This document shows, one piece after another, positions 1-64,000 of a stretch of DNA of 64,000 bases. The notes beneath the pieces are model-generated. The model did no database searches. It saw nothing but the letters and a program-made list of their open reading frames with translations, and was not told where the DNA came from. Positions within the stretch are counted from its first letter, which is position 1; each line of letters opens with the position of its first letter. Location of the stretch: NCBI RefSeq assembly GCF_054482525.1, contig NZ_CM137006.1; one strand, given 5' to 3'. Both the position numbers and the translations under genes were made by a program.

Positions 1-1
1 C

Positions 2-1351
2 GTTGGCATTCTGGGGGCACTGAAAGCCGCAGGTGGACTGTGGTTTGGCTGGAGTGGCGAAACAGGGAATGAGGATCAGCCGCTAAAAAAGGTGAAAAAG
101 GGTAACATTACGTGGGCCTCTTTTAACCTCAGCGAACAGGACCTTGACGAATACTACAACCAATTCTCCAATGCCGTTCTCTGGCCCGCTTTTCATTATC
201 GGCTCGATCTGGTGCAATTTCAGCGTCCTGCCTGGGACGGCTATCTACGCGTAAATGCGTTGCTGGCAGATAAATTACTGCCGCTGTTGCAAGACGATGA
301 CATTATCTGGATCCACGATTATCACCTGTTGCCCTTTGCGCATGAATTACGCAAACGTGGGGTGAATAATCGCATTGGTTTCTTTTTGCATATTCCTTTC
401 CCGACACCGGAAATCTTCAACGCGCTGCCGACATATGACACCTTGCTTGAACAGCTTTGTGATTATGATTTGCTGGGTTTCCAGACAGAAAACGATCGTC
501 TGGCGTTCCTGGATTGCCTTTCTAACCTGACCCGCGTCACGACGCGTAGCGCAAAAAGCCATACGGCGTGGGGCAAAGCGTTTCGAACGGAAGTTTACCC
601 GATCGGCATTGAACCGAAAGAAATAGCGAAACAGGCTGCCGGACCACTGCCGCCAAAACTGGCGCAACTTAAAGCGGAACTGAAAAACGTACAAAATATC
701 TTTTCTGTCGAACGGCTGGATTATTCCAAAGGTTTGCCGGAGCGTTTTCTCGCCTATGAAGCGTTGCTGGAAAAATATCCGCAGCATCATGGTAAAATTC
801 GTTATACCCAGATTGCACCAACGTCGCGTGGTGATGTGCAAGCCTATCAGGATATTCGTCATCAGCTCGAAAATGAAGCTGGACGAATTAATGGTAAATA
901 CGGGCAATTAGGCTGGACGCCGCTTTATTATTTGAATCAGCATTTTGACCGTAAATTACTGATGAAAATATTCCGCTACTCTGACGTGGGCTTAGTGACG
1001 CCACTGCGTGACGGGATGAACCTGGTAGCAAAAGAGTATGTTGCCGCTCAGGACCCAGCCAACCCGGGCGTTCTTGTTCTTTCGCAATTTGCGGGAGCGG
1101 CAAACGAGTTAACGTCGGCGTTAATTGTTAACCTCTATGATCGTGACGAAGTTGCAGCTGCGCTGGATCGTGCATTGACTATGTCGCTGGCGGAACGTAT
1201 TTCCCGTCATGCAGAAATGCTGGACGTTATCGTGAAAAACGATATTAACCACTGGCAGGAGTGCTTCATTAGCGACCTAAAGCAGATAGTTCCGCGAAGC
1301 GCGGAAAGCCAGCAGCGCGATAAAGTTGCTACCTTTCCTAAGCTTGCGTAA
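2..1351 (+). CDS. otsA: trehalose-6-phosphate synthase OtsA, 5'-truncated by window start
   Basis: ORF 92..1351 translation matches OtsA; reading frame is open back to position 2 (VGILGALKAAGGLWFGWSGETG...), so the gene starts upstream of the window. Confidence 0.93.
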   Translation, partial: VGILGALKAAGGLWFGWSGETGNEDQPLKKVKKGNITWASFNLSEQDLDEYYNQFSNAVLWPAFHYRLDLVQFQRPAWDGYLRVNALLADKLLPLLQDDDIIWIHDYHLLPFAHELRKRGVNNRIGFFLHIPFPTPEIFNALPTYDTLLEQLCDYDLLGFQTENDRLAFLDCLSNLTRVTTRSAKSHTAWGKAFRTEVYPIGIEPKEIAKQAAGPLPPKLAQLKAELKNVQNIFSVERLDYSKGLPERFLAYEALLEKYPQHHGKIRYTQIAPTSRGDVQAYQDIRHQLENEAGRINGKYGQLGWTPLYYLNQHFDRKLLMKIFRYSDVGLVTPLRDGMNLVAKEYVAAQDPANPGVLVLSQFAGAANELTSALIVNLYDRDEVAAALDRALTMSLAERISRHAEMLDVIVKNDINHWQECFISDLKQIVPRSAESQQRDKVATFPKLA

Positions 1352-1357
1352 GTGCGG

Positions 1358-1786
1358 TTAATCTCCCGTAAGTGGAACTAACAGCACATCGACCTCACTT
1401 GAGGCAATCACTCTTTTCGCCGAGCAGGATGCTCGCGAAAAGAAACTGTGATTGTGATTACCGCAAATAACCAAATCGAAATGATATTTGCGACAAACCT
1501 CCAGAATATGTTCGCTTAATTCACCGTAGGCAATAAACGTCTCGTCAACGGGATACCCCGCATCCTGAATTAACTTATCAAGAAAGCTTTGTGTTTCTTC
1601 CTGCATCACGCTGCGTAAATCTTCAAGCATCGGCGCGGCTAATTGATTGTACATTTCCGGGTCGGAAGCGAGAGTAATTAAACTGATGTGTCCCTTTACT
1701 GGCCTGGCGATAGAAACCGCTTTTGCCAGCAGTTGCTGACTTTCCGGTGTAACCGCAACGGCGACAAGAATATTGCTATAGCTCAT
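1358..1786 (-). CDS. uspC: universal stress protein C
   Basis: 142-aa ORF with Usp-family sequence; convergent with otsA as in E. coli. Confidence 0.9.
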   Translation of the reverse strand: MSYSNILVAVAVTPESQQLLAKAVSIARPVKGHISLITLASDPEMYNQLAAPMLEDLRSVMQEETQSFLDKLIQDAGYPVDETFIAYGELSEHILEVCRKYHFDLVICGNHNHSFFSRASCSAKRVIASSEVDVLLVPLTGD

Positions 1787-2289
1787 AACCTGTTCCTTAT
1801 TCTGTGAACTTCAGGTGACATTAAAGCTTTACTCCTAATGGAGAATCGACGCAATCCCAACTCAGTCAAACAGGTAAATATTAGTCTGATTATTAGTAAA
1901 TACAATTAATCAATCACTCTTGGTGATCATATGATTTCAACTGTAATTATAAGAAAACAATATACTGATTCCCCATATTAAACAAGTGGTTAATATATGT
2001 AAAACATTTTATTAACATTAAGTTGATTGTTGCCTTTCTTTGTATTTAATTAGTTTGTTGTGCGGTAAGTGTCTGTTAAAAAATAGCTTATCTGGTATTG
2101 CATTAAAGCAATTATTTATAGCAGATGATTATTTACGGTGAGTTATTTTAACTGTGCGCAACATCCCATTTCGATTATTCCTGTTTCATTTTTGCTTGCT
2201 AGCGTCGCGAAAAAACTTTTTAACAGATTGAAATACACCCAAAACAAAAGTATGACTTATACATTTATGTTAAGTAATTGAGCGTTTTG

Positions 2290-2305
2290 TGTGATCTGTA
2301 TCACA
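2290..2305. promoter_or_regulatory. CRP binding site in flhDC regulatory region
   Basis: TGTGATCTGTATCACA matches the CRP consensus TGTGA-N6-TCACA exactly; centred about 72 bp upstream of the inferred flhDC transcription start. Confidence 0.6.
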
Positions 2306-2333
2306 CATTATTGAAAATCGCAGCCCCCCTCCG

Positions 2334-2369
2334 TTGTATGTGCGTGTAGTGACGAGTAAAGTTGCGTCG
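2334..2369 (+). promoter_or_regulatory. putative flhDC sigma70 promoter (-35 TTGTAT, 17-bp spacer, -10 TAAAGT)
   Basis: hexamers read from sequence; places transcription start about 198 nt upstream of the flhD ATG, consistent with the long flhD 5'UTR known from the literature. Confidence 0.4.
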
Positions 2370-2567
2370 ATTTAGGAAAAATCTTAGATAAGTGTAAAGA
2401 ACCCCTTCTATTTGTAAGGACTTATTAAATCCCAAAAAGGGGCTCTGCCTATTGCAGCTTATCGCAACTATTCTAATGCTAATTATTTTTTACCGGGGCT
2501 TCCCGGCGACATCACGGGGTGCGGTGAGACCGCATAAAAATAAAGTTGGTTATTCTGGGTGGGAATA

Positions 2568-2918
2568 ATGCATACCTCCGAGTTGCTGAAACACATTTAT
2601 GACATCAACTTGTCATATTTACTACTTGCACAGCGTCTGATTGTTCAGGACAAAGCGTCCGCTATGTTTCGTCTCGGCATAAATGAAGAAATGGCGACAA
2701 CGTTAGCGGCACTGACTCTTCCGCAAATGGTTAAGCTGGCAGAAACCAATCAACTGGTTTGTCACTTTCGTTTTGACAGCCACCAGACGATTACTCAGTT
2801 GACGCAAGATTCCCGCGTTGACGATCTCCAGCAAATTCATACCGGCATCATGCTCTCAACACGCTTGCTGAATGATGTTAATCAGCCTGAAGAAGCGCTG
2901 CGCAAGAAAAGGGCCTGA
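2568..2918 (+). CDS. flhD: flagellar master regulator FlhD
   Basis: ORF 2559..2918 matches FlhD; ATG at 2568 gives the 116-aa form [22 protein letters not shown]; the in-frame GTG at 2559 is an alternative start. Confidence 0.93.
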
Positions 2919-2920
2919 TC

Positions 2921-3499
2921 ATGAGTGAAAAAAGCATTGTTCAGGAAGCGCGGGATATTCAACTGGCAATGGAATTGATCACCCTTGGCGCTCGTTTGCA
3001 GATGCTGGAAAGCGAAACACAGTTAAGTCGCGGACGCCTGATAAAACTCTATAAAGAACTGCGCGGAAGCCCACCGCCGAAAGGCATGCTGCCATTCTCA
3101 ACCGACTGGTTTATGACCTGGGAACAAAACGTTCATGCTTCGATGTTCTGTAACGCATGGCAGTTTTTACTGAAAACCGGCTTGTGTAATGGCGTCGATG
3201 CGGTGATCAAAGCCTACCGTTTATACCTTGAACAGTGCCCGCAAGCAGAAGAAGGACCGCTGCTGGCATTAACCCGTGCCTGGACATTGGTGCGGTTTGT
3301 TGAAAGTGGATTACTGCAACTTTCCAGCTGCAACTGCTGCGGCGGCAATTTTATTACCCACGCTCACCAGCCTGTTGGCAGCTTTGCCTGCAGCTTATGT
3401 CAGCCGCCATCCCGGGCAGTAAAAAGACGTAAACTTTCCCAGAATCCTGCCGATATTATCCCACAACTGCTGGATGAACAGAGAGTACAGGCTGTTTAA
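2921..3499 (+). CDS. flhC: flagellar master regulator FlhC
   Basis: 192-aa ORF matching FlhC, with Cys-rich C-terminal region; 2 bp after flhD. Confidence 0.95.
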
Positions 3500-3524
3500 C
3501 TTATACGGTGTGGCGCAACATTCC

Positions 3525-3558
3525 AGCAGCGGTAACGACGTACCGCTGCTTTTTTTTG
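3525..3558 (+). terminator. rho-independent terminator after flhC
   Basis: 10-bp perfect stem AGCAGCGGTA/TACCGCTGCT, 6-nt loop, followed by T8. Confidence 0.6.
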
Positions 3559-3625
3559 CCCCAATCGCGCGTTAACGCCTGACGACTGAACATCCTGTCA
3601 TGGTCAACAGTGGAAGGATGATGTC

Positions 3626-4509
3626 GTGCTTATCTTATTAGGTTACCTGGTTGTTCTCGGTACAGTTTTCGGCGGTTATTTGATGACCGGTGGAAGCCTT
3701 GGAGCACTCTATCAACCCGCTGAACTGGTGATTATTGCCGGTGCAGGGATTGGGTCATTTATCGTCGGCAATAATGGCAAAGCGATTAAAGGCACGCTGA
3801 AGGCGCTGCCGTTGCTGTTTCGTCGCTCCAAATACACCAAAGCAATGTATATGGATCTGCTGGCTCTGCTTTATCGGTTGATGGCGAAATCGCGGCAGAT
3901 GGGGATGTTTTCGCTGGAACGTGATATTGAAAATCCCCGTGAGAGCGAGATCTTCGCCAGCTACCCACGCATCCTTGCGGATAGCGTCATGCTTGATTTT
4001 ATCGTCGATTATCTGCGTCTGATTATCAGCGGTCACATGAACACCTTCGAAATCGAAGCCCTGATGGATGAAGAGATTGAGACGCACGAAAGCGAAGCAG
4101 AAGTCCCGGCGAACAGTCTGGCGCTGGTCGGGGACTCACTTCCGGCGTTTGGTATTGTCGCGGCTGTGATGGGGGTCGTTCACGCGTTAGGTTCAGCCGA
4201 TCGTCCTGCCGCCGAGCTGGGGGCGCTTATCGCACATGCGATGGTGGGGACTTTCCTCGGTATTTTATTGGCTTACGGATTTATTTCCCCATTAGCGAGT
4301 GTTTTACGTCAGAAAAGCGCCGAAACCAGCAAAATGATGCAGTGCGTCAAAGTCACACTGCTTTCTAATCTGAACGGTTACGCACCGCCTATCGCCGTTG
4401 AGTTCGGTCGCAAAACGCTCTATTCCAGCGAACGTCCGTCGTTTATTGAACTGGAAGAGCATGTGCGTGCGGTGAAAAATCCGCAACAACAGACGACAAC
4501 CGAGGAAGC

Positions 4510-4513
<4 letters not shown>
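3626..4513 (+). CDS. motA: flagellar stator protein MotA
   Basis: 295-aa ORF, GTG start, multi-pass membrane protein matching MotA. Confidence 0.95.
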
Positions 4514-7405
<2,892 letters not shown>

Positions 7406-7425
7406 ATGAGTAAAAAGGTAACAAT

Positions 7426-7929
7426 ATGACCGGTATGACGAATGTAACAAAGCTGGCCAGCGAGCCGTCAGGCCAGGAATTTCTGGTATTTACCCTTGGT
7501 GATGAAGAGTACGGAATTGATATCCTGAAAGTGCAGGAGATCCGTGGCTACGATCAGGTAACACGGATTGCGAACACGCCAGCGTTTATCAAAGGCGTCA
7601 CGAATCTGCGCGGCGTTATTGTGCCGATTGTCGACTTACGAATTAAGTTCAGCCAGGTGGATGTGGACTATAACGACAACACGGTAGTTATCGTCCTGAA
7701 TTTCGGACAGCGGGTGGTCGGCATCGTGGTTGACGGCGTTTCAGACGTGCTTTCATTGACGGCGGAGCAAATTCGTCCGGCACCGGAATTTGCCGTGACG
7801 CTTTCAACAGAATATCTCACTGGACTGGGCGCACTGGGCGACCGGATGTTGATTCTGGTGAACATCGAAAAACTGCTGAACAGCGAAGAGATGGCGCTGT
7901 TAGATAGCGCGGCGTCAGAAGTGGCGTAA
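7426..7929 (+). CDS. cheW: chemotaxis coupling protein CheW
   Basis: 167-aa ORF matching CheW. Confidence 0.95.
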
Positions 7930-7955
7930 TTCTCCCGATTTCCTCAATTGCAATG

Positions 7956-7986
7956 AACCCGATGATCTGCGCATCGGGTTTTTTAT
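7956..7986 (+). terminator. rho-independent terminator after cheW
   Basis: stem AACCCGATG/CATCGGGTT followed by T-run. Confidence 0.6.
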
Positions 7987-8015
7987 TTCAATTTAGCGGT
8001 AGGTGGCATCTGCAA

Positions 8016-8042
8016 TAAAGTTTCCCCCCTCCTTGCCGATAA
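8016..8042 (+). promoter_or_regulatory. sigma28 (FliA) class III promoter of the tar-tap-cheRBYZ operon
   Basis: TAAAGTTT - 11 nt - GCCGATAA is an exact match to the sigma28 consensus, about 30 bp upstream of the tar ATG. Confidence 0.8.
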
Positions 8043-8073
8043 CGAGATCAACTTGTTTTCAGGAAGGTGCCTT

Positions 8074-9735
8074 ATGATTAACCGTATCCGCGTAGTCACG
8101 CTGTTGGTAATGGTGCTGGGGGTATTCGCACTGTTACCGCTTATTTCCGGCAGTCTGTTTTTTTCTTCCCTTCACCATAGCCAGAAGAGCTTTGTGGTTT
8201 CCAATCAATTACGGGAACAGCAGGGCGAGCTGACGTCAACCTGGGATTTAATGCTGCAAACGCGCATTAACCTGAGTCGTTCAGCGGTACGGATGATGAT
8301 GGATTCCTCAAATCAACAAAGTAACGCCAAAGTTGAATTACTCGATAGCGCCAGGAAAACATTGGCCCAGGCAGCGACGCATTATAAAAAATTCAAAAGC
8401 ATGGCACCGTTACCTGAAATGGTCGCTACCAGTCGTAATATTGATGAAAAATATAAAAACTATCACACAGCGTTAACTGAACTGATTGATTATCTTGATT
8501 ATGGCAATACTGGAGCTTATTTCGCTCAGCCAACCCAGGGAATGCAAAATGCAATGGGCGAAGCGTTTGCTCAGTACGCCCTCAGCAGTGAAAAACTGTA
8601 TCGCGATATCGTCACTGACAACGCAGATGATTACCGATTTGCCCAGTGGCAACTGGCGGTTATCGCGCTGGTGGTGGTATTGATTCTGCTGGTGGCGTGG
8701 TACGGCATTCGCCGTATGTTGCTTACACCGCTGGCAAAAATTATTGCTCACATTCGCGAAATCGCCAGTGGTAACCTGGCGAATACCCTGACCATTGACG
8801 GGCGCAGTGAAATGGGCGACCTGGCGCAGAGCGTTTCACATATGCAACGCTCTTTGACTGACACCGTCACTCATGTGCGTGAAGGTTCAGATGCCATCTA
8901 TGCCGGTACCCGTGAAATTGCGGCGGGCAACACCGATCTTTCCTCCCGTACTGAACAGCAGGCATCTGCGCTGGAAGAAACTGCCGCCAGCATGGAGCAG
9001 CTCACCGCGACAGTGAAGCAAAACGCCGATAACGCCCGCCAGGCCTCGCAACTGGCGCAAAGTGCCTCCGATACTGCCCAGCATGGCGGAAAAGTAGTGG
9101 ATGGTGTAGTGAAAACGATGCATGAGATCGCCGATAGTTCGAAGAAAATTGCCGACATTATCAGCGTTATCGATGGTATTGCCTTCCAGACTAATATCCT
9201 CGCGTTGAATGCCGCTGTTGAAGCCGCGCGTGCGGGTGAACAGGGCCGTGGTTTTGCCGTGGTGGCGGGCGAAGTGCGTAATCTTGCCAGTCGCAGCGCC
9301 CAGGCGGCAAAAGAGATCAAAGCCCTCATTGAAGACTCCGTCTCGCGCGTTGATACCGGTTCGGTGCTGGTCGAAAGCGCCGGGGAAACAATGAACAATA
9401 TCGTCAATGCTGTCACTCGCGTGACTGACATTATGGGCGAGATTGCATCGGCATCGGATGAACAGAGCCGTGGCATCGATCAAGTCGCATTGGCGGTTTC
9501 GGAAATGGATCGCGTCACGCAACAGAACGCATCGCTGGTGCAGGAATCAGCTGCCGCCGCAGCTGCGCTGGAAGAACAGGCCAGTCGTTTAACGCAAGCG
9601 GTTTCCGCGTTCCGTCTGGCAGCCAGCCCACTCACCAATAAACCGCAAACACCATCCCGTCCTGCCAGTGAGCAACCACCGGCACAGCCACGACTGCGAA
9701 TTACTGAACAAGATCCAAACTGGGAAACATTTTGA
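8074..9735 (+). CDS. tar: methyl-accepting chemotaxis protein II (aspartate/maltose receptor)
   Basis: ORF 8053..9735; the Tar N-terminus [11 protein letters not shown] starts at ATG 8074 giving 553 aa; C-terminal NWETF pentapeptide present. Confidence 0.93.
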
Positions 9736-9780
9736 CGAGTATCTACTAACGCGGTCATTGCCGCCTGATGGGGAGCGTTG

Positions 9781-11382
9781 ATGTTTAATCGTATTCGAAT
9801 TTCGACCACGCTGTTTTTAATTTTGATTCTCTGCGGGATCTTGCAGATTGGCAGTAACGGCATGTCTTTTTGGGCATTTCGCGACGATTTGCAACGACTG
9901 AATCAGGTCGAGCAGAGCAATCAGCAACGTGCGGCATTAGCGCAAACTCGGGCGGTAATGTTACAGGCCAGTACCGCGCTGAACAAAGCGGGCACTCTGA
10001 CGGCGCTTAGCTATCCGGCGGATGACATTAAAACGTTGATGACGACGGCGCGCGCCAGTCTGACGCAATCCACCACGCTGTTTAAAAGTTTTATGGCGAT
10101 GACTGCGGGCAACGAGCACGTCAGGGCCTTTCAAAAAGAGACGGAGAAAAGTTTTGCCCGCTGGCACAACGATCTCGAACATCAGGCGACCTGGCTTGAA
10201 AGTAATCAACTTTCGGATTTCCTCACTGCGCCGGTGCAGGAATCACAGAATGCGTTTGACGTTAACTTTGAGGCCTGGCAGCTGGAGATCAACCATGTGC
10301 TGGAAACTGCCAGTGCGCAAAGCCAGCGTAACTATCACATTTCGGCGCTGGTGTTTATCAGCATGATTATTGTTGCAGCGCTCTACATCAGCAGTGCGCT
10401 GTGGTGGACGCGCAAGATGATTGTTCAACCACTGGCCATCATCGGTAGCCATTTTGACAGCATTGCTGCGGGTAATCTGGCGCGTCCGATTGCGGTGTAT
10501 GGTCGCAATGAGATCACCGCCATTTTTGCCAGTCTGAAAACCATGCAGCAGGCTTTGCGTGGGACGGTAAGTGATGTGCGTAAGGGAAGCCAGGAGATGC
10601 ACATTGGTATCGCGGAGATTGTCGCAGGCAATAACGATCTCTCAAGTCGTACCGAACAGCAGGCGGCATCGCTGGCACAAACGGCCGCCAGTATGGAGCA
10701 ATTAACCGCCACGGTAGGGCAAAACGCCGATAACGCGCGCCAGGCGTCGGAACTGGCAAAAAATGCCGCGACAACGGCGCAGGCGGGCGGTGTTCAGGTC
10801 AGTACCATGACTCACACCATGCAGGAGATCGCCACCAGCTCGCAAAAAATTGGCGACATTATCAGCGTTATCGACGGCATTGCTTTCCAGACCAATATTC
10901 TGGCCCTGAATGCGGCAGTGGAAGCGGCTCGCGCCGGAGAGCAGGGGCGTGGTTTTGCGGTAGTGGCAGGTGAAGTGCGCAATCTTGCCAGCCGTAGCGC
11001 GCAGGCAGCAAAAGAGATCAAAGGGCTGATCGAAGAGTCAGTCAATCGTGTCCAGCAGGGTTCGAAACTGGTGAATAACGCCGCCGCGACCATGACTGAT
11101 ATTGTCAGTTCGGTGACCCGCGTGAACGACATTATGGGAGAAATTGCTTCGGCCTCGGAAGAACAACGGCGGGGGATTGAGCAGGTTGCGCAGGTTGTCA
11201 GCCAGATGGATCAGGTGACACAGCAGAACGCCTCCCTGGTAGAAGAAGCGGCGGTGGCAACGGAACAACTGGCGAATCAGGCCGACCATCTTTCTTCGCG
11301 CGTGGCGGTATTTACCCTTGAAGAACATGAAGTAGCACGACATGAGTCGGCGCAGTTACAAATTGCGCCAGTGGTATCCTGA
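9781..11382 (+). CDS. tap: methyl-accepting chemotaxis protein IV (dipeptide/pyrimidine receptor)
   Basis: 533-aa ORF from ATG 9781 (MFNRIRISTTLF); paralog of tar; lacks the NWETF tail. Confidence 0.92.
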   Translation: MFNRIRISTTLFLILILCGILQIGSNGMSFWAFRDDLQRLNQVEQSNQQRAALAQTRAVMLQASTALNKAGTLTALSYPADDIKTLMTTARASLTQSTTLFKSFMAMTAGNEHVRAFQKETEKSFARWHNDLEHQATWLESNQLSDFLTAPVQESQNAFDVNFEAWQLEINHVLETASAQSQRNYHISALVFISMIIVAALYISSALWWTRKMIVQPLAIIGSHFDSIAAGNLARPIAVYGRNEITAIFASLKTMQQALRGTVSDVRKGSQEMHIGIAEIVAGNNDLSSRTEQQAASLAQTAASMEQLTATVGQNADNARQASELAKNAATTAQAGGVQVSTMTHTMQEIATSSQKIGDIISVIDGIAFQTNILALNAAVEAARAGEQGRGFAVVAGEVRNLASRSAQAAKEIKGLIEESVNRVQQGSKLVNNAAATMTDIVSSVTRVNDIMGEIASASEEQRRGIEQVAQVVSQMDQVTQQNASLVEEAAVATEQLANQADHLSSRVAVFTLEEHEVARHESAQLQIAPVVS

Positions 11383-11400
11383 AGTGATTGAGAAGGCGCT

Positions 11401-12261
11401 ATGACTTCATCTCTGCCCTGTGGGCAAACGTCTTTATTGTTACAGATGACCGAGCGCCTGGCGCTTTCCGACGCGCATTTTCGGCGGATAAGTCAATTGA
11501 TCTATCAACGAGCCGGGATCGTTCTGGCTGACCATAAACGCGACATGGTTTACAACCGACTGGTTCGTCGTTTGCGTTCGCTGGGACTGACGGATTTCGG
11601 CCATTACTTGAACTTGCTGGAATCTAACCAGCACAGCGGTGAGTGGCAGGCGTTTATCAATTCGCTGACCACGAATCTGACGGCATTTTTCCGTGAGGCG
11701 CATCATTTTCCTCTGCTCGCGGATCACGCACGTCGCCGTTCTGGCGAGTATCGCGTATGGAGCGCGGCGGCTTCGACCGGCGAAGAGCCGTACAGCATTG
11801 CGATGACGCTGGCTGACACATTGGGCACCGTGCCCGGACGCTGGAAAGTGTTTGCCAGTGATATCGACACCGAAGTGCTGGAAAAAGCCAGAAGCGGTAT
11901 TTATCGCCATGAAGAGTTGAAAAACCTGACGCCGCAGCAACTGCAACGGTATTTCATGCGAGGGACGGGACCGCATGAAGGGCTGGTACGCGTGCGTCAG
12001 GAGCTGGCGAACTATGTTGATTTTGCCCCGCTGAATTTACTGGCGAAACAGTACACCGTGCCGGGGCCGTTTGATGCGATCTTCTGTCGTAACGTCATGA
12101 TCTACTTCGATCAAACTACCCAGCAGGAGATTTTGCGCCGCTTTGTTCCGCTCCTTAAACCCGACGGATTGCTGTTTGCGGGTCACTCTGAAAACTTTAG
12201 CCACCTTGAGCGCCGCTTCACGCTGCGTGGTCAGACGGTGTATGCGCTAAGTAAGGATTAA
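11401..12261 (+). CDS. cheR: chemotaxis protein methyltransferase CheR
   Basis: 286-aa ORF matching CheR. Confidence 0.95.
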
Positions 12262-12263
12262 CG

Positions 12264-13717
<1,454 letters not shown>

Positions 13718-13727
13718 GGATGCGACT

Positions 13728-14372
13728 ATGATGCAACCATCAATCAAACCTGCTGACGAGCATTCAGCTGGCGATATCATTGCGCGCATCGGCAGCCTGA
13801 CGCGTATGCTGCGCGACAGTTTGCGGGAACTGGGACTGGATCAGGCCATTGCGGAAGCGGCGGAAGCCATCCCCGATGCGCGCGATCGTTTGTACTATGT
13901 TGTGCAGATGACCGCCCAGGCTGCGGAGCGGGCGCTGAACAGTGTTGAGGCGTCACAACCGCATCAGGATCAAATGGAGAAATCAGCAAAAGCGTTAACC
14001 CAACGTTGGGATGACTGGTTTGCCGATCCGATTGATCTTGCCGACGCCCGTGAATTGGTAACAGACACGCGGCAATTTCTGGCAGATGTACCCGCGCATA
14101 CCAGCTTTACAAACGCGCAACTGCTGGAAATCATGATGGCGCAGGATTTTCAGGATCTCACCGGACAGGTTATTAAGCGGATGATGGATGTCATTCAGGA
14201 GATCGAACGCCAGTTGTTGATGGTGCTGTTGGAAAACATCCCGGAACAGGAGTCGCGTCCAAAACGTGAAAACCAGAGTTTGCTTAATGGACCTCAGGTC
14301 GATACCAGCAAAGCCGGTGTGGTAGCCAGTCAGGATCAGGTGGACGATTTGTTGGATAGTCTTGGATTTTGA
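13728..14372 (+). CDS. cheZ: CheY-P phosphatase CheZ
   Basis: ORF 13698..14372; the CheZ N-terminus [12 protein letters not shown] starts at ATG 13728 giving 214 aa. Confidence 0.93.
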
Positions 14373-14379
14373 TTTGTAT

Positions 14380-14460
14380 TGCCTGATGTGGCGTGACTAC
14401 GTCATATCAGGCGGTCGGATAACGCGATGACGCCGCATCCGACAAACGCATACTATGCTT
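14380..14460. repeat. REP-like palindromic element(s) in the cheZ-flhB intergenic region
   Basis: GCCTGATG...CATATCAGGC and GATGACGCCGCATCCGACA motifs typical of REP units. Confidence 0.5.
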
Positions 14461-14573
14461 GATGTGTGGCAGCAAAAGCCCTAAATCCCGCCTGTTTTGC
14501 CCCTTACTCAAACCATTGAACGCTTTGCGCTCTGGCATCATTTACGCTTAATACTCTTTCCAGGATTGGCGAC

Positions 14574-15722
14574 GTGTCTGACGAGAGCGACGACAAAACA
14601 GAAGCCCCCACACCTCACCGACTAGAAAAAGCGCGGGAAGAGGGGCAAATCCCGCGTTCCCGTGAACTGACTTCACTGCTGATTTTGCTGGTGGGCGTTA
14701 GTGTTATCTGGTTTGGCGGTGTGTCGCTGGCCCGTCGATTGTCGGGCATGCTCTCCGCGGGATTGCATTTTGATCACAGCATCATCAATGACCCGAATCT
14801 GATCCTCGGGCAAATTATTCTGCTGATCAGAGAAGCCATGCTGGCGCTGCTGCCGCTGATTAGCGGTGTGGTGCTGGTGGCGCTTATTTCTCCGGTGATG
14901 CTGGGAGGGCTGGTATTTAGCGGCAAATCCTTGCAGCCGAAGTTTTCCAAACTCAACCCGCTACCGGGCATTAAACGGATGTTCTCGGCACAGACTGGCG
15001 CGGAGTTGCTTAAGGCAATTTTGAAAACCATCCTGGTTGGCAGCGTGACGGGGTTTTTTCTCTGGCATCACTGGCCGCAGATGATGCGCTTAATGGCCGA
15101 GTCTCCGATTACCGCCATGGGTAATGCGATGGATCTGGTAGGGCTATGCGCGCTGCTGGTGGTGCTTGGTGTCATTCCAATGGTGGGATTTGACGTCTTT
15201 TTCCAAATCTTCAGCCACCTGAAAAAGCTGCGAATGTCGCGGCAGGATATTCGTGATGAGTTCAAACAAAGCGAAGGCGACCCTCATGTTAAAGGGCGGA
15301 TCCGTCAGATGCAGCGAGCTGCTGCACGGCGTCGGATGATGGCCGATGTGCCGAAAGCGGATGTCATTGTCAATAACCCGACCCACTATTCGGTAGCGTT
15401 GCAGTATGACGAAAACAAAATGAGCGCACCGAAAGTGGTCGCTAAAGGTGCAGGACTGGTCGCGCTGCGCATTCGTGAAATTGGCGCTGAAAATAACGTC
15501 CCGACGCTTGAAGCGCCGCCGCTGGCGCGTGCGCTGTATCGACATGCGGAGATCGGTCAACAAATCCCGGGTCAACTGTACGCCGCGGTGGCGGAAGTGC
15601 TGGCCTGGGTCTGGCAACTGAAACGCTGGCGTCTGGCCGGTGGACAGCGCCCTGTACAACCTACTCATCTTCCGGTGCCGGAAGCCCTGGATTTTATTAA
15701 CGAGAAACCGACCCATGAGTAA
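14574..15722 (+). CDS. flhB: flagellar export apparatus protein FlhB
   Basis: 382-aa ORF, GTG start, matches FlhB. Confidence 0.95.
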   Translation: MSDESDDKTEAPTPHRLEKAREEGQIPRSRELTSLLILLVGVSVIWFGGVSLARRLSGMLSAGLHFDHSIINDPNLILGQIILLIREAMLALLPLISGVVLVALISPVMLGGLVFSGKSLQPKFSKLNPLPGIKRMFSAQTGAELLKAILKTILVGSVTGFFLWHHWPQMMRLMAESPITAMGNAMDLVGLCALLVVLGVIPMVGFDVFFQIFSHLKKLRMSRQDIRDEFKQSEGDPHVKGRIRQMQRAAARRRMMADVPKADVIVNNPTHYSVALQYDENKMSAPKVVAKGAGLVALRIREIGAENNVPTLEAPPLARALYRHAEIGQQIPGQLYAAVAEVLAWVWQLKRWRLAGGQRPVQPTHLPVPEALDFINEKPTHE

Positions 15723-17793
15723 TCTGGCCGCGATGCTGCGCCTGCCCGCAAACCTGAAATCGACACAATGGCAGATCCTTGCCGGACCGATTTTGATCCT
15801 GCTGATCTTGTCGATGATGGTGCTGCCACTGCCCGCATTCATACTCGACCTGCTGTTTACCTTCAATATTGCCTTGTCGATCATGGTGTTGCTGGTGGCG
15901 ATGTTTACCCAGCGCACGCTTGAGTTTGCTGCGTTTCCGACGATTCTGTTGTTTACCACGTTGTTGCGTCTGGCACTTAATGTGGCTTCAACCCGTATCA
16001 TTTTGATGGAAGGGCATACCGGCGCGGCGGCGGCTGGAAAGGTGGTCGAAGCGTTCGGTCACTTCCTCGTTGGTGGCAATTTCGCTATCGGTATCGTGGT
16101 GTTTGTCATTCTCGTGATCATCAACTTTATGGTCATTACCAAAGGTGCCGGGCGTATCGCAGAAGTAGGTGCGCGCTTTGTTCTCGATGGTATGCCGGGT
16201 AAGCAGATGGCGATTGACGCCGACCTTAACGCCGGATTGATTGGTGAAGATGAGGCGAAAAAACGCCGCTCCGAAGTGACTCAGGAAGCCGACTTTTACG
16301 GCTCAATGGACGGGGCAAGTAAATTTGTTCGTGGTGATGCCATCGCCGGGATCCTCATCATGGTCATTAACGTTGTCGGCGGGTTGCTGGTCGGTGTGCT
16401 GCAACATGGCATGAGCATGGGACACGCGGCGGAAAGTTATACGCTATTGACCATTGGCGACGGTCTGGTGGCACAAATTCCGGCGCTGGTGATTTCTACC
16501 GCCGCCGGGGTCATCGTTACGCGTGTCAGCACCGATCAGGATGTTGGCGAGCAGATGGTGAATCAGCTTTTCAGTAACCCAAGCGTTATGTTGTTAAGCG
16601 CCGCCGTGCTCGGTTTACTCGGCCTGGTACCTGGAATGCCGAACCTGGTATTTTTGCTGTTCACTGCCGGATTGCTGGGGCTGGCCTGGTGGATCCGCGG
16701 ACGCGAACAAAAAGCGCCTGCCGAACCAAAACCGGTAAAAATGGCAGAGAATAATGCCGTTGTCGAAGCGACGTGGAACGATGTACAACTGGAAGATTCT
16801 CTGGGAATGGAAGTGGGTTATCGCCTGATCCCGATGGTCGATTTCCAGCAGGATGGTGAGTTGCTGGGCCGTATACGCAGTATTCGCAAGAAATTTGCCC
16901 AGGAGATGGGGTTTCTGCCGCCGGTGGTGCACATTCGCGACAATATGGATCTGCAACCTGCCCGCTATCGCATTTTGATGAAAGGCGTGGAGATAGGCAG
17001 TGGTGATGCTTATCCGGGGCGTTGGTTGGCGATTAACCCTGGTACCGCTGCCGGGACGTTACCTGGTGAGGCGACCGTCGATCCGGCATTTGGCCTGAAT
17101 GCTATCTGGATTGAAAGTGCGCTTAAAGAACAGGCGCAGATTCAGGGGTACACCGTGGTTGAGGCCAGCACGGTGGTGGCAACGCATCTTAACCACCTCA
17201 TTAGCCAGCATGCCGCAGAGCTGTTTGGTCGTCAGGAGGCGCAACAGTTGCTGGATCGCGTCGCCCAGGAGATGCCAAAGCTGACGGAAGATCTCGTTCC
17301 TGGCGTCGTCACGCTCACCACACTGCATAAAGTGCTGCAAAATCTGCTCGATGAAAAAGTGCCGATTCGCGATATGCGCACCATTCTCGAAACGCTGGCG
17401 GAACATGCGCCCATTCAGAGCGATCCACATGAATTAACCGCCGTCGTGCGCGTGGCGTTGGGACGGGCGATTACCCAGCAGTGGTTTCCTGGCAAAGATG
17501 AAGTCCATGTTATTGGCCTTGATACGCCGCTGGAACGTTTGTTACTACAGGCGTTGCAGGGTGGGGGCGGACTGGAGCCAGGGCTGGCGGATCGTTTGCT
17601 GGCGCAAACTCAGGAAGCGCTATCCCGTCAGGAGATGTTGGGTGCGCCGCCAGTATTGTTGGTGAACCACGCGCTGCGACCATTATTGTCTCGTTTCCTG
17701 CGCCGCAGCTTGCCGCAGTTAGTGGTGCTGTCGAATCTGGAACTATCTGATAACCGACATATCCGCATGACGGCGACAATTGGCGGTAAATGA
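15715..17793 (+). CDS. flhA: flagellar export apparatus protein FlhA
   Basis: ORF 15640..17793; the FlhA N-terminus MSNLAAMLRLPANLK starts at ATG 15715 (692 aa), overlapping the flhB stop by 8 bp. Confidence 0.93.
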   Translation: MSNLAAMLRLPANLKSTQWQILAGPILILLILSMMVLPLPAFILDLLFTFNIALSIMVLLVAMFTQRTLEFAAFPTILLFTTLLRLALNVASTRIILMEGHTGAAAAGKVVEAFGHFLVGGNFAIGIVVFVILVIINFMVITKGAGRIAEVGARFVLDGMPGKQMAIDADLNAGLIGEDEAKKRRSEVTQEADFYGSMDGASKFVRGDAIAGILIMVINVVGGLLVGVLQHGMSMGHAAESYTLLTIGDGLVAQIPALVISTAAGVIVTRVSTDQDVGEQMVNQLFSNPSVMLLSAAVLGLLGLVPGMPNLVFLLFTAGLLGLAWWIRGREQKAPAEPKPVKMAENNAVVEATWNDVQLEDSLGMEVGYRLIPMVDFQQDGELLGRIRSIRKKFAQEMGFLPPVVHIRDNMDLQPARYRILMKGVEIGSGDAYPGRWLAINPGTAAGTLPGEATVDPAFGLNAIWIESALKEQAQIQGYTVVEASTVVATHLNHLISQHAAELFGRQEAQQLLDRVAQEMPKLTEDLVPGVVTLTTLHKVLQNLLDEKVPIRDMRTILETLAEHAPIQSDPHELTAVVRVALGRAITQQWFPGKDEVHVIGLDTPLERLLLQALQGGGGLEPGLADRLLAQTQEALSRQEMLGAPPVLLVNHALRPLLSRFLRRSLPQLVVLSNLELSDNRHIRMTATIGGK

Positions 17794-18185
17794 TGAGAAC
17801 CTTATTAGCAATATTATTGTTTCCGCTGCTGGTGCAAGCCGCCGGGGAGGGGATGTGGCAGGCGAGTAGTGTGGGCGTTACGCTGAATCACCGTGGTGAG
17901 TCGATGTCGTCAGCGCCTCTTTCTACGCGACAACCTGCTGCAGGATTGATGACGCTGGTGGCGTGGCGTTATCAGCTTATCGGCCCGACACCTGCAGGAC
18001 TGCGGGTTCGCTTGTGTTCACAATCTCGTTGTGTCGAATTAGAAGGGCAGAGTGGAAACACCGTGGCCTTTTCCGGTATACCGGCGATAGAACCGTTGCG
18101 ATTTATCTGGGAAGTGCCTGGCGGTGGGCGGTTAATTCCGCCGCTAAAGGTACAACGGAATGAAGTGATTGTGAATTATCGTTAA
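17793..18185 (+). CDS. flhE: flagellar protein FlhE
   Basis: 130-aa ORF with signal peptide; start overlaps the flhA stop (TGATG). Confidence 0.9.
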   Translation: MRTLLAILLFPLLVQAAGEGMWQASSVGVTLNHRGESMSSAPLSTRQPAAGLMTLVAWRYQLIGPTPAGLRVRLCSQSRCVELEGQSGNTVAFSGIPAIEPLRFIWEVPGGGRLIPPLKVQRNEVIVNYR

Positions 18186-18189
18186 TGAT

Positions 18190-18223
18190 AAAAAAGCCGA
18201 TGTCTGCCATGACATCGGCTTTT
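18190..18223. terminator. bidirectional rho-independent terminator between convergent flhE and argS
   Basis: stem GCCGATGTC/GACATCGGC flanked by an A-run on one side and a T-run on the other. Confidence 0.6.
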
Positions 18224-18237
18224 GCCGTATAACGCGA

Positions 18238-19971
18238 TTACATACGCTCTACTGTCTCAATACCCAGCGTATCCAGACCCAGTTTCAGCGTCTTCGCCGT
18301 CAGTTGTGCCAGTTTCAGACGGCTGTTACGCACTTCTTCGTTTTCTGCGCTGAGGATCGGGCAGTGCTCGTAGAAGCCAGAGAACAGACCAGCCAGATCG
18401 TACAGGTAAGCACACATCACATGCGGTGTGCCTTCACGGGCAACCACGGTGAGGGTTTCTTCAAACTGCAGCAGGCGAGCTGCCAGTTGCGCTTCACGAT
18501 CTTCACGGATGATTACCGGAGCTGCAGCCAGTTGCTCTTCGTTAATTTCTGCTTTACGGAACACGGACAATACACGCGTGTAAGCATACTGCATGTATGG
18601 CGCGGTATTACCCTCAAACGCCAGCATGTTGTCCCAGTCGAAGATGTAGTCGGTAGTGCGGTTTTTGGAGAGATCCGCATATTTCACCGCACCAATACCA
18701 ACCGCGTTAGCCAGTTTTTCCAGCTCGTCAGCTGGCATGTCCGGGTTTTTCTCTGCCACCAGACGGCGTGCGCGTTCCAGGGCTTCATCCAGCAGATCGG
18801 CCAGTTTCACTGTACCGCCCGCGCGGGTTTTGAACGGTTTGCCGTCTTTACCCAGCATCATGCCGAACATGTGGTGTTCCAGCGGTACGGATTCCGGTAC
18901 ATAGCCTGCTTTGCGGACGATCGCCCACGCCTGCATCAGGTGTTGATGCTGACGGGAGTCGATGTAATACAGCACGCGATCGGCATGCAGTGTTTCATAA
19001 CGATATTTCGCACAGGCGATATCAGTGGTGGTGTAGAGATAGCCACCATCTTTCTTCTGAATGATCACGCCCATCGGTTCGCCTTCCTTGTTTTTGAACT
19101 CATCAAGGAATACGACGGTCGCGCCTTCGCTTTCTACTGCGAGACCTTTGGCTTTGAGATCTGCCACGATACCCGGCAGCATCGGGTTATAGAGGCTTTC
19201 GCCCATCACGTCATCACGGGTCAGCGTCACGTTGAGACGATCGTAGGTGATCTGGTTCTGCGTCATGGTGATGTCGACCAGTTTGCGCCACATCTCGCGG
19301 AAATATTCGTCACCGCTTTGCAGTTTTACCACGTAGTTACGTGCACGCTCGGCAAACTCTTCATCTTCATCGTAATGCTTTTTCGCATCGCGGTAGAAAC
19401 CTTCAAGGTCAGCCAGCTCCATTTCACCGGCGTTTTCCTGCTGCTGCTTTTCCAGCCATGCAATCAGCATACCGAACTGAGTGCCCCAGTCGCCGACGTG
19501 GTTTGCGCGAATCACTTTGTGACCGAGGAACTCCAGAGTACGAACTGCTGCGTCACCAATAATGGTAGAGCGCAGGTGACCAACGTGCATCTCTTTCGCC
19601 ACGTTTGGTGCAGAGTAGTCAACCACAATGGTCTGTTTTTCTGGCGTAGCAACACCGAGACGATCGGACGCCAGCGCCTGCTGAACATGTTCAGCCAGGA
19701 ATGCCGGATCAAGGAAAATGTTGATAAAGCCAGGACCCGCGATCTCAACTTTGCTGGCGATACCGTTAAGATCCAGATGAGTCAGCACCTGCTCTGCTAA
19801 TTGTCGCGGTGCCATACCCAGTTTTTTAGCAACTGCCATCATGCCGTTAGCCTGATAGTCGCCGAACTGAACTTTTGCTGACTGACGAACCTGCGGTTCG
19901 CAATCCGCAGGCGCGCCTGCCGCAATCATGGCCTGACGGACTTTTTCTGAGAGAAGAGCCTGAATATTCAC
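18238..19971 (-). CDS. argS: arginine--tRNA ligase
   Basis: 577-aa ORF matching ArgRS, including the HVGH motif. Confidence 0.96.
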
Positions 19972-20186
19972 CGGAATACCTTACATTGATGAAGCGAGCA
20001 AAAATTGCCCGCACCAGTTAAAGAAATTAGGGCGGGAGTATACTGCAAATGGCTGTTTTCGTCAGCAACGTGCGCGTGGCGTATTGCCGTTTTCACTATT
20101 GCATCAGAAGCGGCGTGAAATCAGCGGTTGGTTGGCGCAGGGCAACAGGGTAAATTAACGCTTTTACTGAAAGACGAAGAGTGATT

Positions 20187-20753
20187 ATGGCGAACTGGCA
20201 ATCTATCGACGAGCTGCAGGATATTGCATCGGATTTACCGCGATTTACCCACGCATTAGATGAACTTTCCCGCCGTCTGGGGTTGGATATCACTCCGCTG
20301 ACTGCCGATCACATTTCTTTGCGTTGCCATCAAAACGCCACTGCTGAGCGCTGGCGTCGCGGGTTTGAACAGTGCGGCGAGCTTTTGTCAGAAAATATGA
20401 TCAATGGCAGGCCGATTTGTCTGTTTAAATTGCATGAACCGGTACAGGTTGCGCACTGGCAGTTTTCCATTGTGGAGCTACCGTGGCCCGGGGAAAAACG
20501 TTACCCGCACGAAGGTTGGGAACATATTGAAATCGTTCTGCCGGGTGATCCAGAAACGCTGAATGCCCGTGCGCTGGCATTGCTTTCTGATGAAGGACTC
20601 AGCCTGCCGGGGATCTCAGTTAAAACCAGTTCGCCAAAAGGTGAGCATGAGCGATTACCGAATCCGACGCTGGCGGTCACCGATGGCAAAACGACCATTA
20701 AATTTCATCCGTGGTCCATTGAAGAGATCGTTGCCAGCGAGCAGTCGGCGTAA
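20187..20753 (+). CDS. yecM: YecM, conserved metal-binding protein of unknown function
   Basis: ORF 20181..20753; ATG at 20187 gives the 188-aa MANWQSIDELQD form. Confidence 0.85.
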   Translation: MANWQSIDELQDIASDLPRFTHALDELSRRLGLDITPLTADHISLRCHQNATAERWRRGFEQCGELLSENMINGRPICLFKLHEPVQVAHWQFSIVELPWPGEKRYPHEGWEHIEIVLPGDPETLNARALALLSDEGLSLPGISVKTSSPKGEHERLPNPTLAVTDGKTTIKFHPWSIEEIVASEQSA

Positions 20754-20757
20754 TTGA

Positions 20758-21513
<756 letters not shown>

Positions 21514-21559
21514 TTTTTACCGTTGCATCATGTCGCCCAATATGATGCTTGCTCGTACC

Positions 21560-21592
21560 AGGCCCCTGCAATTTCAACAGGGGCCTTTTTTT
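21560..21592 (+). terminator. rho-independent terminator after cutC
   Basis: stem AGGCCCCTG/CAGGGGCCT followed by T7. Confidence 0.65.
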
Positions 21593-21898
21593 ATCCCTGA
21601 ATAGTATAAAAAATGAACGATTATCGCGATCTGTTGAGCGGGTGACAGTGCACATAGCGTTGTGCTAAAAATTTTTATATATTCATATTAATTATGTAAT
21701 TTAAATTACTAAAACTGACAAATATGTATTCTAAATAACAACTGGGTTATTCCTTAGCAATTAATGATTACATTGTAATAAATCATATTCTTTATCGATT
21801 ATTTCAGGCAGTGTTGTGCCGAATTATGCAAGCGGTCAATTCGTTGTGTATTTAATTATACAATGATTTCGGTGTTCTGGAATTAATTAGAGGAATCT

Positions 21899-22999
21899 AT
21901 GCGAGGGAAAAAACGCATTGGGTTAATGTTTTTGCTGATAGCGGTTGTGGTTGGTGGCGGCGGGTTATTGCTGGCGCAAAAAGCCTTACATAAAACGTCG
22001 GATACCGCATTTTGCCTTTCCTGCCACTCGATGAGTAAACCTTTTGAGGAATATCAGGGAACTGTCCACTTTTCGAACCAGAAAGGGATACGTGCGGAAT
22101 GTGCCGATTGCCATATTCCAAAGTCAGGGATGGATTATTTATTTGCTAAATTAAAAGCATCTAAAGATATTTATCATGAATTTGTTAGCGGCAAAATAGA
22201 CAGTGACGATAAGTTCGAAGCGCATCGCCAGGAAATGGCCGAAACAGTATGGAAAGAATTAAAAGCCACTGACTCTGCAACGTGCCGTAGTTGCCATTCT
22301 TTTGATGCCATGGATATTGCCTCGCAAAGTGAATCTGCGCAGAAAATGCATAACAAAGCGCAAAAGGACGGCGAAACCTGCATCGATTGTCATAAAGGCA
22401 TTGCCCATTTTCCACCAGAAATAAAAATGGATGACAACGCGGCGCATGAGCTGGAAAGTCAGGCCGCTACTTCAGTTACCAATGGCGCACATATTTATCC
22501 TTTCAAACCTTCTCGTATAGGCGAACTGGCTACCGTGAATCCTGGTACCGATCTCATCGTCGTTGATGCCAGTGGCAAACAGCCGATCGTTCTGTTGCAG
22601 GGGTATCAAATGCAGGGCAGTGAAAACACGCTCTACCTGGCGGCAGGTCAACGGCTGGCGCTAGCCACATTAAGTGATGAAGGTATCAAGGCGCTGACGG
22701 TAAACGGGGAATGGCAGGCTGACGAATACGGCAATCAATGGCGTCAGGCGTCTTTACAGGGTGTGCTTACCGATCCCGCATTAGCGGACCGTAAACCGCT
22801 ATGGCAATACGCTGAAAAACTTGACGATACCTATTGCGCTGGTTGCCATGCCCCTATTGCCTCCGACCATTACACCGTCAATGCATGGCCGTCCATTGCC
22901 AAAGGAATGGGTGCGCGAACCAGCATGAGCGAAAACGAACTGGACATTTTGACGCGGTACTTCCAGTACAACGCCAAAGATATTACCGAGAAACAGTGA
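21899..22999 (+). CDS. torY: membrane-anchored pentahaem c-type cytochrome TorY (NapC/NirT family)
   Basis: 366-aa ORF with multiple CxxCH haem-binding motifs. Confidence 0.92.
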
Positions 23000-23023
23000 T
23001 CCTCGTTGATCAGGGAGGAAGTT

Positions 23024-25453
23024 ATGACATTAACAAGACGTGAATTTATTAAACACAGCGGTATTGCCGCTGGGGCGCTGGTGGTGACATCGGCTGCACC
23101 GCTACCCGCATGGGCAGAAGAGAAGGGTGGCAAAATCCTCACCGCGGGCCGTTGGGGAGCGATGAACGTAGAAGTGAAGGATGGCAAGATTGTTTCTTCG
23201 ACAGGCGCGTTGGCGAAAACCATACCGAACTCCTTACAGTCTACGGCGGCGGATCAGGTACACACCACGGCGCGTATTCAGCATCCGATGGTGAGAAAAA
23301 GCTATCTCGATAATCCACTGCAACCGGCGAAAGGTCGTGGCGAAGATACCTATGTACAGGTGAGCTGGGAACAAGCATTAAAACTGATTCATGAGCAACA
23401 CGATCGTATTCGTAAAGCTAACGGACCATCGGCCATTTTTGCCGGATCTTACGGCTGGCGCTCTTCTGGCGTGTTGCATAAAGCGCAAACCTTACTGCAA
23501 CGTTATATGAACCTTGCGGGCGGTTATTCCGGGCATAGCGGCGATTATTCAACCGGGGCGGCACAGGTGATCATGCCGCATGTGGTGGGTTCCGTGGAGG
23601 TGTATGAACAGCAGACCTCCTGGCCGCTGATTCTGGAAAACAGCCAGGTGGTGGTGCTGTGGGGGATGAACCCGCTGAATACCTTAAAAATTGCCTGGAG
23701 CAGTACCGATGAGCAAGGGCTGGAATACTTCCATCAGCTGAAAAAATCTGGCAAACCAGTGATTGCCATTGATCCTATCCGCTCCGAAACTATCGAATTC
23801 TTTGGCGATAATGCCACCTGGATCGCGCCGAATATGGGCACCGACGTGGCACTGATGTTAGGGATCGCGCATACCCTGATGACACAAGGCAAACACGATA
23901 AAGTGTTCCTTGAAAAATACACTACCGGATATCCGCAGTTTGAAGAGTATCTGACAGGTAAGAGCGATAATACCCCGAAGAGCGCGGCCTGGGCGGCGGA
24001 AATTACTGGCGTACCGGAAGCGCAGATAATCAAACTCGCTGAACTGATGGCGGCGAATCGCACAATGCTGATGGCTGGCTGGGGAATTCAGCGCCAGCAA
24101 TATGGTGAACAGAAACACTGGATGCTGGTGACGCTGGCGGCGATGTTAGGGCAGATTGGTACACCGGGCGGCGGTTTTGGTTTCTCTTATCATTACTCCA
24201 ATGGTGGCAACCCGACGCGTGTTGGCGGCGTGCTGCCGGAAATGTCTGCGGCGATTGCCGGACAGGCCAGCGAGGCCGCTGATGATGGCGGAATGACGGC
24301 GATTCCTGTTGCCCGTATCGTCGATGCGCTGGAAAATCCTGGCGGAAAATATCAGCATAACGGTAAAGAACAAACGTATCCGAATATCAAAATGATCTGG
24401 TGGGCGGGTGGCGGTAACTTTACCCATCACCAGGATACTAATCGTCTGATCAAAGCCTGGCAGAAACCGGAGATGATCGTCGTTTCTGAATGCTACTGGA
24501 CCGCAGCTGCTAAACATGCAGATATCGTATTACCGATCACCACATCGTTTGAGCGCAATGACTTAACGATGACCGGTGATTACAGCAACCAGCATATTGT
24601 GCCGATGAAGCAGGCTGTCGCTCCGCAATTTGAAGCGCGTAACGATTTTGACGTGTTTGCCGATCTTGCTGAATTACTGAAACCTGGCGGAAAAGAGATC
24701 TATACCGAAGGTAAAGATGAGATGGCGTGGCTGAAATTTTTCTATGATGCCGCTCAGAAAGGTGCCCGTGCGCAACGCGTGACTATGCCGATGTTTAATG
24801 CCTTCTGGCAGCAAAATAAACTGATCGAAATGCGCCGCAGCGAGAAGAACGAACAGTACGTTCGTTATGGTGATTTCCGCGCCGATCCGGTGAAAAATGC
24901 GCTGGGTACGCCAAGCGGCAAAATTGAGATTTACTCCAAAACGCTGGAAAAATTTGGCTATAAGGATTGCCCGGCACACCCAACCTGGCTTGCGCCTGAT
25001 GAGTGGAAGGGTACCGCCGACGAGAAGCAGTTGCAGCTTCTGACCGCACATCCGGCACATCGTTTACACAGTCAGCTTAACTATGCGGAACTGCGTAAAA
25101 AATATGCGGTTGCCGATCGTGAACCGATCACTATTCACACCGAAGATGCTGCTCGCTTTGGTATTGCGAATGGCGATCTGGTGCGTGTCTGGAACAAACG
25201 TGGTCAGATTCTGACAGGCGCGGTGGTGACTGACGGGATCAAAAAAGGCGTGGTATGCGTGCATGAAGGTGCATGGCCAGATCTGGAAAATGGCTTGTGT
25301 AAAAACGGCAGTGCGAACGTGTTAACGGCGGATATCCCCAGCTCTCAGCTGGCAAATGCCTGTGCCGGTAACTCTGCGCTGGTGTATATCGAAAAATATA
25401 CGGGCAATGCACCGAAGTTAACGGCGTTTGATCAGCCAGCTGTTCAGGCATAA
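23024..25453 (+). CDS. torZ: trimethylamine-N-oxide / biotin sulfoxide reductase TorZ (molybdoenzyme)
   Basis: ORF 23006..25453; ATG at 23024 gives 809 aa starting [10 protein letters not shown], a twin-arginine (Tat) signal. Confidence 0.93.
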
Positions 25454-25499
25454 GACGTGAAAAGCGCCCGGAAACAGGCGCTGAGGTTATGCAAACGTA

Positions 25500-25610
25500 A
25501 AACTGCCTGATGCGCTATGCTTATCAGACCTACATAGTCCCTGCAACATATTGAATTAAAAAGGCTTTGCAGGCCGGATAAGGCGTTCACGCCGCATCCG
25601 GCAGTAATAC
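25500..25610. repeat. REP/BIME palindromic elements between torZ and cmoB
   Basis: GCCTGATGCGCTATGCTTATCAGACCTAC and GGCCGGATAAGGCGTTCACGCCGCATCCGGCAG match the REP consensus. Confidence 0.65.
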
Positions 25611-25617
25611 CAGACCT

Positions 25618-27765
<2,148 letters not shown>

Positions 27766-27817
27766 ACAAACTCCCTTTAAAATGGCCGATGGCACCTGTC
27801 TATGATAGGTGGCAAAT

Positions 27818-28636
27818 TCAGAAAAGAGAAGATTGCTGTGGAATAGCCGGAACTGCTCCGATCTCTGGAAGCGTTTTACGTAAGTCTTCCCACAGGGTAT
27901 GTACCAGTTCCGGGGCCTGGGCAATATCTGGCGTATGTAAAAAAAGATAAGGCGTAGTGGTCTGATGCCACTGCGCTAATTTTTGTAACCAGACCTGAAA
28001 TAATTCCCGGTTTTGCGTCATATCATCACTACCGATAAAACGGATCAGCGGATTTGTCGCCGTCAGTACAGCATGTACCGGAACCTTAGGTTTTTTTCGT
28101 TGAGCGTCGCGAATAGCTTCACTGTGTGGACGTGCTGCATGAACCGGGCGGCTGTCTAAAATCACCCGATTAACGCCGCGCTGATGTAAACCGCGATTAA
28201 GTGTTTGTTCCTCTTCCCCTTTGGCGAAAAACTGTGGATGGCGAACTTCCACACCATAATTAAACTCGCCGGGAAGAGAGTCGAGAAAATGCCAAAGCGC
28301 AGGCAGATCCCGTGGGCCAAATGTGGCAGGCAGTTGCAGCCAGTATTGCCCAATGCGCGGCGCTAACGGTGACATGCGGGTCAAAAATTCAGTCACTAAA
28401 TCATCGCAATGCCGTAATGCTGCCTGATGCGAAATGGTCGCCGGAAACTTAAAACAGAAGCGAAAATTATCTGTGGTCTGCTCACGCCAGCGCAGGACAA
28501 CCTCGAGTTTGGGCAGGGCGTATAGCGTGGTGTTGCCCTCCACACAGTTAAAGTGGCGGGCATACTCTTCAAGGCTGGTGATCCCCAACCGCACCCATTT
28601 AGGATGCGACCATTGCGGCAGACCGATGTAAATCAT
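27818..28636 (-). CDS. yecE: DUF72 family protein YecE
   Basis: 272-aa ORF matching YecE. Confidence 0.88.
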
Positions 28637-29199
28637 AATGCGTTGAGGATCTCTTCCACACTGCGCACACGGGCGATGCGTGGGTAGATATGGTTGATGC
28701 TGTTATTGTGCTGCTCGGCGCTGGCGGCGCTACAGGCATCTTCGGCAATCACCAGATTAAAACCGAGTTCCCAGGCATTGCGGGCGGTGGATTCAACACC
28801 GATATTGGTCGAGATCCCACATAATACTATTGTATCGATACCCCGGCGGCGTAATTGCAACTCCAGATCTGTACCGTAAAACGCACCCCACTGACGTTTG
28901 ATGATTTCGATATCACTGTCAGTTGCACCTAATGCAGCAGGATGTTGCCACCAGTTTTCGGGTAACACTTTAGCGGGGGAGGGGACATCAACCGGCTGTT
29001 TTAATGCTTCGGCATAATCGGCAGACCAGCCAACGCGCACCAGAAACACGGGCTGACCGCTCGCGCGAAATTTCGCCGCCAGCTTCCCGGCGCGATTAAC
29101 CACCTCATCGGCAGTATGTGGACCTCCGGCAAAAGGTAAGATGCCTTCTTGTAAATCAATCACCACCAGCGCAGTGGTTTTAGCATTAAGTTCAAGCAT
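28633..29199 (-). CDS. yecD: isochorismatase-family hydrolase YecD
   Basis: ORF 28633..29214; the internal ATG gives the 188-aa [17 protein letters not shown] form. Confidence 0.85.
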
Positions 29200-29508
29200 G
29201 ATGACTCCTGACAAAACAAAATCGTGCCTCTCACCTTAATGCGATTAGCCGATGGCGGAACGACAAATTTTGTTAATTTTTATGAGTTCGGGCAACACCT
29301 TTATAGCAAACTGGCGTAGAGTCTGATTTCAGGCCCGATATAAAGTGGTAACGAGGCGTTCCAGCGCGGGCCAGGCTCTTACGGTGCGGCAGAATTTCCA
29401 GTATAATAGCCGCCTTTTTTCATTCAGTTGTGACATACAGCTAACGCTGCGACTTGGTCACCTGCGCAGCAGGGGGCATCCGCCGGCAGCTAAGTTAAGG
29501 GATATCTC

Positions 29509-31281
29509 ATGCGTACAGAATATTGTGGACAGCTCCGTTTGTCCCACGTGGGGCAGCAGGTGACTCTGTGTGGTTGGGTCAACCGTCGTCGTGATCTTGG
29601 TAGCCTGATCTTCATCGATATGCGCGACCGCGAAGGTATCGTGCAGGTATTTTTCGATCCGGATCGTGCGGACGCGTTAAAGCTGGCCTCTGAACTGCGT
29701 AATGAGTTCTGCATTCAGGTCACGGGCACCGTACGTGCGCGTGACGAAAAAAATATTAACCGCGATATGGCGACTGGCGAAATCGAAGTACTGGCGTCCT
29801 CGCTGACTATCATCAACCGTGCAGATGTTCTGCCGCTTGACTCTAACCACGTCAACACCGAAGAAGCGCGTCTGAAATACCGCTACCTCGACCTGCGTCG
29901 CCCGGAAATGGCTCAGCGCCTGAAAACCCGCGCTAAAATCACCAGCCTGGTGCGCCGTTTTATGGATGACCACGGCTTCCTCGACATCGAAACTCCGATG
30001 CTGACCAAAGCCACGCCGGAAGGCGCGCGTGACTACCTGGTGCCTTCTCGTGTGCACAAAGGTAAATTCTACGCACTGCCGCAATCCCCACAGTTGTTCA
30101 AACAGCTGCTGATGATGTCCGGCTTTGACCGTTACTATCAGATCGTTAAATGCTTCCGTGACGAAGACCTGCGCGCTGATCGTCAGCCTGAATTTACTCA
30201 GATCGATGTGGAAACTTCTTTCATGACCGCGCCGCAAGTGCGTGAAGTGATGGAAGCGCTGGTGCGTCATCTGTGGCTGGAAGTGAAGGGCGTGGATCTG
30301 GGCGATTTCCCGGTAATGACCTTTGCAGAAGCAGAACGCCGTTATGGTTCTGATAAACCGGATCTGCGTAACCCGATGGAACTGACCGACGTTGCCGATC
30401 TGCTGAAATCTGTTGAGTTTGCAGTATTTGCAGGTCCGGCGAACGATCCGAAAGGTCGCGTAGCGGCTCTGCGCGTTCCGGGCGGCGCATCGCTGACCCG
30501 TAAGCAGATCGACGAATACGGTAACTTCGTTAAAATCTACGGCGCGAAAGGTCTGGCTTACATCAAAGTTAACGAACGCGCGAAAGGTCTGGAAGGTATC
30601 AACAGCCCGGTAGCTAAGTTCCTTAATGCAGAAATCATCGAAGCCATCCTGGATCGTACTGCCGCGCAAGATGGCGATATGATTTTCTTCGGTGCCGACA
30701 ATAAGAAAATTGTTGCCGACGCGATGGGCGCACTGCGCCTGAAAGTGGGTAAAGACCTTGGTCTGACCGACGAAAGCAAATGGGCACCGCTGTGGGTTAT
30801 CGACTTCCCGATGTTTGAAGACGACGGTGAAGGCGGCCTGACGGCAATGCACCATCCGTTCACCTCACCGAAAGACATGACGGCTGCAGAACTGAAAGCT
30901 GCACCAGAAAATGCGGTGGCGAACGCTTACGATATGGTCATCAATGGTTACGAAGTGGGCGGTGGTTCTGTGCGTATCCATAATGGTGATATGCAGCAGA
31001 CGGTGTTTGGTATTCTGGGTATCAACGAAGAGGAACAGCGCGAGAAATTCGGCTTCCTGCTCGACGCCCTGAAATACGGTACTCCGCCGCACGCAGGTCT
31101 GGCATTCGGTCTTGACCGTCTGACGATGCTGCTGACCGGCACCGACAATATCCGTGACGTTATCGCCTTCCCGAAAACCACGGCGGCAGCGTGTCTGATG
31201 ACTGAAGCACCGAGCTTTGCTAACCCGACTGCACTGGCTGAGCTGAGCATTCAGGTTGTGAAGAAGGCAGAGAATAACTGA
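29509..31281 (+). CDS. aspS: aspartate--tRNA ligase
   Basis: 590-aa ORF matching AspRS. Confidence 0.97.
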
Positions 31282-31398
31282 TATGACTCAAATACACGAA
31301 ATCATTCGCGTTGCATCGAGGCGGCAACTGAGTGAACTCCCATGAGCATAGATAACTATGTGAATGGGATGAGCGAAGGCAGTCAACGAAGAGGCAGC

Positions 31399-31851
31399 GT
31401 GAAGGATAAAGTGTATAAGCGTCCCGTTTCGATCTTAGTGGTCATCTATGCACAAGATACGAAACGGGTGCTGATGTTGCAGCGGCGTGACGATCCCGAT
31501 TTCTGGCAGTCGGTAACCGGCAGCGTGGAAGAGGGTGAAACCGCGCCGCAAGCTGCCATGCGCGAAGTAAAGGAAGAGGTCACCATCGATGTTGTCGCTG
31601 AACAACTGACCTTAATTGACTGTCAGCGCACGGTAGAATTTGAAATTTTTTCACATTTACGTCATCGCTATGCGCCGGGCGTGACGCGTAATACGGAATC
31701 ATGGTTCTGTCTTGCGCTCCCGCACGAACGCCAGGTCGTCTTCACTGAACATCTGGCCTACAAGTGGCTTGATGCGCCTGCTGCGGCGGCGCTCACTAAG
31801 TCCTGGAGCAACCGGCAGGCGATTGAACAGTTTGTAATTAACGCTGCCTGA
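31399..31851 (+). CDS. nudB: dihydroneopterin triphosphate diphosphatase NudB (Nudix)
   Basis: ORF 31342..31851; GTG at 31399 gives the 150-aa [15 protein letters not shown] form; Nudix box [20 protein letters not shown]. Confidence 0.85.
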
Positions 31852-31879
31852 ACAGGCAGGGCTATCTGGAGATATTTTT

Positions 31880-32620
31880 ATGGCAGGTCATAGTAAATGG
31901 GCCAACACCAGACATCGTAAAGCTGCGCAGGATGCTAAGCGCGGTAAAATCTTCACTAAAATCATTCGTGAGCTGGTAACCGCGGCTAAGCTTGGCGGTG
32001 GTGACCCGGACGCTAACCCGCGTCTGCGTGCAGCAATTGATAAAGCATTGTCTAACAACATGACCCGTGACACTCTGAACCGCGCAATCGCACGTGGTGT
32101 GGGGGGGGATGATGATGCAAACATGGAAACCATCATCTACGAAGGTTACGGTCCTGGCGGCACGGCAATCATGATTGAATGTCTGTCTGACAACCGCAAC
32201 CGTACCGTTGCTGAAGTGCGCCATGCATTCAGTAAATGTGGCGGTAACCTCGGTACTGATGGTTCCGTAGCTTATCTGTTCAGCAAAAAAGGCGTGATCT
32301 CCTTCGAGAAAGGCGATGAAGACACCATCATGGAAGCAGCCCTGGAAGCAGGTGCTGAAGACGTTGTGACCTATGATGACGGCGCAATTGATGTCTACAC
32401 TGCATGGGAAGAAATGGGTAAAGTGCGCGACGCTCTGGAAGCGGCAGGTCTGAAAGCAGACAGCGCGGAAGTTTCCATGATCCCGTCCACCAAAGCTGAT
32501 ATGGATGCAGAAACCGCACCGAAACTGATGCGTCTGATCGATATGCTGGAAGATTGCGACGACGTGCAGGAAGTCTACCATAACGGTGAAATCTCTGATG
32601 AGGTTGCAGCGACTCTCTGA
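31880..32620 (+). CDS. yebC: YebC/PmpR-family transcriptional regulator
   Basis: 246-aa [30 protein letters not shown]. Confidence 0.93.
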
Positions 32621-32654
32621 TGGGGCCTGCTAAACAGCAAAACGGAGACGCGTG

Positions 32655-33176
32655 ATGGCTATTATTCTCGGCATTGACCCGGGTTCGCGCGTGACCGGCT
32701 ATGGCGTCATCCGCCAGGTAGGCAGGCAATTGTCCTACCTGGGTAGCGGATGCATACGCACCAAAGTGGATGATTTACCGTCTCGTCTGAAGCTCATCTA
32801 TGCGGGCGTGACGGAAATCATTACCCAGTTCCAGCCTGATTATTTCGCCATTGAACAAGTCTTTATGGCGAAGAACGCTGACTCAGCCCTGAAACTGGGG
32901 CAGGCACGCGGCGTGGCGATTGTGGCGGCGGTGAATCAGGAATTGCCGGTATTTGAATATGCGGCACGTCAGGTAAAGCAAACGGTGGTAGGTATTGGTA
33001 GTGCTGAAAAAAGCCAGGTGCAGCATATGGTCCGCACCTTGCTGAAACTGCCCGCTAATCCACAGGCGGATGCTGCCGATGCATTAGCTATCGCGATTAC
33101 CCATTGTCACGTCAGTCAGAATGCGATGCAGATGAGCGAATCGCGGCTGAACCTGGCGAGAGGGCGACTGCGTTAA
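32655..33176 (+). CDS. ruvC: Holliday junction resolvase RuvC
   Basis: 173-aa ORF from [17 protein letters not shown]. Confidence 0.93.
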
Positions 33177-33177
33177 G

Positions 33178-33780
33178 TTATACCGCCTCGGTCAGTTCCG
33201 GCTGAGGCGTTTCCACTCCCTCCGCATGAATCAACACCAAACCCGGATGATGCCACAAACTGGCTGGCGTGACGGTTTTACGCTCCCACGGAATAGAACC
33301 TAAGAACCAGAATTTCCAGAAAGTGAGTTTTGCATTCGGATTGCTATTTAACAATTCTCCAAACGTCTCTATTTCACCCACCGGAATACATAGCGCCTTT
33401 TTATAAATATCAAAAACAAATTTTGAACAGAACTGGCGCGAAGATTCGTATTTAAAACCGGTGTGGTAAAGTTTGCGTAGCCGGGAGGGAACCTGTTCAA
33501 CAATTCGTTGTTTTTGTTGTTCTGTAAGCCCGGCGTCTAATCGCTTTATAGCATAGCGTTGATTAGAAGAACGTTTAATAAAACGAGATAGCGTGGTGAT
33601 GGTTGAAAGGGGAACCCGGCTTTCTGCAACCATGAAGTCTTCACCGTTATGACCGATAATGATCCCGACGTGATTACTCCAGCAATTTGATGCAGCTGAT
33701 ATTTGACCAAATAAGGCAGCACCTATACATGTAAAGACGATATCACCAATTTCATATTCAGCAGGATAATTAATATTCAC
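33178..33780 (-). CDS. yebB: YebB, conserved protein of unknown function
   Basis: 200-aa ORF between ruvC and ruvA on the opposite strand, as in K-12. Confidence 0.8.
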
Positions 33781-33987
33781 ATTGTCATTCCATTGAAATA
33801 GATACGAATATACGTAATAGCATAAAAAATTTATTTTTTCAGGAGGCGCAATATGTATTTTTATTACGCATTTCTTCGCTGAATATGTAATATTTAAATA
33901 TTTGCTTCCAATATAACCTGTAGAATAAATTATACTGCGCCATTTTTCAGATCATCGGGACGCCTCGCAAGTTTTCTTCATCCTTCG

Positions 33988-34003
33988 CTGGATATCTATC
34001 CAG
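33988..34003. promoter_or_regulatory. LexA (SOS) box of the ruvAB operon
   Basis: CTGGATATCTATCCAG fits CTG-N10-CAG, about 50 bp upstream of the ruvA start. Confidence 0.8.
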
Positions 34004-34054
34004 CATTTTTTTATCATACAGCATTATCTTTGATTCATTACGCAGGAGCGTCAT

Positions 34055-34666
34055 GTGATAGGCAGACTCAGAGGCATCATCATTGAAAAACAACCCCCGC
34101 TGGTGTTAATTGAAGTGGGCGGCGTAGGCTATGAAGTGCATATGCCGATGACCTGTTTTTATGAACTCCCTGAAGCGGGTCAGGAAGCGATCGTTTTCAC
34201 CCACTTTGTGGTGCGTGAAGACGCGCAACTGCTGTACGGTTTTAACAATAAACAAGAGCGCACGTTGTTCAAAGAGTTGATCAAAACCAACGGCGTCGGC
34301 CCGAAGTTGGCGCTGGCGATCCTCTCCGGAATGTCAGCGCAGCAGTTCGTTAATGCCGTTGAGCGTGAAGAAGTGGGGGCACTAGTGAAACTGCCGGGTA
34401 TTGGCAAAAAAACCGCCGAACGCTTGATTGTTGAAATGAAAGACCGATTTAAAGGTTTGCATGGCGATCTCTTTACGCCAGCCGCCGACCTGGTACTCAC
34501 ATCACCTGCCAGCCCGGCGACCGACGATGCTGAACAGGAAGCGGTTGCCGCGCTGGTGGCGCTGGGCTATAAACCACAAGAAGCAAGCCGCATGGTGAGC
34601 AAAATCGCTCGCCCTGACGCCAGCAGTGAAACATTAATTCGCGAAGCCCTACGCGCCGCGTTATGA
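34055..34666 (+). CDS. ruvA: Holliday junction branch-migration complex subunit RuvA
   Basis: 203-aa ORF, GTG start, [15 protein letters not shown]. Confidence 0.95.
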
Positions 34667-34671
34667 GGTAA

Positions 34672-35685
<1,014 letters not shown>

Positions 35686-35689
35686 GTCG

Positions 35690-35830
35690 GATCGGTCGCT
35701 CGCGGCGCATCCGACACTGGCAGTGTTGCCTGATGCGCCGCTATTCGCGTCTTATCAGGCATATACCAGAGATAGCGAACCATAGGTCGGATAAGGCGCT
35801 CGCGCCGCATCCGACAAATGTGTTCAGCGA
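35690..35830. repeat. BIME/REP cluster between ruvB and znuB
   Basis: several copies of GCCTGATGCGCCGC... and CGGATAAGGCGCTCGCGCCGCATCCGACA palindromic units. Confidence 0.7.
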
Positions 35831-35834
35831 AAGA

Positions 35835-36620
35835 TTAGCTGGCCTGTTTTTTCATCATACTGAGAATAAATAACAGTGCCGCGCATAGCACCACCGACGG
35901 GCCTGCTGGTGTATCGTAAAATGCGGAAAAGGTTAAACCGCCAGTCACTGCCACCATTCCCACCAAAACAGCGACACCTGCCATCTGTTCCGGCGTGCGG
36001 GCAAAGCGACGTGCAGTAGCAGCAGGAATAATCAGCAACGAAGTAATAATCAACGCGCCGACAAATTTCATCGCTACACCAATCGTCAATGCCGTCACCA
36101 GCATCAACAACAATTTCACGCGCTGTAATTTCACACCATCAACAAACGCCAGATCCGGGCTAATCGTCATCGACAGCAAATTGCGCCATTGCCAGAACAA
36201 AATCGCCACCACGATGACCACGCCAATTGCAATAGAGATGAGATCTTCTGGCGTCACTGCCAGCAAATCACCGAACAGGTAAGCCATCAAATCAACACGA
36301 ATATTAGACATCAGACTAACGACCACCAGGCCCAGCGACAGGGCACTGTGCGCCATAATCCCTAATAACGTGTCGATCGCCAGCTGTGGACGCTTCTCCA
36401 GCCATACCAGACCGCCCGCCAGCAGCAGCGTAACTGCAATCACCGCATAGAATGGATTCACGTCCAGCAACAAACCAAACGCGACACCAAGTAATGAGGC
36501 ATGGGCCAGCGTATCACCGAAATAAGACATACGACGCCAGACCACAAACGAACCCAGCGGACCCGCGGCACAGGCGAGCATGATCCCGGCTAACCAACCG
36601 GGAAATAATAATTCAATCAT
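35835..36620 (-). CDS. znuB: zinc ABC transporter permease ZnuB
   Basis: 261-aa ORF matching ZnuB. Confidence 0.95.
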
Positions 36621-37372
36621 GAGCGATCATTTCCCCGACGCAAAACAATTCGTCCCTGTAAATCGTGACGATGATTATGATGATGGCGATAGATACCCAT
36701 TTGTTCAGCACCACGAGGACCAAACATAGAAATAAACTCCGGATGCAGGGAAACAACTTCCGGTGTACCGGAACAACAAATGTGGTGATTCAGGCAAAGC
36801 ACTTCATCGGTTTTTGCCATTACCAGATGCAGATCGTGAGAGACCATTAAAACGCCACAATCCAGTTCGCGACGCAACTGGTCAATAAGGTCATATAACG
36901 CCACCTGACCATTCACATCCACGCCCTGAGTGGGTTCATCCAGCACTAATAATTGCGGTCGATTTAACAATGCTCGCGCTAACAATACACGCTGTGTTTC
37001 GCCACCCGAGAGCTTTTGCATCGGTGCGTTAATCAGATGCCCGGCCTGGACACGTTTCAGTGCAGGCAAAATATCTTCTTTATGTGTGCCAGGGCGTAAG
37101 CGTAAAAAACGGTGTACGGTCAGTGGCAACGTGGTGTCGAGATACAGCTTCTGCGGTACATAGCCGATGCGCAGTTTTCCGTTGCGCTTGATAACCCCTT
37201 CATCGGGTGTTACCAGCCCGAGCACTACCCGTACCAGTGTCGACTTACCTGCGCCATTTGGCCCAAGTAAAGTCAAAATTTTTCCAGGTTTAAGTTCCAG
37301 CGACACATCAGAGAGGACGCGGCGTTGGCCAAAAGAAACCGAGACATTTTCCAGGGAAACCAGACTTGTCAT
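36617..37372 (-). CDS. znuC: zinc ABC transporter ATPase ZnuC
   Basis: 251-aa ORF with Walker [10 protein letters not shown] and ABC signature LSGGETQR. Confidence 0.95.
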
Positions 37373-37397
37373 GTTAATTTTAGTCTTGCAGTAGTCA

Positions 37398-37417
37398 TGA
37401 AATGTTATAATATCACA
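37398..37417. promoter_or_regulatory. Zur box in the divergent znuCB/znuA promoter region
   Basis: TGAAATGTTATAATATCACA, an AT-rich palindrome matching the known Zur operator, lies between the divergent starts. Confidence 0.75.
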
Positions 37418-37450
37418 CTTCTCATATTCATTACGATGATTGGTCGCATT

Positions 37451-38383
37451 ATGTTACATAAAAAAACGCTTCTTTTCGCAGCATTATCCGCCGCTCTCTG
37501 GGGCGGTGCAACACAGGCCGCAGATGCTGCCGTTGTCGCTTCGCTTAAACCCGTTGGGTTCATCGCTTCTGCCATTGCTGATGGGGTAACAGAAACGGAG
37601 GTTTTACTACCTGACGGCGCTTCAGAACATGATTATTCACTGCGTCCATCAGATGTAAAACGCTTACAGAACGCGGACTTAGTCGTTTGGGTTGGCCCGG
37701 AGATGGAAGCGTTCATGCAAAAACCGGTAAGTAAATTACCTGAAGCGAAACAGGTAACGATTGCGCAGCTAGAGAATGTGAAACCGCTGCTGATGAAAAG
37801 TATTCACGGCGATGATGATGATCACGACCACGCGGAAAAAAGTGACGAAGATCACCATCACGGCGATTTCAACATGCATCTTTGGCTTTCCCCAGAGATA
37901 GCGCGGGCTACAGCGGTTGCAATCCATGGAAAATTAGTGGAACTTATGCCGCAAAGTCGAGCCAAACTTGACGCCAACTTGAAGGATTTTGAGGCACAAT
38001 TAGCCTCAACCGAAAAGCAGGTTGGTAACGAGCTCGCGCCGCTCAAGGGGAAAGGTTATTTCGTTTTTCACGATGCTTACGGCTATTTCGAAAAACAGTT
38101 CGGACTGACACCGCTTGGTCATTTTACCGTTAACCCTGAGATTCAACCTGGCGCGCAGCGTTTACATGAAATAAGAACACAGTTGGTTGAGCAAAAAGCA
38201 ACCTGCGTTTTTGCTGAGCCACAGTTCAGGCCAGCGGTCGTTGAGAGCGTCGCACGAGGGACATCCGTTCGTATGGGAACGTTGGATCCCCTGGGGACGA
38301 ATATCAAACTGGGTAAAACAAGCTATTCAGAATTCCTGAATCAATTAGCCAACCAGTATGCGAGCTGCCTGAAAGGAGATTAA
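37451..38383 (+). CDS. znuA: periplasmic zinc-binding protein ZnuA
   Basis: ORF 37325..38383; ATG at 37451 gives the 310-aa [14 protein letters not shown] form with signal peptide; His/Asp-rich loop present. Confidence 0.92.
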
Positions 38384-38398
38384 TGAGGAAGTGATTAC

Positions 38399-39721
38399 GT
38401 GCAACAGATAGCCCGCTCTGTCGCCCTGGCGTTTAATAATTTACCGCGACCACACCGCGTTATGTTGGGGGCGCTCACCGTTCTTACTCTGGCCGTCGCT
38501 GTCTGGCGGCCCTATGTTTATCACCGCGATGCCACGCCAATTGTCAAAACCATTGAGCTGGAACAGAACGAAATTCGTTCGCTCTTACCTGAAGCCAGTG
38601 AGCCGATTGATCAAGCTGCACAAGAAGATGAAGCCATTCCCCAGGATGAACTGGATGACAAAATCGCCGGTGAAGCGGGCGTGCATGAATATGTTGTTTC
38701 CACTGGCGATACGCTAAGCAGCATTCTCAATCAGTATGGTATTGATATGGGTGATATCACCCAACTGGCTGCTGCCGACAAAGAATTGCGTAACCTGAAA
38801 ATCGGTCAACAACTCTCCTGGACATTAACCGCGGACGGCGAACTGCAGCGCCTCACCTGGGAAGTGTCTCGTCGTGAAACCCGAACCTATGACCGTACTG
38901 CCGCTAACGGTTTTAAAATGACCAGCGAAATGCAGCAAGGAGAGTGGGTCAACAATCTGCTGAAAGGTACCGTCGGGGGAAGCTTTGTTGCCAGCGCCAG
39001 AAACGCCGGTTTAACCAGCGCCGAAGTGAGCGCAGTGATTAAAGCCATGCAGTGGCAAATGGATTTCCGCAAACTGAAAAAAGGCGATGAATTTGCGGTG
39101 TTAATGTCACGAGAAATGCTTGATGGTAAACGTGAGCAAAGCCAGCTGCTGGGCGTACGTTTGCGTTCAGAAGGTAAAGATTATTACGCAATCCGCGCTG
39201 AAGATGGCAAATTCTACGATCGTAACGGTACTGGTCTGGCGAAAGGATTCTTGCGATTCCCGACGGCGAAACAGTTCCGTATCTCATCTAACTTTAACCC
39301 GCGTCGTACTAATCCGGTGACCGGTCGCGTTGCGCCACACAGAGGTGTTGATTTCGCAATGCCACAAGGTACGCCAGTGCTTTCAGTGGGTGACGGTGAA
39401 GTGGTGGTTGCCAAACGCAGTGGCGCAGCAGGTTATTATGTGGCTATTCGTCATGGTCGCAGCTACACCACGCGTTATATGCACTTGCGCAAGATTCTGG
39501 TGAAACCGGGACAGAAGGTGAAACGTGGCGACCGTATCGCGCTTTCCGGTAATACCGGACGTTCAACCGGGCCGCATCTGCACTATGAAGTATGGATAAA
39601 CCAGCAGGCCGTAAACCCGCTGACGGCAAAACTGCCGCGTACCGAAGGGCTGACCGGCTCCGATCGTCGCGAATTCCTGGCGCAGGCCAAAGAGATTGTG
39701 CCGCAGCTACGGTTTGATTAA
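38399..39721 (+). CDS. mepM: murein DD-endopeptidase MepM (M23/LytM family)
   Basis: 440-aa ORF, GTG start, with M23 peptidase motifs. Confidence 0.93.
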
Positions 39722-39840
39722 TTAACATCCATTCGCAGCCGGTACGCAGTCAGTACCGGCTTTTTTTATTTGGTGCGGGGCAAGTTGCGCCGCTACACTA
39801 TCACCAGATTGATTTTTGCCTTATCCGAAACTGGAAAAGC

Positions 39841-40812
39841 ATGGAAACGAAAAAAAATAATAGCGAATACATTCCTGAGTTTGATAAATCCTTTCGCCAC
39901 CCGCGCTACTGGGGAGCATGGCTGGGCGTAGCAGCGATGGCGGGTATCGCTTTAACGCCGCCAAAGTTTCGCGACCCCATTCTGGCACGGCTGGGACGTT
40001 TTGCCGGACGCCTGGGAAAAAGCTCACGCCGTCGTGCGTTAATCAATTTGTCGCTCTGCTTTCCAGAACGTAGTGAAGCTGAACGCGAAGCGATTGTTGA
40101 TGAGATGTTTGCCACCGCGCCGCAAGCGATGGCAATGATGGCTGAGTTGGCAATACGCGGGCCGGAGAAAATTCAGCCGCGCGTTGACTGGCAAGGGCTG
40201 GAGATTATCGAAGAGATGCGACGTAATAACGAGAAAGTGATCTTTCTGGTGCCGCACGGTTGGGCCGTCGATATTCCTGCCATGCTGATGGCCTCGCAAG
40301 GGCAGAAAATGGCAGCGATGTTCCATAATCAGGGCAACCCGGTTTTTGATTATGTCTGGAACACGGTGCGTCGTCGTTTTGGCGGTCGTCTGCATGCGAG
40401 AAATGATGGTATTAAACCATTCATCCAGTCGGTACGTCAGGGCTACTGGGGATATTATTTACCCGATCAGGATCATGGCCCAGAGCACAGCGAATTTGTT
40501 GATTTCTTTGCCACCTATAAAGCGACGTTGCCCGCGATTGGTCGTTTGATGAAAGTGTGTCGTGCGCGCGTTGTACCGCTGTTTCCGATTTATGATGGCA
40601 AGACGCATCGCCTGACGATTCAGGTGCGCCCACCGATGGATGATCTGTTAGAGGCGGATGACCATACGATTGCGCGGCGGATGAATGAAGAAGTCGAGAT
40701 TTTTGTTGGTCCGCGACCAGAACAATACACCTGGATATTAAAATTGCTGAAAACTCGCAAACCGGGCGAAATCCAACCGTACAAGCGCAAAGATCTTTAT
40801 CCCATCAAATAA
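39841..40812 (+). CDS. lpxM: lipid A myristoyltransferase LpxM (MsbB)
   Basis: 323-aa [27 protein letters not shown]. Confidence 0.95.
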
Positions 40813-40840
40813 AAAAAGCCTCTCGCGAGGAGAGGCTTCC
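40811..40840. terminator. hairpin terminator between lpxM and the REP/IS (probably bidirectional for lpxM and pykA in the uninterrupted locus)
   Basis: stem GCCTCTC/GAGAGGC with an A7 run on the 5' side. Confidence 0.5.
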
Positions 40841-41449
40841 GCCGTGTGATAAGTTCAAGTTTGCTTCAGAAGATTCGAAATCTGTTGAACTATCATTGAA
40901 CTGTAGGCCGGATGAGGCGTTTTGAACTGCACCCCAAATGTTGGACATAATCTGACATCTGAAGGTGCAGTTTATGAAACATTCATTTGAAGTAAAACTT
41001 GCCGCTGTAAATCACTACCTGGCTGGTCATGCAGGCATCATTTCTACGGCAAAACTCTTTCAACTTTCTCACACCAGCCTCTCACACTGGATTAATCTTT
41101 TTCTTCTTCACGGTCCTCGGGCACTGGATTGCAGACACAAGCGTAGCTATTCTCCTGAAGATAAACTTTGCGTGGTTCTTTATGCTCTCGGGCATTCTGA
41201 GTCTCTACCCCGGGTAGCTGCCCGGTTTAACATTCCCAGCCACAACACGGTTAAAAACTGGATAAAAGGCTACCGCAAATCTGGTAATGAGGCCTTTATC
41301 AGGCGCAGGAAGGAGAAAAGCATGACCCGTTCTGATGATACCCATGAAAACGAGGCAAACATGACGCCGGAAGAGATGAAGAATGAGCTGCGTTATCTTC
41401 GCGCAGAAAATGCATATCTGAAAGCCATGCAGGAGCATCTCCTGGAAAA

Positions 41450-42354
<905 letters not shown>

Positions 42355-42379
42355 GTTTTCGCCGCATCCGGCAACGTAC

Positions 42380-43822
42380 TTACTCTACCGTTAAAATACG
42401 CGTGGTATTAGTAGAACCCACGGTACTCATCACGTCGCCCTGGGTGACAATCACCAGGTCACCAGACATCAAGTAACCTTTATCGCGCAGCAGATTAACC
42501 GCTTCGCTGGCAGCTGCTACGCCGTCATTAGCGCTATCAAAGTGCACCGGCGTAACGCCGCGATAGAGAGCAGTCAGGTTCAGCGTACGTTCATGGCGTG
42601 ACATGGCGAAAATTGGCAGACCAGAGCTGATACGGGAGGTCATCAGCGCCGTACGACCCGATTCGGTCATGGTGATGATCGCCGTAACGCCTTTCAGGTG
42701 GTTAGCCGCGTACATTGCTGACATGGCGATAGCTTCTTCCACATTGTCGAACTGAACGTCCAGACGGTGTTTAGAAACGTTGATGCTCGGGATTTTTTCC
42801 GCACCCAGGCAAACGCGCGCCATGGCTGCAACAGTTTCTGAAGGATACTGACCAGCAGCAGTTTCTGCAGAAAGCATCACAGCGTCAGTACCATCCAGAA
42901 CGGCGTTTGCTACGTCCATGACTTCTGCACGCGTCGGCATCGGGTTAGTAATCATTGACTCCATCATCTGGGTCGCCGTGATTACTGCGCGGTTAAGCTG
43001 ACGCGCACGACGGATCAACGCTTTCTGAATGCCGACCAGTTCCGGGTCGCCAATTTCCACACCGAGGTCGCCACGTGCAACCATTACCACGTCAGAGGCG
43101 AGGATGATGTCATCCATTGCATCCTGGCTGCAAACGGCTTCCGCACGTTCAACCTTGGCAACAATTTTCGCATCACAGCCTGCATCGCGTGCCAGGCGAC
43201 GGGCATAGTTCAGATCTTCGCCGCAGCGTGGGAAGGAGACAGCCAGGTAATCTACGCCAATTAACGCCGCAGTCTTAATGTCTGCTTTGTCTTTTTCGGT
43301 CAGCGCTTCAGCCGACAAACCGCCGCCAAGTTTGTTGATACCTTTATTGTTGGAGAGGGGACCACCGACGGTCACTTCGGTGAACACTTTCATGCCCTGA
43401 ACTTCCAGTACTTTTAACTGAACGCGACCATCGTCCAGCAGCAGGATGTCACCAGGCACGACGTCAGCAGGCAGGCCTTTGTAGTCGATACCGACTTTTT
43501 CTTTGTCGCCTTCACCTTTACCCAGGTTGGCGTCGAGCAGGAATTTATCCCCAATATTGAGGAAAACTTTGCCTTCTTTAAAGGTGGATACACGGATTTT
43601 GGGCCCCTGGAGGTCACCCAGAATAGCCACATGACGCCCCAGTTTTGCGGCAATCTCACGAACTTTATCCGCGCGCATTTTGTGATCTTCAGGCGAGCCG
43701 TGAGAAAAGTTCATACGTACAACGTTTGCACCCGCTGCGATAACTTTTTCAAGGTTATTATCGCGATCTGTTGCTGGGCCTAACGTGGTAACGATTTTAG
43801 TTCTGCGAAGCCTTCTGGACAT
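42380..43822 (-). CDS. pykA: pyruvate kinase II
   Basis: ORF 42380..43963; the PykA N-terminus [19 protein letters not shown] starts at 43822 (480 aa); the 47 extra upstream codons are not part of the gene. Confidence 0.93.
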
Positions 43823-43949
43823 GTAATACTCCGTTGACTGAAACAACCAGGTGTTGCTTGAACATGAAATCCGAATGAAATAACGCCGCGATGGCGATAA
43901 ATTAATCTCATTCGGATGTCGTATAAGATTAGGACAGTGACAGTCGTTT

Positions 43950-44819
43950 TTAGCGATCGTCACTTAAATTAAGTAACTGCTTATCAAAACGCGATTCCTT
44001 CAGCGCTTCCTTGACCCGCTTCAAGTTATCTCTGAATTTTGCACCGCGTCGCAAAGTAAATCCTGTCGCCAGCACATCTATCACGGTCAGCTGCGCAAGT
44101 CGAGAAACCATGGGCATATAAATGTCAGTATCTTCCGGTACGTCGAGGGTAATTGCCAGCGTTGCTTCCCGGGCGAGCGGGGTACCCGCAGAGGTGAGGG
44201 CAATCACCATGGCGTCGTTTTCGCGTGCCAGCTGCGCCAGCTCGACCAGATTTTTTGTTCTTCCCGTGTGAGAAATCAGCACCACCACGTCTCCGTCGCT
44301 ACAATTCATACAACTCATGCGTTGCAGCACAATATCATCGGAGTACACCACCGGAACATTAAAACGAAAGAACTTATTCATCGCATCGTGGGCAACGGCG
44401 GCTGAAGAGCCTAATCCGAAAAAGGCGATTTTTTTTGCCTGAGTGAGCAAGTCGACGGCGCGGTTGATGGCAGATTTATCCAGTGAATGACGGACATGAT
44501 CGAGCGTTGCCATTGCGGACTCAAATATTTTCCCCGTGTATGATTCAACGCTGTCATCTTCATTGACGTTGCGATTAACATAGGGAGTGCCATTCGCCAG
44601 ACTTTGTGCCAGATGAAGTTTAAAATCAGGAAAACCGCGCGTATCCATGCTGCGACAGAAACGATTCACCGTCGGTTCGCTAACATTGGCTTCCAGCGCC
44701 AGAGCAGCAATACTCGAATGGATCGCGTTATCGGGAGAAGCCAGAATGACCTCGGCAACTTTGCGCTCTGATTTGCTCAAATGTTCCAGCTGAGACTGGA
44801 TTTTTTCCAGCATATTCAT
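43950..44819 (-). CDS. hexR: RpiR-family transcriptional regulator HexR
   Basis: 289-aa ORF with HTH and SIS domains. Confidence 0.92.
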
Positions 44820-45093
44820 GATGTAAAGAGACTCACGGGTAATGACGATTTCCGCACTGAAAGAAATCGAAATGCAGTTTTGTCAGATATTACGCCTGTG
44901 TGCTGTGTTAATGACAAAAGCAGATAAAAAAGTTGTTATTTTTTTTCATAACATGATCAGTGTCAGATTTTTACCCAATGGAAAACGATGATTTTTTTAT
45001 CAGTTTTGCCGCACTTTGCGCGCTTTTACCGTAATCGCACGGGTGGATAAGCGTTTACAGTTTTCGCAAGCTCGTAAAAGCAGTACAGTGCAC

Positions 45094-45108
45094 CGTAAGA
45101 AAATTACA
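45094..45108. promoter_or_regulatory. candidate HexR operator upstream of zwf
   Basis: CGTAAGAAAATTACA, an inverted repeat GTAA-N5-TTAC resembling the HexR-box palindrome as I recall it, about 50 bp upstream of the zwf ATG. Confidence 0.35.
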
Positions 45109-45156
45109 AGTATACCCTGGCTTAAGTACCGGGATAGTTAACTTAAGGAGAATGAC

Positions 45157-46632
45157 ATGGCGGTAACGCAAACAGCCCAGGCCTGTGACCTGGTCATTTT
45201 CGGCGCGAAAGGCGACCTTGCGCGTCGTAAATTGCTGCCTTCCCTGTATCAACTGGAAAAAGCCGGTCAGCTCAACCCGGACACCCGGATTATCGGCGTA
45301 GGGCGTGCTGACTGGGATAAAGCGGCTTATACCAAAGTTGTCCGCGAGGCGCTCGAAACTTTCATGAAAGAAACCATTGATGAAGGTTTATGGGACACCC
45401 TGAGTGCACGTCTGGATTTTTGTAATCTCGATGTCAATGACACTGCTGCATTCAGCCGTCTCGGCGCGATGCTGGATCAAAAAAATCGTATCACCATTAA
45501 CTACTTTGCCATGCCGCCCAGCACTTTTGGCGCAATTTGCAAAGGGCTTGGCGAGGCAAAACTGAATGCTAAACCGGCACGCGTAGTCATGGAGAAACCG
45601 CTGGGGACGTCGCTGGCGACCTCGCAGGAAATCAATGATCAGGTTGGCGAATACTTCGAGGAGTGCCAGGTTTACCGTATCGACCACTATCTTGGTAAAG
45701 AAACGGTGCTGAACCTGTTGGCGCTGCGTTTTGCTAACTCCCTGTTTGTGAATAACTGGGACAATCGCACCATTGATCATGTTGAGATTACCGTGGCAGA
45801 AGAAGTGGGGATCGAAGGGCGCTGGGGCTATTTTGATAAAGCCGGTCAGATGCGCGACATGATCCAGAACCACCTGCTGCAAATTCTTTGCATGATTGCG
45901 ATGTCTCCGCCGTCTGACCTGAGTGCAGACAGCATCCGCGATGAAAAAGTGAAAGTACTGAAGTCTCTGCGCCGCATTGACCGCTCCAACGTGCGCGAAA
46001 AAACCGTACGCGGGCAATATACTGCGGGCTTCGCCCAGGGCAAAAAAGTGCCGGGATATCTGGAAGAAGAGGGCGCGAACAAGAGCAGCAATACAGAAAC
46101 CTTCGTGGCGATCCGCGTCGACATTGATAACTGGCGCTGGGCCGGTGTGCCATTCTACCTGCGTACTGGTAAACGTCTGCCGACCAAATGTTCTGAAGTC
46201 GTGGTCTATTTCAAAACACCTGAACTGAATCTGTTTAAAGAGTCGTGGCAGGATCTACCGCAAAATAAACTGACTATCCGTCTGCAACCTGATGAAGGCG
46301 TGGATATCCAGGTACTGAATAAAGTTCCTGGCCTTGACCACAAACATAACCTGCAAATCACCAAGCTGGACCTGAGCTATTCAGAAACCTTTAATCAGAC
46401 GCATCTGGCGGATGCCTATGAACGTCTGCTGCTGGAAACCATGCGTGGTATTCAGGCACTGTTTGTTCGTCGTGATGAAGTGGAAGAAGCCTGGAAATGG
46501 GTAGACTCCATTACTGAGGCGTGGGCGATGGACAATGATGCGCCGAAACCGTATCAGGCCGGAACCTGGGGACCCGTTGCCTCGGTGGCAATGATTACCC
46601 GTGATGGTCGTTCCTGGAATGAGTTTGAGTAA
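45157..46632 (+). CDS. zwf: glucose-6-phosphate 1-dehydrogenase
   Basis: 491-aa ORF matching G6PD. Confidence 0.97.
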
Positions 46633-46657
46633 TATCTGCGCTTATCCTTTATGGTTA

Positions 46658-46673
46658 TTTTACCGGTAACATG
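46658..46673. promoter_or_regulatory. putative GntR operator (edd-eda regulation)
   Basis: TTTTACCGGTAACATG contains the palindrome TTACCGGTAA and resembles the GntR operator consensus as I recall it. Confidence 0.4.
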
Positions 46674-46711
46674 ATCTTGCACAGATTGTAGAACAATTTT
46701 TACACTTTCAG

Positions 46712-46745
46712 GCCTCGTGCGGATTCACCCACGAGGCTTTTTTTA
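46712..46745 (+). terminator. rho-independent terminator-like hairpin downstream of zwf
   Basis: stem GCCTCGTG/CACGAGGC followed by T8. Confidence 0.55.
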
Positions 46746-46866
46746 TTACACTGACTGAAACGTTTTTGCCCTATGAGCTCCGGTTACAGGCGTTTCAGTC
46801 ATAAATCCTCTGAATGAAGCGCGTTGTGAATCATCCTGCTCTGACAACTCAATTTCAGGAGCCTTT

Positions 46867-48678
46867 ATGAATCCACAATTGTTACGCGTAACAAATCGAA
46901 TCATTGAACGTTCGCGCGAGACTCGCTCTGCTTACCTCGCCCGGATAGAACAAGCGAAAACTTCGACCGTTCATCGTTCGCAGTTGGCATGTGGTAACCT
47001 GGCACACGGTTTCGCTGCCTGCCAGCCAGAAGACAAAGCCTCTTTGAAAAGCATGTTGCGTAACAATATCGCCATCATCACCTCCTATAACGACATGCTC
47101 TCCGCGCACCAGCCTTATGAACACTATCCAGAAATCATTCGTAAAGCCCTGCATGAAGCAAATGCGGTTGGTCAGGTTGCGGGCGGTGTTCCGGCGATGT
47201 GTGATGGTGTCACCCAGGGGCAGGATGGAATGGAATTGTCGCTGTTAAGCCGCGAAGTGATTGCGATGTCTGCGGCGGTGGGGTTGTCCCATAACATGTT
47301 TGATGGTGCGCTGTTCCTCGGAGTGTGCGACAAGATTGTTCCGGGTCTGACTATGGCAGCCCTGTCGTTTGGGCATTTGCCTGCGGTGTTTGTGCCGTCT
47401 GGACCGATGGCAAGCGGTTTGCCAAATAAAGAAAAAGTGCGTATTCGCCAGCTTTATGCCGAAGGTAAAGTGGACCGCATGGCATTACTGGAGTCAGAAG
47501 CCGCGTCTTATCATGCGCCGGGAACATGTACTTTCTACGGTACTGCCAACACCAACCAGATGGTGGTGGAGTTTATGGGGATGCAGTTGCCAGGCTCTTC
47601 TTTTGTTCATCCGGATTCTCCGCTGCGCGATGCTTTGACCGCAGCCGCTGCGCGCCAGGTTACACGCATGACCGGTAATGGTAATGAATGGATGCCGATC
47701 GGTAAGATGATAGATGAGAAAGTGGTGGTGAACGGTATCGTTGCACTGCTGGCGACCGGTGGTTCCACTAACCACACCATGCACCTGGTGGCGATGGCAC
47801 GCGCGGCCGGTATTCAGATTAACTGGGATGACTTCTCTGACCTTTCTGATGTTGTACCGCTGATGGCACGTCTCTACCCGAACGGTCCGGCCGATATTAA
47901 CCACTTCCAGGCGGCAGGTGGCGTACCGGTTCTGGTGCGTGAACTGCTCAAAGCAGGCCTGCTGCATGAAGATGTCAATACGGTGGCAGGCTTTGGTCTG
48001 TCTCGTTATACCCTTGAACCATGGCTGAATAATGGTGAACTGGACTGGCGGGAAGGGGCGGAAAAATCACTCGACAGCAATGTGATCGCTTCCTTCGAAC
48101 AACCTTTCTCTCATCATGGTGGGACAAAAGTGTTAAGCGGTAACCTGGGCCGTGCGGTTATGAAAACCTCTGCCGTGCCGGTTGAGAACCAGGTGATTGA
48201 AGCGCCTGCGGTTGTTTTTGAAAGCCAGCATGACGTTATGCCGGCCTTTGAAGCGGGTTTGCTGGACCGCGATTGTGTCGTTGTTGTCCGTCATCAGGGG
48301 CCAAAAGCGAACGGAATGCCAGAATTACATAAACTCATGCCGCCACTTGGTGTATTATTGGACCGGTGTTTCAAAATTGCGTTAGTTACTGATGGACGAC
48401 TCTCCGGCGCTTCAGGTAAAGTGCCGTCAGCTATCCACGTAACACCAGAAGCCTACGATGGCGGGCTGCTGGCAAAAGTGCGCGACGGGGACATCATTCG
48501 TGTGAATGGACAGACAGGCGAACTGACGCTGCTGGTAGACGAAGCGGAACTGGCTGCTCGCGAACCACACATTCCTGACCTGAGCGCGTCACGCGTGGGA
48601 ACAGGACGTGAATTATTCAGCGCCTTGCGTGAAAAACTGTCCGGTGCCGAACAGGGCGCAACCTGTATCACTTTTTAA
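46867..48678 (+). CDS. edd: phosphogluconate dehydratase (Entner-Doudoroff)
   Basis: 603-aa ORF matching Edd. Confidence 0.97.
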
Positions 48679-48714
48679 GACGACAAATTTGTAATCAGGC
48701 GAGAGAAAACTCTG

Positions 48715-49356
48715 ATGAAAAACTGGAAAACAAGTGCAGAATCAATCCTGACCACCGGCCCGGTTGTACCGGTTATCGTGGTAAAAAAACTGGAACACGC
48801 GGTGCCGATGGCAAAAGCGTTGGTTGCTGGTGGGGTGCGCGTTCTGGAAGTGACTCTGCGTACCGAGTGTGCAGTTGACGCTATCCGTGCTATCGCCAAA
48901 GAAGTGCCTGAAGCGATTGTGGGTGCCGGTACGGTGCTGAATCCACAGCAGCTGGCAGAAGTCACCGAAGCGGGTGCACAGTTCGCAATTAGCCCGGGGC
49001 TGACCGAGCCGCTGCTGAAGGCTGCTACCGAAGGGACTATTCCTCTGATTCCGGGGATCAGCACTGTTTCCGAACTGATGCTGGGTATGGACTACGGTTT
49101 GAAAGAGTTCAAATTCTTCCCGGCTGAAGCTAACGGCGGTGTGAAAGCCCTGCAGGCGATCGCGGGTCCGTTCTCCCAGGTCCGTTTCTGCCCGACGGGT
49201 GGTATTTCTCCGGCTAACTACCGTGACTACCTGGCGCTGAAAAGCGTGCTGTGCATCGGTGGTTCCTGGCTGGTTCCGGCAGATGCGCTGGAAGCGGGCG
49301 ATTACGACCGCATTACTAAGCTGGCGCGTGAAGCTGTAGAAGGCGCTAAGCTGTAA
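48715..49356 (+). CDS. eda: KDPG / KHG aldolase
   Basis: 213-aa ORF matching Eda. Confidence 0.97.
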
Positions 49357-49364
49357 AAGTCAAA

Positions 49365-49392
49365 ATGCCCGATCGAGGATCGGGCATTTTTG
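49365..49392. terminator. bidirectional rho-independent terminator between eda and purT
   Basis: 10-bp perfect stem ATGCCCGATC/GATCGGGCAT with a T-run after and an A-run before. Confidence 0.7.
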
Positions 49393-49410
49393 TAGCGTTT
49401 TTCGCCGGGG

Positions 49411-50589
49411 TTAAGCTTGTACTTTTATCTGTGCTGCGGCGTGCTTTGCGCGCTCAATCGCTTCATCAACACTCTCTGCAGTAGCCAGTGCCACCCCCAG
49501 ACGACGGCTGCCATCAATTTCCGGCTTACCAAATAAACGAATCTGTAGGCCTGCGCCTACGGCATTCTGCACATTATCAAACGTGACATTCTGACTGGTC
49601 AGTTGTGGCAGGATAACGGCAGAAGCTGCAGGACCATACTGACGGATCCCGCCAACCGGAAGTCCGAGGAAGGCACGTACATGCAGGGCAAACTCTGAGA
49701 GATCCTGAGAAATTAACGTCACCATCCCGGTATCATGTGGACGAGGGGAGACCTCACTGAAAATCACCTCATCACCACAGACAAACAGCTCGACACCAAA
49801 CAGACCATAACCGCCCAGTGCCAGCACCACTTTACGGGCAATCTCTTGCGCACGTTCAAGGGCAAGCTGGCTCATTTGCTGTGGTTGCCAGGATTCACGG
49901 TAGTCGCCATCTTCCTGGCGATGACCTACTGGTGCACAGAAATGGACGCCATCCACCGCGCTGACGGTTAGCAGGGTAATTTCGAAGTCAAACTTAACGA
50001 CGCCTTCAACAATTACGCGGCCCGCTCCGGCGCGACCGCCTTGCTGAGCGTACTCCCATGCATGAGCAAGTTGCTCTGCAGAACGAATAAACGTCTGCCC
50101 CTTGCCGGAGGAACTCATCACCGGTTTAACAATGCAGGGATAGCCGATTTCAGCAACCGCCTCGCGGAAAAGGTTTTCGTTATCGGCAAAACGATAAGTG
50201 GAAGTGGGCAGCTGCAGCTCTTCTGCCGCCAGGCGACGGATACCCTCGCGATTCATCGTTAATTTCGTTGCGCGCGCGCAGGGGACAACATTCAGTCCTT
50301 CCTCTTCAAGTTGGATCAGCATATCGGTGGCAATAGCTTCGATCTCCGGCACGATATAATGTGGTTTTTCCAGTTCAACCACACGGCGTAATGCATCACC
50401 ATCAAGCATATTAATGACATGGGAGCGATGCGCGACATGCATGGCTGGTGCGTCGGCATAGCGATCAACGGCAATCACTTCTACGCCGAGACGCTGACAC
50501 TCGATTGCCACTTCTTTACCCAGTTCACCGGAGCCTAATAACATCACGCGAGTTGCTGCCGGACGCAGCGCAGTGCCTAATAACGTCAT
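49411..50589 (-). CDS. purT: formate-dependent phosphoribosylglycinamide formyltransferase PurT
   Basis: 392-aa ORF, ATP-grasp family, matches PurT. Confidence 0.95.
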
Positions 50590-50626
50590 AACGAATATCC
50601 CCTGATTAATTCCGCGCGCAGTATAA

Positions 50627-50642
50627 ACGAAAACGTTTGCGC
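50627..50642. promoter_or_regulatory. PurR box upstream of purT
   Basis: reverse complement GCGCAAACGTTTTCGT matches the PurR operator consensus ACGCAAACGTTTTCNT; 38-53 bp upstream of the purT start. Confidence 0.75.
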
Positions 50643-50687
50643 GTGTCTTTATTGCTGATGTTGATTTCCCAACCGAAAAGAAATATA

Positions 50688-50703
50688 CTGTATAAAATCA
50701 CAG
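50688..50703. promoter_or_regulatory. LexA (SOS) box upstream of yebG
   Basis: CTGTATAAAATCACAG fits CTGT-N8-ACAG, 20 bp upstream of the yebG ATG. Confidence 0.8.
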
Positions 50704-50722
50704 TTATTATGAGAGGCTGCAA

Positions 50723-51013
50723 ATGGCGGTTGAAGTTAAATACGTAGTCATTCGTGAGGGCGAAGAGAAAATGTCGTTTACCAGCAAAAAGGAAGCCGAT
50801 GCTTATGACAAAATGCTTGATACGGCGGATCTGCTTGACACCTGGCTGACAAATTCTCCAGTGCAAATGGAAGACGAGCAACGTGAAGCCCTTTCGCTAT
50901 GGCTGGCAGAACAAAAAGATGTGCTTAGCACCATTCTGAAAACCGGCAAATTACCGTCCCCACAGGTCGTCGGTGCTGAATCCGAAGAGGAAGATGCCTC
51001 ACACGCGGCCTGA
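50723..51013 (+). CDS. yebG: SOS-inducible protein YebG
   Basis: 96-aa ORF MAVEVKYVVIREGEEKMSFTSKKEADAYDK. Confidence 0.9.
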   Translation: MAVEVKYVVIREGEEKMSFTSKKEADAYDKMLDTADLLDTWLTNSPVQMEDEQREALSLWLAEQKDVLSTILKTGKLPSPQVVGAESEEEDASHAA

Positions 51014-51031
51014 AGCAACTTGCGCTCCTGA

Positions 51032-51436
<405 letters not shown>

Positions 51437-51439
51437 TGG

Positions 51440-51560
51440 CTTCTGATAATTCGATTGACCGTTGGCGGATGCGGCGCGAATGCCTTGTCCGCCCCACAAC
51501 GCACCACAATCGTAGGCCTGAGAAGACGCAACAGCGTCGCATCGGGCAATCAGCATCAAA
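51440..51560. repeat. REP-like palindromic elements between yebF and yebE
   Basis: GGATGCGGCGCGAATGCCTTGTCCGCC and CGTAGGCCTGAGAAGACGCAACAGCGTCGCATCGGGC motifs. Confidence 0.5.
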
Positions 51561-51762
51561 CAGTGCTACTCAAAACGTCAAACTACTTTCACCTAAAATA
51601 CCCTTATCACCTGATATACAGTGAACACCTTACCTGGCGCGAATTTCTTTGAATAACGGCCTACCGACCCGCTTATTTGCGCATCTTTTGTCTCGATATA
51701 CATTTTCTGACATCCTCATCCGCTATGCTACAGGCACTAAAAATGGTTATTGAGGAGCAAAT

Positions 51763-52422
51763 ATGGCTAACTGGTTAAATCAACTGCAATCCTTGCTTGG
51801 GCAAAGCAGTTCTTCTGCCTCCTCGTCTGCGGATCAGGGATTGGGCAAACTTTTAGTGCCAGGCGCATTAGGCGGACTGGCTGGGCTGCTGGTCGCAAAT
51901 AAATCAGCACGTAAACTTCTTACGAAATATGGCACCAACGCGTTACTGGTTGGCGGCGGAGCGGTCGCGGGTACGGTGCTGTGGAATAAATACAAAGATA
52001 AAATTCGCGCGGCGCATCAGGACGAACCGCAGTTTGGCGCGCAAAGTACGCCGCTGGATGAGCGTACGGAACGTTTGATCCTTGCGCTGGTCTTTGCCGC
52101 TAAAAGTGATGGTCATATTGATGCCAAAGAACGTGCGGCAATCGACCTGCAATTGCGTGAAGCCGGCGTGGAAGAACAGGGGCGTGTACTCATTGAGCAG
52201 GCAATCGAACAACCGCTGGATCCACAACGCCTGGCTACCGGGGTCCGCAATGAAGAAGAGGCGCTGGAAATCTATTTCCTGAGCTGCGCGGCTATTGATA
52301 TTGACCATTTTATGGAACGCAGTTACCTGAATGCACTGGGTGACGCGCTGAAAATCCCCCAGGATGTTCGTGACGGCATTGAACGCGATCTCGAACAGCA
52401 AAAACGTACTTTGGCGGAATAA
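51763..52422 (+). CDS. yebE: DUF533-family inner membrane protein YebE
   Basis: 219-aa ORF matching YebE. Confidence 0.9.
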
Positions 52423-52585
52423 TTCCGCTCTCTGGATAGCCTGAAGTTGACTATTTCGGGCTATCCAGAACCGCACAGCCATTTGAGCAGGCTGATTTTC
52501 TCTGTCTGCATAACATTCGATATCCGCGCCATTACCTGTCATCATGTGACTGCTCCCCGCCCTGTCGGGCGAGGCTTCCCACTTC

Positions 52586-53762
52586 TTAAGCCGCAACCGT
52601 CTGTGTGACGGATTTACGCTGGCCTCCATGGGCAGAAACGACGAGTCCCGCCGCTTGTAATTCCAGTATGCCCTTGCGTTTGATGTTGAGCGCCGCGTTG
52701 ATATCGCGGTCATGTTCAACTCCACACTCTGGACACTGCCAGATGCGCTTATGTAATGGCATCTCCGACATTTTGTGACAGCAGCAGTGGCAGGTCTTCG
52801 AACTGGCGAACCATTGATCCAGTTTCACCAGATGCACACCTTTCTCTGTTGCTTTGTATTCCAGTTTTGTGATGAATCCAGACCATCCAGCATCGCCTAT
52901 CGCACGAGCCAGATGGTGATTTTTCATCATATTTGCCGTTTTCAATGTCTCGACAATTACCGCTTGGTTTTCGTCAACAATTGCGCGAGATAACTTGTGC
53001 TGGAAATCGGCACGGGCACTGGCTACCCGTTCGTGAACGGCTGCAAGTTGTATTCTGGCTTTGCGCCTGTTTGCGCTCCCTTTTTTCTTACGGGACAGTG
53101 CTTCCTGCTTCCTGCTTCCGGCGCAGGTTGCGACTTGCATTGATTAGGTGGCGGGGACTGGCAATTTTATTGCCGTCCGATTTGATGACAAAATGCGCCA
53201 GCCCCATATCCAGCCCTGTCACATTTGATATCAGTGCGGGCTTTGCCGGCGCTTCCATCCCGTCGTCACAGAGTAACGACGCGTAGTATTTCCCGGTTGC
53301 GCTGCGGCTCAACGTGATACTTTTCAGCATTCCCGTAATTTCACGATGTAAACGCGCTTCAATCGGCAAGATTTTCGGTATTTTTATCGCACCATCAAGG
53401 ACTTTTATGCCAACACAATGATAGCTCGATTGTCTGCCGTGTTTACTTTTAAAGGTTGGTTTACCTGCTTTCAGTTTCGGATTGAAAAAGTTAGAAAAAG
53501 CCACGTCGAGGTTAATTACCGCCTGCTGCAACGCAATAGAATCATATTCTTTAAGCCATCCATACCGGCGGGATTTCTTCGCCACTGCAAGCAGTGGTTT
53601 GAGGTCTTTACGCGGGTTTAAATTTACGCGGTGCCGCTGGTAAGAATGTTTCTTGATATGCAGAGCTTTGTTGTACGCAAAACGCACTGCACCGAACTGG
53701 GCGTTGATAAATTCAGCCTGTTCTGGTGTCGGATAGATGCGTACTTTTGTTGCTCTTAACAT
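52586..53762 (-). pseudogene. tnpB: tnpB (IS605 OrfB / RNA-guided nuclease family), split by a frameshift
   Basis: ORF 53088..53762 (N-terminal part, HTH and RuvC-I GLDMGL) and ORF 52586..53140 (RuvC-II IVETL, zinc finger CHCC...CPEC, RuvC-III DRDINAA) are adjacent and in different frames; the break coincides with three tandem copies of a 7-bp unit at 53100..53120. Confidence 0.75.
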
Positions 53763-53818
53763 AATCAGCGCTCATTGATATAATGCTTTTATTTTAACAC
53801 TTTAGGTGAATATATCAA

Positions 53819-54232
53819 TTGAGTAATCATGATGATTTACTGGCGGGATTTCTCCGCAAACGACACAGTGTCAGTAAGCTGGTTGTGCACCTTATTTTTA
53901 CGACAAAGTATCGACGCAAACTATTCGACAGTCAGATGATCGCTCAGTTGCGTGAGGCTTTTGGCTCCGCTGCGGCAAAGCTTGAATGCGAAATTATTGA
54001 GATGGACGGGGAGCCAGACCATGTACACCTGCTGGTTGCCTACCCGCCAAAACTGGCGGTCAGTGTGATGGTCAATAATTTAAAATCGGTATCATCACGT
54101 TTGCTACGCCAGCAGAACGCGCATTTACGTATGCAGAGTAAAACGGGGCTTTTGTGGTCGAGATCGTACTTTGTCTGTAGCACCGGAGAGGCAACGATTG
54201 AAACGCTCAGAGCCTACGTTCAGAGTCAGTAA
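53819..54232 (+). CDS. tnpA: IS200/IS605-family Y1 (HUH) transposase TnpA
   Basis: 137-aa ORF with HVHLL (HUH) motif and C-terminal catalytic Tyr context WSRSYF; apparent TTG start 9 nt downstream of an AGGTGA ribosome-binding site. Confidence 0.7.
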   Translation: MSNHDDLLAGFLRKRHSVSKLVVHLIFTTKYRRKLFDSQMIAQLREAFGSAAAKLECEIIEMDGEPDHVHLLVAYPPKLAVSVMVNNLKSVSSRLLRQQNAHLRMQSKTGLLWSRSYFVCSTGEATIETLRAYVQSQ

Positions 54233-54373
54233 ACACCTGATTGATCTTTAAAGCCCTGCGGGCTTTTCGCCTTATATCCCCGCCCGCATTGGGCGAGGGT
54301 TTACGGCGTTTTTCGCTAAGCAATGACTACCCTGTTTCGCTTGCATCTCCGGTGAGTTTTGCCACCCTTATAA

Positions 54374-57120
<2,747 letters not shown>

Positions 57121-57143
57121 GGCATGCTCCAGGCCGAAAAAGC

Positions 57144-57800
57144 CTAGCGTAATGGAATGATATCGCCTTGCCAACCCTGTGATGAACGCTGACCGACTAA
57201 CAATAATGAACCACGATCGGCGCGAACGATGAGACGACCATGTTCATCCCATAGTGCACTGTTACCACGGGCATTTGCCATCAGCACGGCAATTGAGTAC
57301 TGATGTGAAAAAAATTGTAAGCGACGGGCCGACGCCAGCAGGTCGGGTTCTCCCAGACATTGCCCTGTCGTAAACAGTGAACAGGTCGGGTCCATATCCA
57401 TACCTTCCGGTTGTTCATCGACCACCGTGATGGTTCTGGAACGACGGCCCAGACATGCACCATGACTCTGATGGTAGATCCCTGGTGTTTTTCGCCACGG
57501 TGCGAACACCGCAATTCCACGAATAAAGCGATCGTTATATTCAACGGGAAGGCCGGCAATGATGGTCATTCGCCAGGTCGTTGCAGCATAACAAAGCGGG
57601 TCTAACAGCGAGAGATCGGGTGGGGCAGGAAGGGCACGTCGCGAATAATCACACCCCAGTAAAGAAAGCGATGGAAAAACTAACAGCTGACATTGTTGCC
57701 TGGCGGCGGCCCTCACAAACTCCAGATGATGAGCTACCTGTTCGGTCAGTGAGGTTTTACGAGGCTCATATTGCGCTGCTGCAACTTTCCAGAACGACAT
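57144..57800 (-). CDS. yobB: carbon-nitrogen hydrolase family protein YobB
   Basis: 218-aa ORF immediately upstream of exoX on the same strand. Confidence 0.85.
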   Translation of the reverse strand: MSFWKVAAAQYEPRKTSLTEQVAHHLEFVRAAARQQCQLLVFPSLSLLGCDYSRRALPAPPDLSLLDPLCYAATTWRMTIIAGLPVEYNDRFIRGIAVFAPWRKTPGIYHQSHGACLGRRSRTITVVDEQPEGMDMDPTCSLFTTGQCLGEPDLLASARRLQFFSHQYSIAVLMANARGNSALWDEHGRLIVRADRGSLLLVGQRSSQGWQGDIIPLR

Positions 57801-57901
57801 AATGACTTCCTTTTCAAAATGACTGCAAATTATGGGTGCGGTTTAGAAAATACTCATAATTTAGCAGGCGTTATGTAAGAAAGTGTAACTCTGTATAAGT
57901 T

Positions 57902-58132
57902 TTATTTAAGTTTGGGCTCGTAAGGTAAACGTGACAGATTGACCGAAGCCAAACGGTGGGCGATAAGCCGCTCGCGAAACCAGCTGCGCAAATGTTCAGG
58001 CTGTTCACGTTCAACCGCTTCAGCGATCACCGGCATATTGTAGCGTTCTTTAAATGCCACCCCGGCCGCCGCCAAATCGACATTCACTTTATCCATTTCT
58101 GTTTGATCCAGTTTAGCCAGATTCTTCAGCAT
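57902..58132 (-). CDS. holE: DNA polymerase III theta subunit
   Basis: ORF 57902..58219; the ATG at 58132 gives the 76-aa [35 protein letters not shown] form. Confidence 0.9.
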
Positions 58133-58270
58133 TCTTAATCTCCTCATCATTCGCGGGCAAAAGTTACTAAGAGTGAGCCTGGATGGCAAGCCGGAATTGA
58201 TGATCCTCGACTCAGACATTAGACAAGGTTATGCTCTGTAAAAAAGTTATTACAAAAAGGAATAGATAAT

Positions 58271-58645
58271 ATGACTTCAACTGCACGCTCCCTTCGCTAC
58301 GCGCTGGCAATCCTGACCACTTCGTTGGTGACACCTTCCGTCTGGGCACATGCGCATTTAACGCATCAGTATCCTGCGGCAAACGCGCAAGTGACAGCTG
58401 CCCCGCAGGCAATTACTTTAAACTTCTCGGAAGGCGTTGAAACAGGATTCAGTGGTGCAAAAATCACGGGGCCAAAAAACGAAAATATTAAAACATTACC
58501 GGCGAAGCGGAATGAGCAGGACCAAAAGCAACTGATTGTTCCACTGGCCGATTCGCTGAAACCCGGAACCTACACCGTTGACTGGCATGTTGTTTCGGTG
58601 GATGGGCATAAAACGAAAGGACACTACACCTTTAGCGTGAAATAA
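58271..58645 (+). CDS. yobA: periplasmic copper-binding protein YobA (CopC family)
   Basis: 124-aa ORF with signal peptide and CopC fold signature. Confidence 0.9.
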   Translation: MTSTARSLRYALAILTTSLVTPSVWAHAHLTHQYPAANAQVTAAPQAITLNFSEGVETGFSGAKITGPKNENIKTLPAKRNEQDQKQLIVPLADSLKPGTYTVDWHVVSVDGHKTKGHYTFSVK

Positions 58646-58648
58646 ATC

Positions 58649-59521
58649 ATGCTGGCGTTTACCTGGATCGCGCTGCGATTTATCCATTTCACCTCGCTGA
58701 TGCTGGTCTTTGGCTTCGCAATGTACGGTGCCTGGCTGGCACCCTTAACGATTCGTCGCTTGCTGACGAAGCGTTTTCTGCGTTTACAACAGCACGCTGC
58801 CGTCTGGAGTTTGATCAGTGCCACTGCAATGCTCGCCGTTCAGGGCGGGTTGATGGGAACGGGATGGACAGATGTATTTTCGCCAAATATTTGGCAGGCT
58901 GTTTTGCAAACGCAGTTTGGTGGCGTCTGGTTATGGCAAATTGTTCTCGCCCTCGTAACGTTGATCGTCGCCCTTATGCAACCGCGGAATATGCCACGTT
59001 TGCTGTTTATGCTCACTACCGCGCAATTTATTCTGCTGGCGGGAGTCGGGCATGCGACGCTGAATGAAGGGGTAACGGCGAAAATCCATCAGACTAATCA
59101 CGCGATTCACCTGATTTGTGCGGCGGCGTGGTTTGGGGGATTACTGCCGGTGCTCTGGTGTATGCAACTCATCAAAGGCCGTTGGCGACACCAGGCTATT
59201 CAGGCGCTGATGCGTTTTTCCTGGTGCGGGCATTTTGCGGTGATCGGCGTACTGGCAAGCGGCGTGCTTAATGCATTGTTGATTACCGGATTTCCCCCCA
59301 CGCTTACGACTTACTGGGGCCAACTCTTATTGCTCAAAGCCATCCTGGTGATGATTATGGTGGTCATCGCGCTGGCTAATCGTTATGTTCTTGTACCGCG
59401 CATGAGGCAGGATGAAGATCGTGCGGCTCCCTGGTTTGTGTGGATGACTAAACTCGAATGGGCGATAGGTGCGGTAGTGCTGGTGATCATCAGCCTGCTT
59501 GCGACTCTCGAACCTTTTTGA
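58649..59521 (+). CDS. yebZ: inner membrane protein YebZ (CopD family)
   Basis: 290-aa multi-pass membrane ORF immediately after yobA. Confidence 0.9.
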   Translation: MLAFTWIALRFIHFTSLMLVFGFAMYGAWLAPLTIRRLLTKRFLRLQQHAAVWSLISATAMLAVQGGLMGTGWTDVFSPNIWQAVLQTQFGGVWLWQIVLALVTLIVALMQPRNMPRLLFMLTTAQFILLAGVGHATLNEGVTAKIHQTNHAIHLICAAAWFGGLLPVLWCMQLIKGRWRHQAIQALMRFSWCGHFAVIGVLASGVLNALLITGFPPTLTTYWGQLLLLKAILVMIMVVIALANRYVLVPRMRQDEDRAAPWFVWMTKLEWAIGAVVLVIISLLATLEPF

Positions 59522-59533
59522 TGGATTACGAAA

Positions 59534-59875
59534 ATGATGAAAAAAAGTATTCTGGCGTTTCTGTTACTCACCAGTTCTGCAGCGGCGCTGGCGGCACCGC
59601 AGGTGATTACCGTCAGTCGTTTTGAAGTGGGTAAAGACAAATGGGCATTTAACCGCGAAGAGGTGATGCTGACTTGCCGACCGGGTAATGCTTTGTATGT
59701 CATTAACCCAAGTACTCTCGTGCAGTATCCGTTAAACGATATTGCACAAAAAGAAGTCGCCAGCGGGAAGACTAAAGCCCAGCCCATATCGGTGATTCAG
59801 ATTGATGATCCCAACAATCCCGGCGAAAAAATGAGTCTGGCACCGTTTATAGAACGAGCTGATAAACTCTGTTAA
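59534..59875 (+). CDS. yebY: DUF2511 family protein YebY
   Basis: 113-aa ORF with signal peptide. Confidence 0.88.
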
Positions 59876-59902
59876 TTACCTAAAATAGCCTTTTGATTTC
59901 CA

Positions 59903-59945
59903 ATAAAAAACCGCCTCAGTTCTTTCACCAGAACAGGCGGTTTTT
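59903..59945. terminator. bidirectional terminator (yebY on + strand; RyeA on - strand)
   Basis: hairpin CCGCCT...AGGCGG flanked by AATAAAAAA upstream and TTTTT downstream. Confidence 0.6.
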
Positions 59946-60032
59946 AACATTTAAGCTAATGACCCCCACGCTTTTTATTGACCATTTTGCACGCAAACTG
60001 GAAAACCTGGCGTCGTCATCTATTCTTAAAGG

Positions 60033-60135
60033 GCAAGGCAACTAAGCCTGCATTAATGCCAACTTTTAGCGCACGGCTCTCTCCCAAGAGCCATTTCCCT
60101 GGACCGAATACAGGAATCGTGTTCGGTCTCTTTTT
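60033..60135 (+). ncRNA. sdsR: small RNA SdsR (RyeB), sigmaS-dependent Hfq-binding sRNA
   Basis: GCAAGGCAACTAAGCCTGCATTAATGCCAACTTTTAGCGCACGGCTCTCTCCCAAGAGCCATTTCCCTGGACCGAATACAGGAATCGTGTTCGGTCTCTTTTT matches the SdsR sequence from memory and ends in a terminator hairpin plus U-run; -10 element CATCTATTCT with C at -13 just upstream. Confidence 0.85.
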
Positions 60136-60269
60136 ATCTGTTAAAAGCCAGAAGCATTCCTTTCGCTGACTTTATAGTCAACCATAACACACACTCTACT
60201 GTCTGAGTCCAGCATTTTTTAACATTCCTGTTAAGATTATGTGATCTTTAGCGCGGGAGGAAAATATTG

Positions 60270-60926
60270 ATGAAACAGCCTGCGCCCGTTTATCAGAGAA
60301 TTGCGGGTCATCAATGGCGACATATCTGGCTTTCAGGCGATATACACGGTTGTCTTGAGCAGTTGCGCCGCAAATTATGGCATTGTCGTTTTGATCCGTG
60401 GCGAGATTTACTTATCTCAGTGGGAGACGTTATCGATCGTGGGCCGCAAAGTTTACGTTGCCTGCAGTTACTGGAACAACATTGGGTTCGTGCGGTAAGA
60501 GGCAATCATGAACAGATGGCGATGGATGCGCTGGCATCCCAGCAGATGTCTTTATGGTTGATGAATGGCGGCGACTGGTTTATTGCGCTGGCAGATAATC
60601 AACAGAAACAAGCGAAAGCGGCGCTGGAAAAATGTCAGCATTTGCCCTTTATTCTTGAAGTACACAGTCGCACCGGCAAACATGTTATTGCTCATGCCGA
60701 TTATCCAGATGATGTTTATGAATGGCAAAAGGACGTTGATTTGCATCAGGTCTTGTGGAGCCGCTCGCGATTAAGTGAACGCCAAAAAGTGCAGGGAATT
60801 ACAGGTGCTGATCATTTCTGGTTTGGTCATACACCGTTGCGCCATCGCGTGGATATTGGCAACCTGCATTATATTGATACAGGTGCTGTCTTTGGGGGCG
60901 AACTGACTGTTGTGCAATTGCAATAA
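60270..60926 (+). CDS. pphA: serine/threonine protein phosphatase 1
   Basis: ORF 60267..60926; ATG at 60270 gives the 218-aa form; metallophosphatase motifs GDIHGC and GNHE. Confidence 0.92.
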   Translation: MKQPAPVYQRIAGHQWRHIWLSGDIHGCLEQLRRKLWHCRFDPWRDLLISVGDVIDRGPQSLRCLQLLEQHWVRAVRGNHEQMAMDALASQQMSLWLMNGGDWFIALADNQQKQAKAALEKCQHLPFILEVHSRTGKHVIAHADYPDDVYEWQKDVDLHQVLWSRSRLSERQKVQGITGADHFWFGHTPLRHRVDIGNLHYIDTGAVFGGELTVVQLQ

Positions 60927-61118
60927 TTAAAAATCACCGTACTCCTGTGCAGGTCGCCAGAAACCATCTATAAAATCCTCAATCGGAAAACAACCGCCAT
61001 GGCGGATCCGTTGATCGCTCATAGAATAAAGACACTGCTGTTCCGTGTTGTAGACATCCACAACAATATCTTCACAACCGCCATCCAGGTAGCAAACAAA
61101 AAGTACCAGCGCGAACAT
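60927..61118 (-). CDS. yebW: small protein YebW
   Basis: ORF 60927..61202; internal ATG gives the 63-aa MFALVLFVCYLDGG form. Confidence 0.6.
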   Translation of the reverse strand: MFALVLFVCYLDGGCEDIVVDVYNTEQQCLYSMSDQRIRHGGCFPIEDFIDGFWRPAQEYGDF

Positions 61119-61222
61119 TTCATCCCCGAAGTGTGGTGCCGTACCGTTAAGTTTAGGAGAGATTTTACAACGGGGAAATAACCAGGACAAATAACCCGCC
61201 ATGCCGACGGGTTCTTTTTGGA

Positions 61223-61459
61223 TCAGGCAAGACGCATAATCCAGGCATCAGATTGTTGATCGTAACGGGTACGGTAAAGGACAGAGTGTTCGCCATTTAG
61301 CAGGGCGGGAATACTGGTTTCAGCATCCCAGGCATCCAGTTGCATACATAAATCGGGGTCTGATTTACAAGGAATGGTTAACGTTCGATCACCCGGCGAT
61401 TCGCCGTGTAATTCGCCGTCGTCGATTTCAAAAGCGCCTATGCGCACACTGGTTTTCAT
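61223..61459 (-). CDS. yebV: small protein YebV
   Basis: ORF 61223..61474; ATG at 61459 gives the 78-aa MKTSVRIGAFEIDDGELHG form. Confidence 0.75.
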   Translation of the reverse strand: MKTSVRIGAFEIDDGELHGESPGDRTLTIPCKSDPDLCMQLDAWDAETSIPALLNGEHSVLYRTRYDQQSDAWIMRLA

Positions 61460-61576
61460 CTTCGTGCTCTCCATTTAGCTGCCGGTTGTGGTACGACCAG
61501 TCCGATCGCACCATTTTTCAGCCTAGTTGAGGCAGCCGAATGTGCCAGTCAAAAAGTGCGCTTTTTTTGTGCGCTG

Positions 61577-63016
61577 TCAGGCGTTACCGGTAAAAAGTTT
61601 CCCGTCTCGCACCAGTTCACGCGGGTAGCTGTTTTTCAGTCGCGAACCAATTCGTTTGGCTAAACCAATCGGCTGATGCTGGAAAGTTACCAATACATCA
61701 TCCGCTACTGGCGCGGCTTGCGGGTAAACATCGCGCCCGCGATACCACTCTTCCGCCTCCTGCGGTGTCAGTTCAAAAGCGTTCACATTGTCGGGGGAGG
61801 CAAGGGCAATAACCGCTTCATGCTGCCAGCGATAACCTTTGTTATGCGTTTCGGCAAGTTTAATCCCCAGGCGAGAAAATCGGACTTTACCGATCAGGGC
61901 TTCAATGCCTACCGGGAACAACCACAGTTCTTTGTCGCGTTGCCAGAGTCGCAGGTTTCCATCCCAGTTTAAGCCAACACTTGCAGCCGCCTGACAAATT
62001 TGTCCAGCTTCGCGATCTTTCACCGGGCTGAACGGGAAATTGCCCACTTTGTATTTTGGGGCGGGTAAGGCGGGAATCGCCTGAGTTTTACGCAGACGAG
62101 CAACGAAGAAGCCTTCGCAGTCGTAAATTTGTGGGAAAACATGCAAAAAGCCTTCTTCTGTCAGCGCCTTGTTTGCACCAGGGAAGAGATCGCCAAGCGG
62201 TAAAAACTCTACTGCGTCGGGGTAAGTCTCTTTCAGCCACAGGCAAACTGCTTCGTTTTCTTCCCTGTTTAAGGTACAGGTCGAGTAAACCAGCGTACCG
62301 CCAGGGCGTAATGCATGAAAGGCGCTGTCGATCAGTTCCCGTTGGGTAGCTGCGATTTCCTGATTGCTTTCTGGTGACCAGTTTTTTAGCGCATCGGGAT
62401 CTTTACGCACCACGCCTTCGCCGGAGCAGGGAGCGTCCAGCAAAATGGCATCGAACATTTCTGGCACTGCCGCACCAAATACACGGCCATCAAAATGCGT
62501 GAGCGCAACATTACGGATGCCACAGCGGCTGATATTGGCATGTAACACTTTTACTCGACTGGCGGAAAACTCATTGGCAAGGATCGCCCCTTCGTTATTC
62601 ATCCGCGCGGCAATTTGCGTCGTTTTGGAGCCTGGCGCAGCAGCGACATCCATCACCCGCTGTGGTGCATTACCGTCAGCAAACAAGGCGGCGACGGGCA
62701 ACATTGAACTGGCTTCCTGAATATAAAACAGGCCACTTAAATGCTCGGCGGTACTACCCAACGGCAATGCATCTTCATCGTCGCGTTCAATCCAGAAACC
62801 TCCTTCACTCCACGGAATTGGCGTAAGCGTCCAGCCATAAGGAGCGGTTAATTGCAGGAAATCAGCAACGGAGATTTTCAGCGTATTAACGCGAATGCTG
62901 CGGCGCAACGGGCGCTGACAGGCGGCAAGAAAATCATCAAAAGAGAGCGTCGAAGGCATCGCTTCGCGCATTTGCGTCAGAAAGGCGTCCGGGAAATAAA
63001 CGGTGTGTTGGGCCAC
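61577..63016 (-). CDS. rsmF: 16S rRNA m5C1407 methyltransferase RsmF
   Basis: ORF 61577..63022; NOL1/NOP2/Sun-family methyltransferase; the GTG at 63016 would give a 479-aa product (ATG at 63022 is an alternative start). Confidence 0.9.
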
Positions 63017-63095
63017 GAGCATATACCACTGGCAAAAAAACAGGCGCGCAGTTTAGCATAAACGCTCCGGCGCAGGCACGCCGGAGCAGTGGGCA

Positions 63096-64000
63096 TTATT
63101 TGGGAAGCGCAGTACCCCATTCACGCCACTCTTTCGGTTCACTTTCCTGCAACAGGAAGTGCTTGCCTTCCTGGGCTTTCGGTGCCAGCGGCGTACCCGG
63201 AGGCGTAGCGAAGGCGATGCCGCCACGGATAAACTGGTTAAAGGTGCCGGTTTTCACGACGCCGCCCGTCAGACCAAAGTCCAGACTGTAACCCGATGCC
63301 AACCAGAAGACGGAATTGTTACGCACCAGGTGTTGATAGCGTTTACTGATGCGCATCGCAATCATCACGCGATCTGACAATGTCCCCAGCGTCATTCCGG
63401 TAACCGTACCGACTTCCAGACCACGGAATAGCACAGGCGTACCGATGCCTAACGAACCGGCTTCCGGCGCTTCAACAATAATGCTTAAGCCATCCAGGTA
63501 ACGCGAATCAGTTATGGTGGCCTCTTGTAATTCAAAGTCGCGGCGAGGGTTGCCCCGTCCTGGTTCGACGTTGATATACGGCTGGAGGATAGTATCAAGA
63601 TGCTCAACGCCAGCTGCCGAAATTTGCGGTGTGACAACTGAGAAGCGCGTACCACCGCGAGCAAAGGTCTGGACATATTCCGGATAGAGCACCGCCTTTG
63701 CCTGTACTTCATTGCGCGCGGTAATCAGATCCAGCGTCTGGATTTGCCCGATATCAATACCGAGATAGCGAATTGGCATCCCGACCGCCAGTTTTCCGGC
63801 ATCGAAAGCGTGAAGCGTAATCTGCCCGCCAACCGCACGGGCTGCTGTTTCGGAAGCATACAGAATACGCTTGTCGCCTTTACGCTGACTGGCGCTGGCA
63901 CCGCTGAGGTTATCGAAGCTAATAGCCCCCTTTAATGCTCTGGAGAGCGGGGATGCCTGTACAGTCAGACCACTACCATTCAGCTGAACTTTCGCCCCAC
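63096..64000 (-). CDS. letB: MCE-domain lipid-transport protein LetB (YebT), C-terminal part; 5' end lies beyond the window
   Basis: ORF 63096..63779 continues in frame, without a stop, to the window edge; MCE-domain sequence. Confidence 0.85.
   Translation of the reverse strand, partial: GAKVQLNGSGLTVQASPLSRALKGAISFDNLSGASASQRKGDKRILYASETAARAVGGQITLHAFDAGKLAVGMPIRYLGIDIGQIQTLDLITARNEVQAKAVLYPEYVQTFARGGTRFSVVTPQISAAGVEHLDTILQPYINVEPGRGNPRRDFELQEATITDSRYLDGLSIIVEAPEAGSLGIGTPVLFRGLEVGTVTGMTLGTLSDRVMIAMRISKRYQHLVRNNSVFWLASGYSLDFGLTGGVVKTGTFNQFIRGGIAFATPPGTPLAPKAQEGKHFLLQESEPKEWREWGTALPK

What the first reader, a model, noticed from the sequence alone, without database searches (positions are those of the whole stretch)
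41447..41453. Canonical -1 programmed frameshift site (A AAA AAG) joining orfA and orfB
The heptamer A-AAA-AAG sits in the orfA frame, and the -1 frame is open from here to the orfB stop at 42322, so an OrfAB fusion transposase is predicted by ribosomal slippage, as in IS3 and IS911.
Basis: partly seen in the sequence, partly recalled or inferred. Interest (0 to 1): 0.35.

Follow-up and report, generated by a model that had tools for sequence, protein, structure and literature searches.

The report
IS1397 transposase programmed -1 frameshift site
This is the already-published ribosomal frameshift signal of the E. coli insertion sequence IS1397, which lets the ribosome slip back one base to fuse two overlapping genes into the active transposase; it is real but ordinary.

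Summary
A_AAA_AAG lies at 41447-41453 in the orfA frame, and the -1 frame is open from 41387 to the TAA at 42320-42322. The element is one intact 1432-bp copy of IS1397 (IS3 family, IS150 group; 40923-42354), inserted with a 4-bp duplication in the loop of a REP hairpin between lpxM and pykA. RefSeq annotates its CDS as a joined 'programmed frameshift' gene. The 449-aa fusion matches the IS3 transposase model end to end and has an intact DDE triad. The heptamer has a GGAG 12 nt upstream and a 38-nt hairpin 3 nt downstream. Sharma et al. 2014 (Tables S4, S8) tabulate the same SD and hairpin for IS1397 and call -1 frameshifting 'safely inferred'. Two small additions came out. First, in about 56 diverged relatives the slip site sits at one conserved position (…ENAYLKK|) followed by a covarying 66-nt hairpin. 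IS1397 has lost both and carries a rebuilt signal 27 nt downstream. Second, the commonest database protein has Pro161, an effect of where the junction is placed; slippage on the heptamer predicts Ala161. Frameshifting was not measured here.

The parts
40923..42354 (+). Complete IS1397 element, 1432 bp, with TG...CA ends
   Evidence: 100% identical over 1432 bp to annotated IS1397 copies. Delimited by the inverted repeats and the empty site. It is the only copy in the window.
40923..40947 (+). Left terminal inverted repeat (IRL)
   Evidence: 25-nt arms, 84% complementary to 42330-42354.
42330..42354 (+). Right terminal inverted repeat (IRR)
40919..40922 (.). Left copy of the 4-bp target-site duplication (GTTT; the parse TTTT is equally possible)
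   Evidence: The empty site reads GAGGC-GTTTT-CGCC; the occupied site reads GTTT-IS-GTTTT.
42355..42358 (.). Right copy of the target-site duplication
40907..40919 (.). Left arm of the REP/PU hairpin split by the insertion
   Evidence: GCCGGATGAGGCG pairs with CGCCGCATCCGGC at 42360-42372. The uninterrupted hairpin folds at -25.2 kcal/mol in the empty site.
42360..42372 (.). Right arm of the REP/PU hairpin
40974..41495 (+). orfA (173 aa; HTH DNA-binding domains and a leucine-rich C-terminus), the zero-frame product
   Evidence: Pfam HTH_28 and others. The exact protein is seen on at least 1000 contigs. PGAP uses the same start in L083.
41431..41435 (+). [quoted passage not shown]
   Evidence: meets the criterion of PMC4066793. 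SD is scored in 100% of IS1397 copies in Table S8. Relatives have GGAG at the same 12-nt spacing from their own site.
41447..41453 (+). Slippery heptamer A_AAA_AAG: tandem -1 slippage of the two Lys-tRNAs
   Evidence: Identical in 8 sampled E. coli copies.
41457..41494 (+). 38-nt hairpin (3-nt spacer; CAGG/CCUG plus CUGGA/UCCGG), candidate downstream stimulator; its 3' base includes the first two bases of the orfA stop codon
   Evidence: -12.4 kcal/mol, z = -3.43. Pair probabilities 0.94 or higher, top 3.7% of 38-nt windows in the IS. Same size, spacer and first stem as Table S8. The natural variant G41487A converts U.G to U-A.
41453..42322 (+). orfB reading frame as read after the slip (HTH_21 plus DDE integrase core; D295, D355, E391, K398 of the fusion)
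41420..41426 (+). Position homologous to the slip site of the relatives; in IS1397 it reads G_AAA_GCC (Leu-Lys-Ala) and is not slippery
   Evidence: Protein and DNA alignments.
41468..41474 (+). Second A-run, G_AAA_AAA (followed by C): a weaker alternative slip site that gives a fusion of the same length
   Evidence: It is used as the junction in a single database record (P0136).

Best explanation
The heptamer is the programmed -1 ribosomal frameshift site of insertion sequence IS1397. Shown: most ribosomes would read orfA to its stop at 41493-41495 and make the 173-aa DNA-binding protein OrfA. Inferred: a minority slip back one base when codons AAA (P site) and AAG (A site) are being decoded. 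Both Lys-tRNAs re-pair on A-AAA-AA, and the next codon read is GCG (Ala161). Translation then continues in the orfB frame to 42322 and gives the 449-aa OrfAB transposase, which joins the OrfA HTH domains to the DDE catalytic core. Also inferred: slippage is probably promoted by the SD-like GGAG 12 nt upstream, pairing with 16S rRNA, and by the 38-nt hairpin that starts 3 nt downstream. Because orfB has no start codon of its own near its 5' end, frameshift efficiency sets the transposase-to-OrfA ratio and hence the transposition rate. The sequence anatomy, homology and conservation are shown here. The slippage event, its frequency and the roles of the stimulators are inferred by analogy with IS911 and IS150 and were not measured.
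For: Anatomy: the heptamer is in frame, it is the only canonical one in the overlap, and the -1 frame is open. Identity: the element is IS1397, with a full copy in 1707 of 5426 complete E. coli genomes, up to 40 matching places per genome (full or partial copies) and copies 100% identical to this one, which implies a working transposase. Product: the fusion is the deposited IS1397 transposase P0121, matches NF033516 at 387 bits against a cutoff of 160 over positions 1-369 of 369 across the junction, and has an intact DDE triad plus K. Natural single-ORF homologues in Pseudomonas are collinear with the predicted fusion without gaps. Comparative: 60 of 74 related loci at 40-57% identity keep orfB in the -1 frame with an in-frame A_AAA_AAG or A_AAA_AAA. 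The Leu codon before the motif ends in A in at least 90% of sequences (column 22 of alignment A1 is nearly invariant A), which is a synonymous-site constraint. Stimulators: GGAG at 12 nt and the hairpin at z = -3.43, both tabulated for IS1397 in Sharma et al. 2014, which calls PRF 'safely inferred'. A_AAA_AAG is among the three most efficient heptamers in E. coli (PMC4066793).
Against: No experiment on IS1397 frameshifting could be read. The primary IS1397 papers are not held, and Sharma et al. say 'inferred', not demonstrated. The hairpin is modest: -12.4 kcal/mol and 0.33 kcal/mol per nt, against an IS3-family mean of 0.45. Its 3-nt spacer is shorter than the 6 nt tabulated for the other IS3-family clusters in Table S8. 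IS1397 copies differ by only about 1%, so neither covariation nor synonymous-site conservation can be tested within IS1397 (aln_div 0.02). IS1397 lacks the covarying hairpin of its relatives. Profile scores do not distinguish this junction from the second A-run.
Confidence: 0.92

Rival explanations
1. Transcriptional slippage: RNA polymerase stutters on the run of seven A (41446-41452) and adds one A to a fraction of the mRNAs, so standard translation yields the same-length OrfAB.
For: The run is A7. Transcriptional realignment is used by some IS elements (PMC5009743). The product would have the same length and nearly the same sequence.
Against: The bacterial slippage described in PMC5009743 concerns runs of 9 A or T. 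Relatives conserve the in-frame heptamer, not the run length (mostly A6 after TTA or CTA). The motif is flanked by an SD-like element and a hairpin at spacings typical of ribosomal frameshifting.
Confidence: 0.03
2. The productive shift occurs mainly at the second A-run (G_AAA_AAA_C, 41468-41475), giving ...EKKRQELEKK|TKVIRS..., and the first heptamer is incidental.
For: This junction gives a fusion of identical length. One database record uses it (P0136). It scores equally against the IS3 profile (386.0 against 387.2 bits). An AGGAG lies 6 nt upstream (41458-41462, read from the sequence).
Against: It is not a canonical X_XXY_YYZ heptamer, because the P-site tRNA would re-pair on GAA. A_AAA tetramers rank below A_AAG and need a strong stimulator (PMC4066793). 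The site lies inside the loop of the 38-nt hairpin, so no structure is positioned downstream of it. The first site is the one with SD and hairpin at frameshift-typical spacing.
Confidence: 0.04
3. No recoding: the orfA/orfB split is a frameshift mutation in a decaying element, and no transposase is made.
For: Some diverged E. coli copies are annotated as 'frameshifted' pseudogenes because of indels elsewhere. One copy has an internal deletion (L035).
Against: This copy is 100% identical to copies in other strains, and a full copy is present in 1707 genomes with up to 40 matching places per genome. The same -1 arrangement with a slippery motif is kept in distant relatives across phyla. The DDE triad is intact.
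Confidence: 0.01

Closest known systems
IS1397 (IS3 family, IS150 group) of Escherichia coli, as annotated in RefSeq and catalogued as cluster A_AAA_AAG_5 in Sharma et al. 2014 (PMC4066793)
   Same: It is this element. It is 100% identical over 1432 bp to annotated copies. It has the same heptamer, SD and 38-nt hairpin with 3-nt spacer and 4-bp first stem. It shows the same preference for REP/PU targets.
   Different: Nothing in the DNA. The insertion site (lpxM-pykA REP) is occupied in only a minority of genomes; the empty site is present in 4941 of 5426. The commonest database protein differs at residue 161 (Pro instead of Ala) only because of where annotators place the junction.
IS911 and IS150 -1 frameshift signals
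   Same: An A_AAA_AAG heptamer joins orfA to orfB to give the OrfAB transposase, with a downstream stem-loop. Like IS911, there is also an upstream SD-like stimulator.
   Different: The IS1397 hairpin is smaller: 38 nt with a 3-nt spacer, against 57 nt with 6 nt for IS911 and 48 nt with 6 nt for IS150 in Table S8. Frameshifting is demonstrated for IS911 and IS150 but only inferred for IS1397.
The clade of IS1397 relatives found here (Bacillaceae, Paenibacillus, Pseudomonas, Halomonas, Rhizobium and others; L008-L082)
   Same: The orfA/orfB architecture, fusion length and collinearity are the same. The motif class is the same (A_AAA_AAG or A_AAA_AAA), and GGAG lies 12 nt upstream of the motif.
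   Different: In 54 of 56 distinct relatives the slip site is at one alignment column or the adjacent one (...ENAYLKK|), followed after 6 nt by a hairpin of about 66 nt whose 11-bp closing stem covaries. IS1397 has a non-slippery sequence there, pairs only 3 of 11 positions of that stem in register, and carries its heptamer 27 nt downstream, inside the former loop, with a new shorter hairpin.

Membership tests
IS3 family insertion sequence | Two partly overlapping ORFs, with orfB in the -1 frame relative to orfA | tested here: met
   orfA codons start at positions 0 mod 3 and orfB codons at 2 mod 3; the overlap is 109 nt.
IS3 family insertion sequence | Transposase with a DD(35)E catalytic triad and K/R seven residues after E | tested here: met
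   D295, D355, E391, K398; Pfam rve, rve_2 and rve_3.
IS3 family insertion sequence | The curated family profile is matched above its cutoff | tested here: met
   NF033516 at 387.2 bits against a cutoff of 160, over positions 1-369 of 369.
IS3 family insertion sequence | Terminal inverted repeats ending 5'-TG...CA-3' and a short (3-4 bp) target duplication | tested here: met
   25-nt inverted repeats TGAACTG...CAGTTCA; 4-bp duplication shown by comparison with the empty site.
IS1397 (the named element) | Near-identity to the reference element over its full length | tested here: met
   100% over 1432 bp to copies annotated 'IS3-like element IS1397 family transposase'.
IS1397 (the named element) | Insertion into the loop of a REP/palindromic unit | tested here: met
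   The REP arms flank the element, and the empty site folds as one hairpin. The target preference is reported in PMC1525189.
Programmed -1 ribosomal frameshift signal (criteria of PMC4066793) | An X_XXY_YYZ motif in the zero frame within the overlap | tested here: met
   A_AAA_AAG at 41447-41453; it is the only one.
Programmed -1 ribosomal frameshift signal (criteria of PMC4066793) | [quoted passage not shown] | tested here: met
   GGAG at 12 nt and AGGA at 13 nt.
Programmed -1 ribosomal frameshift signal (criteria of PMC4066793) | A downstream hairpin starting 4-10 nt after the motif, with a G-C closing pair followed by at least 3 pairs and unfolding energy of at least 7.6 kcal/mol | tested here: met
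   Starts at the 4th nt, 38 nt long, C-G closing pair, -12.4 kcal/mol, z = -3.43.
Programmed -1 ribosomal frameshift signal (criteria of PMC4066793) | A trans-frame protein is actually produced at this site | not testable with these tools
   This needs a reporter assay or mass spectrometry. The literature read here calls it 'safely inferred'.
Frameshift cassette of the IS1397-related clade (defined here) | Slip site at the ...ENAYLKK| codon position | tested here: not met
   IS1397 reads ENAYLKA (CTG AAA GCC) there; its own site is 9 codons downstream.
Frameshift cassette of the IS1397-related clade (defined here) | A hairpin of about 66 nt with a covarying 11-bp closing stem, starting 7 nt after the motif | tested here: not met
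   Relatives are 93% paired and 6 of 11 pairs covary. IS1397 pairs 3 of 11 in register.

The most novel reading that the evidence does not exclude
IS1397 shows turnover of a recoding signal. The whole frameshift cassette (GGAG, heptamer and 5' arm of the hairpin) has moved 27 nt (9 codons) downstream within a poorly conserved linker. The fusion protein keeps its length, and roughly the same 3' hairpin arm is re-used, offset by 4 nt. More than 50 relatives across Firmicutes and Proteobacteria keep the ancestral position and a covarying 66-nt hairpin. I found no report of this, but I could not read the primary IS1397 papers or ISfinder.
Probability: 0.45. Interest if true: 0.3.

Novelty: already known. 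Interest (0 to 1): 0.12.

Why it matters
The finding matters mainly as a correct annotation. It shows that orfA and orfB are one functional transposase gene of an active IS, not two genes or a pseudogene. It also shows that the lpxM-pykA intergenic region of this strain carries a REP-targeted IS1397 insertion that about 91% of complete E. coli genomes lack. Two by-products have some practical value. First, the commonest RefSeq IS1397 transposase sequence carries Pro161, which no slippage on the heptamer can produce, so anyone looking for the junction peptide should search for Ala161. Second, IS1397 is an outlier in its clade in where the frameshift signal sits. That is a small, testable example of how recoding signals can relocate without changing the protein architecture.

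Tried and rejected
1. The primary IS1397 papers (PMC94167, PMC95333, PMC169884) are not held, so any experimental statement about IS1397 frameshifting rests on Sharma et al. 2014 only.

2. tblastn of OrfA against plasmids found nothing between 95% or more (IS1397 itself) and 36% or less. Sensitive blastn in E. coli genomes found no intermediate relatives. The 5.8-billion-protein search was saturated by 99-100% identical E. coli variants. The timing of the site relocation, and whether ISKpn1 shares it, could therefore not be determined.

3. Folding the whole 107 nt downstream of the motif gave an unremarkable z of -1.16. A larger 105-nt structure (41461-41565) gave z = -0.32. I rejected both as stimulators in favour of the 38-nt hairpin.

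4. I looked by eye for a pseudoknot partner of the hairpin loop (AAAAACGAAAG) in the next ~100 nt and saw no complementary stretch. I did not pursue this further.

5. Scoring the alternative junctions against NF033516 did not discriminate between them.

6. The Rfam scan of the element found no family.

7. I first suspected that the Ala/Pro161 difference reflected a DNA polymorphism at the last base of the heptamer. I rejected this because all sampled copies have identical DNA there and re-reading base 41454 reproduces the Pro form exactly.

Full report
**Observation.** Bases 41447-41453 are AAAAAAG. orfA (ATG 40974 to TGA 41493-41495, 173 aa) reads …CTG GAA AAA AAG CGC…, so the motif is in A_AAA_AAG register. 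The -1 frame is open from 41387, just after a TGA at 41384-41386, to TAA 42320-42322. It has no start codon before GTG 41600. This is the only in-frame X_XXY_YYZ heptamer in the 109-nt overlap. The bare heptamer is common: 25 matches in the window against 15.8 expected. An in-frame occurrence within the overlap, however, is expected only about 0.7% of the time.

**What the element is.** The segment 40923-42354 is a complete 1432-bp insertion sequence with 25-nt terminal inverted repeats, TGAACTG…CAGTTCA.

- It is 100% identical to copies annotated 'IS3-like element IS1397 family transposase'. A full copy is present in 1707 of 5426 complete E. coli genomes, with up to 40 matching places (full or partial copies) per genome.
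- It lies between lpxM (39841-40812) and pykA (minus strand, from 42380).
- The empty site is found in 4941 genomes and reads GCCGGATGAGGC-GTTTT-CGCCGCATCCGGC. The element is therefore in the loop of a REP/PU hairpin (-25.2 kcal/mol) with a 4-bp duplication. This is the target reported for IS1397 (PMC1525189).
- It is the only copy in the window.

**The proteins.** Slipping on the heptamer gives a 449-aa fusion.

- The fusion contains HTH_28, HTH_21, rve and rve_2 domains.
- It matches NF033516 (IS3 family transposase) over positions 1-369 of 369 at 387 bits, against a cutoff of 160, straight across the junction.
- Its catalytic residues are D295, D355, E391 and K398.
- The exact sequence is a deposited IS1397 transposase (P0121, 71 contigs).

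**Stimulators.** I applied the explicit criteria of Sharma et al. 2014 (PMC4066793).

- A 38-nt hairpin (41457-41494) starts at the fourth nucleotide after the motif. It folds at -12.4 kcal/mol with z = -3.43; 2 of 200 shuffles fold as well. Its pair probabilities are 0.94 or higher once upstream sequence is excluded, and it ranks in the top 3.7% of 38-nt windows of the element.
- The 3' base of the hairpin includes the first two bases of the orfA stop codon.
- In diverged E. coli copies, G41487A converts a U·G pair to U-A, and the heptamer and GGAG are unchanged in all 8 copies sampled.
- Sharma et al. list IS1397 as cluster A_AAA_AAG_5: SD in 100% of copies, hairpin in 100%, hairpin 38 nt, spacer 3 nt, first stem 4 bp. 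They state that -1 PRF 'can be safely inferred'.

The site and both stimulators are therefore already published. Frameshifting itself is inferred, not demonstrated, in what I could read.

**Comparison with relatives.** A scan of one genome per species returned 80 loci encoding relatives at 40-57% identity.

- Of 74 loci with both parts, 60 have orfB in the -1 frame with an in-frame A_AAA_AAG or A_AAA_AAA.
- The three loci without a canonical heptamer carry A_AAG or T_AAA_AAG at the same place.
- Six Pseudomonas loci encode OrfA and OrfB as one continuous ORF. These are collinear, without gaps, with the predicted IS1397 fusion.
- In the protein alignment, the junction falls in one column or the adjacent one (…ENAYLKK|) in 54 of 56 distinct relatives.
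- Those relatives share a hairpin of about 66 nt that starts 7 nt after the motif. Its 11-bp closing stem is 93% paired, against 20-48% when the partner is slid. Six of 11 pairs change on both sides, and 0 of 500 shuffles reach the observed values.
- GGAG lies 12 nt upstream in 37 of 53 sequences.

**IS1397 is the outlier in this clade.** At the ancestral position it reads CTG AAA GCC (…ENAYLKA), which is not slippery. It pairs only 3 of 11 positions of the family stem in register. Its heptamer lies 27 nt (9 codons) downstream, inside what is the hairpin loop in the relatives. It has its own GGAG at the same 12-nt spacing. Its shorter hairpin has a 3' arm that overlaps the family's 3' arm, shifted by 4 nt, and a new 5' arm. 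The distance from YLK to the conserved …LR is 25 residues in both, so the protein architecture is unchanged. I could not find intermediate relatives to date this relocation.

**Junction detail.** Among 127 distinct full-length IS1397 transposase entries, about 110 read …EKKPPGAG… and not …EKKAPGAG…. The DNA is identical in all sampled copies. Re-reading base 41454, one nucleotide past the heptamer, reproduces the commonest entry P0001 exactly. Any slip within the A-run gives Ala161. Pro161 is therefore an annotation convention. A single record (P0136) places the junction at the second A-run. Profile scores cannot tell the junctions apart.

**Mechanism and rivals.** The best explanation is tandem -1 slippage of two Lys-tRNAs on A_AAA_AAG, helped by the SD-like element and the hairpin. 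This gives OrfAB at a low ratio to OrfA (confidence 0.92).

- Transcriptional slippage on the A7 run is unlikely. The bacterial slippage described in PMC5009743 concerns runs of 9 A or T, and relatives conserve the in-frame heptamer rather than the run length.
- The second A-run (G_AAA_AAA_C) is non-canonical and lies inside the hairpin loop, so it is at most a minor contributor.
- Decay into a pseudogene is contradicted by the element's abundance, the identical copies in other strains, and the conserved architecture.

**Verdict.** The feature is an already-known, already-annotated frameshift signal of a known IS, so interest is low. The relocation of the signal relative to its clade and the Pro161 annotation effect are minor additions.

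Noticed in passing
41447-41456 (junction); proteins P0001 and P0121: About 110 of 127 distinct database IS1397 transposases have Pro at residue 161. This arises only if base 41454 (C, one nt past the heptamer) is re-read, giving a chimeric C|CG codon. Slippage on the heptamer predicts Ala161 (GCG). The DNA is identical in all copies.
   Followed up: yes
41418-41426 compared with 41445-41453; alignment A1, columns 22-28 and 49-55: The IS1397 frameshift heptamer lies 27 nt downstream of the position used by about 54 of 56 distinct relatives. IS1397 also lacks their covarying 66-nt hairpin.
   Followed up: partly
L003, L004, L006, L007 (Pseudomonas asuensis); L043, L046 (P. oryzihabitans, P. rhizoryzae): These relatives encode OrfA and OrfB as a single continuous ORF of about 450-470 aa, with no frameshift needed. 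They are natural 'pre-fused' transposases.
   Followed up: partly
42290-42354 (IS nt 1368-1432); L090 401-465: A 65-bp fragment 95% identical to the IS1397 right end is the best match in the sampled genomes that lack a full copy (about 1,800 such genomes had some match). In K-12 MC4100 it lies between yhhI (ISEc1 transposase) and yhhJ. It may be a solo-end remnant.
   Followed up: partly
L035 (E. coli SCPM-O-B-8794): This IS1397 copy has an internal 193-bp deletion (IS nt 469-661) that removes the whole frameshift region. It is a dead derivative.
   Followed up: partly
41430-41444: A small hairpin, CAGGAG-CAU-CUCCUG (6 bp), ends 2 nt before the heptamer and contains the SD-like GGAG. The natural variant C41441T keeps a G.U pair. 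Whether it affects frameshifting, for example as an attenuator, is unknown.
   Followed up: no
40896-40903 and 40922-40929: The host sequence just left of the REP (TTGAACTG, also present in the empty site) repeats the first bases of IRL with the preceding T (T-TGAACTG). This may be coincidence or related to target recognition.
   Followed up: no
41454-41480: The OrfA tail is internally repetitive (QEHLLEKKR / QELEKKRK). This explains the second A-run at 41469-41474.
   Followed up: no
40812-40846: A GC-rich inverted repeat (GCCTCTC...GAGAGGC) lies directly after the lpxM stop codon. It looks like the lpxM terminator and is upstream of, and unrelated to, the IS.
   Followed up: no

What the first reader, a model, noticed from the sequence alone, without database searches (positions are those of the whole stretch)
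45094..45108. Possible HexR operator immediately upstream of zwf
CGTAAGAAAATTACA is a GTAA-N5-TTAC inverted repeat matching about 12 of 15 positions of the HexR-box consensus as I recall it, placed between divergent hexR-pykA and zwf, suggesting HexR control of zwf.
Basis: inference. Interest (0 to 1): 0.25.

Follow-up and report, generated by a model that had tools for sequence, protein, structure and literature searches.

The report
HexR repressor site at zwf start
The 15-base inverted repeat is real and is almost certainly the binding site through which the sugar-sensing repressor HexR switches off the E. coli zwf gene, a link already predicted by published comparative genomics, so it is a sound but ordinary finding.

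Summary
The window is E. coli chromosome (pykA-hexR <> zwf-edd-eda). CGTAAGAAAATTACA is at 45094-45108 as described, 49-63 nt upstream of the zwf ATG. Counting mismatches to the published HexR consensus TGTAATTAAATTACA (12/15) is not significant on its own across 64 kb. Conservation decides the case. All 79 Enterobacterales hexR<>zwf loci examined carry the box, and 42 read TGTAATAAAATTACA. It is the most conserved stretch of the intergenic region (1.82 bits per column against 0.5-0.85 in the flanks). It always starts 5-6 nt after the conserved -10 hexamer, although its distance to the ATG ranges from 39 to 215 nt. It therefore covers the zwf transcription start (about -2 to +13), downstream of the SoxS/MarA box. 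Substitutions break the dyad and are never compensated, so an RNA hairpin is unlikely. The same motif lies next to hexR homologues of about 45% identity in 3 of 6 distant loci. Best reading: a HexR operator that blocks RNA polymerase and is relieved by KDPG, as at P. putida Pzwf. HexR control of zwf in Enterobacteriales is already published as a prediction. Caveat: the only E. coli HexR gel shift I found used a fragment (44851-44976) that excludes this site. Low novelty and low interest.

The parts
45094..45108 (.). 15-bp HexR-box core CGTAAG-AAA-ATTACA (17-bp extended form CCGTAAGAAAATTACAA, 45093-45109). Left half-site CGTAAG is degenerate; right half-site ATTACA is exact.
   Evidence: Scores 21.1 bits and is the only hit of 8 bits or more in the intergenic region. 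Present in 79/79 orthologous loci. The 47 bp around it are identical in 5404 of 5417 matching E. coli genomes.
45084..45089 (+). zwf -10 hexamer TACAGT
   Evidence: Conserved as TACAGT/TACATT/TAGAGT in all aligned genera. Its position fits the geometry given in PMC9638938.
45061..45066 (+). zwf -35 element (TTTTCG, non-optimal)
   Evidence: Inferred: 17 bp upstream of the -10 hexamer and 7 bp downstream of the soxbox, as PMC9638938 describes.
45034..45053 (+). SoxS/MarA/Rob box (soxbox) ATCGCACGGGTGGATAAGCG, which does not overlap the HexR box
   Evidence: Contains the GCAC element. The placement '7 bp upstream of the -35' and a scaffold running -62 to +13 come from PMC9638938. The exact sequence assignment is from my own knowledge.
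45095..45096 (+). Inferred zwf transcription start. It puts the HexR box at about -2 to +13.
   Evidence: Inferred from the -10 position and the -62 soxbox edge. My recollection of a 62-nt leader (Rowley and Wolf 1991) gives 45095. Not measured here.
45157..46632 (+). zwf, glucose-6-phosphate dehydrogenase, the regulated gene
43950..44819 (-). hexR (yebK), an RpiR-family HTH_6 + SIS regulator, divergent from zwf

Best explanation
The site is the operator of the divergently encoded repressor HexR (YebK) on the zwf promoter.

Proposed mechanism. A HexR dimer binds the imperfect palindrome CGTAAG-AAA-ATTACA through its N-terminal HTH domains. The box spans roughly -2 to +13 of zwf, directly after the -10 hexamer. 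Bound HexR would therefore block open-complex formation or promoter escape by RNA polymerase and lower zwf transcription. When the Entner-Doudoroff intermediate KDPG accumulates (growth on gluconate or hexuronates, or a block at Eda), it binds the C-terminal SIS domain, HexR leaves the DNA and zwf is derepressed. The SoxS/MarA/Rob activator site at -62 to -43 does not overlap the box, so stress activation and HexR repression can act independently.

Shown here: the sequence, its position relative to the promoter elements, its extreme and dyad-symmetric conservation, and the association of the motif with hexR genes.

Taken from the literature: the consensus, the KDPG response of E. coli HexR, repression of zwf by HexR in Vibrio and Pseudomonas, and the prediction for Enterobacteriales.

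Inferred: binding of E. coli HexR to this very site, the sign of the effect, and the exact transcription start.
For: - The sequence and its gene context are confirmed.
- All 79 hexR<>zwf loci from about 35 genera of Enterobacterales carry a match of 12/15 or better. Forty-two read TGTAATAAAATTACA, and positions 2, 4, 5, 9 and 11-14 are invariant.
- Mean information content is 1.82 bits per column in the box, about 1.4-1.6 in the -10 hexamer, 0.85 upstream and 0.54 downstream.
- The box stays 5-6 nt after the -10 hexamer while its distance to the ATG varies from 39 to 215 nt, so it is tied to the promoter and not to the coding region or ribosome-binding site.
- There is one strong box per intergenic region in 72 of 79 loci, and none elsewhere in the window near edd, eda or pykA. 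This agrees with 'local regulator of zwf' (PMC5343134; PMC3223726).
- The enterobacterial matrix finds its best hit of a whole 7-9 kb locus in the gap next to hexR homologues of only 45-47% identity. L085 scores 18.4 bits 32 bp upstream of hexR. L088 scores 17.2 bits between gapA and hexR. L090 has two boxes between zwf and hexR.
- The regulator passes the NCBIfam HexR model.
- E. coli YebK/HexR binds DNA and is released by KDPG (PMC4488073).
- In V. parahaemolyticus, deleting hexR raises zwf promoter activity.
- The P. putida HexR operator on Pzwf is footprinted at +1 to +30 and is said to block RNA polymerase progress (PMC5902321).
Against: - No experiment on this exact DNA was found. The only E. 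coli gel shift used a fragment that maps to 44851-44976 and excludes the site, yet it showed KDPG-reversible binding although its best matrix score is only 6.1 bits.
- The E. coli box is among the weakest of the family (21.1 bits against 26-28 in most genera), with two substitutions in the left half-site.
- I found no report that a hexR deletion changes zwf expression in E. coli. YebK was still listed among hypothetical transcription factors in 2018.
- The transcription start is inferred, not measured here.
- The matrix score is partly circular, because the matrix was built from orthologues of the site.
Confidence: 0.85

Rival explanations
1. The conserved block is an intrinsic promoter or leader element, not a protein operator. 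It could be a preferred start-site or initially transcribed sequence, or a 5'-terminal RNA hairpin (GUAA/UUAC) that stabilises zwf mRNA.
For: The box begins at the inferred +1 and would be the first 13 nt or so of the mRNA. The central AAA is orientation-fixed and nearly invariant, which a purely symmetric protein site does not require.
Against: The predicted hairpin is marginal, at -1.2 to -1.6 kcal/mol. Every observed substitution in the arms (C at position 1, A at 3, G or C at 6) breaks the pairing, and no pair shows a change on both sides. Rfam finds nothing there. The sequence matches an independently defined HexR consensus, and the motif recurs in non-transcribed positions next to distant hexR genes.
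Confidence: 0.06
2. It is the operator of a different E. coli regulator that uses TGTAA/TTACA half-sites, for example a TyrR-type box, and HexR is only a neighbour.
For: TyrR boxes (TGTAAA-N6-TTTACA, from my own knowledge) share the half-site letters. Mismatch counting is unspecific, since the Zur-box-like site at 37403-37417 also matches with 2 mismatches. An FNR ChIP-chip peak was reported for zwf/yebK without a motif (PMC1802558).
Against: The spacing is TGTAA-N5-TTACA in all 79 loci, not the N8 of TyrR boxes. zwf has no link to aromatic amino acid control. The motif travels with hexR across distant taxa. The box has no TTGAT-N4-ATCAA FNR core.
Confidence: 0.04
3. HexR binds here, but the main purpose is control of hexR itself or of both divergent genes. 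This would work through cooperation or looping with a second, non-canonical site near the hexR promoter, rather than by simple occlusion of zwf.
For: KDPG-reversible HexR binding was reported on 44851-44976, which lacks a canonical box. That fragment holds a block conserved in nearly all genera, which in most species contains one exact half-site ATTACA. The distance from the block to the operator changes mostly in steps of about 10-11 bp: 137, 145-149, 156-160, 167-169 and 188-189, with exceptions at 163 and 173-174. Rahnella has two strong boxes.
Against: The phasing analysis is not corrected for phylogeny, and most genera simply share the ancestral spacing of about 157. The box is 275 bp from the hexR ATG but sits exactly on the zwf start. 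Published reconstructions call HexR a local regulator of zwf. This reading extends the best explanation rather than excluding it.
Confidence: 0.05

Closest known systems
HexR regulog of Enterobacteriales in RegPrecise (Leyn et al. 2011, J Biol Chem 286:35782; Leyn et al. 2016, PMC5343134)
   Same: Same regulator, same target gene (zwf), same type of evidence (a conserved palindrome in orthologous promoters) and the same effector (KDPG). This finding is almost certainly the very site behind the published statement that HexR in Enterobacteriales is a local regulator of zwf.
   Different: I could not read the 2011 paper or the RegPrecise site table. Identity of the published site with 45094-45108 is therefore inferred from there being only one strong box in the region.
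HexR boxes of Shewanella and Vibrio (TGTAATTAAATTACA)
   Same: A 15-bp pseudo-palindrome with TGTAAT/ATTACA half-sites and a 3-nt A/T spacer. zwf is a target, and deleting hexR derepresses zwf in V. parahaemolyticus.
   Different: In those genera HexR is a global regulator of central carbon metabolism with many sites. In the E. coli window only this one site is seen. The E. coli left half-site has C at position 1 and G at position 6.
P. putida HexR operator on Pzwf (Daddaoua et al. 2009, summarised in PMC5902321)
   Same: Same protein family and the same inducer, KDPG. The operator overlaps the zwf transcription start (+1 to +30) and blocks RNA polymerase. This is the best-documented mechanistic parallel.
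   Different: The consensus there is written TTGT-N7/8-ACAA. The enterobacterial box reads TTGT-N9-ACAA in most genera, and CCGT-N9-ACAA in E. coli. The Pseudomonas regulon also includes edd and gap-1.
TyrR box (TGTAAA-N6-TTTACA)
   Same: Similar half-site letters (TGTAA/TTACA). This comparison rests on my own knowledge.
   Different: The spacing is 3 bp longer, the regulator family is different and the regulon is unrelated. It is not a member.

Membership tests
HexR (RpiR-family) operator, gamma-proteobacterial TGTAAT-N3-ATTACA type | A 15-17 bp imperfect palindrome matching TGTAATWWWATTACA | tested here: met
   12/15 to the strict consensus, 13/15 with W, and 10/12 half-site positions. Scores 21.1 bits on a symmetrised matrix of 65 orthologous sites, against a simulated 64-kb maximum of 17.8.
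HexR (RpiR-family) operator, gamma-proteobacterial TGTAAT-N3-ATTACA type | Located in the promoter region of a core HexR-regulon gene (zwf, edd-eda, glk, pykA or hexR) | tested here: met
   It lies 49-63 nt upstream of the zwf ATG, directly after the -10 hexamer, in the hexR<>zwf intergenic region. zwf is listed as a core regulon member in 72 genomes.
HexR (RpiR-family) operator, gamma-proteobacterial TGTAAT-N3-ATTACA type | The cognate HexR protein is encoded in the genome | tested here: met
   The 289-aa protein encoded at 43950-44819 scores 566.6 bits on NF008451 'transcriptional regulator HexR' (cut-off 296) and has HTH_6 + SIS domains. RefSeq names it HexR.
HexR (RpiR-family) operator, gamma-proteobacterial TGTAAT-N3-ATTACA type | The site is conserved in orthologous promoters of related genomes, above the level of the flanks | tested here: met
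   Present in 79/79 loci, at 1.82 bits per column against 0.54-0.85 in the flanks. Identical in 5404/5417 E. coli genomes.
HexR (RpiR-family) operator, gamma-proteobacterial TGTAAT-N3-ATTACA type | The motif co-occurs with hexR in distant lineages, independently of the zwf orthologues used to build the matrix | tested here: inconclusive
   In 3 of 6 distinct loci encoding HexR homologues of 45-48% identity, the best hit lies in the gap next to hexR (L085 18.4 bits, L088 17.2 bits, L090 10.9 and 9.4 bits). The other three have weak hits or none. These are unnamed metagenome taxa.
HexR (RpiR-family) operator, gamma-proteobacterial TGTAAT-N3-ATTACA type | Direct, KDPG-sensitive binding of HexR to the site | not testable with these tools
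   The published E. coli gel shift used 44851-44976, which excludes the site.
HexR (RpiR-family) operator, gamma-proteobacterial TGTAAT-N3-ATTACA type | HexR-dependent change of target-gene expression | not testable with these tools
   No E. coli data were found. Shown for Vibrio and Pseudomonas.
Pseudomonas-type HexR operator (TTGT-N7/8-ACAA) | TTGT and ACAA separated by 7 or 8 nt | tested here: not met
   The E. coli site reads CCGT-N9-ACAA, and most Enterobacterales read TTGT-N9-ACAA. It works like this operator (position on +1, same effector) but does not fit the consensus as written.
TyrR box | TGTAAA-N6-TTTACA, 18 bp | tested here: not met
   The half-sites are 3 bp closer together in all 79 loci. 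The TyrR consensus is from my own knowledge.

The most novel reading that the evidence does not exclude
E. coli HexR may use two kinds of site in the 337-bp hexR<>zwf region. One is the canonical box on the zwf start. The other would be a non-canonical, half-site-like element in the conserved block at 44933-44958, inside the fragment that was gel-shifted in PMC4488073. The two would be bridged by a DNA loop of about 13-15 helical turns, so that one KDPG signal sets both zwf and hexR. Two observations leave this open: spacing changes between the two elements fall mostly in steps of 10-11 bp across genera, and the published fragment has no canonical box.
Probability: 0.1. Interest if true: 0.35.

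Novelty: already known. Interest (0 to 1): 0.15.

Why it matters
zwf is the entry point to the oxidative pentose-phosphate and Entner-Doudoroff routes and a main source of NADPH. In E. coli it is usually described as controlled by SoxS/MarA/Rob and by growth rate. A KDPG-responsive repressor sitting on the transcription start adds a metabolic feedback input. This matters for flux engineering, such as NADPH supply and Entner-Doudoroff activation, and for interpreting yebK/hexR mutations that arise in evolution experiments.

The regulatory link itself is already published as a comparative-genomics prediction, so the finding mainly confirms existing knowledge. The one useful new point is that the only E. 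coli binding assay I found did not include this site. The key experiment therefore appears to be still undone.

Tried and rejected
- **Primary source.** Leyn et al. 2011 could not be read by PMC id or DOI. The supplement of Leyn et al. 2016 lists regulon genes but no site sequences. The RegPrecise matrix and the published E. coli site could therefore not be used directly.
- **Mismatch counting.** Counting mismatches to the consensus is unspecific and also picks up a Zur-box-like site. I replaced it with a matrix plus a conservation analysis.
- **GTAA-N5-TTAC excess.** The apparent excess disappears after correcting for 4-mer frequencies and 256 tests.
- **Named Vibrio or Shewanella loci.** The search for homologous proteins listed only Enterobacterales. 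The 50%-identity representative library gave unnamed metagenome homologues. These were still useful as an independent check.
- **RNA-element reading.** The hairpin is weak, there are no compensatory changes, and Rfam finds nothing relevant.
- **E. coli hexR-mutant or ChIP data on zwf.** Six literature searches found none. One search was wasted by a badly chosen min_terms setting.
- **zwf leader palindrome as a structured RNA.** RNAalifold support is weak.
- **Map error, corrected.** My first gene map to the left of pykA was off by 1.4 kb because of an IS insertion. I corrected it.

Full report
**What is there.** The window is Escherichia coli chromosome. Bases 44700-45300 occur at 95% identity or more in 5425 of 5426 complete E. 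coli genomes, and the features under the match are annotated hexR and zwf. Using strain N3 as a guide, the local map is:
- pykA 42380-43822 (-)
- hexR 43950-44819 (-)
- zwf 45157-46632 (+)
- edd 46867-48678 (+)
- eda 48715-49356 (+)

It lies in the 337-bp hexR<>zwf gap, 49-63 nt before the zwf ATG.

**Is it more than chance?** By consensus matching alone it is not convincing.
- The HexR consensus quoted in the literature is TGTAATTAAATTACA (bioRxiv 10.1101/2024.07.16.603657, citing RegPrecise). The site matches 12 of 15 positions.
- The 64-kb window has 3 sites at 3 or fewer mismatches against 1.84 expected. With W at the three central positions, one of the three best sites is the Zur-box-like palindrome between znuC and znuA.
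- The apparent excess of GTAA-N5-TTAC (5 against 0.36 in shuffles) shrinks to 5 against 0.96 when 4-mer frequencies are used. It is what one expects for the most extreme of 256 4-mers.
- The expected number of such matches inside this particular 337-bp region is only about 0.01, which is more informative.

**Comparative evidence.** A scan of one genome per species with the HexR protein returned 80 loci from about 35 genera of Enterobacterales, from Escherichia to Serratia, Pectobacterium, Rahnella and Pantoea. In 79 of them (plus the E. coli reference locus) zwf is divergent from hexR.
- Every one of the 79 carries a match of 12/15 or better to TGTAATAAAATTACA upstream of zwf. Forty-two have exactly that sequence, and ten share the E. 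coli variant CGTAAGAAAATTACA.
- Over 68 non-redundant sequences anchored on the box, mean information content is 1.82 bits per column inside the 15-mer. It is about 1.4-1.6 in the -10 hexamer, 0.85 in the 33 columns upstream and 0.54 in the 25 columns downstream. A MAFFT alignment of 19 genera shows the same picture.
- The right half-site ATTACA is essentially invariant. Variation is confined to positions 1, 3 and 6 of the left half-site.
- The box always begins 5-6 nt after a conserved TACAGT/TACATT hexamer, while its distance to the ATG ranges from 39 nt (Pectobacterium) to 215 nt (Kluyvera). It therefore belongs to the promoter, not to the ribosome-binding region.
- Within E. coli, the 47 bp around it are identical in 5404 of 5417 matching genomes.
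- A symmetrised matrix built from the 65 non-Escherichia sites scores the E. coli site 21.1 bits. The runner-up in the window scores 13.3 bits and overlaps the yobI start codon. The maximum in 100 simulated 64-kb sequences is 17.8 bits. This score is partly circular, because the matrix comes from orthologues.

**Link to HexR.** Four lines of evidence connect the box to HexR.
- The family consensus differs from the published HexR box only at one central W position.
- The neighbouring protein passes the NCBIfam HexR model (566.6 bits, cut-off 296) and has HTH_6 and SIS domains.
- As an independent check, I fetched loci encoding HexR homologues of only 45-48% identity from unnamed metagenomic taxa and scanned them with the enterobacterial matrix. 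In 3 of 6 distinct loci the best hit of the whole 7-9 kb lies in the gap next to hexR. These are 18.4 bits 32 bp upstream of hexR (L085), 17.2 bits between gapA and hexR (L088), and two boxes between zwf-pgl-edd and hexR (L090).
- Published reconstructions state that HexR in Enterobacteriales is a local regulator of zwf (PMC5343134). [quoted passage not shown]

My scan agrees with 'local'. There is one strong box per intergenic region in 72 of 79 loci, and nothing comparable near edd, eda or pykA in the window.

**Position and mechanism.** PMC9638938 places the zwf soxbox 7 bp upstream of a non-optimal -35 element and uses a scaffold from -62 to +13.
- With the soxbox at 45034-45053 (sequence assignment from my own knowledge), the -35 falls at 45061-45066. 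The conserved TACAGT lies at 45084-89 after a 17-bp spacer, and +1 is at about 45095-45096.
- The box therefore spans roughly -2 to +13, which is the classical position for a repressor that occludes RNA polymerase. It does not overlap the SoxS/MarA site.
- This mirrors P. putida, where the HexR operator on Pzwf is footprinted at +1 to +30. [quoted passage not shown]
- E. coli YebK/HexR is released from DNA by KDPG (PMC4488073). Deleting hexR raises zwf promoter activity in V. parahaemolyticus.

I conclude, with about 85% confidence, that this is the HexR operator of zwf and that it mediates KDPG-relieved repression.

**Rivals.**
- RNA hairpin. A 5'-terminal hairpin is unlikely. Its predicted stability is -1.2 to -1.6 kcal/mol. 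All arm substitutions break the pairing and none is compensated. Rfam finds nothing.
- TyrR-type box. This has the same half-site letters but a spacing 3 bp longer, which is never seen here.
- FNR. An FNR ChIP-chip peak was reported for zwf/yebK without a motif (PMC1802558), but the box has no FNR core.

**Caveats and an unexplained point.** I found no experiment on this exact DNA.
- Primers for the only E. coli HexR gel shift map to 44851-44976, 118 bp away from the site. Yet KDPG-reversible binding was reported for that fragment, whose best matrix score is 6.1 bits.
- The fragment contains a block (44933-44958) conserved in nearly all genera. In most species it holds one exact half-site ATTACA.
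- The distance from this block to the operator is 137 in E. coli, 145-149 or 156-160 in most genera, then 167-169 and 188-189, with exceptions at 163 and 173-174. Most length changes are therefore about one or more helical turns.
- This is not phylogenetically corrected and may be coincidence. It leaves room for a bridging or looping model (probability about 0.1).
- The E. coli box is at the weak end of the family (21.1 bits against 26-28).
- YebK was still listed as a hypothetical transcription factor in 2018. I found no E. coli hexR-mutant expression data.

**Novelty and verdict.** The regulatory link is already in the literature and in RegPrecise as a prediction, and the gene is annotated HexR, so this is 'already known'. 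I could not read the table that would prove the published site is this one. The single strong box per region makes that near certain. Interest is low (0.15). The useful residue is the precise placement on +1 and the observation that the published binding assay missed the site.

Noticed in passing
window 40924-42354: A 1.43-kb insertion relative to E. coli strain N3 (and apparently PCN033) between lpxM and pykA. It carries two ORFs, 40965-41495 (HTH_28/HTH_Tnp_1) and 41600-42322 (rve integrase core), which makes it an IS3-family insertion sequence. No terminal inverted repeats of 14 nt or more were detected.
   Followed up: partly
window 44851-44976: The 126-bp 'yebK promoter' fragment that E. 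coli HexR shifted in a KDPG-reversible way (PMC4488073) excludes the canonical box and has no good HexR motif (best 6.1 bits, TTGTTATTTTTTTTCAT at 44933-44949). What HexR recognises there is unexplained.
   Followed up: partly
window 44933-44958: A strongly conserved block, GTTGTT(A)-T8-CAT(A/T)ACATGATC, in the hexR-proximal half of the intergenic region. It may be the hexR core promoter. On the minus strand it reads TGTAAT in most genera, which is both -10-like and a HexR half-site. Its distance to the zwf operator changes mostly in steps of 10-11 bp across genera.
   Followed up: partly
window 44846-44872: An inverted repeat, CGATTTC-N11-GAAATCG, 27-50 nt upstream of the hexR ATG and conserved in 19 genera. 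It could be a leader RNA hairpin or a binding site for an unknown factor.
   Followed up: no
window 45117-45134: A palindrome or hairpin, CCTGG-N8-CCGGG (CCTGG...CCAGG in most genera), in the zwf leader. It is conserved, and a few species carry different but still complementary stems. RNAalifold support is weak (-1.5 kcal/mol, 2 pairs with double changes). Both arms are CCWGG (Dcm) sites in most genera; in E. coli only the left arm is.
   Followed up: partly
window 37403-37417: TGTTATAATATCACA in the znuC/znuA intergenic region, a Zur-box-like palindrome (the Zur assignment is from my own knowledge). It matches the HexR consensus with only 2 mismatches, which shows how unspecific consensus counting is.
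   Followed up: no
window 33853-33869: The second-best HexR-matrix hit in the window (13.3 bits, GCGTAATAAAAATACAT on the minus strand). It overlaps the start codon of the small gene yobI in an AT-rich stretch. About 0.14 such hits are expected per 64 kb by chance.
   Followed up: partly
window 37655-37667, 37727-37739, 51911-51923, 62542-62554: Four further GTAA-N5-TTAC inverted repeats. The first two are inside znuA, the third is inside yebE and the fourth was not examined. The excess over expectation is not significant after multiple testing.
   Followed up: partly
window ~44976-44990, compared with L002 and L003: The common E. coli intergenic region (337 bp) is 9-11 bp shorter than that of E. 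albertii (348 bp) and of a divergent 'E. coli' species representative (346 bp). The difference is an indel just right of the conserved block.
   Followed up: no
L077 and L078 (Rahnella), intergenic region: Two strong HexR boxes instead of one: TTGTCATAAAATTACAG at -233 and CTGAAATAAAATTACAA at -99 from the zwf ATG. Weaker second boxes occur at about -175 in three loci (L063, L064; -182 in L057, Buttiauxella).
   Followed up: no
zwf/yebK intergenic region (literature): An FNR ChIP-chip peak was reported at zwf/yebK and another at pykA, with no motif given for the first (PMC1802558).
   Followed up: no

Follow-up and report, generated by a model that had tools for sequence, protein, structure and literature searches.

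Cra (FruR) is a LacI-family carbon-flux regulator. A FruR operator at edd was reportedly defined by Ramseier et al. in 1995, and the Conway laboratory is said to have defined the edd promoter P1 and its control by GntR. In published work, edd and eda are repressed by Cra, and loss of GntR derepresses both genes (PMC9648032). The operator consensus of Cra/FruR is given as RSTGAAWCSNTHHW (PMC5829826) and, in a palindromic form, as gcTGAAtCGaTTCAgc (PMC5888115). In synthetic promoters, serial Cra sites 3' of the −10 element reduce leak. Control of edd by Cra and GntR is long established, and the inverted repeat that we describe in the following is most likely an ordinary part of this well-studied control region.

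Several described systems invite comparison with this region. The fruBKA operon has two Cra operators near one promoter, mutually inverted, with their strong halves (GCTGAAACG) on opposite strands and repressive in effect; these fruB operators, whose experimentally used sequences we took from PMC11157272, are 67 bp apart, have their strong halves directed inward and are both full matches to the consensus. As a positive control, a search with the RSTGAAWCSNTHHW pattern recovers each of the two with 0 mismatches. In the gal system, the LacI-family repressor GalR binds the operators OE and OI, which flank the promoter without touching its core and lie about 113 bp apart, the downstream one within the first structural gene. 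Lastly, there is the class of promoters located in terminators, and there are structured 5'UTRs with thermodynamically stable stem-loops 5' of the start codon. The edd control region resembles each of these systems in some respects and, as detailed below, departs from some of them in others.

The window, i.e. the whole stretch of 64,000 nt that was analysed (NCBI RefSeq assembly GCF_054482525.1, contig NZ_CM137006.1), contains in the region of interest the zwf-edd-eda locus of Escherichia coli. All three genes are on the + strand: the zwf ORF (45157-46632) ends at 46632, edd (46867-48678) begins with the ATG at 46867, and eda follows at 48715-49356. A segment of 381 nt across the zwf-edd spacer is present, together with zwf and edd annotations, in 5,425 of 5,426 complete E. 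coli genomes, and in K-12 MG1655 the spacer is the same as in the window except at positions 46681 and 46819. For comparisons between genera, we fetched 80 loci coding for close Edd relatives and aligned the spacers of those with zwf-edd order and a recognisable zwf end (GRSWNEFE*), which yielded an alignment of 43 sequences, the window and 42 fetched genomes. Four blocks are prominent in this alignment: the GntR operator O1, the zwf terminator, the hexamers around this terminator and the GntR operator O2. A small inverted repeat, TGTAGAACAATTTTTACA, is found between O1 and the terminator (46687-46704) and is kept in Escherichia and Citrobacter only; a speculative reading is that a further regulator may bind there.

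The original prediction described a perfect inverted repeat in the edd leader with 10-nt arms, GACTGAAACG at 46753-46762 and CGTTTCAGTC at 46791-46800. These arms and the 28-nt gap between them are real, but perfect pairing extends by one base outward on each side, so that the arms are 11 nt long: TGACTGAAACG at 46752..46762, whose T46752 is also the last base of the predicted −10 element of P1, and CGTTTCAGTCA at 46791..46801, from which it is 66 nt to the edd ATG. A perfect 11-nt inverted repeat with a loop of 3-60 nt occurs in 33 of the 20,000 sequences obtained by shuffling the 234-bp spacer; in the 64-kb window, there are six loci with such repeats (11 overlapping matches) versus a shuffle mean of 0.89 matches. 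The rarity among the spacer shuffles speaks against the notion that the repeat is a coincidence in an AT-rich spacer, with no function of its own, as does the observation that, in many genera, both cores stay at a constant place in the alignment and the sequences around them diverge. By contrast, the Cra motif does not cover the two outermost base pairs (TG/CA), E. coli strains differ from one another at positions 46753, 46754 and 46798, and the 73-nt segment with the repeat is conserved at 100% identity in just 3,123 of the 5,425 genomes, the other 2,302 having at least one difference; all of this would fit a coincidence. On balance, we regard this explanation as quite improbable. In each arm, 9 of the 11 nt correspond to the strong half of the Cra motif, RSTGAAWCS (46754-62 in the left arm and, read on the − strand, 46791-99 in the right arm). 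We consider it likely that the arms are the strong halves of two oppositely oriented Cra operators just 3' of the −10 element of edd P1. The inverted repeat would then most likely be a by-product of two opposed motif copies, and no RNA or DNA hairpin would have been under selection.

The setting of these candidate operators is defined by the preceding 40 bp. The hairpin that had been noted at 46712..46745 is the intrinsic terminator of zwf (46711..46745, + strand), which consists of an 8-bp stem (GCCTCGTG at 46712-19 and CACGAGGC at 46730-37) followed by T7 and is located 79 nt past the zwf stop codon. The predicted sigma-70 promoter P1 of edd (46724..46752, + strand) is built into this terminator: as in other members of the promoter-in-terminator class, hairpin and T-run together enclose the −35 element (TTCACC, 46724-29), which is carried by the hairpin loop, and the 17-bp spacer, in which the T-run lies, while the −10 element (TACACT, 46747-52) follows directly after the T-run. 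Each hexamer matches the sigma-70 consensus at 4/6 positions, and the combination TTCACC-17-TACACT is found exactly in 38 of the 43 genomes and in close variants in two more, even though the intervening stem covaries. Likewise, the loop GGATTCACC and the sequence after the T-run, TTATTACACT, are nearly invariant, a constancy that terminator function alone would not require. RNA-level covariation and DNA-level conservation of the hexamers coincide in the same 40 bp. Moreover, Shimada et al. (2014; PMC3946193) found a SELEX peak of RpoD holoenzyme in the zwf-edd spacer and list the same TTCACC-17-TACACT as its best promoter.

A simple promoter and terminator scan found neither element in this region. 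It missed the terminator because the loop of 10 nt is just outside the scan rules, and since the promoter, with a score of 8/12, also falls just outside these rules, we relied on conservation across genera instead. Two other promoter candidates were rejected: one over the GntR operator O1 (TTATCC-18-TAACAT), whose −35 region is not conserved, and one based on the conserved TTGCCC at 46766-71, downstream of which there is no −10 element. About 7 nt past the −10 element of P1, we infer that transcription begins near 46759, which lies in the left arm of the repeat. The start-site atlas of Kim (2012), compiled from cultures in which P1 is expected to be repressed, shows only weak starts inside zwf, while neither a mapped edd start nor a 3' end was found in the supplementary data of Ettwiller (2016) and Adams (2021), and those of Cho (2014) give expression values alone. 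In the literature, the sequences of the sites turned up solely in cloning primers. In the accessible papers, we did not find a published account of the overlap between the zwf terminator and the edd promoter.

The direct neighbourhood of a true RNA hairpin and the inverted repeat offers a clean means of separating protein-binding sites from an RNA stem, namely a covariation test on both in one alignment. In the 43 genomes, the terminator stem is paired in 91.9% of cells, with 37 doubly changed cells and compensatory changes in six of its eight pairs, and its pairing is matched by 0 of 500 shuffles; it is also the sole structure predicted in the RNAalifold consensus of the spacer alignment. The repeat stem, by contrast, is paired in 60.9% of cells, 434 of 500 shuffles do as well, and it is absent from the RNAalifold consensus. 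These values bear on the view that the repeat acts as RNA, as a stem-loop that is part of a long edd leader or of zwf read-through transcripts and controls the stability, translation or termination of the edd mRNA. Like the hairpins of structured 5'UTRs, the isolated repeat (66 nt as RNA) is thermodynamically stable (−20.2 kcal/mol, z = −4.66, a stability that none of 200 shuffles reached); its stem appears in the fold of 46650-46880, and both arms would be contained in a zwf read-through RNA. However, any perfect 11-nt inverted repeat would fold likewise. Unlike structured 5'UTRs, the repeat lacks covariation and a matching Rfam family, a scan of 46400-47100 at a permissive E-value returning only chance-level matches (best E ~1), and transcripts from P1 probably do not include its complete left arm: the RNA from the predicted start would retain 4 nt of this arm and folds no better than shuffles (z = −0.58).

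The pattern of conservation argues in the same direction. Across genera, the two arms are retained or lost independently of each other. Allowing one mismatch or fewer in site A and two or fewer in site B, as the candidate operators of the left and the right arm are called in the following, both are retained in 11 of the 43 genomes, A only in 15, B only in 8 and neither in 9; simple arithmetic on these counts gives an odds ratio for joint retention of ~0.8. For instance, Enterobacter and Lelliottia have kept GCTGAAACGC at site B while site A is decaying, and Atlantibacter and others have kept site A and not site B. Within E. coli, where the TGAAACG and CGTTTCA cores are fixed among strains, arm changes occur uncompensated, as in CFSAN061771 (G46798A), AST215 (A46754C and G46798A) and SCPM-O-B-8794 (G46753C), and a further uncompensated change is found in E. 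albertii. Independent retention of the arms, uncompensated changes and the observed absence of covariation fit independently selected binding sites and not a selected stem. Given these results, the omission from the RNAalifold consensus and a predicted start inside the left arm, the suggestion of a long structured edd 5'UTR read through the hairpin is not supported, and we consider an RNA function of the repeat highly unlikely. That the repeat folds solely in zwf read-through RNA, and thereby marks read-through versus P1 transcripts, is a long shot.

Of the two candidate operators to which we attribute the arms instead, predicted Cra site A (ACTGAAACGTTTTT, 46754..46767, + strand) has 0 mismatches to RSTGAAWCSNTHHW over the full 14-nt consensus, the asymmetric right half included, and its centre at 46761.5 is at about +3 from the predicted start. 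It is one of two perfect matches in the 64 kb, where 0.53 are expected. Predicted Cra site B (ACTGAAACGCCTGT, 46786..46799, − strand; centre 46791.5, about +33) has two mismatches, both in the degenerate half, and is perfect in the strong half only; the chance rate of two or fewer mismatches to the Cra consensus is 0.13% per position and strand. At its aligned position, site A shows at most one mismatch in 26 of the 43 genomes, and in many genera its W position is occupied by G (GCTGAAGCG) or the site is degenerate, while site B shows at most two mismatches in 19 of the 43 and a single one in several Citrobacter. In a comparative study, Escherichia and Salmonella are the only genera in which the Entner-Doudoroff genes belong to the FruR regulon, so that elsewhere the arms may be conserved for another reason. 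The original prediction had also considered paired protein-binding half-sites, and the arms do fit candidate protein sites; however, each would belong to a Cra operator of its own, with a centre-to-centre distance of 30 bp, and they would not be the two halves of one widely spaced site. The predicted edd pair shares with the fruB operators the features listed above, i.e. proximity to one promoter, mutual inversion, strong halves on opposite strands and a repressive role, but differs in its closer spacing, in strong halves that are directed outward and in the half-site match of site B.

The second perfect match in the window, GGTGAATCGTTTCT (44657-44670, − strand), is found ~150 nt inside the coding sequence of yebK, which encodes a hexR-like repressor (ORF 43950-44819, − strand); it may be a chance match or an intragenic Cra site. 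Separately, the stretch TTTTGCCC (46764-46771), directly 3' of the left arm, is among the best-conserved of the leader, with G46768 and C46770-71 invariant.

Beyond sites A and B, further Cra-like sequences occur in the region. A tentative third site, GGTGAATCCGCACG (46716..46729, − strand), has two mismatches and overlaps the −35 element; its strong half is the terminator loop, since the opposite strand of the nearly invariant GGATTCACC reads GGTGAATCC, a Cra strong half-site. This loop-embedded half-site may explain the invariant GGA upstream of the −35 hexamer. Downstream, ~60 nt 3' of the left arm, there is a degenerate third TGAA(A/G)CG element, AATGAAGCGCGTTG (46813..46826, + strand), whose core at 46815-21 is TGAAACG in K-12 and TGAAGCG in the window, the difference being at position 46819. 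In E. albertii, the full ACTGACTGAAACG is found at the position of this element, and the right arm is lost, mutated to CGTTTCTTTCA, which looks like the turnover of a secondary site.

The recurrence of the TGAAAC core, two to three times within 70 bp and including the third TGAAACG of K-12, would also be compatible with binding by a different TGAAAC-type regulator, such as KdgR, or with a composite operator whose two arms are bridged by one tetramer; furthermore, the TTTTGCC block beside site A is conserved beyond what the outer positions of the Cra motif, which carry little information, require. Yet another regulator is hard to reconcile with the perfect 14-nt Cra match of site A, whose asymmetric right half is included, and a composite operator would lead one to expect joint retention of the arms, which is not observed. 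KdgR, which controls an internal eda promoter, was rejected as the binder after a hand alignment of site A to the KdgR box gave ~5 mismatches. We therefore find both variants of this explanation improbable.

Like Cra, GntR appears to have two sites at this promoter. The GntR-like palindrome that had been pointed out at 46658-73 holds up as a genuine operator, O1 (TTTTACCGGTAACATG, 46658..46673; centre 46665.5, about −93.5 from the predicted start), with one mismatch to the consensus TGTTACNNGTAACA, a palindrome of the type TGTTAC-NN-GTAACA; it is nearly invariant in the 43 genomes, as is the block that contains it, ATTTTACCGGTAACATGATCT (46657-77). O1 sits before the hairpin because the edd promoter lies in and after the zwf terminator hairpin. 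A second operator, O2 (TTGTTACGCGTAACAA, 46879..46894; centre 46886.5, about +128), matches with 0 mismatches and lies inside codons 5-9 of edd. It is invariant across the 43 genomes, the synonymous third positions of its TTA and GTA codons included, and neighbouring synonymous sites vary. Apart from O1 and O2, the 64 kb contain no match to TGTTACNNGTAACA, the expected number being 0.08. The spacing of the two operators, ~221 bp in the window, falls within 219-223 bp in 35 genomes, while seven genomes have 212 bp and one has 214 bp; as the shorter spacing results from a leader deletion of ~10 bp, a 10-bp step, helical phase is kept across genera. In view of this arrangement, O1 and O2, which flank the promoter, probably act by DNA looping in the manner of gal OE/OI. 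In both systems, a LacI-family repressor uses operators to either side of a promoter whose core they leave free, with the downstream operator within the first structural gene, and the operators are about twice as far apart at edd (~221 bp) as at gal.

Combining these elements, we infer the following mode of control, in which the exact start site, the occupancy of each Cra site and GntR looping are the conditional parts. Transcription from P1, the gluconate-inducible promoter of edd and eda, would start near 46759, with site A covering the start and site B at about +33. At low glycolytic flux, Cra dimers at both sites would block open-complex formation or promoter escape, and rising fructose-1-phosphate or fructose-1,6-bisphosphate would release Cra. 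GntR would add a second layer from its operators at about −93 and +128, probably by looping. A more ambitious version, which we consider rather unlikely, would have the whole region act as a compact nested device, in which the zwf terminator houses the promoter, as many as three Cra sites of half strength lie at about −37, +3 and +33, and a GntR loop of ~221 bp is kept in phase.

A conspicuous inverted repeat in a leader can be merely two opposed transcription-factor sites, and in this case the distinction matters little beyond correct annotation. Three features would add new detail to a classic operon, provided that they are undocumented so far: site B, the site embedded in the terminator loop and the GntR spacing with its conserved phase. 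For the engineering of Entner-Doudoroff flux, a map of the edd control region may be of practical use: a construct in which the edd promoter is swapped and codons 5-9 are left untouched, for example, would retain one GntR operator.

Follow-up and report, generated by a model that had tools for sequence, protein, structure and literature searches.

The 133-bp region between purT and yebG very probably contains two independent simple-repression promoters arranged back to back, one under the control of PurR and the other under the control of LexA. The region was analyzed within a stretch of 64,000 nucleotides of DNA, hereafter the window. On the purT side, PurR together with its corepressor (hypoxanthine or guanine) would fill the spacer between the −35 and −10 hexamers and exclude RNA polymerase, so that a plentiful supply of purines would switch purT off. 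On the yebG side, LexA bound from the −10 hexamer through the start site would block initiation until its RecA-stimulated self-cleavage after DNA damage. The best explanation for the closeness of the two boxes is therefore a compact gene arrangement rather than a coupled switch, whereas the initial annotation of this DNA had suggested that purine repression and SOS induction may interfere sterically at the two promoters.

The open reading frames and the sequence place the divergent intergenic region at 50590-50722, and the features within it are listed in Table 1. The boundaries of the region and of both boxes, with the LexA core taken as the 16-mer, were exact in the initial annotation. In annotated records of identical E. 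coli DNA, the neighborhood has the gene order zwf-edd-eda-purT / yebG-yebF-yebE-ptrB, and a 501-bp query across the site recovered the locus in 5425 of 5426 complete E. coli genomes. Compared with K-12 MG1655, the intergenic region in the window differs at two bases, 50642 and 50669, both of which are C in the window and T in K-12. Position 50669 lies within the yebG promoter spacer, while position 50642 is the outermost base of the PurR box, which matches the consensus at 15 of 16 positions in the window and at 16 of 16 in K-12. An exact 42-mer around the PurR box was found in 1522 of the 5381 matching E. coli genomes; the other 3859 fell into the 95-99% identity band, corresponding to about one mismatch in 42. 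The three strains examined at this base (K-12, SY3626C1, and 2018-06-4CC) all have T at 50642; the C of the window strain is the minority allele. A 91-aa open reading frame with a TTG start on the minus strand (50606-50881) was set aside as a mechanical reading frame antisense to yebG.

Table 1. Features of the purT-yebG region in window coordinates. Majority fraction is the mean over the feature in a 34-species alignment.
Feature	Position	Strand	Majority fraction	Basis and remarks
purT CDS	49411..50589	−		Formate-dependent GAR transformylase, 392 aa; start codon 50589-50587; ORF and RefSeq annotation of identical E. coli record
purT RBS AGGGGA	50598..50603	−		8 nt before ATG; putative, read from the sequence
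purT start	~50613	−		Predicted, after the G+C-rich discriminator GCGCGCG
purT −10 TATACT	50620..50625	−	0.97	Promoter scan, AAGACA-18-TATACT; PMC3946193
PurR operator GCGCAAACGTTTTCGT	50627..50642	−	0.96	In the purT −35/−10 spacer; about −14 to −29 of the predicted start; 15/16 to consensus
purT −35 AAGACA	50644..50649	−	0.75	Promoter scan; PMC3946193
Variable gap	50650..50660	.	0.47	11 bp between the back-to-back −35 hexamers; indel site in other species
yebG −35 TTGATT	50661..50666	+	0.76	Promoter scan; PMC3946193
yebG promoter spacer			0.44
yebG −10 TATACT	50684..50689	+	0.98	Promoter scan, TTGATT-17-TATACT
LexA (SOS) box TACTGTATAAAATCACAGTT	50686..50705	+	0.90	20-mer; core CTGT-N8-ACAG at 50688-50703, CTGTATAAAATCACAG
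Alternative yebG −10 TAAAAT	50693-50698	+		Exactly 9 bp downstream of TATACT
yebG start	~50696	+		Predicted from the promoter scan
yebG RBS GAGAGG	50711..50716	+		Putative, read from the sequence; GAGGCTGCA block conserved in Enterobacteriaceae
yebG CDS	50723..51013	+		DNA damage-inducible protein YebG, 96 aa; ATG at 50723; ORF and RefSeq annotation of identical E. coli record

A simple sigma-70 scan of 50300-51100 (800 bp) returned exactly two promoter-like sites, one for each gene and each embracing its own operator. Both promoters are also printed for the purT-yebG spacer in the RpoD genomic-SELEX study (PMC3946193). The two sites thus lie inside their own predicted promoters and each acts locally, which is not a demonstration that the two interact.

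The PurR box GCGCAAACGTTTTCGT is a 16-bp imperfect palindrome with a central CG that departs from the consensus ACGCAAACGTTTTCGT by one mismatch, and it is located within the purT core promoter, 37 bp upstream of the ATG. When up to one mismatch was allowed, the PurR pattern had this single site in the 64 kb, compared with 0.00 expected from 100 shuffles. The published data for K-12 agree with this assignment. A PurR ChIP-chip peak with the motif ACGAAAACGTTTGCGT was detected at purT by Cho et al. (2011, PMC3159470), where purT is among the genes that are directly repressed by PurR with adenine and derepressed in a purR deletion. Moreover, Sort-Seq of K-12 purT (Belliveau et al. 2018, PMC6003448) resolved both promoter hexamers and, between the −35 and the −10, a repressor site whose effect depended on adenine. 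The energy matrix of that repressor site matched PurR, its signal was lost in a purR deletion, and DNA-affinity purification with hypoxanthine enriched PurR on the site, leading these authors to describe purT as a "simple repression" architecture (PMC6003448). The published binding and repression experiments used the K-12 allele, from which the operator in the window differs by one outer base. Taken with the conservation described below, these data bear out the earlier assignment of a near-consensus PurR operator to purT. Of the promoter hexamers on this side, the −35 (TGTCTT as read on the plus strand) is kept in Enterobacteriaceae and substituted in Erwiniaceae in the alignment. Downstream of the purT −10 lies a discriminator (TATACT-GCGCGCGG, 50612-50619, minus strand) that is rich in G+C here and in most of the aligned species. 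Discriminators of this kind are typical of promoters inhibited by ppGpp and DksA.

On the yebG side, the LexA 20-mer spans about −10 to +10 and covers the last four bases of the predicted −10 TATACT as well as the predicted start. The CTGT-N8-ACAG pattern on its own is not rare: it occurs twice in the window, compared with 0.63 expected. However, the 20-mer fits an AT-spacer SOS-box pattern of the TACTGTATATATATACAGTA type that has one match in the window, compared with 0.01 expected. The box is identical to that of K-12, for which a heterology index of 6.3 (Courcelle et al. 2001, quoted in PMC11228462), a 4.4-fold induction by AZT, and a 9.7-fold lexA dependence (PMC11228462) are available. 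Sort-Seq of K-12 yebG identified RNA polymerase and LexA sites and induction by mitomycin C (PMC6003448), and yebG coclusters with genes of the LexA regulon over 260 conditions (PMC4576408). The yebG gene of Salmonella ranks with the SOS genes that respond most strongly, rising 41-fold with nalidixate, and its box stands 17 bp from the ATG (PMC8072944). The reading of this site as a LexA box for yebG, made initially from the letters of this DNA, is therefore well founded in its AT-rich spacer, its overlap with the −10 and start, its conservation, and the published lexA-dependent induction.

The register of the yebG promoter deserves comment, since PMC6003448 puts the RNA polymerase site of yebG 9 bp further downstream than an earlier computational annotation had. 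Two 9-bp shifts fit this description, either from TTGCTG (50652) to TTGATT (50661) or from TATACT (50684) to the alternative hexamer TAAAAT (50693). The comparison of species favors TATACT as the −10, in the register TTGATT-17-TATACT, because TTGA occurs exactly 17 bp upstream of a TATACT-like hexamer in 41 of 59 species and because the TA at 50684-50685 is conserved despite its position outside the LexA 20-mer. If the downstream register were used instead, with a start near 50705, the distance from the purT elements would only grow, and the conclusion of independence would be unaffected; the LexA box covers either −10, with TAAAAT lying entirely inside the 20-mer. A CRP site around the TCACA within the LexA box was also considered by eye and rejected because no TGTGA half-site stands at the right distance.

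Neither the PurR box nor the LexA 20-mer is expected by chance, and conservation is far stronger evidence for both boxes than these chance statistics. A scan for YebG with one genome per species gave 80 loci. In 59 of them, the arrangement is compact, with purT divergent from and adjoining yebG; the genera with this arrangement include Escherichia, Citrobacter, Salmonella, Klebsiella, Raoultella, Kosakonia, Phytobacter, Cedecea, Pantoea, and Erwinia. The compact intergenic regions are 128-141 bp long, with one case of 261 bp. Both boxes were present in 79 species, namely all 59 compact loci and all 20 Yersiniaceae. The PurR box of the compact loci is perfect in 40 species and has one mismatch in 13 and two in 6, always on the purT strand, and in the 20 Yersiniaceae it likewise lies on the purT strand with 0-2 mismatches. 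It stands 35-43 bp from the purT ATG in the compact arrangement, as against 56-87 bp in Yersiniaceae. The LexA core occurs in every compact locus, 57 of the 59 having perfect CTGT and ACAG halves, and is perfect in all 20 Yersiniaceae; it stands 16-21 bp from the yebG ATG in the former and 18-40 bp in the latter. The phylogenetic footprint, taken as the mean majority fraction over the alignment (Table 1), is high over both −10 hexamers and both operators and low over the gap between the −35 hexamers and over the yebG promoter spacer.

The same comparison shows how far the two modules can be moved apart. The boxes are 59-63 bp apart from center to center in 54 of the 59 compact species. The remaining five species have longer distances: Klebsiella spallanzanii stands at 188 bp, and the other four at 69, 71, 71, and 73 bp. 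The corresponding insertions, +8 to +13 bp in the four species and 126 bp in K. spallanzanii, map to the gap between the −35 hexamers, and both boxes are kept. The small insertions (+8, +11, +11, and +13 bp) are too inconsistent to argue for helical phasing of the boxes. The K. spallanzanii insertion (2303-2430 of locus L049) is an imperfect palindrome placed precisely between the −35 hexamers, leaving the PurR and LexA boxes intact. Its terminal arms are 27 nt long, a CCCCGGTCAC...CCCGGGG hairpin lies at its center, and it resembles an ERIC element. In the 20 Yersiniaceae (Yersinia, Serratia, Chimaeribacter, and Edaphovirga; loci among L054-L082), purT and yebG are 1.7-2.1 kb apart. The one Yersiniaceae spacer that was read, that of Yersinia pestis (1025-2407 of locus L079), contains a gene in the yebG orientation for a 460-aa DEAD-box helicase that resembles dbpA. 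The spacing is thus not obligatory, since neither box was lost where 8-13 bp or 126 bp entered the gap or where the genes lie 1.7-2.1 kb apart. Each box travels with its own gene, so that neither needs the other nearby, and this separability across 79 species makes the two modules most likely independent.

We considered whether the bound repressors, or one repressor and the RNA polymerase of the opposite promoter, could clash across the intervening DNA, as the initial annotation had proposed. The boxes are indeed close, as it had stated, with 45 bp between the two 16-mers (43 bp when the LexA 20-mer is used) and 61 bp between their centers. In addition, the −35 hexamers are only 11 bp apart, so that the far-upstream contacts of each polymerase would fall over the other core promoter, and the 59-63 bp spacing of most compact species also speaks for such a clash. 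However, the gap of 43-45 bp corresponds to about 145 Å of B-DNA, a length several times greater than that by which a dimer of either repressor extends past its operator. About 83 bp separate the predicted start sites; relative to these, the PurR operator would lie between about −54 and −69 of yebG and the LexA box between about −73 and −92 of purT, each more than 50 bp upstream of the opposite predicted start and outside the usual −55 to +20 footprint of the polymerase. These distances would increase by 9 bp if the downstream yebG −10 were used. The two operators are therefore neither shared nor in contact, each lying inside only one of the predicted promoters. Moreover, when the whole purT-yebG intergenic region was mutagenized and read in both directions by Sort-Seq, mutations in the distal part had no apparent regulatory effect on either reporter, and the plots were limited to the proximal 60 bp of each promoter, as the only part in which regulation could be seen (PMC6003448). 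Together with the persistence of both boxes in lineages where 8-13 bp, 126 bp, or a whole gene lies inserted between the modules, these observations make steric interference highly unlikely, and this part of the initial annotation does not stand.

Coupling could also arise indirectly, with no clash between proteins, through supercoiling, through competition of alpha-CTD or H-NS for upstream DNA, or through a PurR-induced bend near −61 of yebG that alters wrapping; any of these might produce a modest quantitative dependence of one promoter on the other. PurR bends its operator, which counts in favor of this possibility, as do the back-to-back placement of the promoters, the short distance between their predicted starts, and the largely conserved length of the gap. 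The 59-63 bp spacing in 54 of 59 compact species could reflect constraint rather than mere compactness, which counts against full independence. In addition, an H-NS site is marked in the purT-yebG spacer (PMC3946193). In genomic SELEX, the strongest RpoS-holoenzyme peak of the genome (390-fold) fell in the 5'-proximal part of purT in vitro and a second peak of 63-fold fell in the yebG-purT spacer (PMC5493296); the two peaks, at 1,928,846 and 1,928,972 in the old K-12 numbering, correspond to about 50400-50700 of the window. The H-NS site and the RpoS-holoenzyme binding imply that the region has inputs beyond PurR and LexA. On the other hand, no cross effect was apparent in Sort-Seq, where the reporters were single-direction GFP fusions on a low-copy plasmid and yebG was read without adenine, in the presence of which PurR is bound (PMC6003448). 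Our literature search for cross-regulation returned no report linking yebG to PurR or purT to LexA; after AZT treatment, the purine genes fall as a group and not purT alone (PMC11228462); and the arrangement is dispensable in Yersiniaceae. We consider indirect coupling improbable. Similarly, there is only a slim chance that weak functional coupling, through a PurR bend near −61 of yebG or through supercoiling from divergent transcription, lies behind the near-constant 59-63 bp spacing in most Enterobacteriaceae and Erwiniaceae. If it did, such coupling could adjust yebG to purine status, through its basal expression or the size of its ON subpopulation, or could adjust purT to the SOS state, and would amount to a small case of promoter coupling in a packed genome rather than a new kind of system. 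Two independent promoters, which would show no cross-talk in the chromosome, remain the preferred reading of the region.

Each half of the region has close relatives among known systems, and earlier work on this same locus has already described both operators, both promoters, and their regulators. The K-12 MG1655 purT-yebG region (PMC6003448, PMC3159470) has the same location, LexA box, predicted promoters, and gene order (edd-eda-purT / yebG-yebF-yebE), and the window departs from it only at the two bases given above. The purT operator, which lies in the −35/−10 spacer, has no substantive difference from those of the pur-regulon promoters purF, purMN, purC, and purEK, which likewise have a 16-bp palindromic operator with a central CG in the promoter core and corepressor-dependent repression; purT is listed alongside the pur-regulon genes in the motif table of PMC3159470. 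Likewise, yebG does not differ substantively from the SOS promoters sulA, dinI, and umuDC, in which a single CTGT-N8-ACAG box with an AT-rich spacer lies over the −10 and start, and its heterology index is mid-range, with lexA-dependent induction. Divergent regions under a shared or overlapping operator are also known, as in uvrA/ssb, which share one LexA box, and in bioA/bioBFCD, which are controlled by BirA. While purT-yebG resembles these pairs in having divergent genes with a short common control region, it has two repressors with two operators 43-45 bp apart that are evolutionarily separable. The purT-yebG region has already been used as a worked example of promoter dissection at base-pair resolution and offers little discovery value; what is added here is the separability argument from 79 species, the map of features in window coordinates, and the minority allele at 50642 in the PurR box.

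Several further observations were made in and around the locus. An Rfam E-value scan of 49000-52500 detected no RNA element in the purT-yebG intergenic region. Sub-threshold matches to naRNA4 (RF02564) were found between yebF and yebE on the minus strand at 51418-51494 and 51515-51566, with 29.4 and 28.3 bits compared with a gathering score of 59.5, and these matches are most likely REP-type repeats. Elsewhere in the window, matches at the gathering level were obtained for the known E. coli small RNAs C0465 (7949-8026, minus strand), MicL (21285-21592, plus strand), SraC/RyeA (59995-60139, minus strand), and SdsR/RyeB (60036-60135, plus strand), all of which are expected in this chromosomal stretch. 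In Citrobacter koseri NCTC10786 (1198-2368 of locus L007) and C. amalonaticus AUH_CA_2023_1 (1199-2369 of locus L017), purT was split into two tblastn segments in different frames, with the breaks at residue 348 and at about residues 307-314, suggesting a frameshift that would be due either to a pseudogene or to an assembly error.

The LexA box of yebG also varies within E. coli, where at least two alleles occur. The window and K-12 have CTGTATAAAATCACAG, and the GTDB representative genome has CTGTATAAAAATACAG (2466-2481 of locus L003), which is closer to the consensus and is accompanied by several further changes in the yebG promoter spacer. A 47-mer taken from the window had no megablast match in 949 of 5426 E. 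coli genomes, probably because of variant alleles such as that of the GTDB representative. In Salmonella, natural variation at a single base of this box changes how large the ON subpopulation of yebG is (PMC8072944). A more drastic change was found in E. coli MS 21-1 (NZ_CP146670.1; 2553-4578 of locus L087), in which the ISL3-like element ISEc53, about 1.9 kb long, is inserted in the 8-bp spacer of the LexA box (50692-50699 in window coordinates). This copy of ISEc53 carries a passenger gene of the ClbS/DfsB family. Its junctions read CTGT[ATAAAATC]-IS-[ATAAAATC]ACAG, revealing an 8-bp target duplication, and the ends of the element are GGGTCTTCCCC...GGGGAAGACCC. The insertion splits the LexA operator and displaces the yebG −35 and −10 by 1.9 kb from the gene. 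The exact junction was present in one of the 5426 genomes, that of MS 21-1.

What the first reader, a model, noticed from the sequence alone, without database searches (positions are those of the whole stretch)
52536..54312. IS200/IS605-family element (tnpA + tnpB) inserted between yebE and ptrB
A divergent Y1/HUH transposase gene (53819..54232) and a TnpB gene (52586..53762) are bracketed by two similar imperfect hairpins (CCCCGCCC-TGTC-GGGCGAGG at 52555..52574 and CCCCGCCC-GCATT-GGGCGAGG at 54277..54297) in the same orientation, the hallmark of single-strand-transposing IS200/IS605 elements. A TTAC lies exactly 19 nt 5' of the left hairpin (52532..52535), the same geometry as the IS608 left end. 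K-12 has no element between yebE and ptrB as I recall it, so this is strain-specific accessory DNA. TnpB proteins are the RNA-guided nuclease ancestors of Cas12.
Basis: partly seen in the sequence, partly recalled or inferred. Interest (0 to 1): 0.7.

Follow-up and report, generated by a model that had tools for sequence, protein, structure and literature searches.

The report
Known insertion sequence ISEc46, partly decayed

Summary
The element is real.

The K-12 empty site (CATCAT|CTAAGC) sets the insert at window 52546..54315, which is 1770 bp against a canonical 1763 bp. There is no target duplication.

Three independent insertion sites share TTAG next to the tnpA-side end on the minus strand. 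So the functional left end is at the window's right (54315), the right end is at 52546 (ends TCAC), and the active strand is the minus strand.

The predicted DNA guides AAAC and GAAG match TTAG and TCAC under the IS608 pairing rule.

This copy is decaying:
- tnpB carries three copies of the heptamer TGCTTCC where 463 of 467 records have two imperfect copies. This is a +7 frameshift between RuvC-I and RuvC-II.
- tnpA has a TCA>TAA stop found in none of 452 records, removing 4 residues after the catalytic Tyr.

About 400 of 5426 complete E. coli genomes have this site filled. Interest is low and the element is already known.

The parts
52546..54315 (-). Whole ISEc46 copy, 1770 bp (canonical copies are 1763 bp). 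The top (active) strand is the window minus strand.
   Evidence: The K-12 empty site reads ...CATCAT|CTAAGC..., against window ...CATCAT|GTGACT...TTTTCG|CTAAGC. No base is shared at either junction and there is no duplication. The same ends are seen at two other chromosomal sites.
54316..54319 (-). Target / transposon-adjacent motif 5'-TTAG-3' on the minus strand (CTAA on plus). It lies outside the element and abuts the left end.
   Evidence: Three independent insertion sites have gcTTAG|, tcTTAG| and ctTTAG| at this end and unrelated sequence at the other end. The motif is present once in the K-12 empty site.
54256..54315 (-). Left end (LE). Imperfect palindrome CCTCGCCC-AATGC-GGGCGGGG at 54278..54298. 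A 17-nt spacer at 54299..54315 ends in the predicted DNA guide GL = AAAC (54299..54302).
   Evidence: Sequence. DNA fold of the minus strand: -13.8 kcal/mol, z = -2.4. AAAC/TTAG parallels the AAAG/TTAC of IS608 (PMC3201880).
52546..52585 (-). Right end (RE). Predicted guide GR = GAAG (52575..52578), palindrome CCTCGCCC-GACA-GGGCGGGG (52555..52574), and a 9-nt tail ending in the cleavage motif TCAC (52546..52549).
   Evidence: Sequence. The RE terminus ...GTCAC| is conserved in 78-80% identical plasmid relatives, after which the flanks diverge. DNA fold.
53819..54232 (+). tnpA, a Y1/HUH transposase of 137 aa with a TTG start. HUH is H68-V-H70 and the catalytic Tyr is Y133. It is truncated by 4 codons (STPD) through TCA>TAA at 54231.
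   Evidence: NF033573 at 142 bits against a cutoff of 55. Aligns end to end with solved TnpA structures 2EC2, 2A6M (IS608) and 2XM3 (ISDra2), including PDHVHL and YVQSQ. RefSeq WP_000064873.1 is 141 aa. The A at 54231 is found in 0 of 452 records.
52586..53762 (-). tnpB pseudogene of 1177 nt. The N-terminal ORF is 53088..53762 (224 aa, native sequence through residue 217, contains RuvC-I GLD185MGL). The C-terminal ORF is 52586..53140 (184 aa; contains VIVE269TL, the CxxC...CxxC zinc finger and HDRD348-351).
   Evidence: The intact allele is 389 aa (WP_000942662.1) and matches ISDra2 TnpB structures 8BF8/8EXA/8H1J at E = 4e-74. RefSeq marks the identical PCN033 locus 'frameshifted'.
53099..53119 (.). 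Heptamer array TGCTTCC x3, the cause of the +7 frameshift in tnpB.
   Evidence: Most copies have TGCTTTC TGCTTCC. The exact x3 allele is in 2 of 467 records. A perfect x2 is in 1 record (intact tnpB), x4 is in 1 record, and the other 463 differ from perfect x2 by at least 1 mismatch.
52780..52780 (-). Window-specific C>A substitution (plus strand). It changes Gly326 to Cys next to the first CxxC of the TnpB zinc finger.
   Evidence: The three compared copies carry C at this position.
52546..52790 (-). Predicted omega-RNA (reRNA) scaffold, covering the 3' part of tnpB plus the RE. The 5' limit is not determined.
   Evidence: By homology with ISDra2-type TnpB systems (PMC8612924, PMC10055086). 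The RNA fold gives -93.1 kcal/mol, z = -3.26. The consensus fold with four plasmid relatives has 67 pairs, of which only 4 have compensatory changes. No Rfam family matches.
52530..52545 (-). Predicted omega-RNA guide, which is flanking DNA read through from the RE: 5'-ATGATGACAGGTAATG-3' on the minus strand.
   Evidence: Inference from the TnpB mechanism (PMC10055086). Together with TTAG it matches the donor joint TTAG|ATGATGACAGG seen in K-12.
53756..53818 (.). Back-to-back promoter-like sites in the 56-bp tnpA-tnpB spacer. TTAACA-17-TATAAT lies on the plus strand at 53756..53784, reading toward tnpA. TTGATA-16-TAAAAT lies on the minus strand at 53818..53791, reading toward tnpB.
   Evidence: Consensus scan scores of 11/12 and 10/12, each with an extended -10 TG. 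These are consensus matches only.

Best explanation
Window 52546..54315 is a copy of ISEc46, a catalogued IS200/IS605-family insertion sequence of the IS605 type (divergent tnpA and tnpB).

How it inserted. It went in without target duplication, 3' of a TTAG on the window's minus strand. The site is 123 bp after the yebE stop and 85 bp before the ptrB start. The copy has since been inherited in a sizeable E. coli lineage.

How such elements work (established for IS608, ISDra2 and ISGst; inferred here).
- The Y1/HUH transposase TnpA binds the subterminal hairpins of the top strand when it is single-stranded.
- It finds the cleavage sites by pairing 4-nt DNA guides at the hairpin feet with them. 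Here these are AAAC with TTAG at the left end and GAAG with TCAC at the right end.
- It excises a single-stranded circle, reseals the donor scarlessly, and pastes the circle 3' of another TTAG.
- TnpB is loaded with an omega-RNA made from the 3' end of tnpB plus the right end, which reads into the flank. It cuts the resealed empty site (TTAG + ATGATGACAGG...), so that recombination with the sister chromosome restores the element.

State of this copy. The retention arm is dead. A T>C change made a perfect tandem heptamer in tnpB, and slippage added a third copy. That puts a +7 frameshift between the RuvC-I Asp and the RuvC-II Glu. tnpA has also lost its last 4 codons to a nonsense mutation but keeps HUH and the catalytic Tyr. 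Both ends are intact. So the copy is at best a TnpA-only element that is mobilisable but not protected against loss. It is a decaying IS rather than an active TnpB system.
For: Identity:
- RefSeq names for the 99.9% identical locus are 'IS200/IS605-like element ISEc46 family transposase' and 'RNA-guided endonuclease InsQ/TnpB family protein, frameshifted'.
- NCBIfam scores: NF033573 at 142 bits; NF040570 at 147 and 180 bits for the two tnpB halves.
- PDB matches to the IS608 and ISDra2 TnpA structures and to ISDra2 TnpB at E = 4e-74.

Ends and absence of duplication: K-12 empty site.

Orientation and target:
- TTAG is shared at three independent sites, with no conservation at the other flank.
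- The hairpin spacers are 17 nt at the LE and 9 nt at the RE. IS608 has 19 and 10.
- Guide and target covary. ISEc46 has AAAC/TTAG and tnpA-less plasmid relatives have GAAC/TCAG. IS608 has AAAG/TTAC.
- tnpB reads toward the TCAC end, as an omega-RNA-producing right end requires.

Decay:
- Heptamer alleles.
- tnpA stop.
- Positions of catalytic motifs.

Distribution: 455 of 5426 genomes carry a near-full copy and 400 have the yebE-side junction.

Mechanism: papers read.
Against: - Nothing here shows activity. Transposition, omega-RNA production and TAM specificity are all inferred by homology.
- Only three independent sites support TTAG, and a fifth position (C/T before TTAG) may also matter.
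- The omega-RNA structure has little covariation support: 4 of 67 pairs across five sequences. No Rfam family matched.
- Whether the 4-residue truncation affects TnpA is unknown.
- The IS top strand lies on the leading-strand template by GC skew. That is the orientation not preferred for IS608 and ISDra2 (PMC5027513). This fits a stable copy that rarely excises, but it is not what the insertion preference predicts.
- ISfinder itself could not be queried, so the name rests on RefSeq annotation.
Confidence: 0.93

Rival explanations
1. On this view the element is intact, its left end is at the window's left (52536), it inserted 3' of the TTAC at 52532..52535 with IS608-like 19-nt geometry, and it encodes a working TnpB.
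For: TTAC does lie 19 nt 5' of the plus-strand hairpin at 52555. The plus strand also folds into hairpins.
Against: - K-12 retains ATTACCTGTCATCAT up to the junction, so the TTAC and the 10 nt after it are flank.
- Other insertion sites have unrelated sequence on that side and a conserved TTAG on the other.
- tnpB reads toward this end, which makes it the right end.
- tnpB is frameshifted.
Confidence: 0.02
2. The heptamer tract in tnpB is a contingency (phase-variation) switch. Slipped-strand changes in TGCTTCC copy number would turn TnpB off (3 or 4 copies) and on (2 or 5 copies) reversibly, rather than simply killing the gene.
For: Among the five sequences with a perfect repeat, three copy numbers are seen: x2 in 19KM1831; x3 in PCN033, SCU-102 and the window; x4 in 19KM1776. 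None of the 463 records with the imperfect repeat shows a length change.
Against: - Two to four copies of a 7-mer is far shorter than known contingency tracts.
- The perfect repeat is confined to 4 of 467 records, so it is a recent accident of one sublineage and not a conserved feature of the IS.
- No 5-copy in-frame allele was seen.
- Extra damaging changes in the same copy (Gly326Cys, tnpA stop) look like relaxed selection.
Confidence: 0.04
3. The two tnpB ORFs work as a split nuclease. The 224-aa N-terminal part (WED/REC plus RuvC-I) and the 184-aa C-terminal part would reassemble on the omega-RNA. The C-terminal part would start at the internal ATG at 53140 and could be driven by the promoter-like site at 53191..53164.
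For: Both halves are open and each passes the TnpB subfamily model. A promoter-like site lies just upstream of the second ORF.
Against: - No precedent is known to me for a naturally split TnpB of this kind.
- The allele is rare, in 2 of 467 records, and recent.
- The 4-copy allele in a sister strain is also out of frame.
- The C-terminal half carries a further Gly>Cys change in the zinc finger.
Confidence: 0.02
4. The hairpins and tnpA-like gene are a REP/RAYT-type domesticated system or ancestral intergenic sequence, not a mobile IS.
For: TnpA gives a weak hit to the REP-associated tyrosine transposase model. REP-like palindromes exist nearby.
Against: - The RAYT score of 39 bits is below the 80-bit cutoff, while the IS200 model scores 142 bits against a cutoff of 55.
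- The hairpin occurs only at the two element ends in the window.
- The great majority of complete genomes lack the element at this site: only 400 of 5426 carry the filled junction, and K-12 shows a clean empty site.
- The same element sits at other loci and on plasmids.
Confidence: 0.01

Closest known systems
ISEc46 (ISfinder name, IS200/IS605 family), as annotated in RefSeq E. coli genomes such as PCN033 and CFSAN018748
   Same: Same element at the same yebE-ptrB site, 99.3-99.9% identical over 1770 bp. Gene order, ends and hairpins are the same.
   Different: Three differences from the canonical 1763-bp copy: one extra TGCTTCC heptamer plus a T>C change in tnpB (frameshift), Gly326Cys in TnpB, and a TCA>TAA stop 4 codons before the normal tnpA end. 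The last two are not seen in the public copies compared.
IS608 of Helicobacter pylori, the mechanistic model for the family
   Same: - Y1/HUH TnpA; it aligns with structure 2A6M through the HUH motif and Tyr127.
- Subterminal imperfect palindromes on one strand.
- Insertion 3' of a tetranucleotide without duplication.
- A 4-nt guide at the foot of each hairpin. The pairings are the same with one position covarying: IS608 has TTAC/AAAG and TCAA, and here TTAG/AAAC and TCAC/GAAG.
- Similar spacers of 19 and 10 nt in IS608 against 17 and 9 nt here.
   Different: - tnpA is divergent from tnpB here, as I recall for IS605. From memory, the two genes are co-directional in IS608.
- The target is TTAG, not TTAC.
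- TnpA is shorter, 141 aa against 155 aa.
ISDra2 of Deinococcus radiodurans, the TnpB/omega-RNA reference system
   Same: The intact ISEc46 TnpB (389 aa) matches the ISDra2 TnpB structures 8BF8/8EXA/8H1J over residues 4-380 at E = 4e-74. The RuvC motifs and zinc finger are conserved. The right end lies directly downstream of tnpB.
   Different: - The TAM is TTAG here. From memory it is TTGAT in ISDra2.
- The window copy cannot make full-length TnpB.
- No omega-RNA has been shown for ISEc46.
tnpA-less ISEc46-like elements on E. coli plasmids (for example p08_4358-1 and the E423 plasmid)
   Same: About 79% identical tnpB. The right-end hairpin and TCAC terminus are identical, and the left-end hairpin is of the same type.
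   Different: They have no tnpA. The left-end guide is GAAC with a flanking TCAG instead of AAAC/TTAG. Many copies are truncated by IS1, IS3 or IS630 elements, some down to a 38-nt right-end remnant beside hokD.

Membership tests
IS200/IS605 family (IS605-type, tnpA + tnpB) | Encodes a small Y1 HUH transposase (TnpA) with an HUH motif and a single catalytic Tyr | tested here: met
   NF033573 at E = 1e-41, 142 bits against a cutoff of 55. H68-V-H70 and Y133 align with solved TnpA structures.
IS200/IS605 family (IS605-type, tnpA + tnpB) | Subterminal imperfect palindromes at both ends on the same strand, with no terminal inverted repeats | tested here: met
   CCTCGCCC-N4/5-GGGCGGGG lies on the minus strand at 52555..52574 and 54278..54298. 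It occurs only there in the window, with a chance expectation of 0.02.
IS200/IS605 family (IS605-type, tnpA + tnpB) | Insertion without target-site duplication | tested here: met
   K-12 CATCAT|CTAAGC against window CATCAT|[1770 bp]|CTAAGC. No base is repeated.
IS200/IS605 family (IS605-type, tnpA + tnpB) | Insertion 3' of a specific tetra- or pentanucleotide that abuts the left end | tested here: met
   TTAG lies at the LE flank of three independent sites, and the RE flanks are unrelated. Only n = 3.
IS200/IS605 family (IS605-type, tnpA + tnpB) | A 4-nt DNA guide at the 5' foot of each hairpin matching the cleavage motif, following the IS608 rule | tested here: met
   AAAC/TTAG at the LE and GAAG/TCAC at the RE. 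A relative has GAAC/TCAG. The IS608 reference is AAAG/TTAC. The pairing is inferred from sequence, not shown biochemically.
IS200/IS605 family (IS605-type, tnpA + tnpB) | Single-strand 'peel and paste' transposition | not testable with these tools
   Needs excision and integration assays.
ISEc46 (specific ISfinder entry) | Near-identity to the curated ISEc46 sequence | tested here: inconclusive
   ISfinder is not available here. RefSeq/PGAP names the TnpA of the 99.9% identical locus 'ISEc46 family transposase'.
TnpB / omega-RNA RNA-guided nuclease system | A single polypeptide with the RuvC Asp-Glu-Asp triad and zinc finger | tested here: not met
   The motifs are present (D185, E269, HDRD348-351, CxxC x2), but a +7 frameshift after residue 217 splits them between two ORFs. 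Intact in other copies.
TnpB / omega-RNA RNA-guided nuclease system | A structured omega-RNA encoded by the tnpB 3' end plus the right end, with the guide read from the flank | tested here: inconclusive
   The fold has z = -3.26. Only 4 of 67 pairs are compensatory across five sequences. No Rfam hit.
TnpB / omega-RNA RNA-guided nuclease system | TAM-dependent, guide-dependent DNA cleavage | not testable with these tools
   Needs a plasmid-interference or in vitro cleavage assay.
REP / RAYT (REP-associated tyrosine transposase) systems | A RAYT-type TnpA passing the family cutoff and flanked by REP arrays | tested here: not met
   NF047646 scores 39 bits against a cutoff of 80. The hairpin is present only twice in the window.

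The most novel reading that the evidence does not exclude
A single T>C change in tnpB created a perfect tandem heptamer, which then became a slippage hotspot. Of the five sequences carrying it, four have expanded to 3 or 4 copies, while none of the 463 copies with the imperfect repeat shows a length change. This could be a recurrent, and possibly reversible, way in which hosts or drift switch off the TnpB retention nuclease while leaving tnpA, the ends and the omega-RNA region intact.
Probability: 0.08. Interest if true: 0.3.

Novelty: already known. Interest (0 to 1): 0.1.

Why it matters
It matters little beyond correct annotation. ISEc46 is a catalogued IS, and about 7% of complete E. coli genomes carry it at this exact site.

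The useful outputs are:
- exact ends (52546..54315);
- the correct orientation and target (TTAG on the minus strand);
- predicted DNA guides consistent with the IS608 pairing rule;
- the finding that this copy's TnpB is inactivated by a heptamer expansion and its TnpA is slightly truncated.

This copy should therefore not be counted as an active RNA-guided nuclease locus. The intact allele in related strains is a close homologue of ISDra2 TnpB native to E. coli, with a predicted TTAG TAM. That may be of modest practical interest.

Tried and rejected
- Rfam search of 51500..55000 at a permissive threshold gave no omega-RNA or IS605-orfB family. The only hits were a sub-threshold naRNA4/REP-like match and a spurious miRNA match on the yebE terminator hairpin.
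- A consensus fold of the tnpB 3' end plus the right end with four plasmid relatives had too few and too similar sequences. Only 4 of 67 pairs were compensatory, so the omega-RNA stays an inference.
- The count of places covering at least 80% of the query cannot be read as site occupancy, because the element alone is 88% of that query. It was replaced by a junction-spanning query, which gave 400 genomes.
- The identity bands could not separate the imperfect x2 heptamer allele from a perfect x2 allele. Megablast splits the gap to absorb the mismatch. This was resolved with a synthetic perfect-x2 query.
- I tested whether the two window-specific SNPs inside the IS indicate relaxed constraint. 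There are 2 of 9 SNPs relative to PCN033 in 1.77 kb of 62.6 kb, which gives a Poisson P of about 0.03 by my own calculation. This is suggestive only and too few events to claim.
- The REP/RAYT reading and the ancestral intergenic reading were both rejected.
- Pfam, structure prediction and large protein-database searches were not run. NCBIfam, PDB and RefSeq annotation already settle the family.
Full report
**What is at the coordinates**

The region contains a 137-aa ORF at 53819..54232 (+). It also contains TnpB-like coding sequence at 52586..53762 (-), and two nearly identical imperfect hairpins in the same orientation.
- The motif CCTCGCCC-N5-GGGCGGGG occurs nowhere else in the 64-kb window, with 0.02 matches expected by chance.
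- The 'TnpB gene' is not one ORF. The span is 1177 nt and is split into a 224-aa ORF (53088..53762) and a 184-aa ORF (52586..53140) in different frames.

**Identity**

- The tnpA product matches NCBIfam NF033573 (IS200/IS605 transposase) at 142 bits against a curated cutoff of 55.
- It stays below the cutoff of the REP-associated transposase model, at 39 bits against 80.
- The two tnpB halves match successive parts of the TnpB models: profile positions 2-214 and 211-360 of NF038281.
- Against solved structures, TnpA aligns end to end with Sulfolobus, IS608 (2A6M) and ISDra2 (2XM3) transposases, including PDHVHL (HUH) and the C-terminal YVQSQ.
- The intact allele of TnpB, taken from strain CFSAN018748, matches ISDra2 TnpB (8BF8/8EXA/8H1J) over residues 4-380 at E = 4e-74.
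- The whole region is 99.9% identical to E. coli PCN033. There RefSeq annotates 'IS200/IS605-like element ISEc46 family transposase' and 'RNA-guided endonuclease InsQ/TnpB family protein', with the latter flagged as a frameshifted pseudogene.
- ISEc46 appears routinely in mobile-element listings in the literature; 23 papers mention it.

So this is a known IS.

**Exact ends**

K-12 MG1655 has a 208-bp yebE-ptrB spacer with no element. Aligned to the window it reads ...ATTACCTGTCATCAT|CTAAGCAATGAC.... The window reads ...CATCAT|GTGACTGCT...GGCGTTTTTCG|CTAAGC....

The insert is therefore 52546..54315, or 1770 bp. No base is ambiguous at either junction and there is no target duplication. It sits 123 bp after the yebE stop and 85 bp before the ptrB ATG.

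**Orientation and target**

I fetched ISEc46 copies at two other chromosomal sites. One interrupts an IclR-family regulator gene (L005). The other lies next to an integrase remnant by a tRNA-Arg gene (L006). Read on the strand on which tnpB is sense (the window minus strand), the three sites look like this:

| Site | tnpA-side junction | Far-side junction |
|---|---|---|
| yebE-ptrB (window) | gcTTAG\|CGAAAAACG | ...GCAGTCAC\|atgatg |
| IclR gene (L005) | tcTTAG\|CGAAAAACG | ...GCAGTCAC\|ccttga |
| integrase remnant (L006) | ctTTAG\|CGAAAAACG | ...GCAGTCAC\|cagggc |

- The target is therefore TTAG. It abuts the tnpA-side end, which is the functional left end (LE, window 54315).
- The right end (RE) is at 52546 and ends in TCAC.
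- The TTAG is present once in the K-12 empty site.
But it and the 10 bases after it are ordinary flank present in K-12, so the IS608-like geometry on that side is a coincidence.

On the correct strand the geometry does resemble IS608.
- The LE cleavage site is 17 nt 5' of the hairpin foot and the RE terminus is 9 nt 3' of it.
- In IS608 the figures are 19 and 10 nt (PMC3201880).
- In IS608 the 4 nt at the 5' foot of each hairpin guide cleavage by pairing with the cleavage motif (GL AAAG with TTAC).
- Here the equivalent tetranucleotides are AAAC for TTAG and GAAG for TCAC.
- tnpA-less plasmid relatives have GAAC, and two of them with different flanks are bordered by TCAG.

The guide and target change together, which is what the family's mechanism predicts. 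Both hairpins fold as single-stranded DNA on the minus strand with a T-G mismatch in the stem.

**State of the genes in this copy**

Compared with an intact copy (CFSAN018748, TnpB 389 aa, WP_000942662.1), the window has TGCTTCC TGCTTCC TGCTTCC at 53099..53119. Most copies have TGCTTTC TGCTTCC there.
- The extra 7 bases shift the frame after residue 217. That lies between the RuvC-I motif GLD185MGL and the RuvC-II motif VIVE269TL.
- The zinc finger and the HDRD348-351 motif are also downstream of the shift.
- No single product can carry the whole active site.

Heptamer alleles across the 467 E. coli records that hold this segment:

| Allele | Records | tnpB state |
|---|---|---|
| perfect x3 (as in the window) | 2 (PCN033, SCU-102) | frameshifted |
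| perfect x2 | 1 (19KM1831) | annotated intact |
| perfect x4 | 1 (19KM1776) | frameshifted |
| at least 1 mismatch from perfect x2 | 463 | the imperfect allele in every copy inspected, none with a length change |

The simplest history is a T>C change (Lys218Glu) that made the repeat perfect, followed by slippage.

The window has two further changes not present in PCN033.
- C>A at 52780 gives Gly326Cys beside the first CxxC of the zinc finger.
- C>A at 54231 turns TCA into TAA and removes the last four residues (STPD) of TnpA. No record among 452 has this stop. HUH (H68-V-H70) and the catalytic Tyr133 remain, and Tyr133 aligns with Tyr127 of IS608 TnpA. Whether the truncation matters is unknown.

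Over the whole window there are only 9 substitutions relative to PCN033, and 2 of them fall in the IS. That fits relaxed constraint but is too few events to prove it.

**Distribution**

- A near-full copy is present in 455 of 5426 complete E. coli genomes.
- A query spanning the yebE-side junction is fully matched in 400 genomes.
- So this is a lineage-wide insertion, not strain-specific DNA.
- Related copies of 78-80% identity, mostly tnpA-less or truncated, lie on plasmids.

**How it works**

Steps shown here:
- family membership of both proteins;
- intact ends;
- no duplication;
- target TTAG;
- guide-target complementarity;
- the frameshift.

Steps inferred from IS608, ISDra2 and ISGst work (PMC3201880, PMC8612924, PMC10055086, PMC5027513):
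- TnpA binds the top-strand hairpins in single-stranded DNA and cleaves 3' of TTAG and 3' of TCAC.
- It releases a single-stranded circle and reseals the donor to TTAG|ATGATG.... It then integrates the circle 3' of another TTAG.
- TnpB, loaded with an omega-RNA covering the tnpB 3' end and the RE and reading into the flank (guide ATGATGACAGGTAATG...), cuts that resealed joint. Recombination with the sister chromosome then restores the IS.

Supporting but weak evidence:
- The last 245 nt of the element fold more stably than shuffles (z = -3.26), but covariation support is thin.
- The 56-bp tnpA-tnpB spacer holds back-to-back promoter-like sites.

In this copy the nuclease arm is broken, so any excision would not be repaired by homing. 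In addition, the top strand lies on the leading-strand template, since the GC skew of the plus strand is positive in all eight bins. That is the orientation in which IS608 and ISDra2 excise poorly. Both points fit a quiescent, slowly decaying copy.

**Comparison and novelty**

It is ISEc46, and it works like IS608/IS605 for transposition and like ISDra2 for TnpB.
- All sequence-testable defining features of the IS200/IS605 family are met.
- The feature 'intact TnpB' is not met in this copy.
- The omega-RNA is unproven.

Nothing here is new in kind. The only mildly unusual point is the heptamer slippage series in one sublineage. I give a reversible-switch reading about 4-8% probability.

**Verdict**

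Novelty: already known. Interest: 0.1.

Noticed in passing
window 40924..42354: An IS1397 copy (IS3 family, RefSeq name) lies between hexR and pykA. It is inserted in the loop of a REP/PU palindrome (ggccggatgaggcgtttt | IS | ttttcgccgcatccggc). It is absent at this site in the nearest relative PCN033, which has 6 copies elsewhere, so it is a recent transposition in this strain.
   Followed up: partly
L015:1501-1538 and many other E. coli plasmids; corresponds to window 52546..52583: A 38-nt solo right end of ISEc46 (hairpin plus the TCAC terminus, 100% identical) sits beside hokD on many plasmids, with no annotation. It is what remains of a plasmid-borne copy truncated by IS1 or IS3 elements. 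Longer versions at the same site are seen in L016-L018.
   Followed up: partly
L013:2479-2520 and L017:2273-2315: tnpA-less ISEc46 relatives on plasmids keep a left-end hairpin directly upstream of tnpB. Their predicted left-end guide is GAAC and both are flanked by TCAG. ISEc46 has AAAC/TTAG, so guide and target covary. No empty site was checked for these.
   Followed up: partly
window 52546..54315 relative to the whole window: The GC skew of the plus strand is positive in all eight 8-kb bins. The IS top (minus) strand therefore lies on the leading-strand template. This is the orientation not preferred for IS608/ISDra2 insertion and excision.
   Followed up: partly
window 53164..53191 (-): A promoter-like site (TTGTCA-16-TAAAAT, 10/12) lies inside tnpB, just upstream of the internal ATG at 53140 that opens the C-terminal ORF. 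It could drive the 3' part of tnpB or the omega-RNA region. Consensus match only.
   Followed up: no
window 51515..51566 (-): A sub-threshold match to naRNA4 (28 bits against a gathering score of 59.5), i.e. a REP-type palindrome, lies between yebF and yebE.
   Followed up: no
window 52431..52469 (+): A perfect 11-bp-stem hairpin (TCTGGATAGCC...GGCTATCCAGA) lies 9 nt after the yebE stop and is also present in K-12. It is probably the yebE terminator. The IS inserted downstream of it and 85 bp upstream of ptrB, with tnpA co-directional with ptrB, so ptrB expression might be affected.
   Followed up: no

What the first reader, a model, noticed from the sequence alone, without database searches (positions are those of the whole stretch)
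52520..52700. Candidate omega-RNA / element-end region downstream of tnpB
In characterised IS200/IS605 elements the TnpB guide RNA is transcribed from the 3' end of tnpB through the element end, with the guide drawn from flanking DNA. Here the 3' end of tnpB (52586) is followed on the minus strand by the subterminal hairpin (52555..52574) and the element/flank junction near 52536. Even with tnpB frameshifted, this non-coding RNA could still be made.
Basis: inference. Interest (0 to 1): 0.55.

Follow-up and report, generated by a model that had tools for sequence, protein, structure and literature searches.

The report
ISEc46 TnpB guide-RNA (omega RNA) region
The region encodes the guide-RNA scaffold of a catalogued E. 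coli insertion sequence (ISEc46), built like the well-studied ISDra2 guide RNA, but its partner nuclease gene is broken here, so it is a real, ordinary and probably idle feature.

Summary
The window is E. coli chromosome with an ISEc46 (IS200/IS605) insertion between yebE and ptrB. An empty K-12 site and a second insertion site put the element at 52546..54315. The right-end junction is therefore 52545/52546, not about 52536.

The last ~111-125 nt of the element on the minus strand (52546..52656/52670) hold a conserved RNA structure. In 37 non-redundant relatives, 96.5% of cells pair and 21 of 36 pairs show compensatory changes, including pairs inside the tnpB coding sequence. Shuffled and slid controls score far lower.

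The stems sit at nearly the same positions as stems 1-4 of the cryo-EM ISDra2 omega RNA. A covariance model built from this family also finds the 3' ends of ISDra2-like tnpB genes. Conservation stops exactly at ...GAGCAGTCAC, after which the flank (the guide) varies. TTAG precedes the left end in 49 of 52 insertion sites.

So this is an omega-RNA gene whose guide (52545..52530) targets the empty yebE-ptrB site. In this copy tnpB carries a 7-bp duplication, so a mature, active RNP is unlikely. It is a new member of a known kind and of low interest.

The parts
52546..54315 (-). Whole ISEc46 element (IS200/IS605 family), 1770 bp including a 7-bp duplication. On the minus (tnpB-sense) strand the order is TTAG | LE - tnpA (antisense) - tnpB - RE | flank.
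   Evidence: Comparison with the empty K-12 site and a second insertion site. RefSeq annotates identical copies as 'ISEc46 family'.
52546..52656 (-). Omega-RNA scaffold core, positions -111..-1.
- Stem 1: 52656..52649 with 52643..52636.
- Stem 2 (long range, coding to non-coding): 52632..52628 with 52582..52578.
- Stem 3a: 52624..52618 with 52594..52589.
- Stem 3b: 52611..52607 with 52601..52597.
- Stem 4, the RE hairpin: 52574..52567 with 52562..52555.
- 3' tail AGCAGUCAC: 52554..52546.
   Evidence: RNAalifold and pair counts on 37 relatives. The covariance model R1 matches 52546..52670 at 140 bits. Synonymous-site diversity falls from about 0.75 to 0.36 in codons 361-380.
52644..52647 (-). 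Candidate pseudoknot strand GACU in the stem-1 loop, proposed to pair with AGUC at 52548..52551 in the 3' tail.
   Evidence: Inferred by analogy with the ISDra2 pseudoknot, where -105..-103 pairs with -5..-3. Both strands are nearly invariant. There is no covariation, and 7 of 37 sequences have a U-U mismatch. Inconclusive.
52530..52545 (-). Predicted 16-nt guide, 5'-AUGAUGACAGGUAAUG-3', taken from flanking yebE-ptrB intergenic DNA. With 20 nt it would extend to 52526.
   Evidence: It lies directly 3' of the RE boundary. In the empty site it directly follows TTAG. The guide length is taken from ISDra2 and was not measured here.
52586..53762 (-). tnpB pseudogene. The two ORFs are 53762..53088 and 53140..52586. 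The frameshift is caused by a 7-bp tandem duplication at 53106..53119.
   Evidence: The intact 389-aa protein from strain 315 is a full-length homologue of ISDra2 TnpB (E 4e-73), and D185/E269/D351 align with D191/E278/D361.
53819..54232 (+). tnpA, a Y1 HUH transposase. In the window it ends 4 codons early (TCA to TAA at 54230..54232) compared with other copies.
   Evidence: NF033573, E 1e-41.
54233..54315 (-). Left end (LE) with its subterminal hairpin at 54278..54299.
54316..54319 (-). Target / TAM tetranucleotide, TTAG on the minus strand (CTAA on the plus strand). It belongs to the host flank.
   Evidence: It is present in the empty K-12 site. TTAG abuts the LE at 49 of 52 independent insertion sites.
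53791..53818 (-). Sigma-70-like promoter, TTGATA-16-TAAAAT with TG, in the tnpA-tnpB divergent spacer. It is the likely tnpB / omega-RNA precursor promoter.
   Evidence: Consensus scan only. Not tested.

Best explanation
Window 52546..52656 (up to about 52670), minus strand, is the scaffold of the omega RNA (right-end guide RNA) of ISEc46, an IS200/IS605 element inserted between yebE and ptrB.

In an intact element the mechanism would run as follows.
1. The tnpB mRNA is transcribed through the right end into the flank.
2. TnpB cuts out the last ~110-125 nt plus about 16 nt of flank as its guide RNA.
3. The RNP cleaves DNA that carries TTAG followed by the flank sequence ATGATGACAGGTAATG...
4. 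That target is exactly the empty yebE-ptrB site left when TnpA excises the element, so the break is repaired from a sister copy and the element is restored (homing/retention).

Shown here: the element boundaries, the conserved covarying structure, its homology to the ISDra2-type omega RNA, the variable flank after the boundary, and the TTAG target.

Inferred from established work on ISDra2, AmaTnpB and Geobacillus elements: transcription, processing, TnpB binding and cleavage.

In this particular copy tnpB is inactivated by a 7-bp duplication. The scaffold is sequence-intact but has no nuclease partner in cis, so it is most likely an idle relic.
For: - Boundaries: empty site and second insertion site. 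About 70 loci lose all similarity right after GAGCAGTCAC.
- Structure: 37 sequences at 57-93% nucleotide identity. 96.5% of cells pair, against 35-52% when the partner is slid. 21 pairs have double changes, against 3-8. Covariation score is 0.40 against at most 0.11. 0 of 500 shuffles reach any observed measure. The RNAalifold covariation term is -6.1.
- Overlap with coding sequence: stems 1-3 lie inside or bridge the tnpB coding sequence, where synonymous diversity is halved.
- Architecture versus ISDra2 (PMC10097598), ISEc46 first and ISDra2 second:
  - stem 1: -111..-104 / -98..-91 versus -116..-111 / -91..-86
  - stem 2: -87..-83 / -37..-33 versus -84..-81 / -35..-32
  - stem 3a: -79..-73 / -49..-44 versus -77..-71 / -48..-42
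  - stem 3b: within -66..-52 versus -70..-49
  - stem 4 loop: -21..-18 versus -20..-17
- Cross-detection: model R1 finds full-length matches ending exactly at ...GUUCAA at the 3' ends of tnpB genes in three loci. Two are Deinococcus, whose TnpBs are 82% and 80% identical to ISDra2 TnpB. One is Nostoc, at 54%. E-values are 7e-8 to 5e-6.
- Protein: TnpB is a full-length ISDra2 homologue with the RuvC D-E-D triad.
- Target: TTAG at 49 of 52 left-end junctions.
- Mechanism in related elements.
Against: - No expression data could be examined.
- The pseudoknot has no covariation support, and 7 of 37 sequences mismatch.
- Rfam gives nothing above threshold. This is uninformative, because Rfam also fails to detect the ISDra2-like right ends.
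- Stem 4 is also the DNA hairpin recognised by TnpA, so its covariation does not distinguish an RNA role from a DNA role.
- In this copy tnpB is frameshifted, and no other tnpB or omega-RNA lies in the 64 kb, so current function is doubtful.
Confidence: 0.9

Rival explanations
1. The conserved structure serves only at the DNA level. It would be the right-end subterminal hairpin that TnpA binds on single-stranded DNA during peel-and-paste transposition, and the rest of the conservation would simply be protein-coding constraint on the TnpB C-terminus.
For: The RE hairpin (52555..52574) has a near-twin in the LE (54278..54299) on the same strand, as expected for TnpA substrates. Covariation in that hairpin fits a DNA role equally well.
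Against: Three further helices, 30-110 nt inside the element, covary strongly. These include a long-range helix that joins coding and non-coding sequence (helices 2, 4, 5 and 6). Synonymous sites are specifically constrained in the last ~28 codons. The helices map onto the RNA seen in the ISDra2 TnpB cryo-EM structure. The two roles are not exclusive: stem 4 very probably does both.
Confidence: 0.05
2. The 3' structure is a transcription terminator or an mRNA-stabilising 3' end for tnpB, not a guide RNA.
For: A G+C-rich hairpin sits 12 nt after the tnpB stop codon.
Against: No U-tract follows it; the tail is AGCAGUCAC, which is conserved. The terminator scan reports nothing at the right end. 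The conserved structure extends about 70 nt upstream into the coding sequence and is homologous to a known guide-RNA scaffold.
Confidence: 0.03
3. In this strain the locus is a dead relic. The scaffold sequence is intact, but no mature omega RNA accumulates and nothing is guided, because TnpB is absent.
For: - tnpB carries a 7-bp duplication that separates RuvC-I from RuvC-II/III and the zinc finger.
- tnpA also ends 4 codons early.
- TnpB RuvC activity is needed for 5' processing.
- There is only one tnpB and one omega-RNA in the window, and one copy in the nearly identical PCN033 chromosome.
Against: The scaffold is identical to that of intact copies, so the damage is recent. Plasmid-borne relatives with about 83% identical 3' regions and fully preserved stems circulate in E. 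coli and might supply TnpB in trans. This concerns present activity, not identity, and is compatible with the best explanation.
Confidence: 0.75

Closest known systems
ISDra2 TnpB omega RNA (reRNA) of Deinococcus radiodurans; cryo-EM structures 8H1J / 8EXA (Nakagawa et al. 2023, PMC10097598; Karvelis et al. 2021, PMC8612924)
   Same: - It is encoded in the last ~115 nt of the element and overlaps the tnpB 3' end.
- It has four stems at almost the same distances from the right-end boundary, with a tetraloop hairpin 10 nt from the end and the guide taken from the flank.
- The cognate TnpBs align end to end (E 4e-73) with the same RuvC triad.
- A covariance model of the ISEc46 family detects the right ends of ISDra2-like elements.
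   Different: - The primary sequence is largely different.
- The tail is AGUCAC rather than GUUCAA.
- The predicted TAM is TTAG rather than TTGAT.
- The stem-1 loop is 5-7 nt rather than 19 nt, and ISDra2 has three extra codons there.
- The pseudoknot register is shifted by one position and is not verified.
- tnpA and tnpB are divergent in ISEc46.
- No biochemical work has been done on ISEc46.
Geobacillus stearothermophilus ISGst TnpB/omega RNA homing system (Meers et al. 2023, bioRxiv 10.1101/2023.03.14.532601)
   Same: The logic is the same: TAM plus the RE-flank equals the donor joint re-created by TnpA excision. For this copy the empty-site sequence TTAG|ATGATGACAGG... exists in K-12.
   Different: That function was demonstrated experimentally in Geobacillus elements. 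Here it is inferred, and the nuclease gene is broken.
sotRNAs / HgcC family (Rfam RF02656, RF00062): sense-overlapping transcripts at tnpB 3' ends (Gomes-Filho et al. 2015, PMC4615843)
   Same: They are the same class of RNA, a 3'-overlapping tnpB transcript with an RE-like tetraloop hairpin. The only Rfam hits in the region are to these two families.
   Different: The hits are far below threshold (15.2 and 11.7 bits; E 1.7 and 5.6) and cannot count as membership. Those families are archaeal.

Membership tests
TnpB omega RNA (IS200/IS605 right-end guide RNA, ISDra2 type) | Encoded at the 3' end of tnpB, overlapping the coding sequence and running to the right-end boundary of the element | tested here: met
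   The conserved structure spans -111..-1. The tnpB stop is at -43..-41. The boundary was fixed by the empty site and about 70 loci.
TnpB omega RNA (IS200/IS605 right-end guide RNA, ISDra2 type) | Conserved secondary structure supported by compensatory changes | tested here: met
   21 of 36 pairs have double changes and 96.5% of cells pair. Slid and shuffled controls are far lower.
TnpB omega RNA (IS200/IS605 right-end guide RNA, ISDra2 type) | Four-stem architecture at the positions seen in the ISDra2 cryo-EM structure | tested here: met
   Stem positions agree to within a few nt (against PMC10097598).
TnpB omega RNA (IS200/IS605 right-end guide RNA, ISDra2 type) | Pseudoknot between the stem-1 loop and the nucleotides just 5' of the guide | tested here: inconclusive
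   Complementary GACU/AGUC strands sit at the right places. They are invariant, and 7 of 37 sequences have a central U-U mismatch.
TnpB omega RNA (IS200/IS605 right-end guide RNA, ISDra2 type) | Detectable sequence-plus-structure homology to an experimentally characterised omega RNA | tested here: met
   Model R1 hits the right ends of ISDra2-like (80-82% TnpB identity) and Nostoc elements. The hits are full length, end at the element boundary, and have E 7e-8 to 5e-6.
TnpB omega RNA (IS200/IS605 right-end guide RNA, ISDra2 type) | Guide is the variable host sequence directly 3' of the scaffold | tested here: met
   All loci share ...GAGCAGTCAC and then have unrelated sequence.
TnpB omega RNA (IS200/IS605 right-end guide RNA, ISDra2 type) | Cognate, catalytically competent TnpB encoded in cis | tested here: not met
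   Met for the family. In this window tnpB is split by a 7-bp duplication. The RNA gene therefore belongs to the family, but the system here is incomplete.
TnpB omega RNA (IS200/IS605 right-end guide RNA, ISDra2 type) | The RNA is transcribed, 5'-processed by TnpB, bound by it, and directs TAM-dependent DNA cleavage | not testable with these tools
   No transcriptome or biochemical data are available. Only a promoter-like site upstream of tnpB was found.
IS200/IS605 insertion sequence (ISEc46) | Y1 HUH TnpA, subterminal hairpins at both ends on one strand, insertion 3' of a fixed tetranucleotide without target duplication | tested here: met
   TnpA matches NF033573. Hairpins are at 52555..52574 and 54278..54299. 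There is no duplication at the junctions, and TTAG occurs at 49 of 52 sites.
Rfam families HgcC (RF00062) / sot0042 (RF02656) | Score at or above the curated gathering threshold | tested here: not met
   15.2 bits against a threshold of 50, and 11.7 against 88.
Intrinsic (Rho-independent) terminator | G+C-rich hairpin followed by a U-run | tested here: not met
   No terminator was called at the right end, and the tail is AGCAGUCAC.

The most novel reading that the evidence does not exclude
The chromosomal scaffold-plus-guide, orphaned by the tnpB frameshift, could still be transcribed and loaded in trans. The TnpB would come from related ISEc46-family copies on E. coli plasmids, whose omega-RNA stems are fully preserved. 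In that case a guide-only locus would still direct cleavage of empty yebE-ptrB alleles, for example in incoming DNA or after TnpA excision. The insertion would then stay fixed without its own nuclease.
Probability: 0.08. Interest if true: 0.45.

Novelty: new member of a known kind. Interest (0 to 1): 0.22.

Why it matters
This is mostly a clean annotation result. It gives exact boundaries for ISEc46, a covariation-supported omega-RNA model for a widespread gammaproteobacterial TnpB clade that Rfam does not cover, and a predicted TAM (TTAG). It also shows that this copy, at a site occupied in about 8% of complete E. coli genomes, has lost its nuclease. The model and the TAM could guide testing of ISEc46 TnpB as a compact editor. 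They do not change our understanding of TnpB systems.

Tried and rejected
- Rfam at gathering and at permissive thresholds gave nothing significant. It also misses the ISDra2-like right ends, so the absence is uninformative.
- RNAalifold proposed a long-range GAC/GUC helix (A5 columns 58-60 with 244-246) and a 2-bp helix (26-27 with 34-35). I dropped both because they never vary and have no counterpart in ISDra2.
- An internal promoter for the omega RNA: the promoter-like site at 52953..52926 has a -10 that is not conserved (N275 is AAC in 37 and AAT in 17). Rejected as evidence.
- Pairing of the invariant tnpB block (52961..52975) with the omega RNA, by analogy with the AmaTnpB inhibitory region: the duplex energies are not outliers.
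- The exact ISDra2 DNA is not in the plasmid collection, so I used 80-82% identical Deinococcus relatives instead.
- The K-12 insQ (IS609) locus, intended to link to published sotRNA RNA-seq: it was not in the region I fetched and is too divergent for blastn.
- A literature search for ISEc46 found only genome surveys and one phylogenetic catalogue. No omega-RNA work turned up.

Full report
**Context.** The window is Escherichia coli chromosome (purT-yebG-yebF-yebE ... ptrB-exoX). A megablast of 52380..54420 against 5,426 complete E. coli genomes found the flanks in 5,425 genomes. The full segment was present in 448 genomes. RefSeq annotates it as 'IS200/IS605-like element ISEc46 family transposase' plus 'RNA-guided endonuclease InsQ/TnpB family protein'. 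In strain PCN033, which is 99.9% identical, the tnpB is flagged 'frameshifted'.

**Checking the observation.**
- The tnpB frame ends at 52586 on the minus strand.
- Aligning the window with two intact copies shows a 7-bp tandem duplication, 53106..53119 on the + strand, that splits tnpB into two ORFs.
- The junction is not at about 52536.
  - The empty site in K-12 reads ...TCATCAT|CTAAGCAATG... .
  - The occupied site reads ...TCATCAT|GTGACTGC ... GCGTTTTTCG|CTAAGCAATG... .
  - A copy at another locus (strain GF3-3) shares the sequence from G52546 to the CTAA.
- The element is therefore 52546..54315. CTAA (TTAG on the tnpB strand) belongs to the target.
- By IS200/IS605 rules (established knowledge; described for related elements), the TTAG-proximal end is the left end. 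The right end is at 52546, downstream of tnpB.

**Relatives.**
- The intact 389-aa TnpB, taken from strain 315, aligns over its full length with ISDra2 TnpB (PDB 8BF8/8EXA/8H1J, E 4e-73). D185/E269/D351 sit opposite the catalytic D191/E278/D361.
- It passes the NCBIfam guided_TnpB model. The neighbouring gene is an IS200-type Y1 transposase.
- A scan of one genome per species returned 80 loci with 62-98% protein identity. They come from Photorhabdus, Xenorhabdus, Serratia, Rahnella, Idiomarina, Vibrio, Shewanella, Marinospirillum, Halomonas and others.
- In every locus that reaches the end, similarity persists to ...GAGCAGTCAC and then stops abruptly. This independently fixes the right end at 52546. 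It also shows that whatever lies 3' of it differs in each copy, as a guide should.

**Structure.** I aligned the last 220 nt of 37 non-redundant copies (less than 94% identical to one another; 57-93% identical to the window).
- RNAalifold predicts five helices, and 21 of its 37 predicted pairs are kept through changes on both sides.
- Counting my cleaned structure, five nested helices plus a candidate pseudoknot, gave:
  - 96.5% of cells paired, against 35-52% when the 3' partners are slid by 1-3 columns;
  - 21 pairs with double changes, against 3-8;
  - covariation score 0.40, against at most 0.11;
  - 0 of 500 shuffles reaching any observed measure.
- Three helices lie in, or bridge into, the coding sequence for the TnpB C-terminus (...AAGLVVSAHGGQRKSVTQTVAA). 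Examples: CCCAU/GUGGG alternates with CUUAU/AUAAG and CCAAU/GUUGG, and CCGUC/GACGG alternates with CUGGC/GCCAG, CUUGU/ACAAG and CUCGA/UCGAG.
- Consistent with an overlapping RNA constraint, normalised synonymous-codon diversity is about 0.65-0.84 over most of the gene. It drops to 0.36 in codons 361-380. This places the 5' limit of the constraint near 52660-52670.

**Comparison with the known structure.** Nakagawa et al. (PMC10097598) describe the ISDra2 omega RNA as a 116-nt scaffold. Numbering the ISEc46 sequence the same way, with -1 = 52546, gives:

| Feature | ISDra2 | ISEc46 |
|---|---|---|
| Stem 1 | -116..-111 / -91..-86 | -111..-104 / -98..-91 |
| Stem 2 | -84..-81 / -35..-32 | -87..-83 / -37..-33 |
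| Stem 3a | -77..-71 / -48..-42 | -79..-73 / -49..-44 |
| Stem 3b | -70..-49 | -66..-62 / -56..-52 |
| Stem 4 tetraloop | -20..-17 | -21..-18 |
| Pseudoknot | -105..-103 with -5..-3 | candidate only: GACU (-102..-99) with AGUC (-6..-3) |

- The shorter stem-1 loop matches the three fewer codons that ISEc46 has at that point.
- The pseudoknot strands never covary, and 7 of 37 sequences carry a central mismatch. I treat the pseudoknot as inferred only.

**Direct homology test.** I built a covariance model (R1: 125 positions, 32 pairs) from the family.
- In the window it finds exactly one site, 52546..52670 on the minus strand, at 140 bits. This sequence was in the seed.
- It also finds a sequence that was not in the seed, on an IncI-type plasmid, at 140 bits.
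- With filters off it finds full-length matches at the 3' ends of tnpB genes in two Deinococcus plasmids, whose TnpBs are 82% and 80% identical to ISDra2 TnpB, and in a Nostoc plasmid.
  - Each match ends exactly at the ...GUUCAA right-end terminus. E-values are 7e-8, 3e-6 and 5e-6.
  - In the Deinococcus sequence, GGA at -105..-103 faces UUC at -5..-3, as published.
- Rfam 15 reports nothing significant either for the window or for these ISDra2-like ends, so its silence carries no weight.
- The only sub-threshold Rfam hits in the region are to HgcC and sot0042. Both families are linked to tnpB 3' ends (PMC4615843). At E 1.7 and 5.6 they are not evidence.

**Target and mechanism.**
- TTAG abuts the left end at 49 of 52 independent insertion sites. 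The exceptions are TTAA (2) and TTCG (1). TTAG is therefore the TnpA target and the predicted TnpB TAM.
- The guide predicted for this copy is 5'-AUGAUGACAGGUAAUG (52545..52530).
- In the empty K-12 site this sequence directly follows TTAG.
- An ISEc46 TnpB-omega RNA complex would therefore recognise exactly the donor joint left by excision. This is the retention/homing mechanism shown for Geobacillus elements.
- In the occupied window the TAM and the target are separated by the element. The best near-match is the RE/flank junction itself, which lacks the TAM.

**State of this copy.**
- The scaffold is identical to that of intact copies.
- tnpB is split between RuvC-I and RuvC-II. tnpA also ends four codons early.
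- The window holds no other tnpB and no other omega-RNA.
- A sigma-70-like promoter sits upstream of tnpB (53818..53791), and no terminator follows the right end. A read-through precursor is therefore plausible.
- However, 5' processing is carried out by the TnpB RuvC domain (PMC10278001). A mature, active guide RNA in this strain is therefore unlikely unless a related TnpB is supplied in trans.

**Verdict.** It is an orthologue of a well-understood RNA in a catalogued insertion sequence. Papers that mention ISEc46 are genome surveys, so the specific omega RNA has not been described. The kind, however, is fully known. Interest is low.

**Side observation, unexplained.** One 16-nt block inside tnpB, TTGACGAAAACCAAGC (codons 260-265; window 52977..52962, minus strand), is the only run of at least 6 nt with at least 90% column identity across 57 family members.
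- It lies four codons before the RuvC-II glutamate.
- An inhibitory mRNA region next to RuvC-II has been reported for AmaTnpB.
- I found no special complementarity to the omega RNA and no conserved promoter.

Noticed in passing
window 52962..52977 (minus strand; tnpB codons 260-265): The block TTGACGAAAACCAAGC is invariant at the nucleotide level. It is the only run of at least 6 nt with at least 90% identity in the whole tnpB coding sequence across 57 relatives of 62-98% protein identity. Codon counts are GAC 54/54, GAA 54/54, AAC 53/54 and CAA 57/57, while the same amino acids elsewhere use codons freely. It lies 4 codons upstream of the RuvC-II catalytic Glu. The position recalls the inhibitory mRNA region reported next to RuvC-II in AmaTnpB (PMC10278001). 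No pairing with the omega RNA and no conserved promoter was found.
   Followed up: partly
L085 2501..2798 (E. coli plasmid pAST217_2) and about 380-400 plasmid places in E. coli genomes: An orphan omega-RNA scaffold (R1 140 bits, all stems intact) with only the last ~258 nt of tnpB ('zinc ribbon domain-containing protein', pseudogene). It sits 16 nt downstream of pilV and abuts a truncated shufflon recombinase gene on IncI-type plasmids. It is about 85% identical to the window copy.
   Followed up: partly
window 54230..54232: tnpA of this copy ends at TAA where other copies have TCA, removing the last 4 residues. The C-terminal ...RAYVQSQ motif is retained. With the tnpB frameshift, both genes of this copy carry lesions.
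   Followed up: partly
window 52737..52739 (A3 column 1021; tnpB zinc-finger codon): A GGT to TGT change (Gly to Cys) turns the conserved CHCCGH of the zinc-finger motif into CHCCCH in this copy only.
   Followed up: no
L005 (contig labelled MAG Collinsella sp.) and L007 (MAG Candidatus Paceibacterota): L005 carries ISEc46 with the same yebE-ptrB flank as E. coli (ATGATGACAGGTAATGGCGCGG...). It is almost certainly an E. coli contig mis-binned into a Collinsella MAG. L007 (88% identity to the enterobacterial TnpB) is likely a similar contaminant.
   Followed up: no
window 52431..52469: A 17-bp perfect inverted repeat (CTCTGGATAGCCTGAAG...CTTCGGGCTATCCAGA-like) lies just after the yebE stop, without a T-run on either strand. 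It lies in the path of any transcript reading out of the ISEc46 right end.
   Followed up: no
E. coli plasmids, hits H79-H82: 38-nt matches at 97-100% identity to only the terminal RE hairpin plus tail (window 52546..52583). They fall in unannotated plasmid DNA. They may be solo right ends or miniature derivatives.
   Followed up: no
window 21285..21592, 59995..60139, 7949..8026: Rfam gathering-level hits elsewhere in the window: MicL, SraC/RyeA with SdsR/RyeB, and C0465. All are expected E. coli sRNAs.
   Followed up: no

What the first reader, a model, noticed from the sequence alone, without database searches (positions are those of the whole stretch)
52431..52467. Unusual hairpin after yebE with no U-tract, next to the IS insertion site
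CTGGATAGCC - 17 nt - GGCTATCCAG is a perfect 10-bp inverted repeat 9 bp after the yebE stop, not followed by a T-run, so it is not a typical intrinsic terminator. It lies about 70 bp from the inferred IS200/IS605 left junction. It could be a protein-binding site, an RNA processing element, or a structure that attracts hairpin-targeting transposition.
Basis: seen in the sequence. Interest (0 to 1): 0.3.

Follow-up and report, generated by a model that had tools for sequence, protein, structure and literature searches.

The report
Stem-loop ending the yebE transcript
A very stable RNA hairpin sits right after the E. coli yebE gene; it most likely marks and protects the end of the yebE messenger RNA, an ordinary and already described kind of element, and has nothing to do with the insertion sequence 77 bases away.

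Summary
The inverted repeat is real, but bigger than described and one base off. As RNA it is a 17-bp stem (two G.U pairs) with a 5-nt loop at 52431-52469, about -27 kcal/mol. It is the most stable 45-nt fold on either strand of the 64-kb window. It starts 9 nt after the yebE stop and has no U-tract.

It is native DNA, present in 5425 of 5426 complete E. coli genomes and single-copy. ISEc46 (52546-54315) is a later insertion found in about 400 genomes.

The hairpin occurs only in Escherichia, at the start of a genus-specific spacer of roughly 120 nt. In 76 loci from other genera, the yebE stop is generally followed closely by the conserved ptrB upstream block instead.

Across Escherichia lineages, two stem pairs changed on both sides and stayed paired. 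Every one-sided change gives G.U on the yebE-sense strand. Downstream sequence is C-rich and G-poor.

[quoted passage not shown] No 3'-end or Rho data for yebE were found, so the function is inferred. ISEc46 selects a TTAG next to its other end, not the hairpin. Low interest.

The parts
51763..52422 (+). yebE coding sequence (219 aa, TerB-family/DUF533 inner-membrane protein); stop codon TAA at 52420-52422
   Evidence: ORF list. RefSeq annotation of matching loci.
52431..52447 (+). 5' arm of the main stem-loop (UCUGGAUAGCCUGAAGU)
   Evidence: The core AUAGCCUGA is invariant in all Escherichia lineages sampled.
52448..52452 (+). Loop UGACU
   Evidence: Loop positions vary within E. coli: T52452 to G in AF57 and GMF054, C52451 to A in EC361. 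Loop length differs in other Escherichia (6-8 nt).
52453..52469 (+). 3' arm of the main stem-loop (AUUUCGGGCUAUCCAGA); the predicted mature 3' end of yebE mRNA lies at or just after 52469
   Evidence: The 3'-end position is inferred by analogy with PMC6061677, not measured.
52476..52506 (+). Weak second hairpin CAGCC-N9-GGCUG (52476-52494) followed by the U-rich tail AUUUUCUCUGUC
   Evidence: Seen in folds. The region 52470-52510 is not more structured than shuffles (z = -0.76). L005 carries a compensated CAGUC/GACUG; L021 and L022 have a different hairpin here with no U-run.
52470..52545 (+). First part of the C-rich, G-poor spacer downstream of the hairpin (rut-like); in IS-free strains it continues directly into 54316-54332
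   Evidence: On the intact MG1655 spacer, the C/G ratio per 78 nt is 1.7-2.45. The window's + strand has median 0.92, 95th percentile 1.6 and 99th percentile 2.09.
52546..54315 (-). ISEc46 (IS200/IS605 family), 1770 bp. This is context, not part of the hairpin element. tnpB is frameshifted (52586-53762, - strand); tnpA is 53819-54232 (+). Subterminal hairpins lie near 52555-52574 and 54283-54303.
   Evidence: Junctions found by alignment with empty sites. Annotation of strain 1190. Present at this junction in about 400 of 5426 genomes. The 7-bp tandem insertion was found by comparison with the intact copy.
54316..54319 (-). CTAA on the + strand (TTAG on the - strand): the tetranucleotide abutting the tnpA-side end of the IS, its probable target motif
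   Evidence: The same flank occurs at an independent ISEc46 site on plasmid pEF7-18-51_1. Three related tnpB-only elements have CTGA there.
54333..54377 (+). Conserved block TGTTTCGCTTGCATC...TTTTGCCACCCTTATAAGATG upstream of ptrB (ATG at 54401); probable ptrB promoter region, and the downstream limit of the Escherichia-specific spacer
   Evidence: Conserved from Escherichia through Citrobacter, Salmonella, Enterobacter and Kluyvera. An RpoS-holoenzyme SELEX peak lies in the ptrB-yebE spacer (PMC5493296).

Best explanation
The hairpin is an RNA element in the very short 3' UTR of the yebE mRNA. When yebE is transcribed, the 39 nt starting 9 nt after the stop codon fold into a 17-bp stem-loop.

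Because no U-tract follows, RNA polymerase is not expected to terminate there by the intrinsic mechanism. Transcription is instead ended further downstream, most likely by Rho loading on the C-rich, G-poor spacer that follows the hairpin. A weak hairpin with a U-rich tail at 52476-52506 may contribute.

3'-to-5' exonucleases (PNPase, RNase II) then trim the transcript back to the base of the stem. The stem stops them, giving a precise and stable 3' end near 52469-52472.

The element arose in the Escherichia lineage as part of a spacer of roughly 120 nt. That spacer separates yebE from the ptrB promoter region, so it also limits read-through from yebE into ptrB.

Shown: the structure, its single-copy and genus-restricted distribution, the conservation of pairing, the strand asymmetry, and the C>G tract. 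Inferred: Rho dependence, the 3'-end position, and the stabilising effect.
For: 1. Extreme stability on the sense strand: -27.0 kcal/mol, z = -8.3. The antisense strand gives -19.9 because the two G.U pairs become A.C mismatches. It is the top-ranked local fold in the window.

2. Position: 9 nt after the stop of a gene whose neighbour ptrB runs in the same direction.

3. Conservation: 5425 of 5426 E. coli genomes carry it. The core is found in all 10 Escherichia loci and in none of 76 loci from other genera.

4. Pairing is preserved while sequence changes:
- G35-C65 becomes U-A in L021 and L022.
- A45-U55 becomes U-A in L021 and L022, read in the structural register by eye.
- One-sided changes are C40 to U in EC361, C61 to U in H22 and C66 to U in L021, all giving G.U, plus G46 to A in L021/L022, which turns G.U into A-U.
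- U42.G58 is invariant.
- 94.9% of cells pair in register, against 16-43% when the partner columns are slid.

5. No U-tract follows, and the terminator scan makes no call.

6. The C/G ratio reaches 2.45 per 78 nt just downstream, above the window's 99th percentile of 2.09.

7. These are the features reported for steady-state 3' ends of Rho-dependent E. coli transcripts: a stable stem-loop, reduced U content, C-over-G enrichment downstream, and protection from PNPase and RNase II (PMC6061677).
Against: - No experimental 3' end, Rho dependence or half-life data for yebE could be retrieved. The text held for the supplements of Adams 2021 and TERMITe 2025 shows no 3' end at K-12 1,928,8xx-1,929,0xx. 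Several other supplements are not held.
- Covariation rests on only four Escherichia lineages plus three E. coli variants. The shuffle control is weak: 36 of 500 shuffles reach the observed score.
- A 17-bp stem is longer than I would expect for a typical terminator-like stem-loop (my own impression, not measured here).
- The weak downstream hairpin with its U-rich tail leaves room for some intrinsic termination.
- Citrobacter, Salmonella and Enterobacter manage without any such hairpin, so the element is dispensable for yebE function as such.
Confidence: 0.55

Rival explanations
1. The region is a composite intrinsic (Rho-independent) terminator. The big hairpin acts as a pause or stabiliser, and the small hairpin CAGCC-N9-GGCUG with the tail AUUUUCUCU (52476-52506) releases the transcript.
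For: The tail has 5 U in the first 8 nt after a 5-bp stem with 4 G-C pairs. L005 shows a compensated C-G to U-A change in this small stem.
Against: The 9-nt loop and 5-bp stem make a weak hairpin. Region 52470-52510 folds no better than shuffles (z = -0.76), and its minimum-energy fold is a different pairing. The terminator scan did not call it. L021 and L022 replace it with another hairpin that lacks a U-run. EC361 and AF57 carry uncompensated mismatches in it.
Confidence: 0.13
2. The hairpin is a functionless relic of the DNA that created the Escherichia-specific spacer, for example the end of an old mobile element. It persists only because the genus is young.
For: The spacer of roughly 120 nt, including the hairpin, is absent from the 76 loci sampled from other genera. 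By my count from the alignment, arm identity between E. coli and L022 (about 75%) is no higher than for the rest of the spacer (about 78%).
Against: All six substitutions in the 14-pair core between E. coli and L021/L022 keep or improve pairing, and within-species stem variants are G.U only. No second copy or relative turns up in E. coli genomes, plasmids or phages with word-11 blastn. Metagenome hits to the core outside yebE have unrelated flanks. No terminal repeats or target duplications were noticed at the spacer ends in the alignment with other genera; they were not searched for specifically.
Confidence: 0.15
3. The hairpin is a regulatory RNA site for a ribonuclease or RNA-binding protein, for example RNase III cleavage or a 3'-UTR-binding protein controlling yebE mRNA level.
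For: It is a long, nearly perfect helix on the sense RNA. yebE mRNA has been reported as a post-transcriptional (CsrA) target, although the site was not mapped (PMC5389547).
Against: From general knowledge, 17 bp is shorter than typical RNase III substrates of about two helical turns. The GGA motif lies inside the stem, not in a loop as CsrA prefers. Searching papers for yebE together with ProQ found nothing relevant, and no other report of protein binding at this site came up.
Confidence: 0.1
4. The repeat is a DNA-level palindrome bound by a dimeric protein, or extruded as a cruciform.
For: It has 11-bp perfect arms.
Against: The arms are 17 nt apart centre-side if only the perfect part counts, which is unlike known operator geometry. 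The pairing extends through T.G positions that are mismatches in DNA. Changes preserve pairing rather than half-site sequence. No promoter is nearby.
Confidence: 0.04
5. The hairpin is a structure that guided the IS200/IS605 element to this site.
For: The IS is only 77 nt away. Flanks of some other copies also contain stable hairpins within 150 nt, as intergenic gene ends commonly do.
Against: 5025 of 5426 genomes have the intact spacer, hairpin included, without the IS. The shared flank motif is TTAG or TCAG at the far, tnpA-side end, while the hairpin-side flanks are unrelated at all 5 sites compared. From general knowledge, this family selects a tetra- or pentanucleotide in single-stranded DNA.
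Confidence: 0.03

Closest known systems
[quoted passage not shown]
   Same: It is a stable stem-loop just past the gene end with no U-tract and no upstream A-tract. C-over-G enrichment follows immediately downstream. The presumed role is blocking PNPase and RNase II.
   Different: The 3' end and Rho dependence of yebE were not measured here. The stem (17 bp, -27 kcal/mol) seems unusually long and stable for this class (my impression, not measured). The element is restricted to one genus.
Intrinsic (Rho-independent) terminators
   Same: It is a stable hairpin directly after a stop codon, on the sense strand.
   Different: There is no U-tract (3' flank AACCGCAC) and no A-tract upstream. Only 8 of 17 pairs are G-C.
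REP/BIME extragenic palindromes acting as mRNA 3' stabilisers
   Same: It is an extragenic hairpin after a gene end that can block 3' exonucleases. Real REP-like units lie nearby, between yebF and yebE (51418-51566).
   Different: It is single-copy and has no REP consensus. No other copy exists in 5425 genomes.
Subterminal hairpins of IS200/IS605 elements (ISEc46 ends at about 52555-52574 and 54283-54303)
   Same: It is an imperfect hairpin in the same 2-kb region.
   Different: The sequence is unrelated (the IS ends are CCCCGCCC-N4/5-GGGCGAGG). It lies outside the element and is present in strains without the IS.

Membership tests
Intrinsic (Rho-independent) terminator | Stable stem-loop on the transcript at the gene's 3' end | tested here: met
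   -27 kcal/mol, z = -8.3; starts 9 nt after the yebE stop.
Intrinsic (Rho-independent) terminator | Run of U (T in DNA) immediately 3' of the stem | tested here: not met
   The 3' flank is AACCGCACAGCC. The terminator scan makes no call.
3' stem-loop of a Rho-dependent transcript (Dar and Sorek class) | Stable stem-loop not followed by a U-rich sequence, at the end of a transcription unit | tested here: met
   Class definition from PMC6061677.
3' stem-loop of a Rho-dependent transcript (Dar and Sorek class) | C-over-G enrichment (rut-like) immediately downstream | tested here: met
   C/G ratio of 1.7-2.45 per 78 nt on the intact spacer, against a window 99th percentile of 2.09.
3' stem-loop of a Rho-dependent transcript (Dar and Sorek class) | Dominant steady-state RNA 3' end mapped at the base of the stem | not testable with these tools
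   No yebE 3' end appears in the supplementary text held.
3' stem-loop of a Rho-dependent transcript (Dar and Sorek class) | Read-through increases when Rho is inhibited (bicyclomycin) | not testable with these tools
   The bicyclomycin table held for Adams 2021 lists only + strand sites in ptrB and yebG, none for yebE.
REP/BIME or other dispersed repeat family | Many copies per genome sharing a consensus | tested here: not met
   One place per genome, or two only where the IS splits the spacer. No plasmid or phage relatives. Metagenome core hits outside yebE have unrelated flanks. No Rfam family matches the hairpin.
IS200/IS605 end or target structure | Lies at the insertion point, or resembles the element's subterminal hairpins, and recurs at other insertion sites | tested here: not met
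   It is 77 nt from the junction and unrelated in sequence. The shared flank motif (TTAG or TCAG) is at the opposite end.

The most novel reading that the evidence does not exclude
The spacer of roughly 120 nt, comprising the long hairpin and the C-rich tract, may be a module acquired by the Escherichia ancestor. It would have converted a tightly linked yebE-ptrB pair, as still seen in Citrobacter and Salmonella, into two insulated transcription units. In that case the unusually long 17-bp helix would be more than an exonuclease block. It could be a specific binding or cleavage site that tunes the level of the envelope-stress-induced (Cpx-regulated, from general knowledge) yebE mRNA.
Probability: 0.1. 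Interest if true: 0.35.

Novelty: new member of a known kind. Interest (0 to 1): 0.13.

Why it matters
The finding has modest importance. It gives a concrete, testable prediction for where the yebE mRNA ends: K-12 about 1,929,001-1,928,997 on the - strand. That spacer carries no annotation in NC_000913.3. It also shows a lineage-specific gain of a 3'-end module between two co-directional genes.

The IS is a later, polymorphic arrival that chose a TTAG motif and cut the C-rich tract downstream of the hairpin in two.

For annotation, it is a reminder that hairpins after stop codons without a U-tract are a recognised class and not anomalies.

Tried and rejected
- **Rfam scan of 50500-55000 at E <= 1.** Nothing on the hairpin; only weak naRNA4 (REP-like) hits between yebF and yebE.
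- **Promoter and terminator consensus scan.** No site at or next to the hairpin.
- **Literature and supplement searches for a mapped yebE 3' end, Rho dependence or protein binding.** Nothing usable was found, and several supplements and two papers are not held.
- **Repeat-family hypothesis.** Rejected by word-11 blastn against E. coli genomes, plasmids and phages. The five 'plasmid' hits are records of 0.4-4.9 Mb, apparently chromosomal DNA filed as plasmids.
- **Metagenome scan with the 9+9-nt core.** It returned 80 loci. Five are yebE loci, of E. coli or L005 type. The rest have unrelated flanks and loop lengths, consistent with chance for 18 fixed bases in a collection that size (my estimate). 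It added no new Escherichia variants.
- **Small-ORF reading.** The TTG ORF starting in the loop (52447...) was rejected because indels of 1-3 nt between Escherichia lineages break any frame.
- **6-bp mini-hairpin with the stop codon in its loop (52414-52428).** Not conserved outside E. coli.
- **MAFFT alignment of the upper stem.** It put the pairs out of register, so the second compensatory pair (45-55) was read by eye and not by the counting tool.

Full report
**1. What is in the sequence**

yebE occupies 51763-52422 on the + strand, with its TAA stop at 52420-52422.

The structure is larger than described:
- T52431 and A52469 add an eleventh perfect pair.
- The repeat finder extends the arms to 15 nt at 93% complementarity.
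- As RNA the whole 39-mer 52431-52469 folds into 17 consecutive pairs, including U42.G58 and G46.U54, closed by the 5-nt loop UGACU.

The energy is -27.0 kcal/mol, z = -8.3, and none of 200 dinucleotide shuffles is as good. In a scan of every 45-nt window of the 64-kb sequence on both strands (about 64,000 folds; mean -8.3, 0.1st percentile -22.4), this is the single most stable one at -28.0. Chance is excluded.

The 3' flank is AACCGCACAGCC, so there is indeed no U-tract. The terminator scan finds nothing there.

**2. Relation to the insertion sequence**

Alignment with IS-free strains (MG1655, AF57) and with strain 1190 fixes the junctions. Native sequence runs to 52545 (...TGTCATCAT) and resumes at 54316 (CTAAGC...). 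The 1770 bp in between are ISEc46, an IS200/IS605-family element with divergent tnpB and tnpA. The hairpin ends 77 nt before the junction.

The distribution shows that the hairpin is ancestral and the IS is a later, polymorphic insertion:
- The hairpin-containing stretch is present in 5425 of 5426 complete E. coli genomes.
- The IS junction is present in about 400 genomes.
- 5025 genomes have the uninterrupted spacer.

An independent ISEc46 copy on plasmid pEF7-18-51_1 has the same CTAA next to the tnpA-side end. Three related tnpB-only elements have CTGA there. The flanks on the other side, where the hairpin lies, are unrelated at all five sites compared.

So the element selects a tetranucleotide, TTAG or TCAG read on the - strand, at its far end. 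This is the known behaviour of the family (general knowledge). The idea that the hairpin attracted the IS is not supported.

Some other sites also have stable hairpins within 150 nt. That is expected for intergenic gene ends, and there is no common distance.

**3. Distribution beyond E. coli**

A scan of one genome per bacterial species for YebE relatives returned 80 loci. I extracted the DNA after each stop codon.

The hairpin core AUAGCCUGA...UCGGGCUAU is present only in Escherichia: L004, L005, L021 and L022 (E. whittamii), plus the E. coli records. It is absent from all 76 loci of other genera.

In Citrobacter, Salmonella, Enterobacter, Kosakonia, Kluyvera and others, the yebE stop is generally followed within roughly 10-40 nt by a conserved block, TGTTTCGCTTGCAT...TTTTGCCACCCTTATAGGATG. 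In E. coli this block lies just upstream of ptrB, at window 54333-54377. Escherichia therefore carries a genus-specific spacer of roughly 120 nt that begins with the hairpin.

Buttiauxella and Cedecea instead have a canonical terminator overlapping the yebE stop.

The spacer is single-copy in E. coli even by word-11 blastn. It has no relatives among plasmids or phages. The only 'plasmid' hits are records of 0.4-4.9 Mb, apparently chromosomal DNA filed as plasmids.

A metagenome scan with the 18-base core returned five yebE loci and 75 unrelated hairpins with other flanks and loop lengths. It is not a repeat family, and Rfam has no match.

**4. Is the pairing under selection, and on which strand?**

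Within E. coli the stem is almost invariant. The common difference from the window is C52472 to T, outside the stem. The rare variants found were:
- Loop changes: T52452 to G in AF57 and GMF054; C52451 to A in EC361.
- Two stem changes: C40 to U in EC361 and C61 to U in H22. Both convert a G-C pair into G.U on the sense strand.

Between lineages:
- L021 and L022 have U-A where E. coli has G35-C65.
- Read in the structural register, they have U-A where E. coli has A45-U55.
- G46.U54 becomes A-U.
- C66 to U in L021 gives G.U.
- U42.G58 is invariant in all sequences.

In register, 94.9% of cells pair, against 16-43% when partner columns are slid by 1-3. The stems remain stable in every lineage, at -18 to -21 kcal/mol with z of -5 to -6.6.

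The sample is small, four lineages plus three variants, and the shuffle control is only suggestive (36 of 500). However, every substitution in the 14-pair core keeps or improves pairing. All wobbles are G.U on the yebE-sense strand; on the opposite strand they would be A.C, and the fold drops to -19.9 kcal/mol.

This points to a sense-strand RNA structure and not to a double-stranded DNA binding site.

**5. Mechanism**

The sequence after the hairpin is C-rich and G-poor. On the intact MG1655 spacer, the C/G ratio per 78 nt is 1.7-2.45. The window's + strand has a median of 0.92 and a 99th percentile of 2.09.

Dar and Sorek mapped the steady-state 3' ends of Rho-dependent E. coli transcripts (PMC6061677). 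They found that these ends:
- lie immediately downstream of stable stem-loops;
- have reduced U content and no upstream A-tract;
- are followed by C-over-G enrichment;
- show evidence that the stem-loops protect against PNPase and RNase II, with rut sites just downstream.

The yebE hairpin has all the sequence-level features of that class. My best explanation (confidence 0.55) is as follows. Rho terminates yebE transcription in the spacer. Exonucleases trim back to the stem, and the stem defines and stabilises the mRNA end. It also helps keep yebE transcription out of ptrB.

A weak hairpin, CAGCC-N9-GGCUG, followed by AUUUUCUCU (52476-52506) could add some intrinsic termination. L005 shows a compensated change in it. 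However, the region is not more structured than shuffles (z = -0.76). It is replaced by a different hairpin without a U-run in L021 and L022, and it carries uncompensated mismatches in EC361 and AF57.

**6. What is missing**

I found no experimental 3' end, bicyclomycin response or protein-binding datum for this site. The supplementary text held for Adams 2021 and TERMITe 2025 contains no entry for yebE or for K-12 coordinates 1,928,8xx-1,929,0xx. Other supplements or papers are not held.

NC_000913.3 annotates nothing in the spacer 1,928,840-1,929,047. In K-12 the hairpin is 1,929,039 to 1,929,001 on the - strand.

The functional statement is therefore an inference from anatomy, conservation and a published class.

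**7. Verdict**

- 'Not a typical intrinsic terminator' is right.
- 'RNA processing element' is near the mark.
- 'Protein-binding site' and 'transposition attractor' are not supported.

The element is an unannotated member of a known kind, so interest is low (0.13). The least ordinary aspect is that the hairpin and the C-rich tract form a genus-specific insertion between two genes that are nearly contiguous in related genera.

Noticed in passing
window 53100-53120 (within tnpB, - strand): The window's ISEc46 copy is 1770 bp, against 1763 bp in strain 1190 and on plasmid pEF7-18-51_1. An extra 7-bp tandem unit (GCTTCCT, three units here versus two) splits tnpB into ORFs of 224 aa and 184 aa, so this TnpB is a pseudogene. 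There are also 11 point differences from the strain 1190 copy.
   Followed up: partly
window 54316-54319 and 52526-52545; L087, L089-L091: ISEc46 abuts CTAA (TTAG on the - strand) at its tnpA-side end at two independent sites. Related tnpB-only elements abut CTGA. The empty site TTAG|ATGATGACAGG persists in IS-free strains. From general knowledge of TnpB biology, that is the arrangement a TnpB guide RNA reading out of the tnpB-3' end would recognise.
   Followed up: partly
window 54333-54377: The block TGTTTCGCTTGCATC...TTTTGCCACCCTTATAAGATG upstream of ptrB is conserved across many Enterobacteriaceae genera, yet no sigma-70 consensus promoter was called there. An RpoS-holoenzyme SELEX peak has been reported in the ptrB-yebE spacer.
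   Followed up: no
window 52414-52428: A perfect 6-bp mini-hairpin, GCGGAA-UAA-UUCCGC, carries the yebE stop codon as its loop, directly before the main hairpin. It is present in E. coli, partly kept in L004, and not conserved in L005, L021 or L022.
   Followed up: partly
window 51418-51566 (- strand): Two REP-like palindromic units lie between yebF and yebE. They give sub-threshold Rfam hits to naRNA4 (29 and 28 bits against a gathering score of 59.5).
   Followed up: no
L018 and L033 (Salmonella); L047, L051, L057-L061, L067, L078 (Buttiauxella, Cedecea): Other genera solved the yebE-ptrB junction differently. Salmonella has its own insert of about 120 nt between the conserved block and the ptrB start. 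Buttiauxella and Cedecea have a canonical terminator (CCGGG-UUAA-CCCGG followed by a U-run) overlapping the yebE stop codon.
   Followed up: no
window 35699-35743 (+) and 14375-14419 (+): These are the next most stable local hairpins in the window, at -27.5 and -25.8 kcal/mol. Neither is followed by a U-run in the 12 nt shown. They were not examined further.
   Followed up: no
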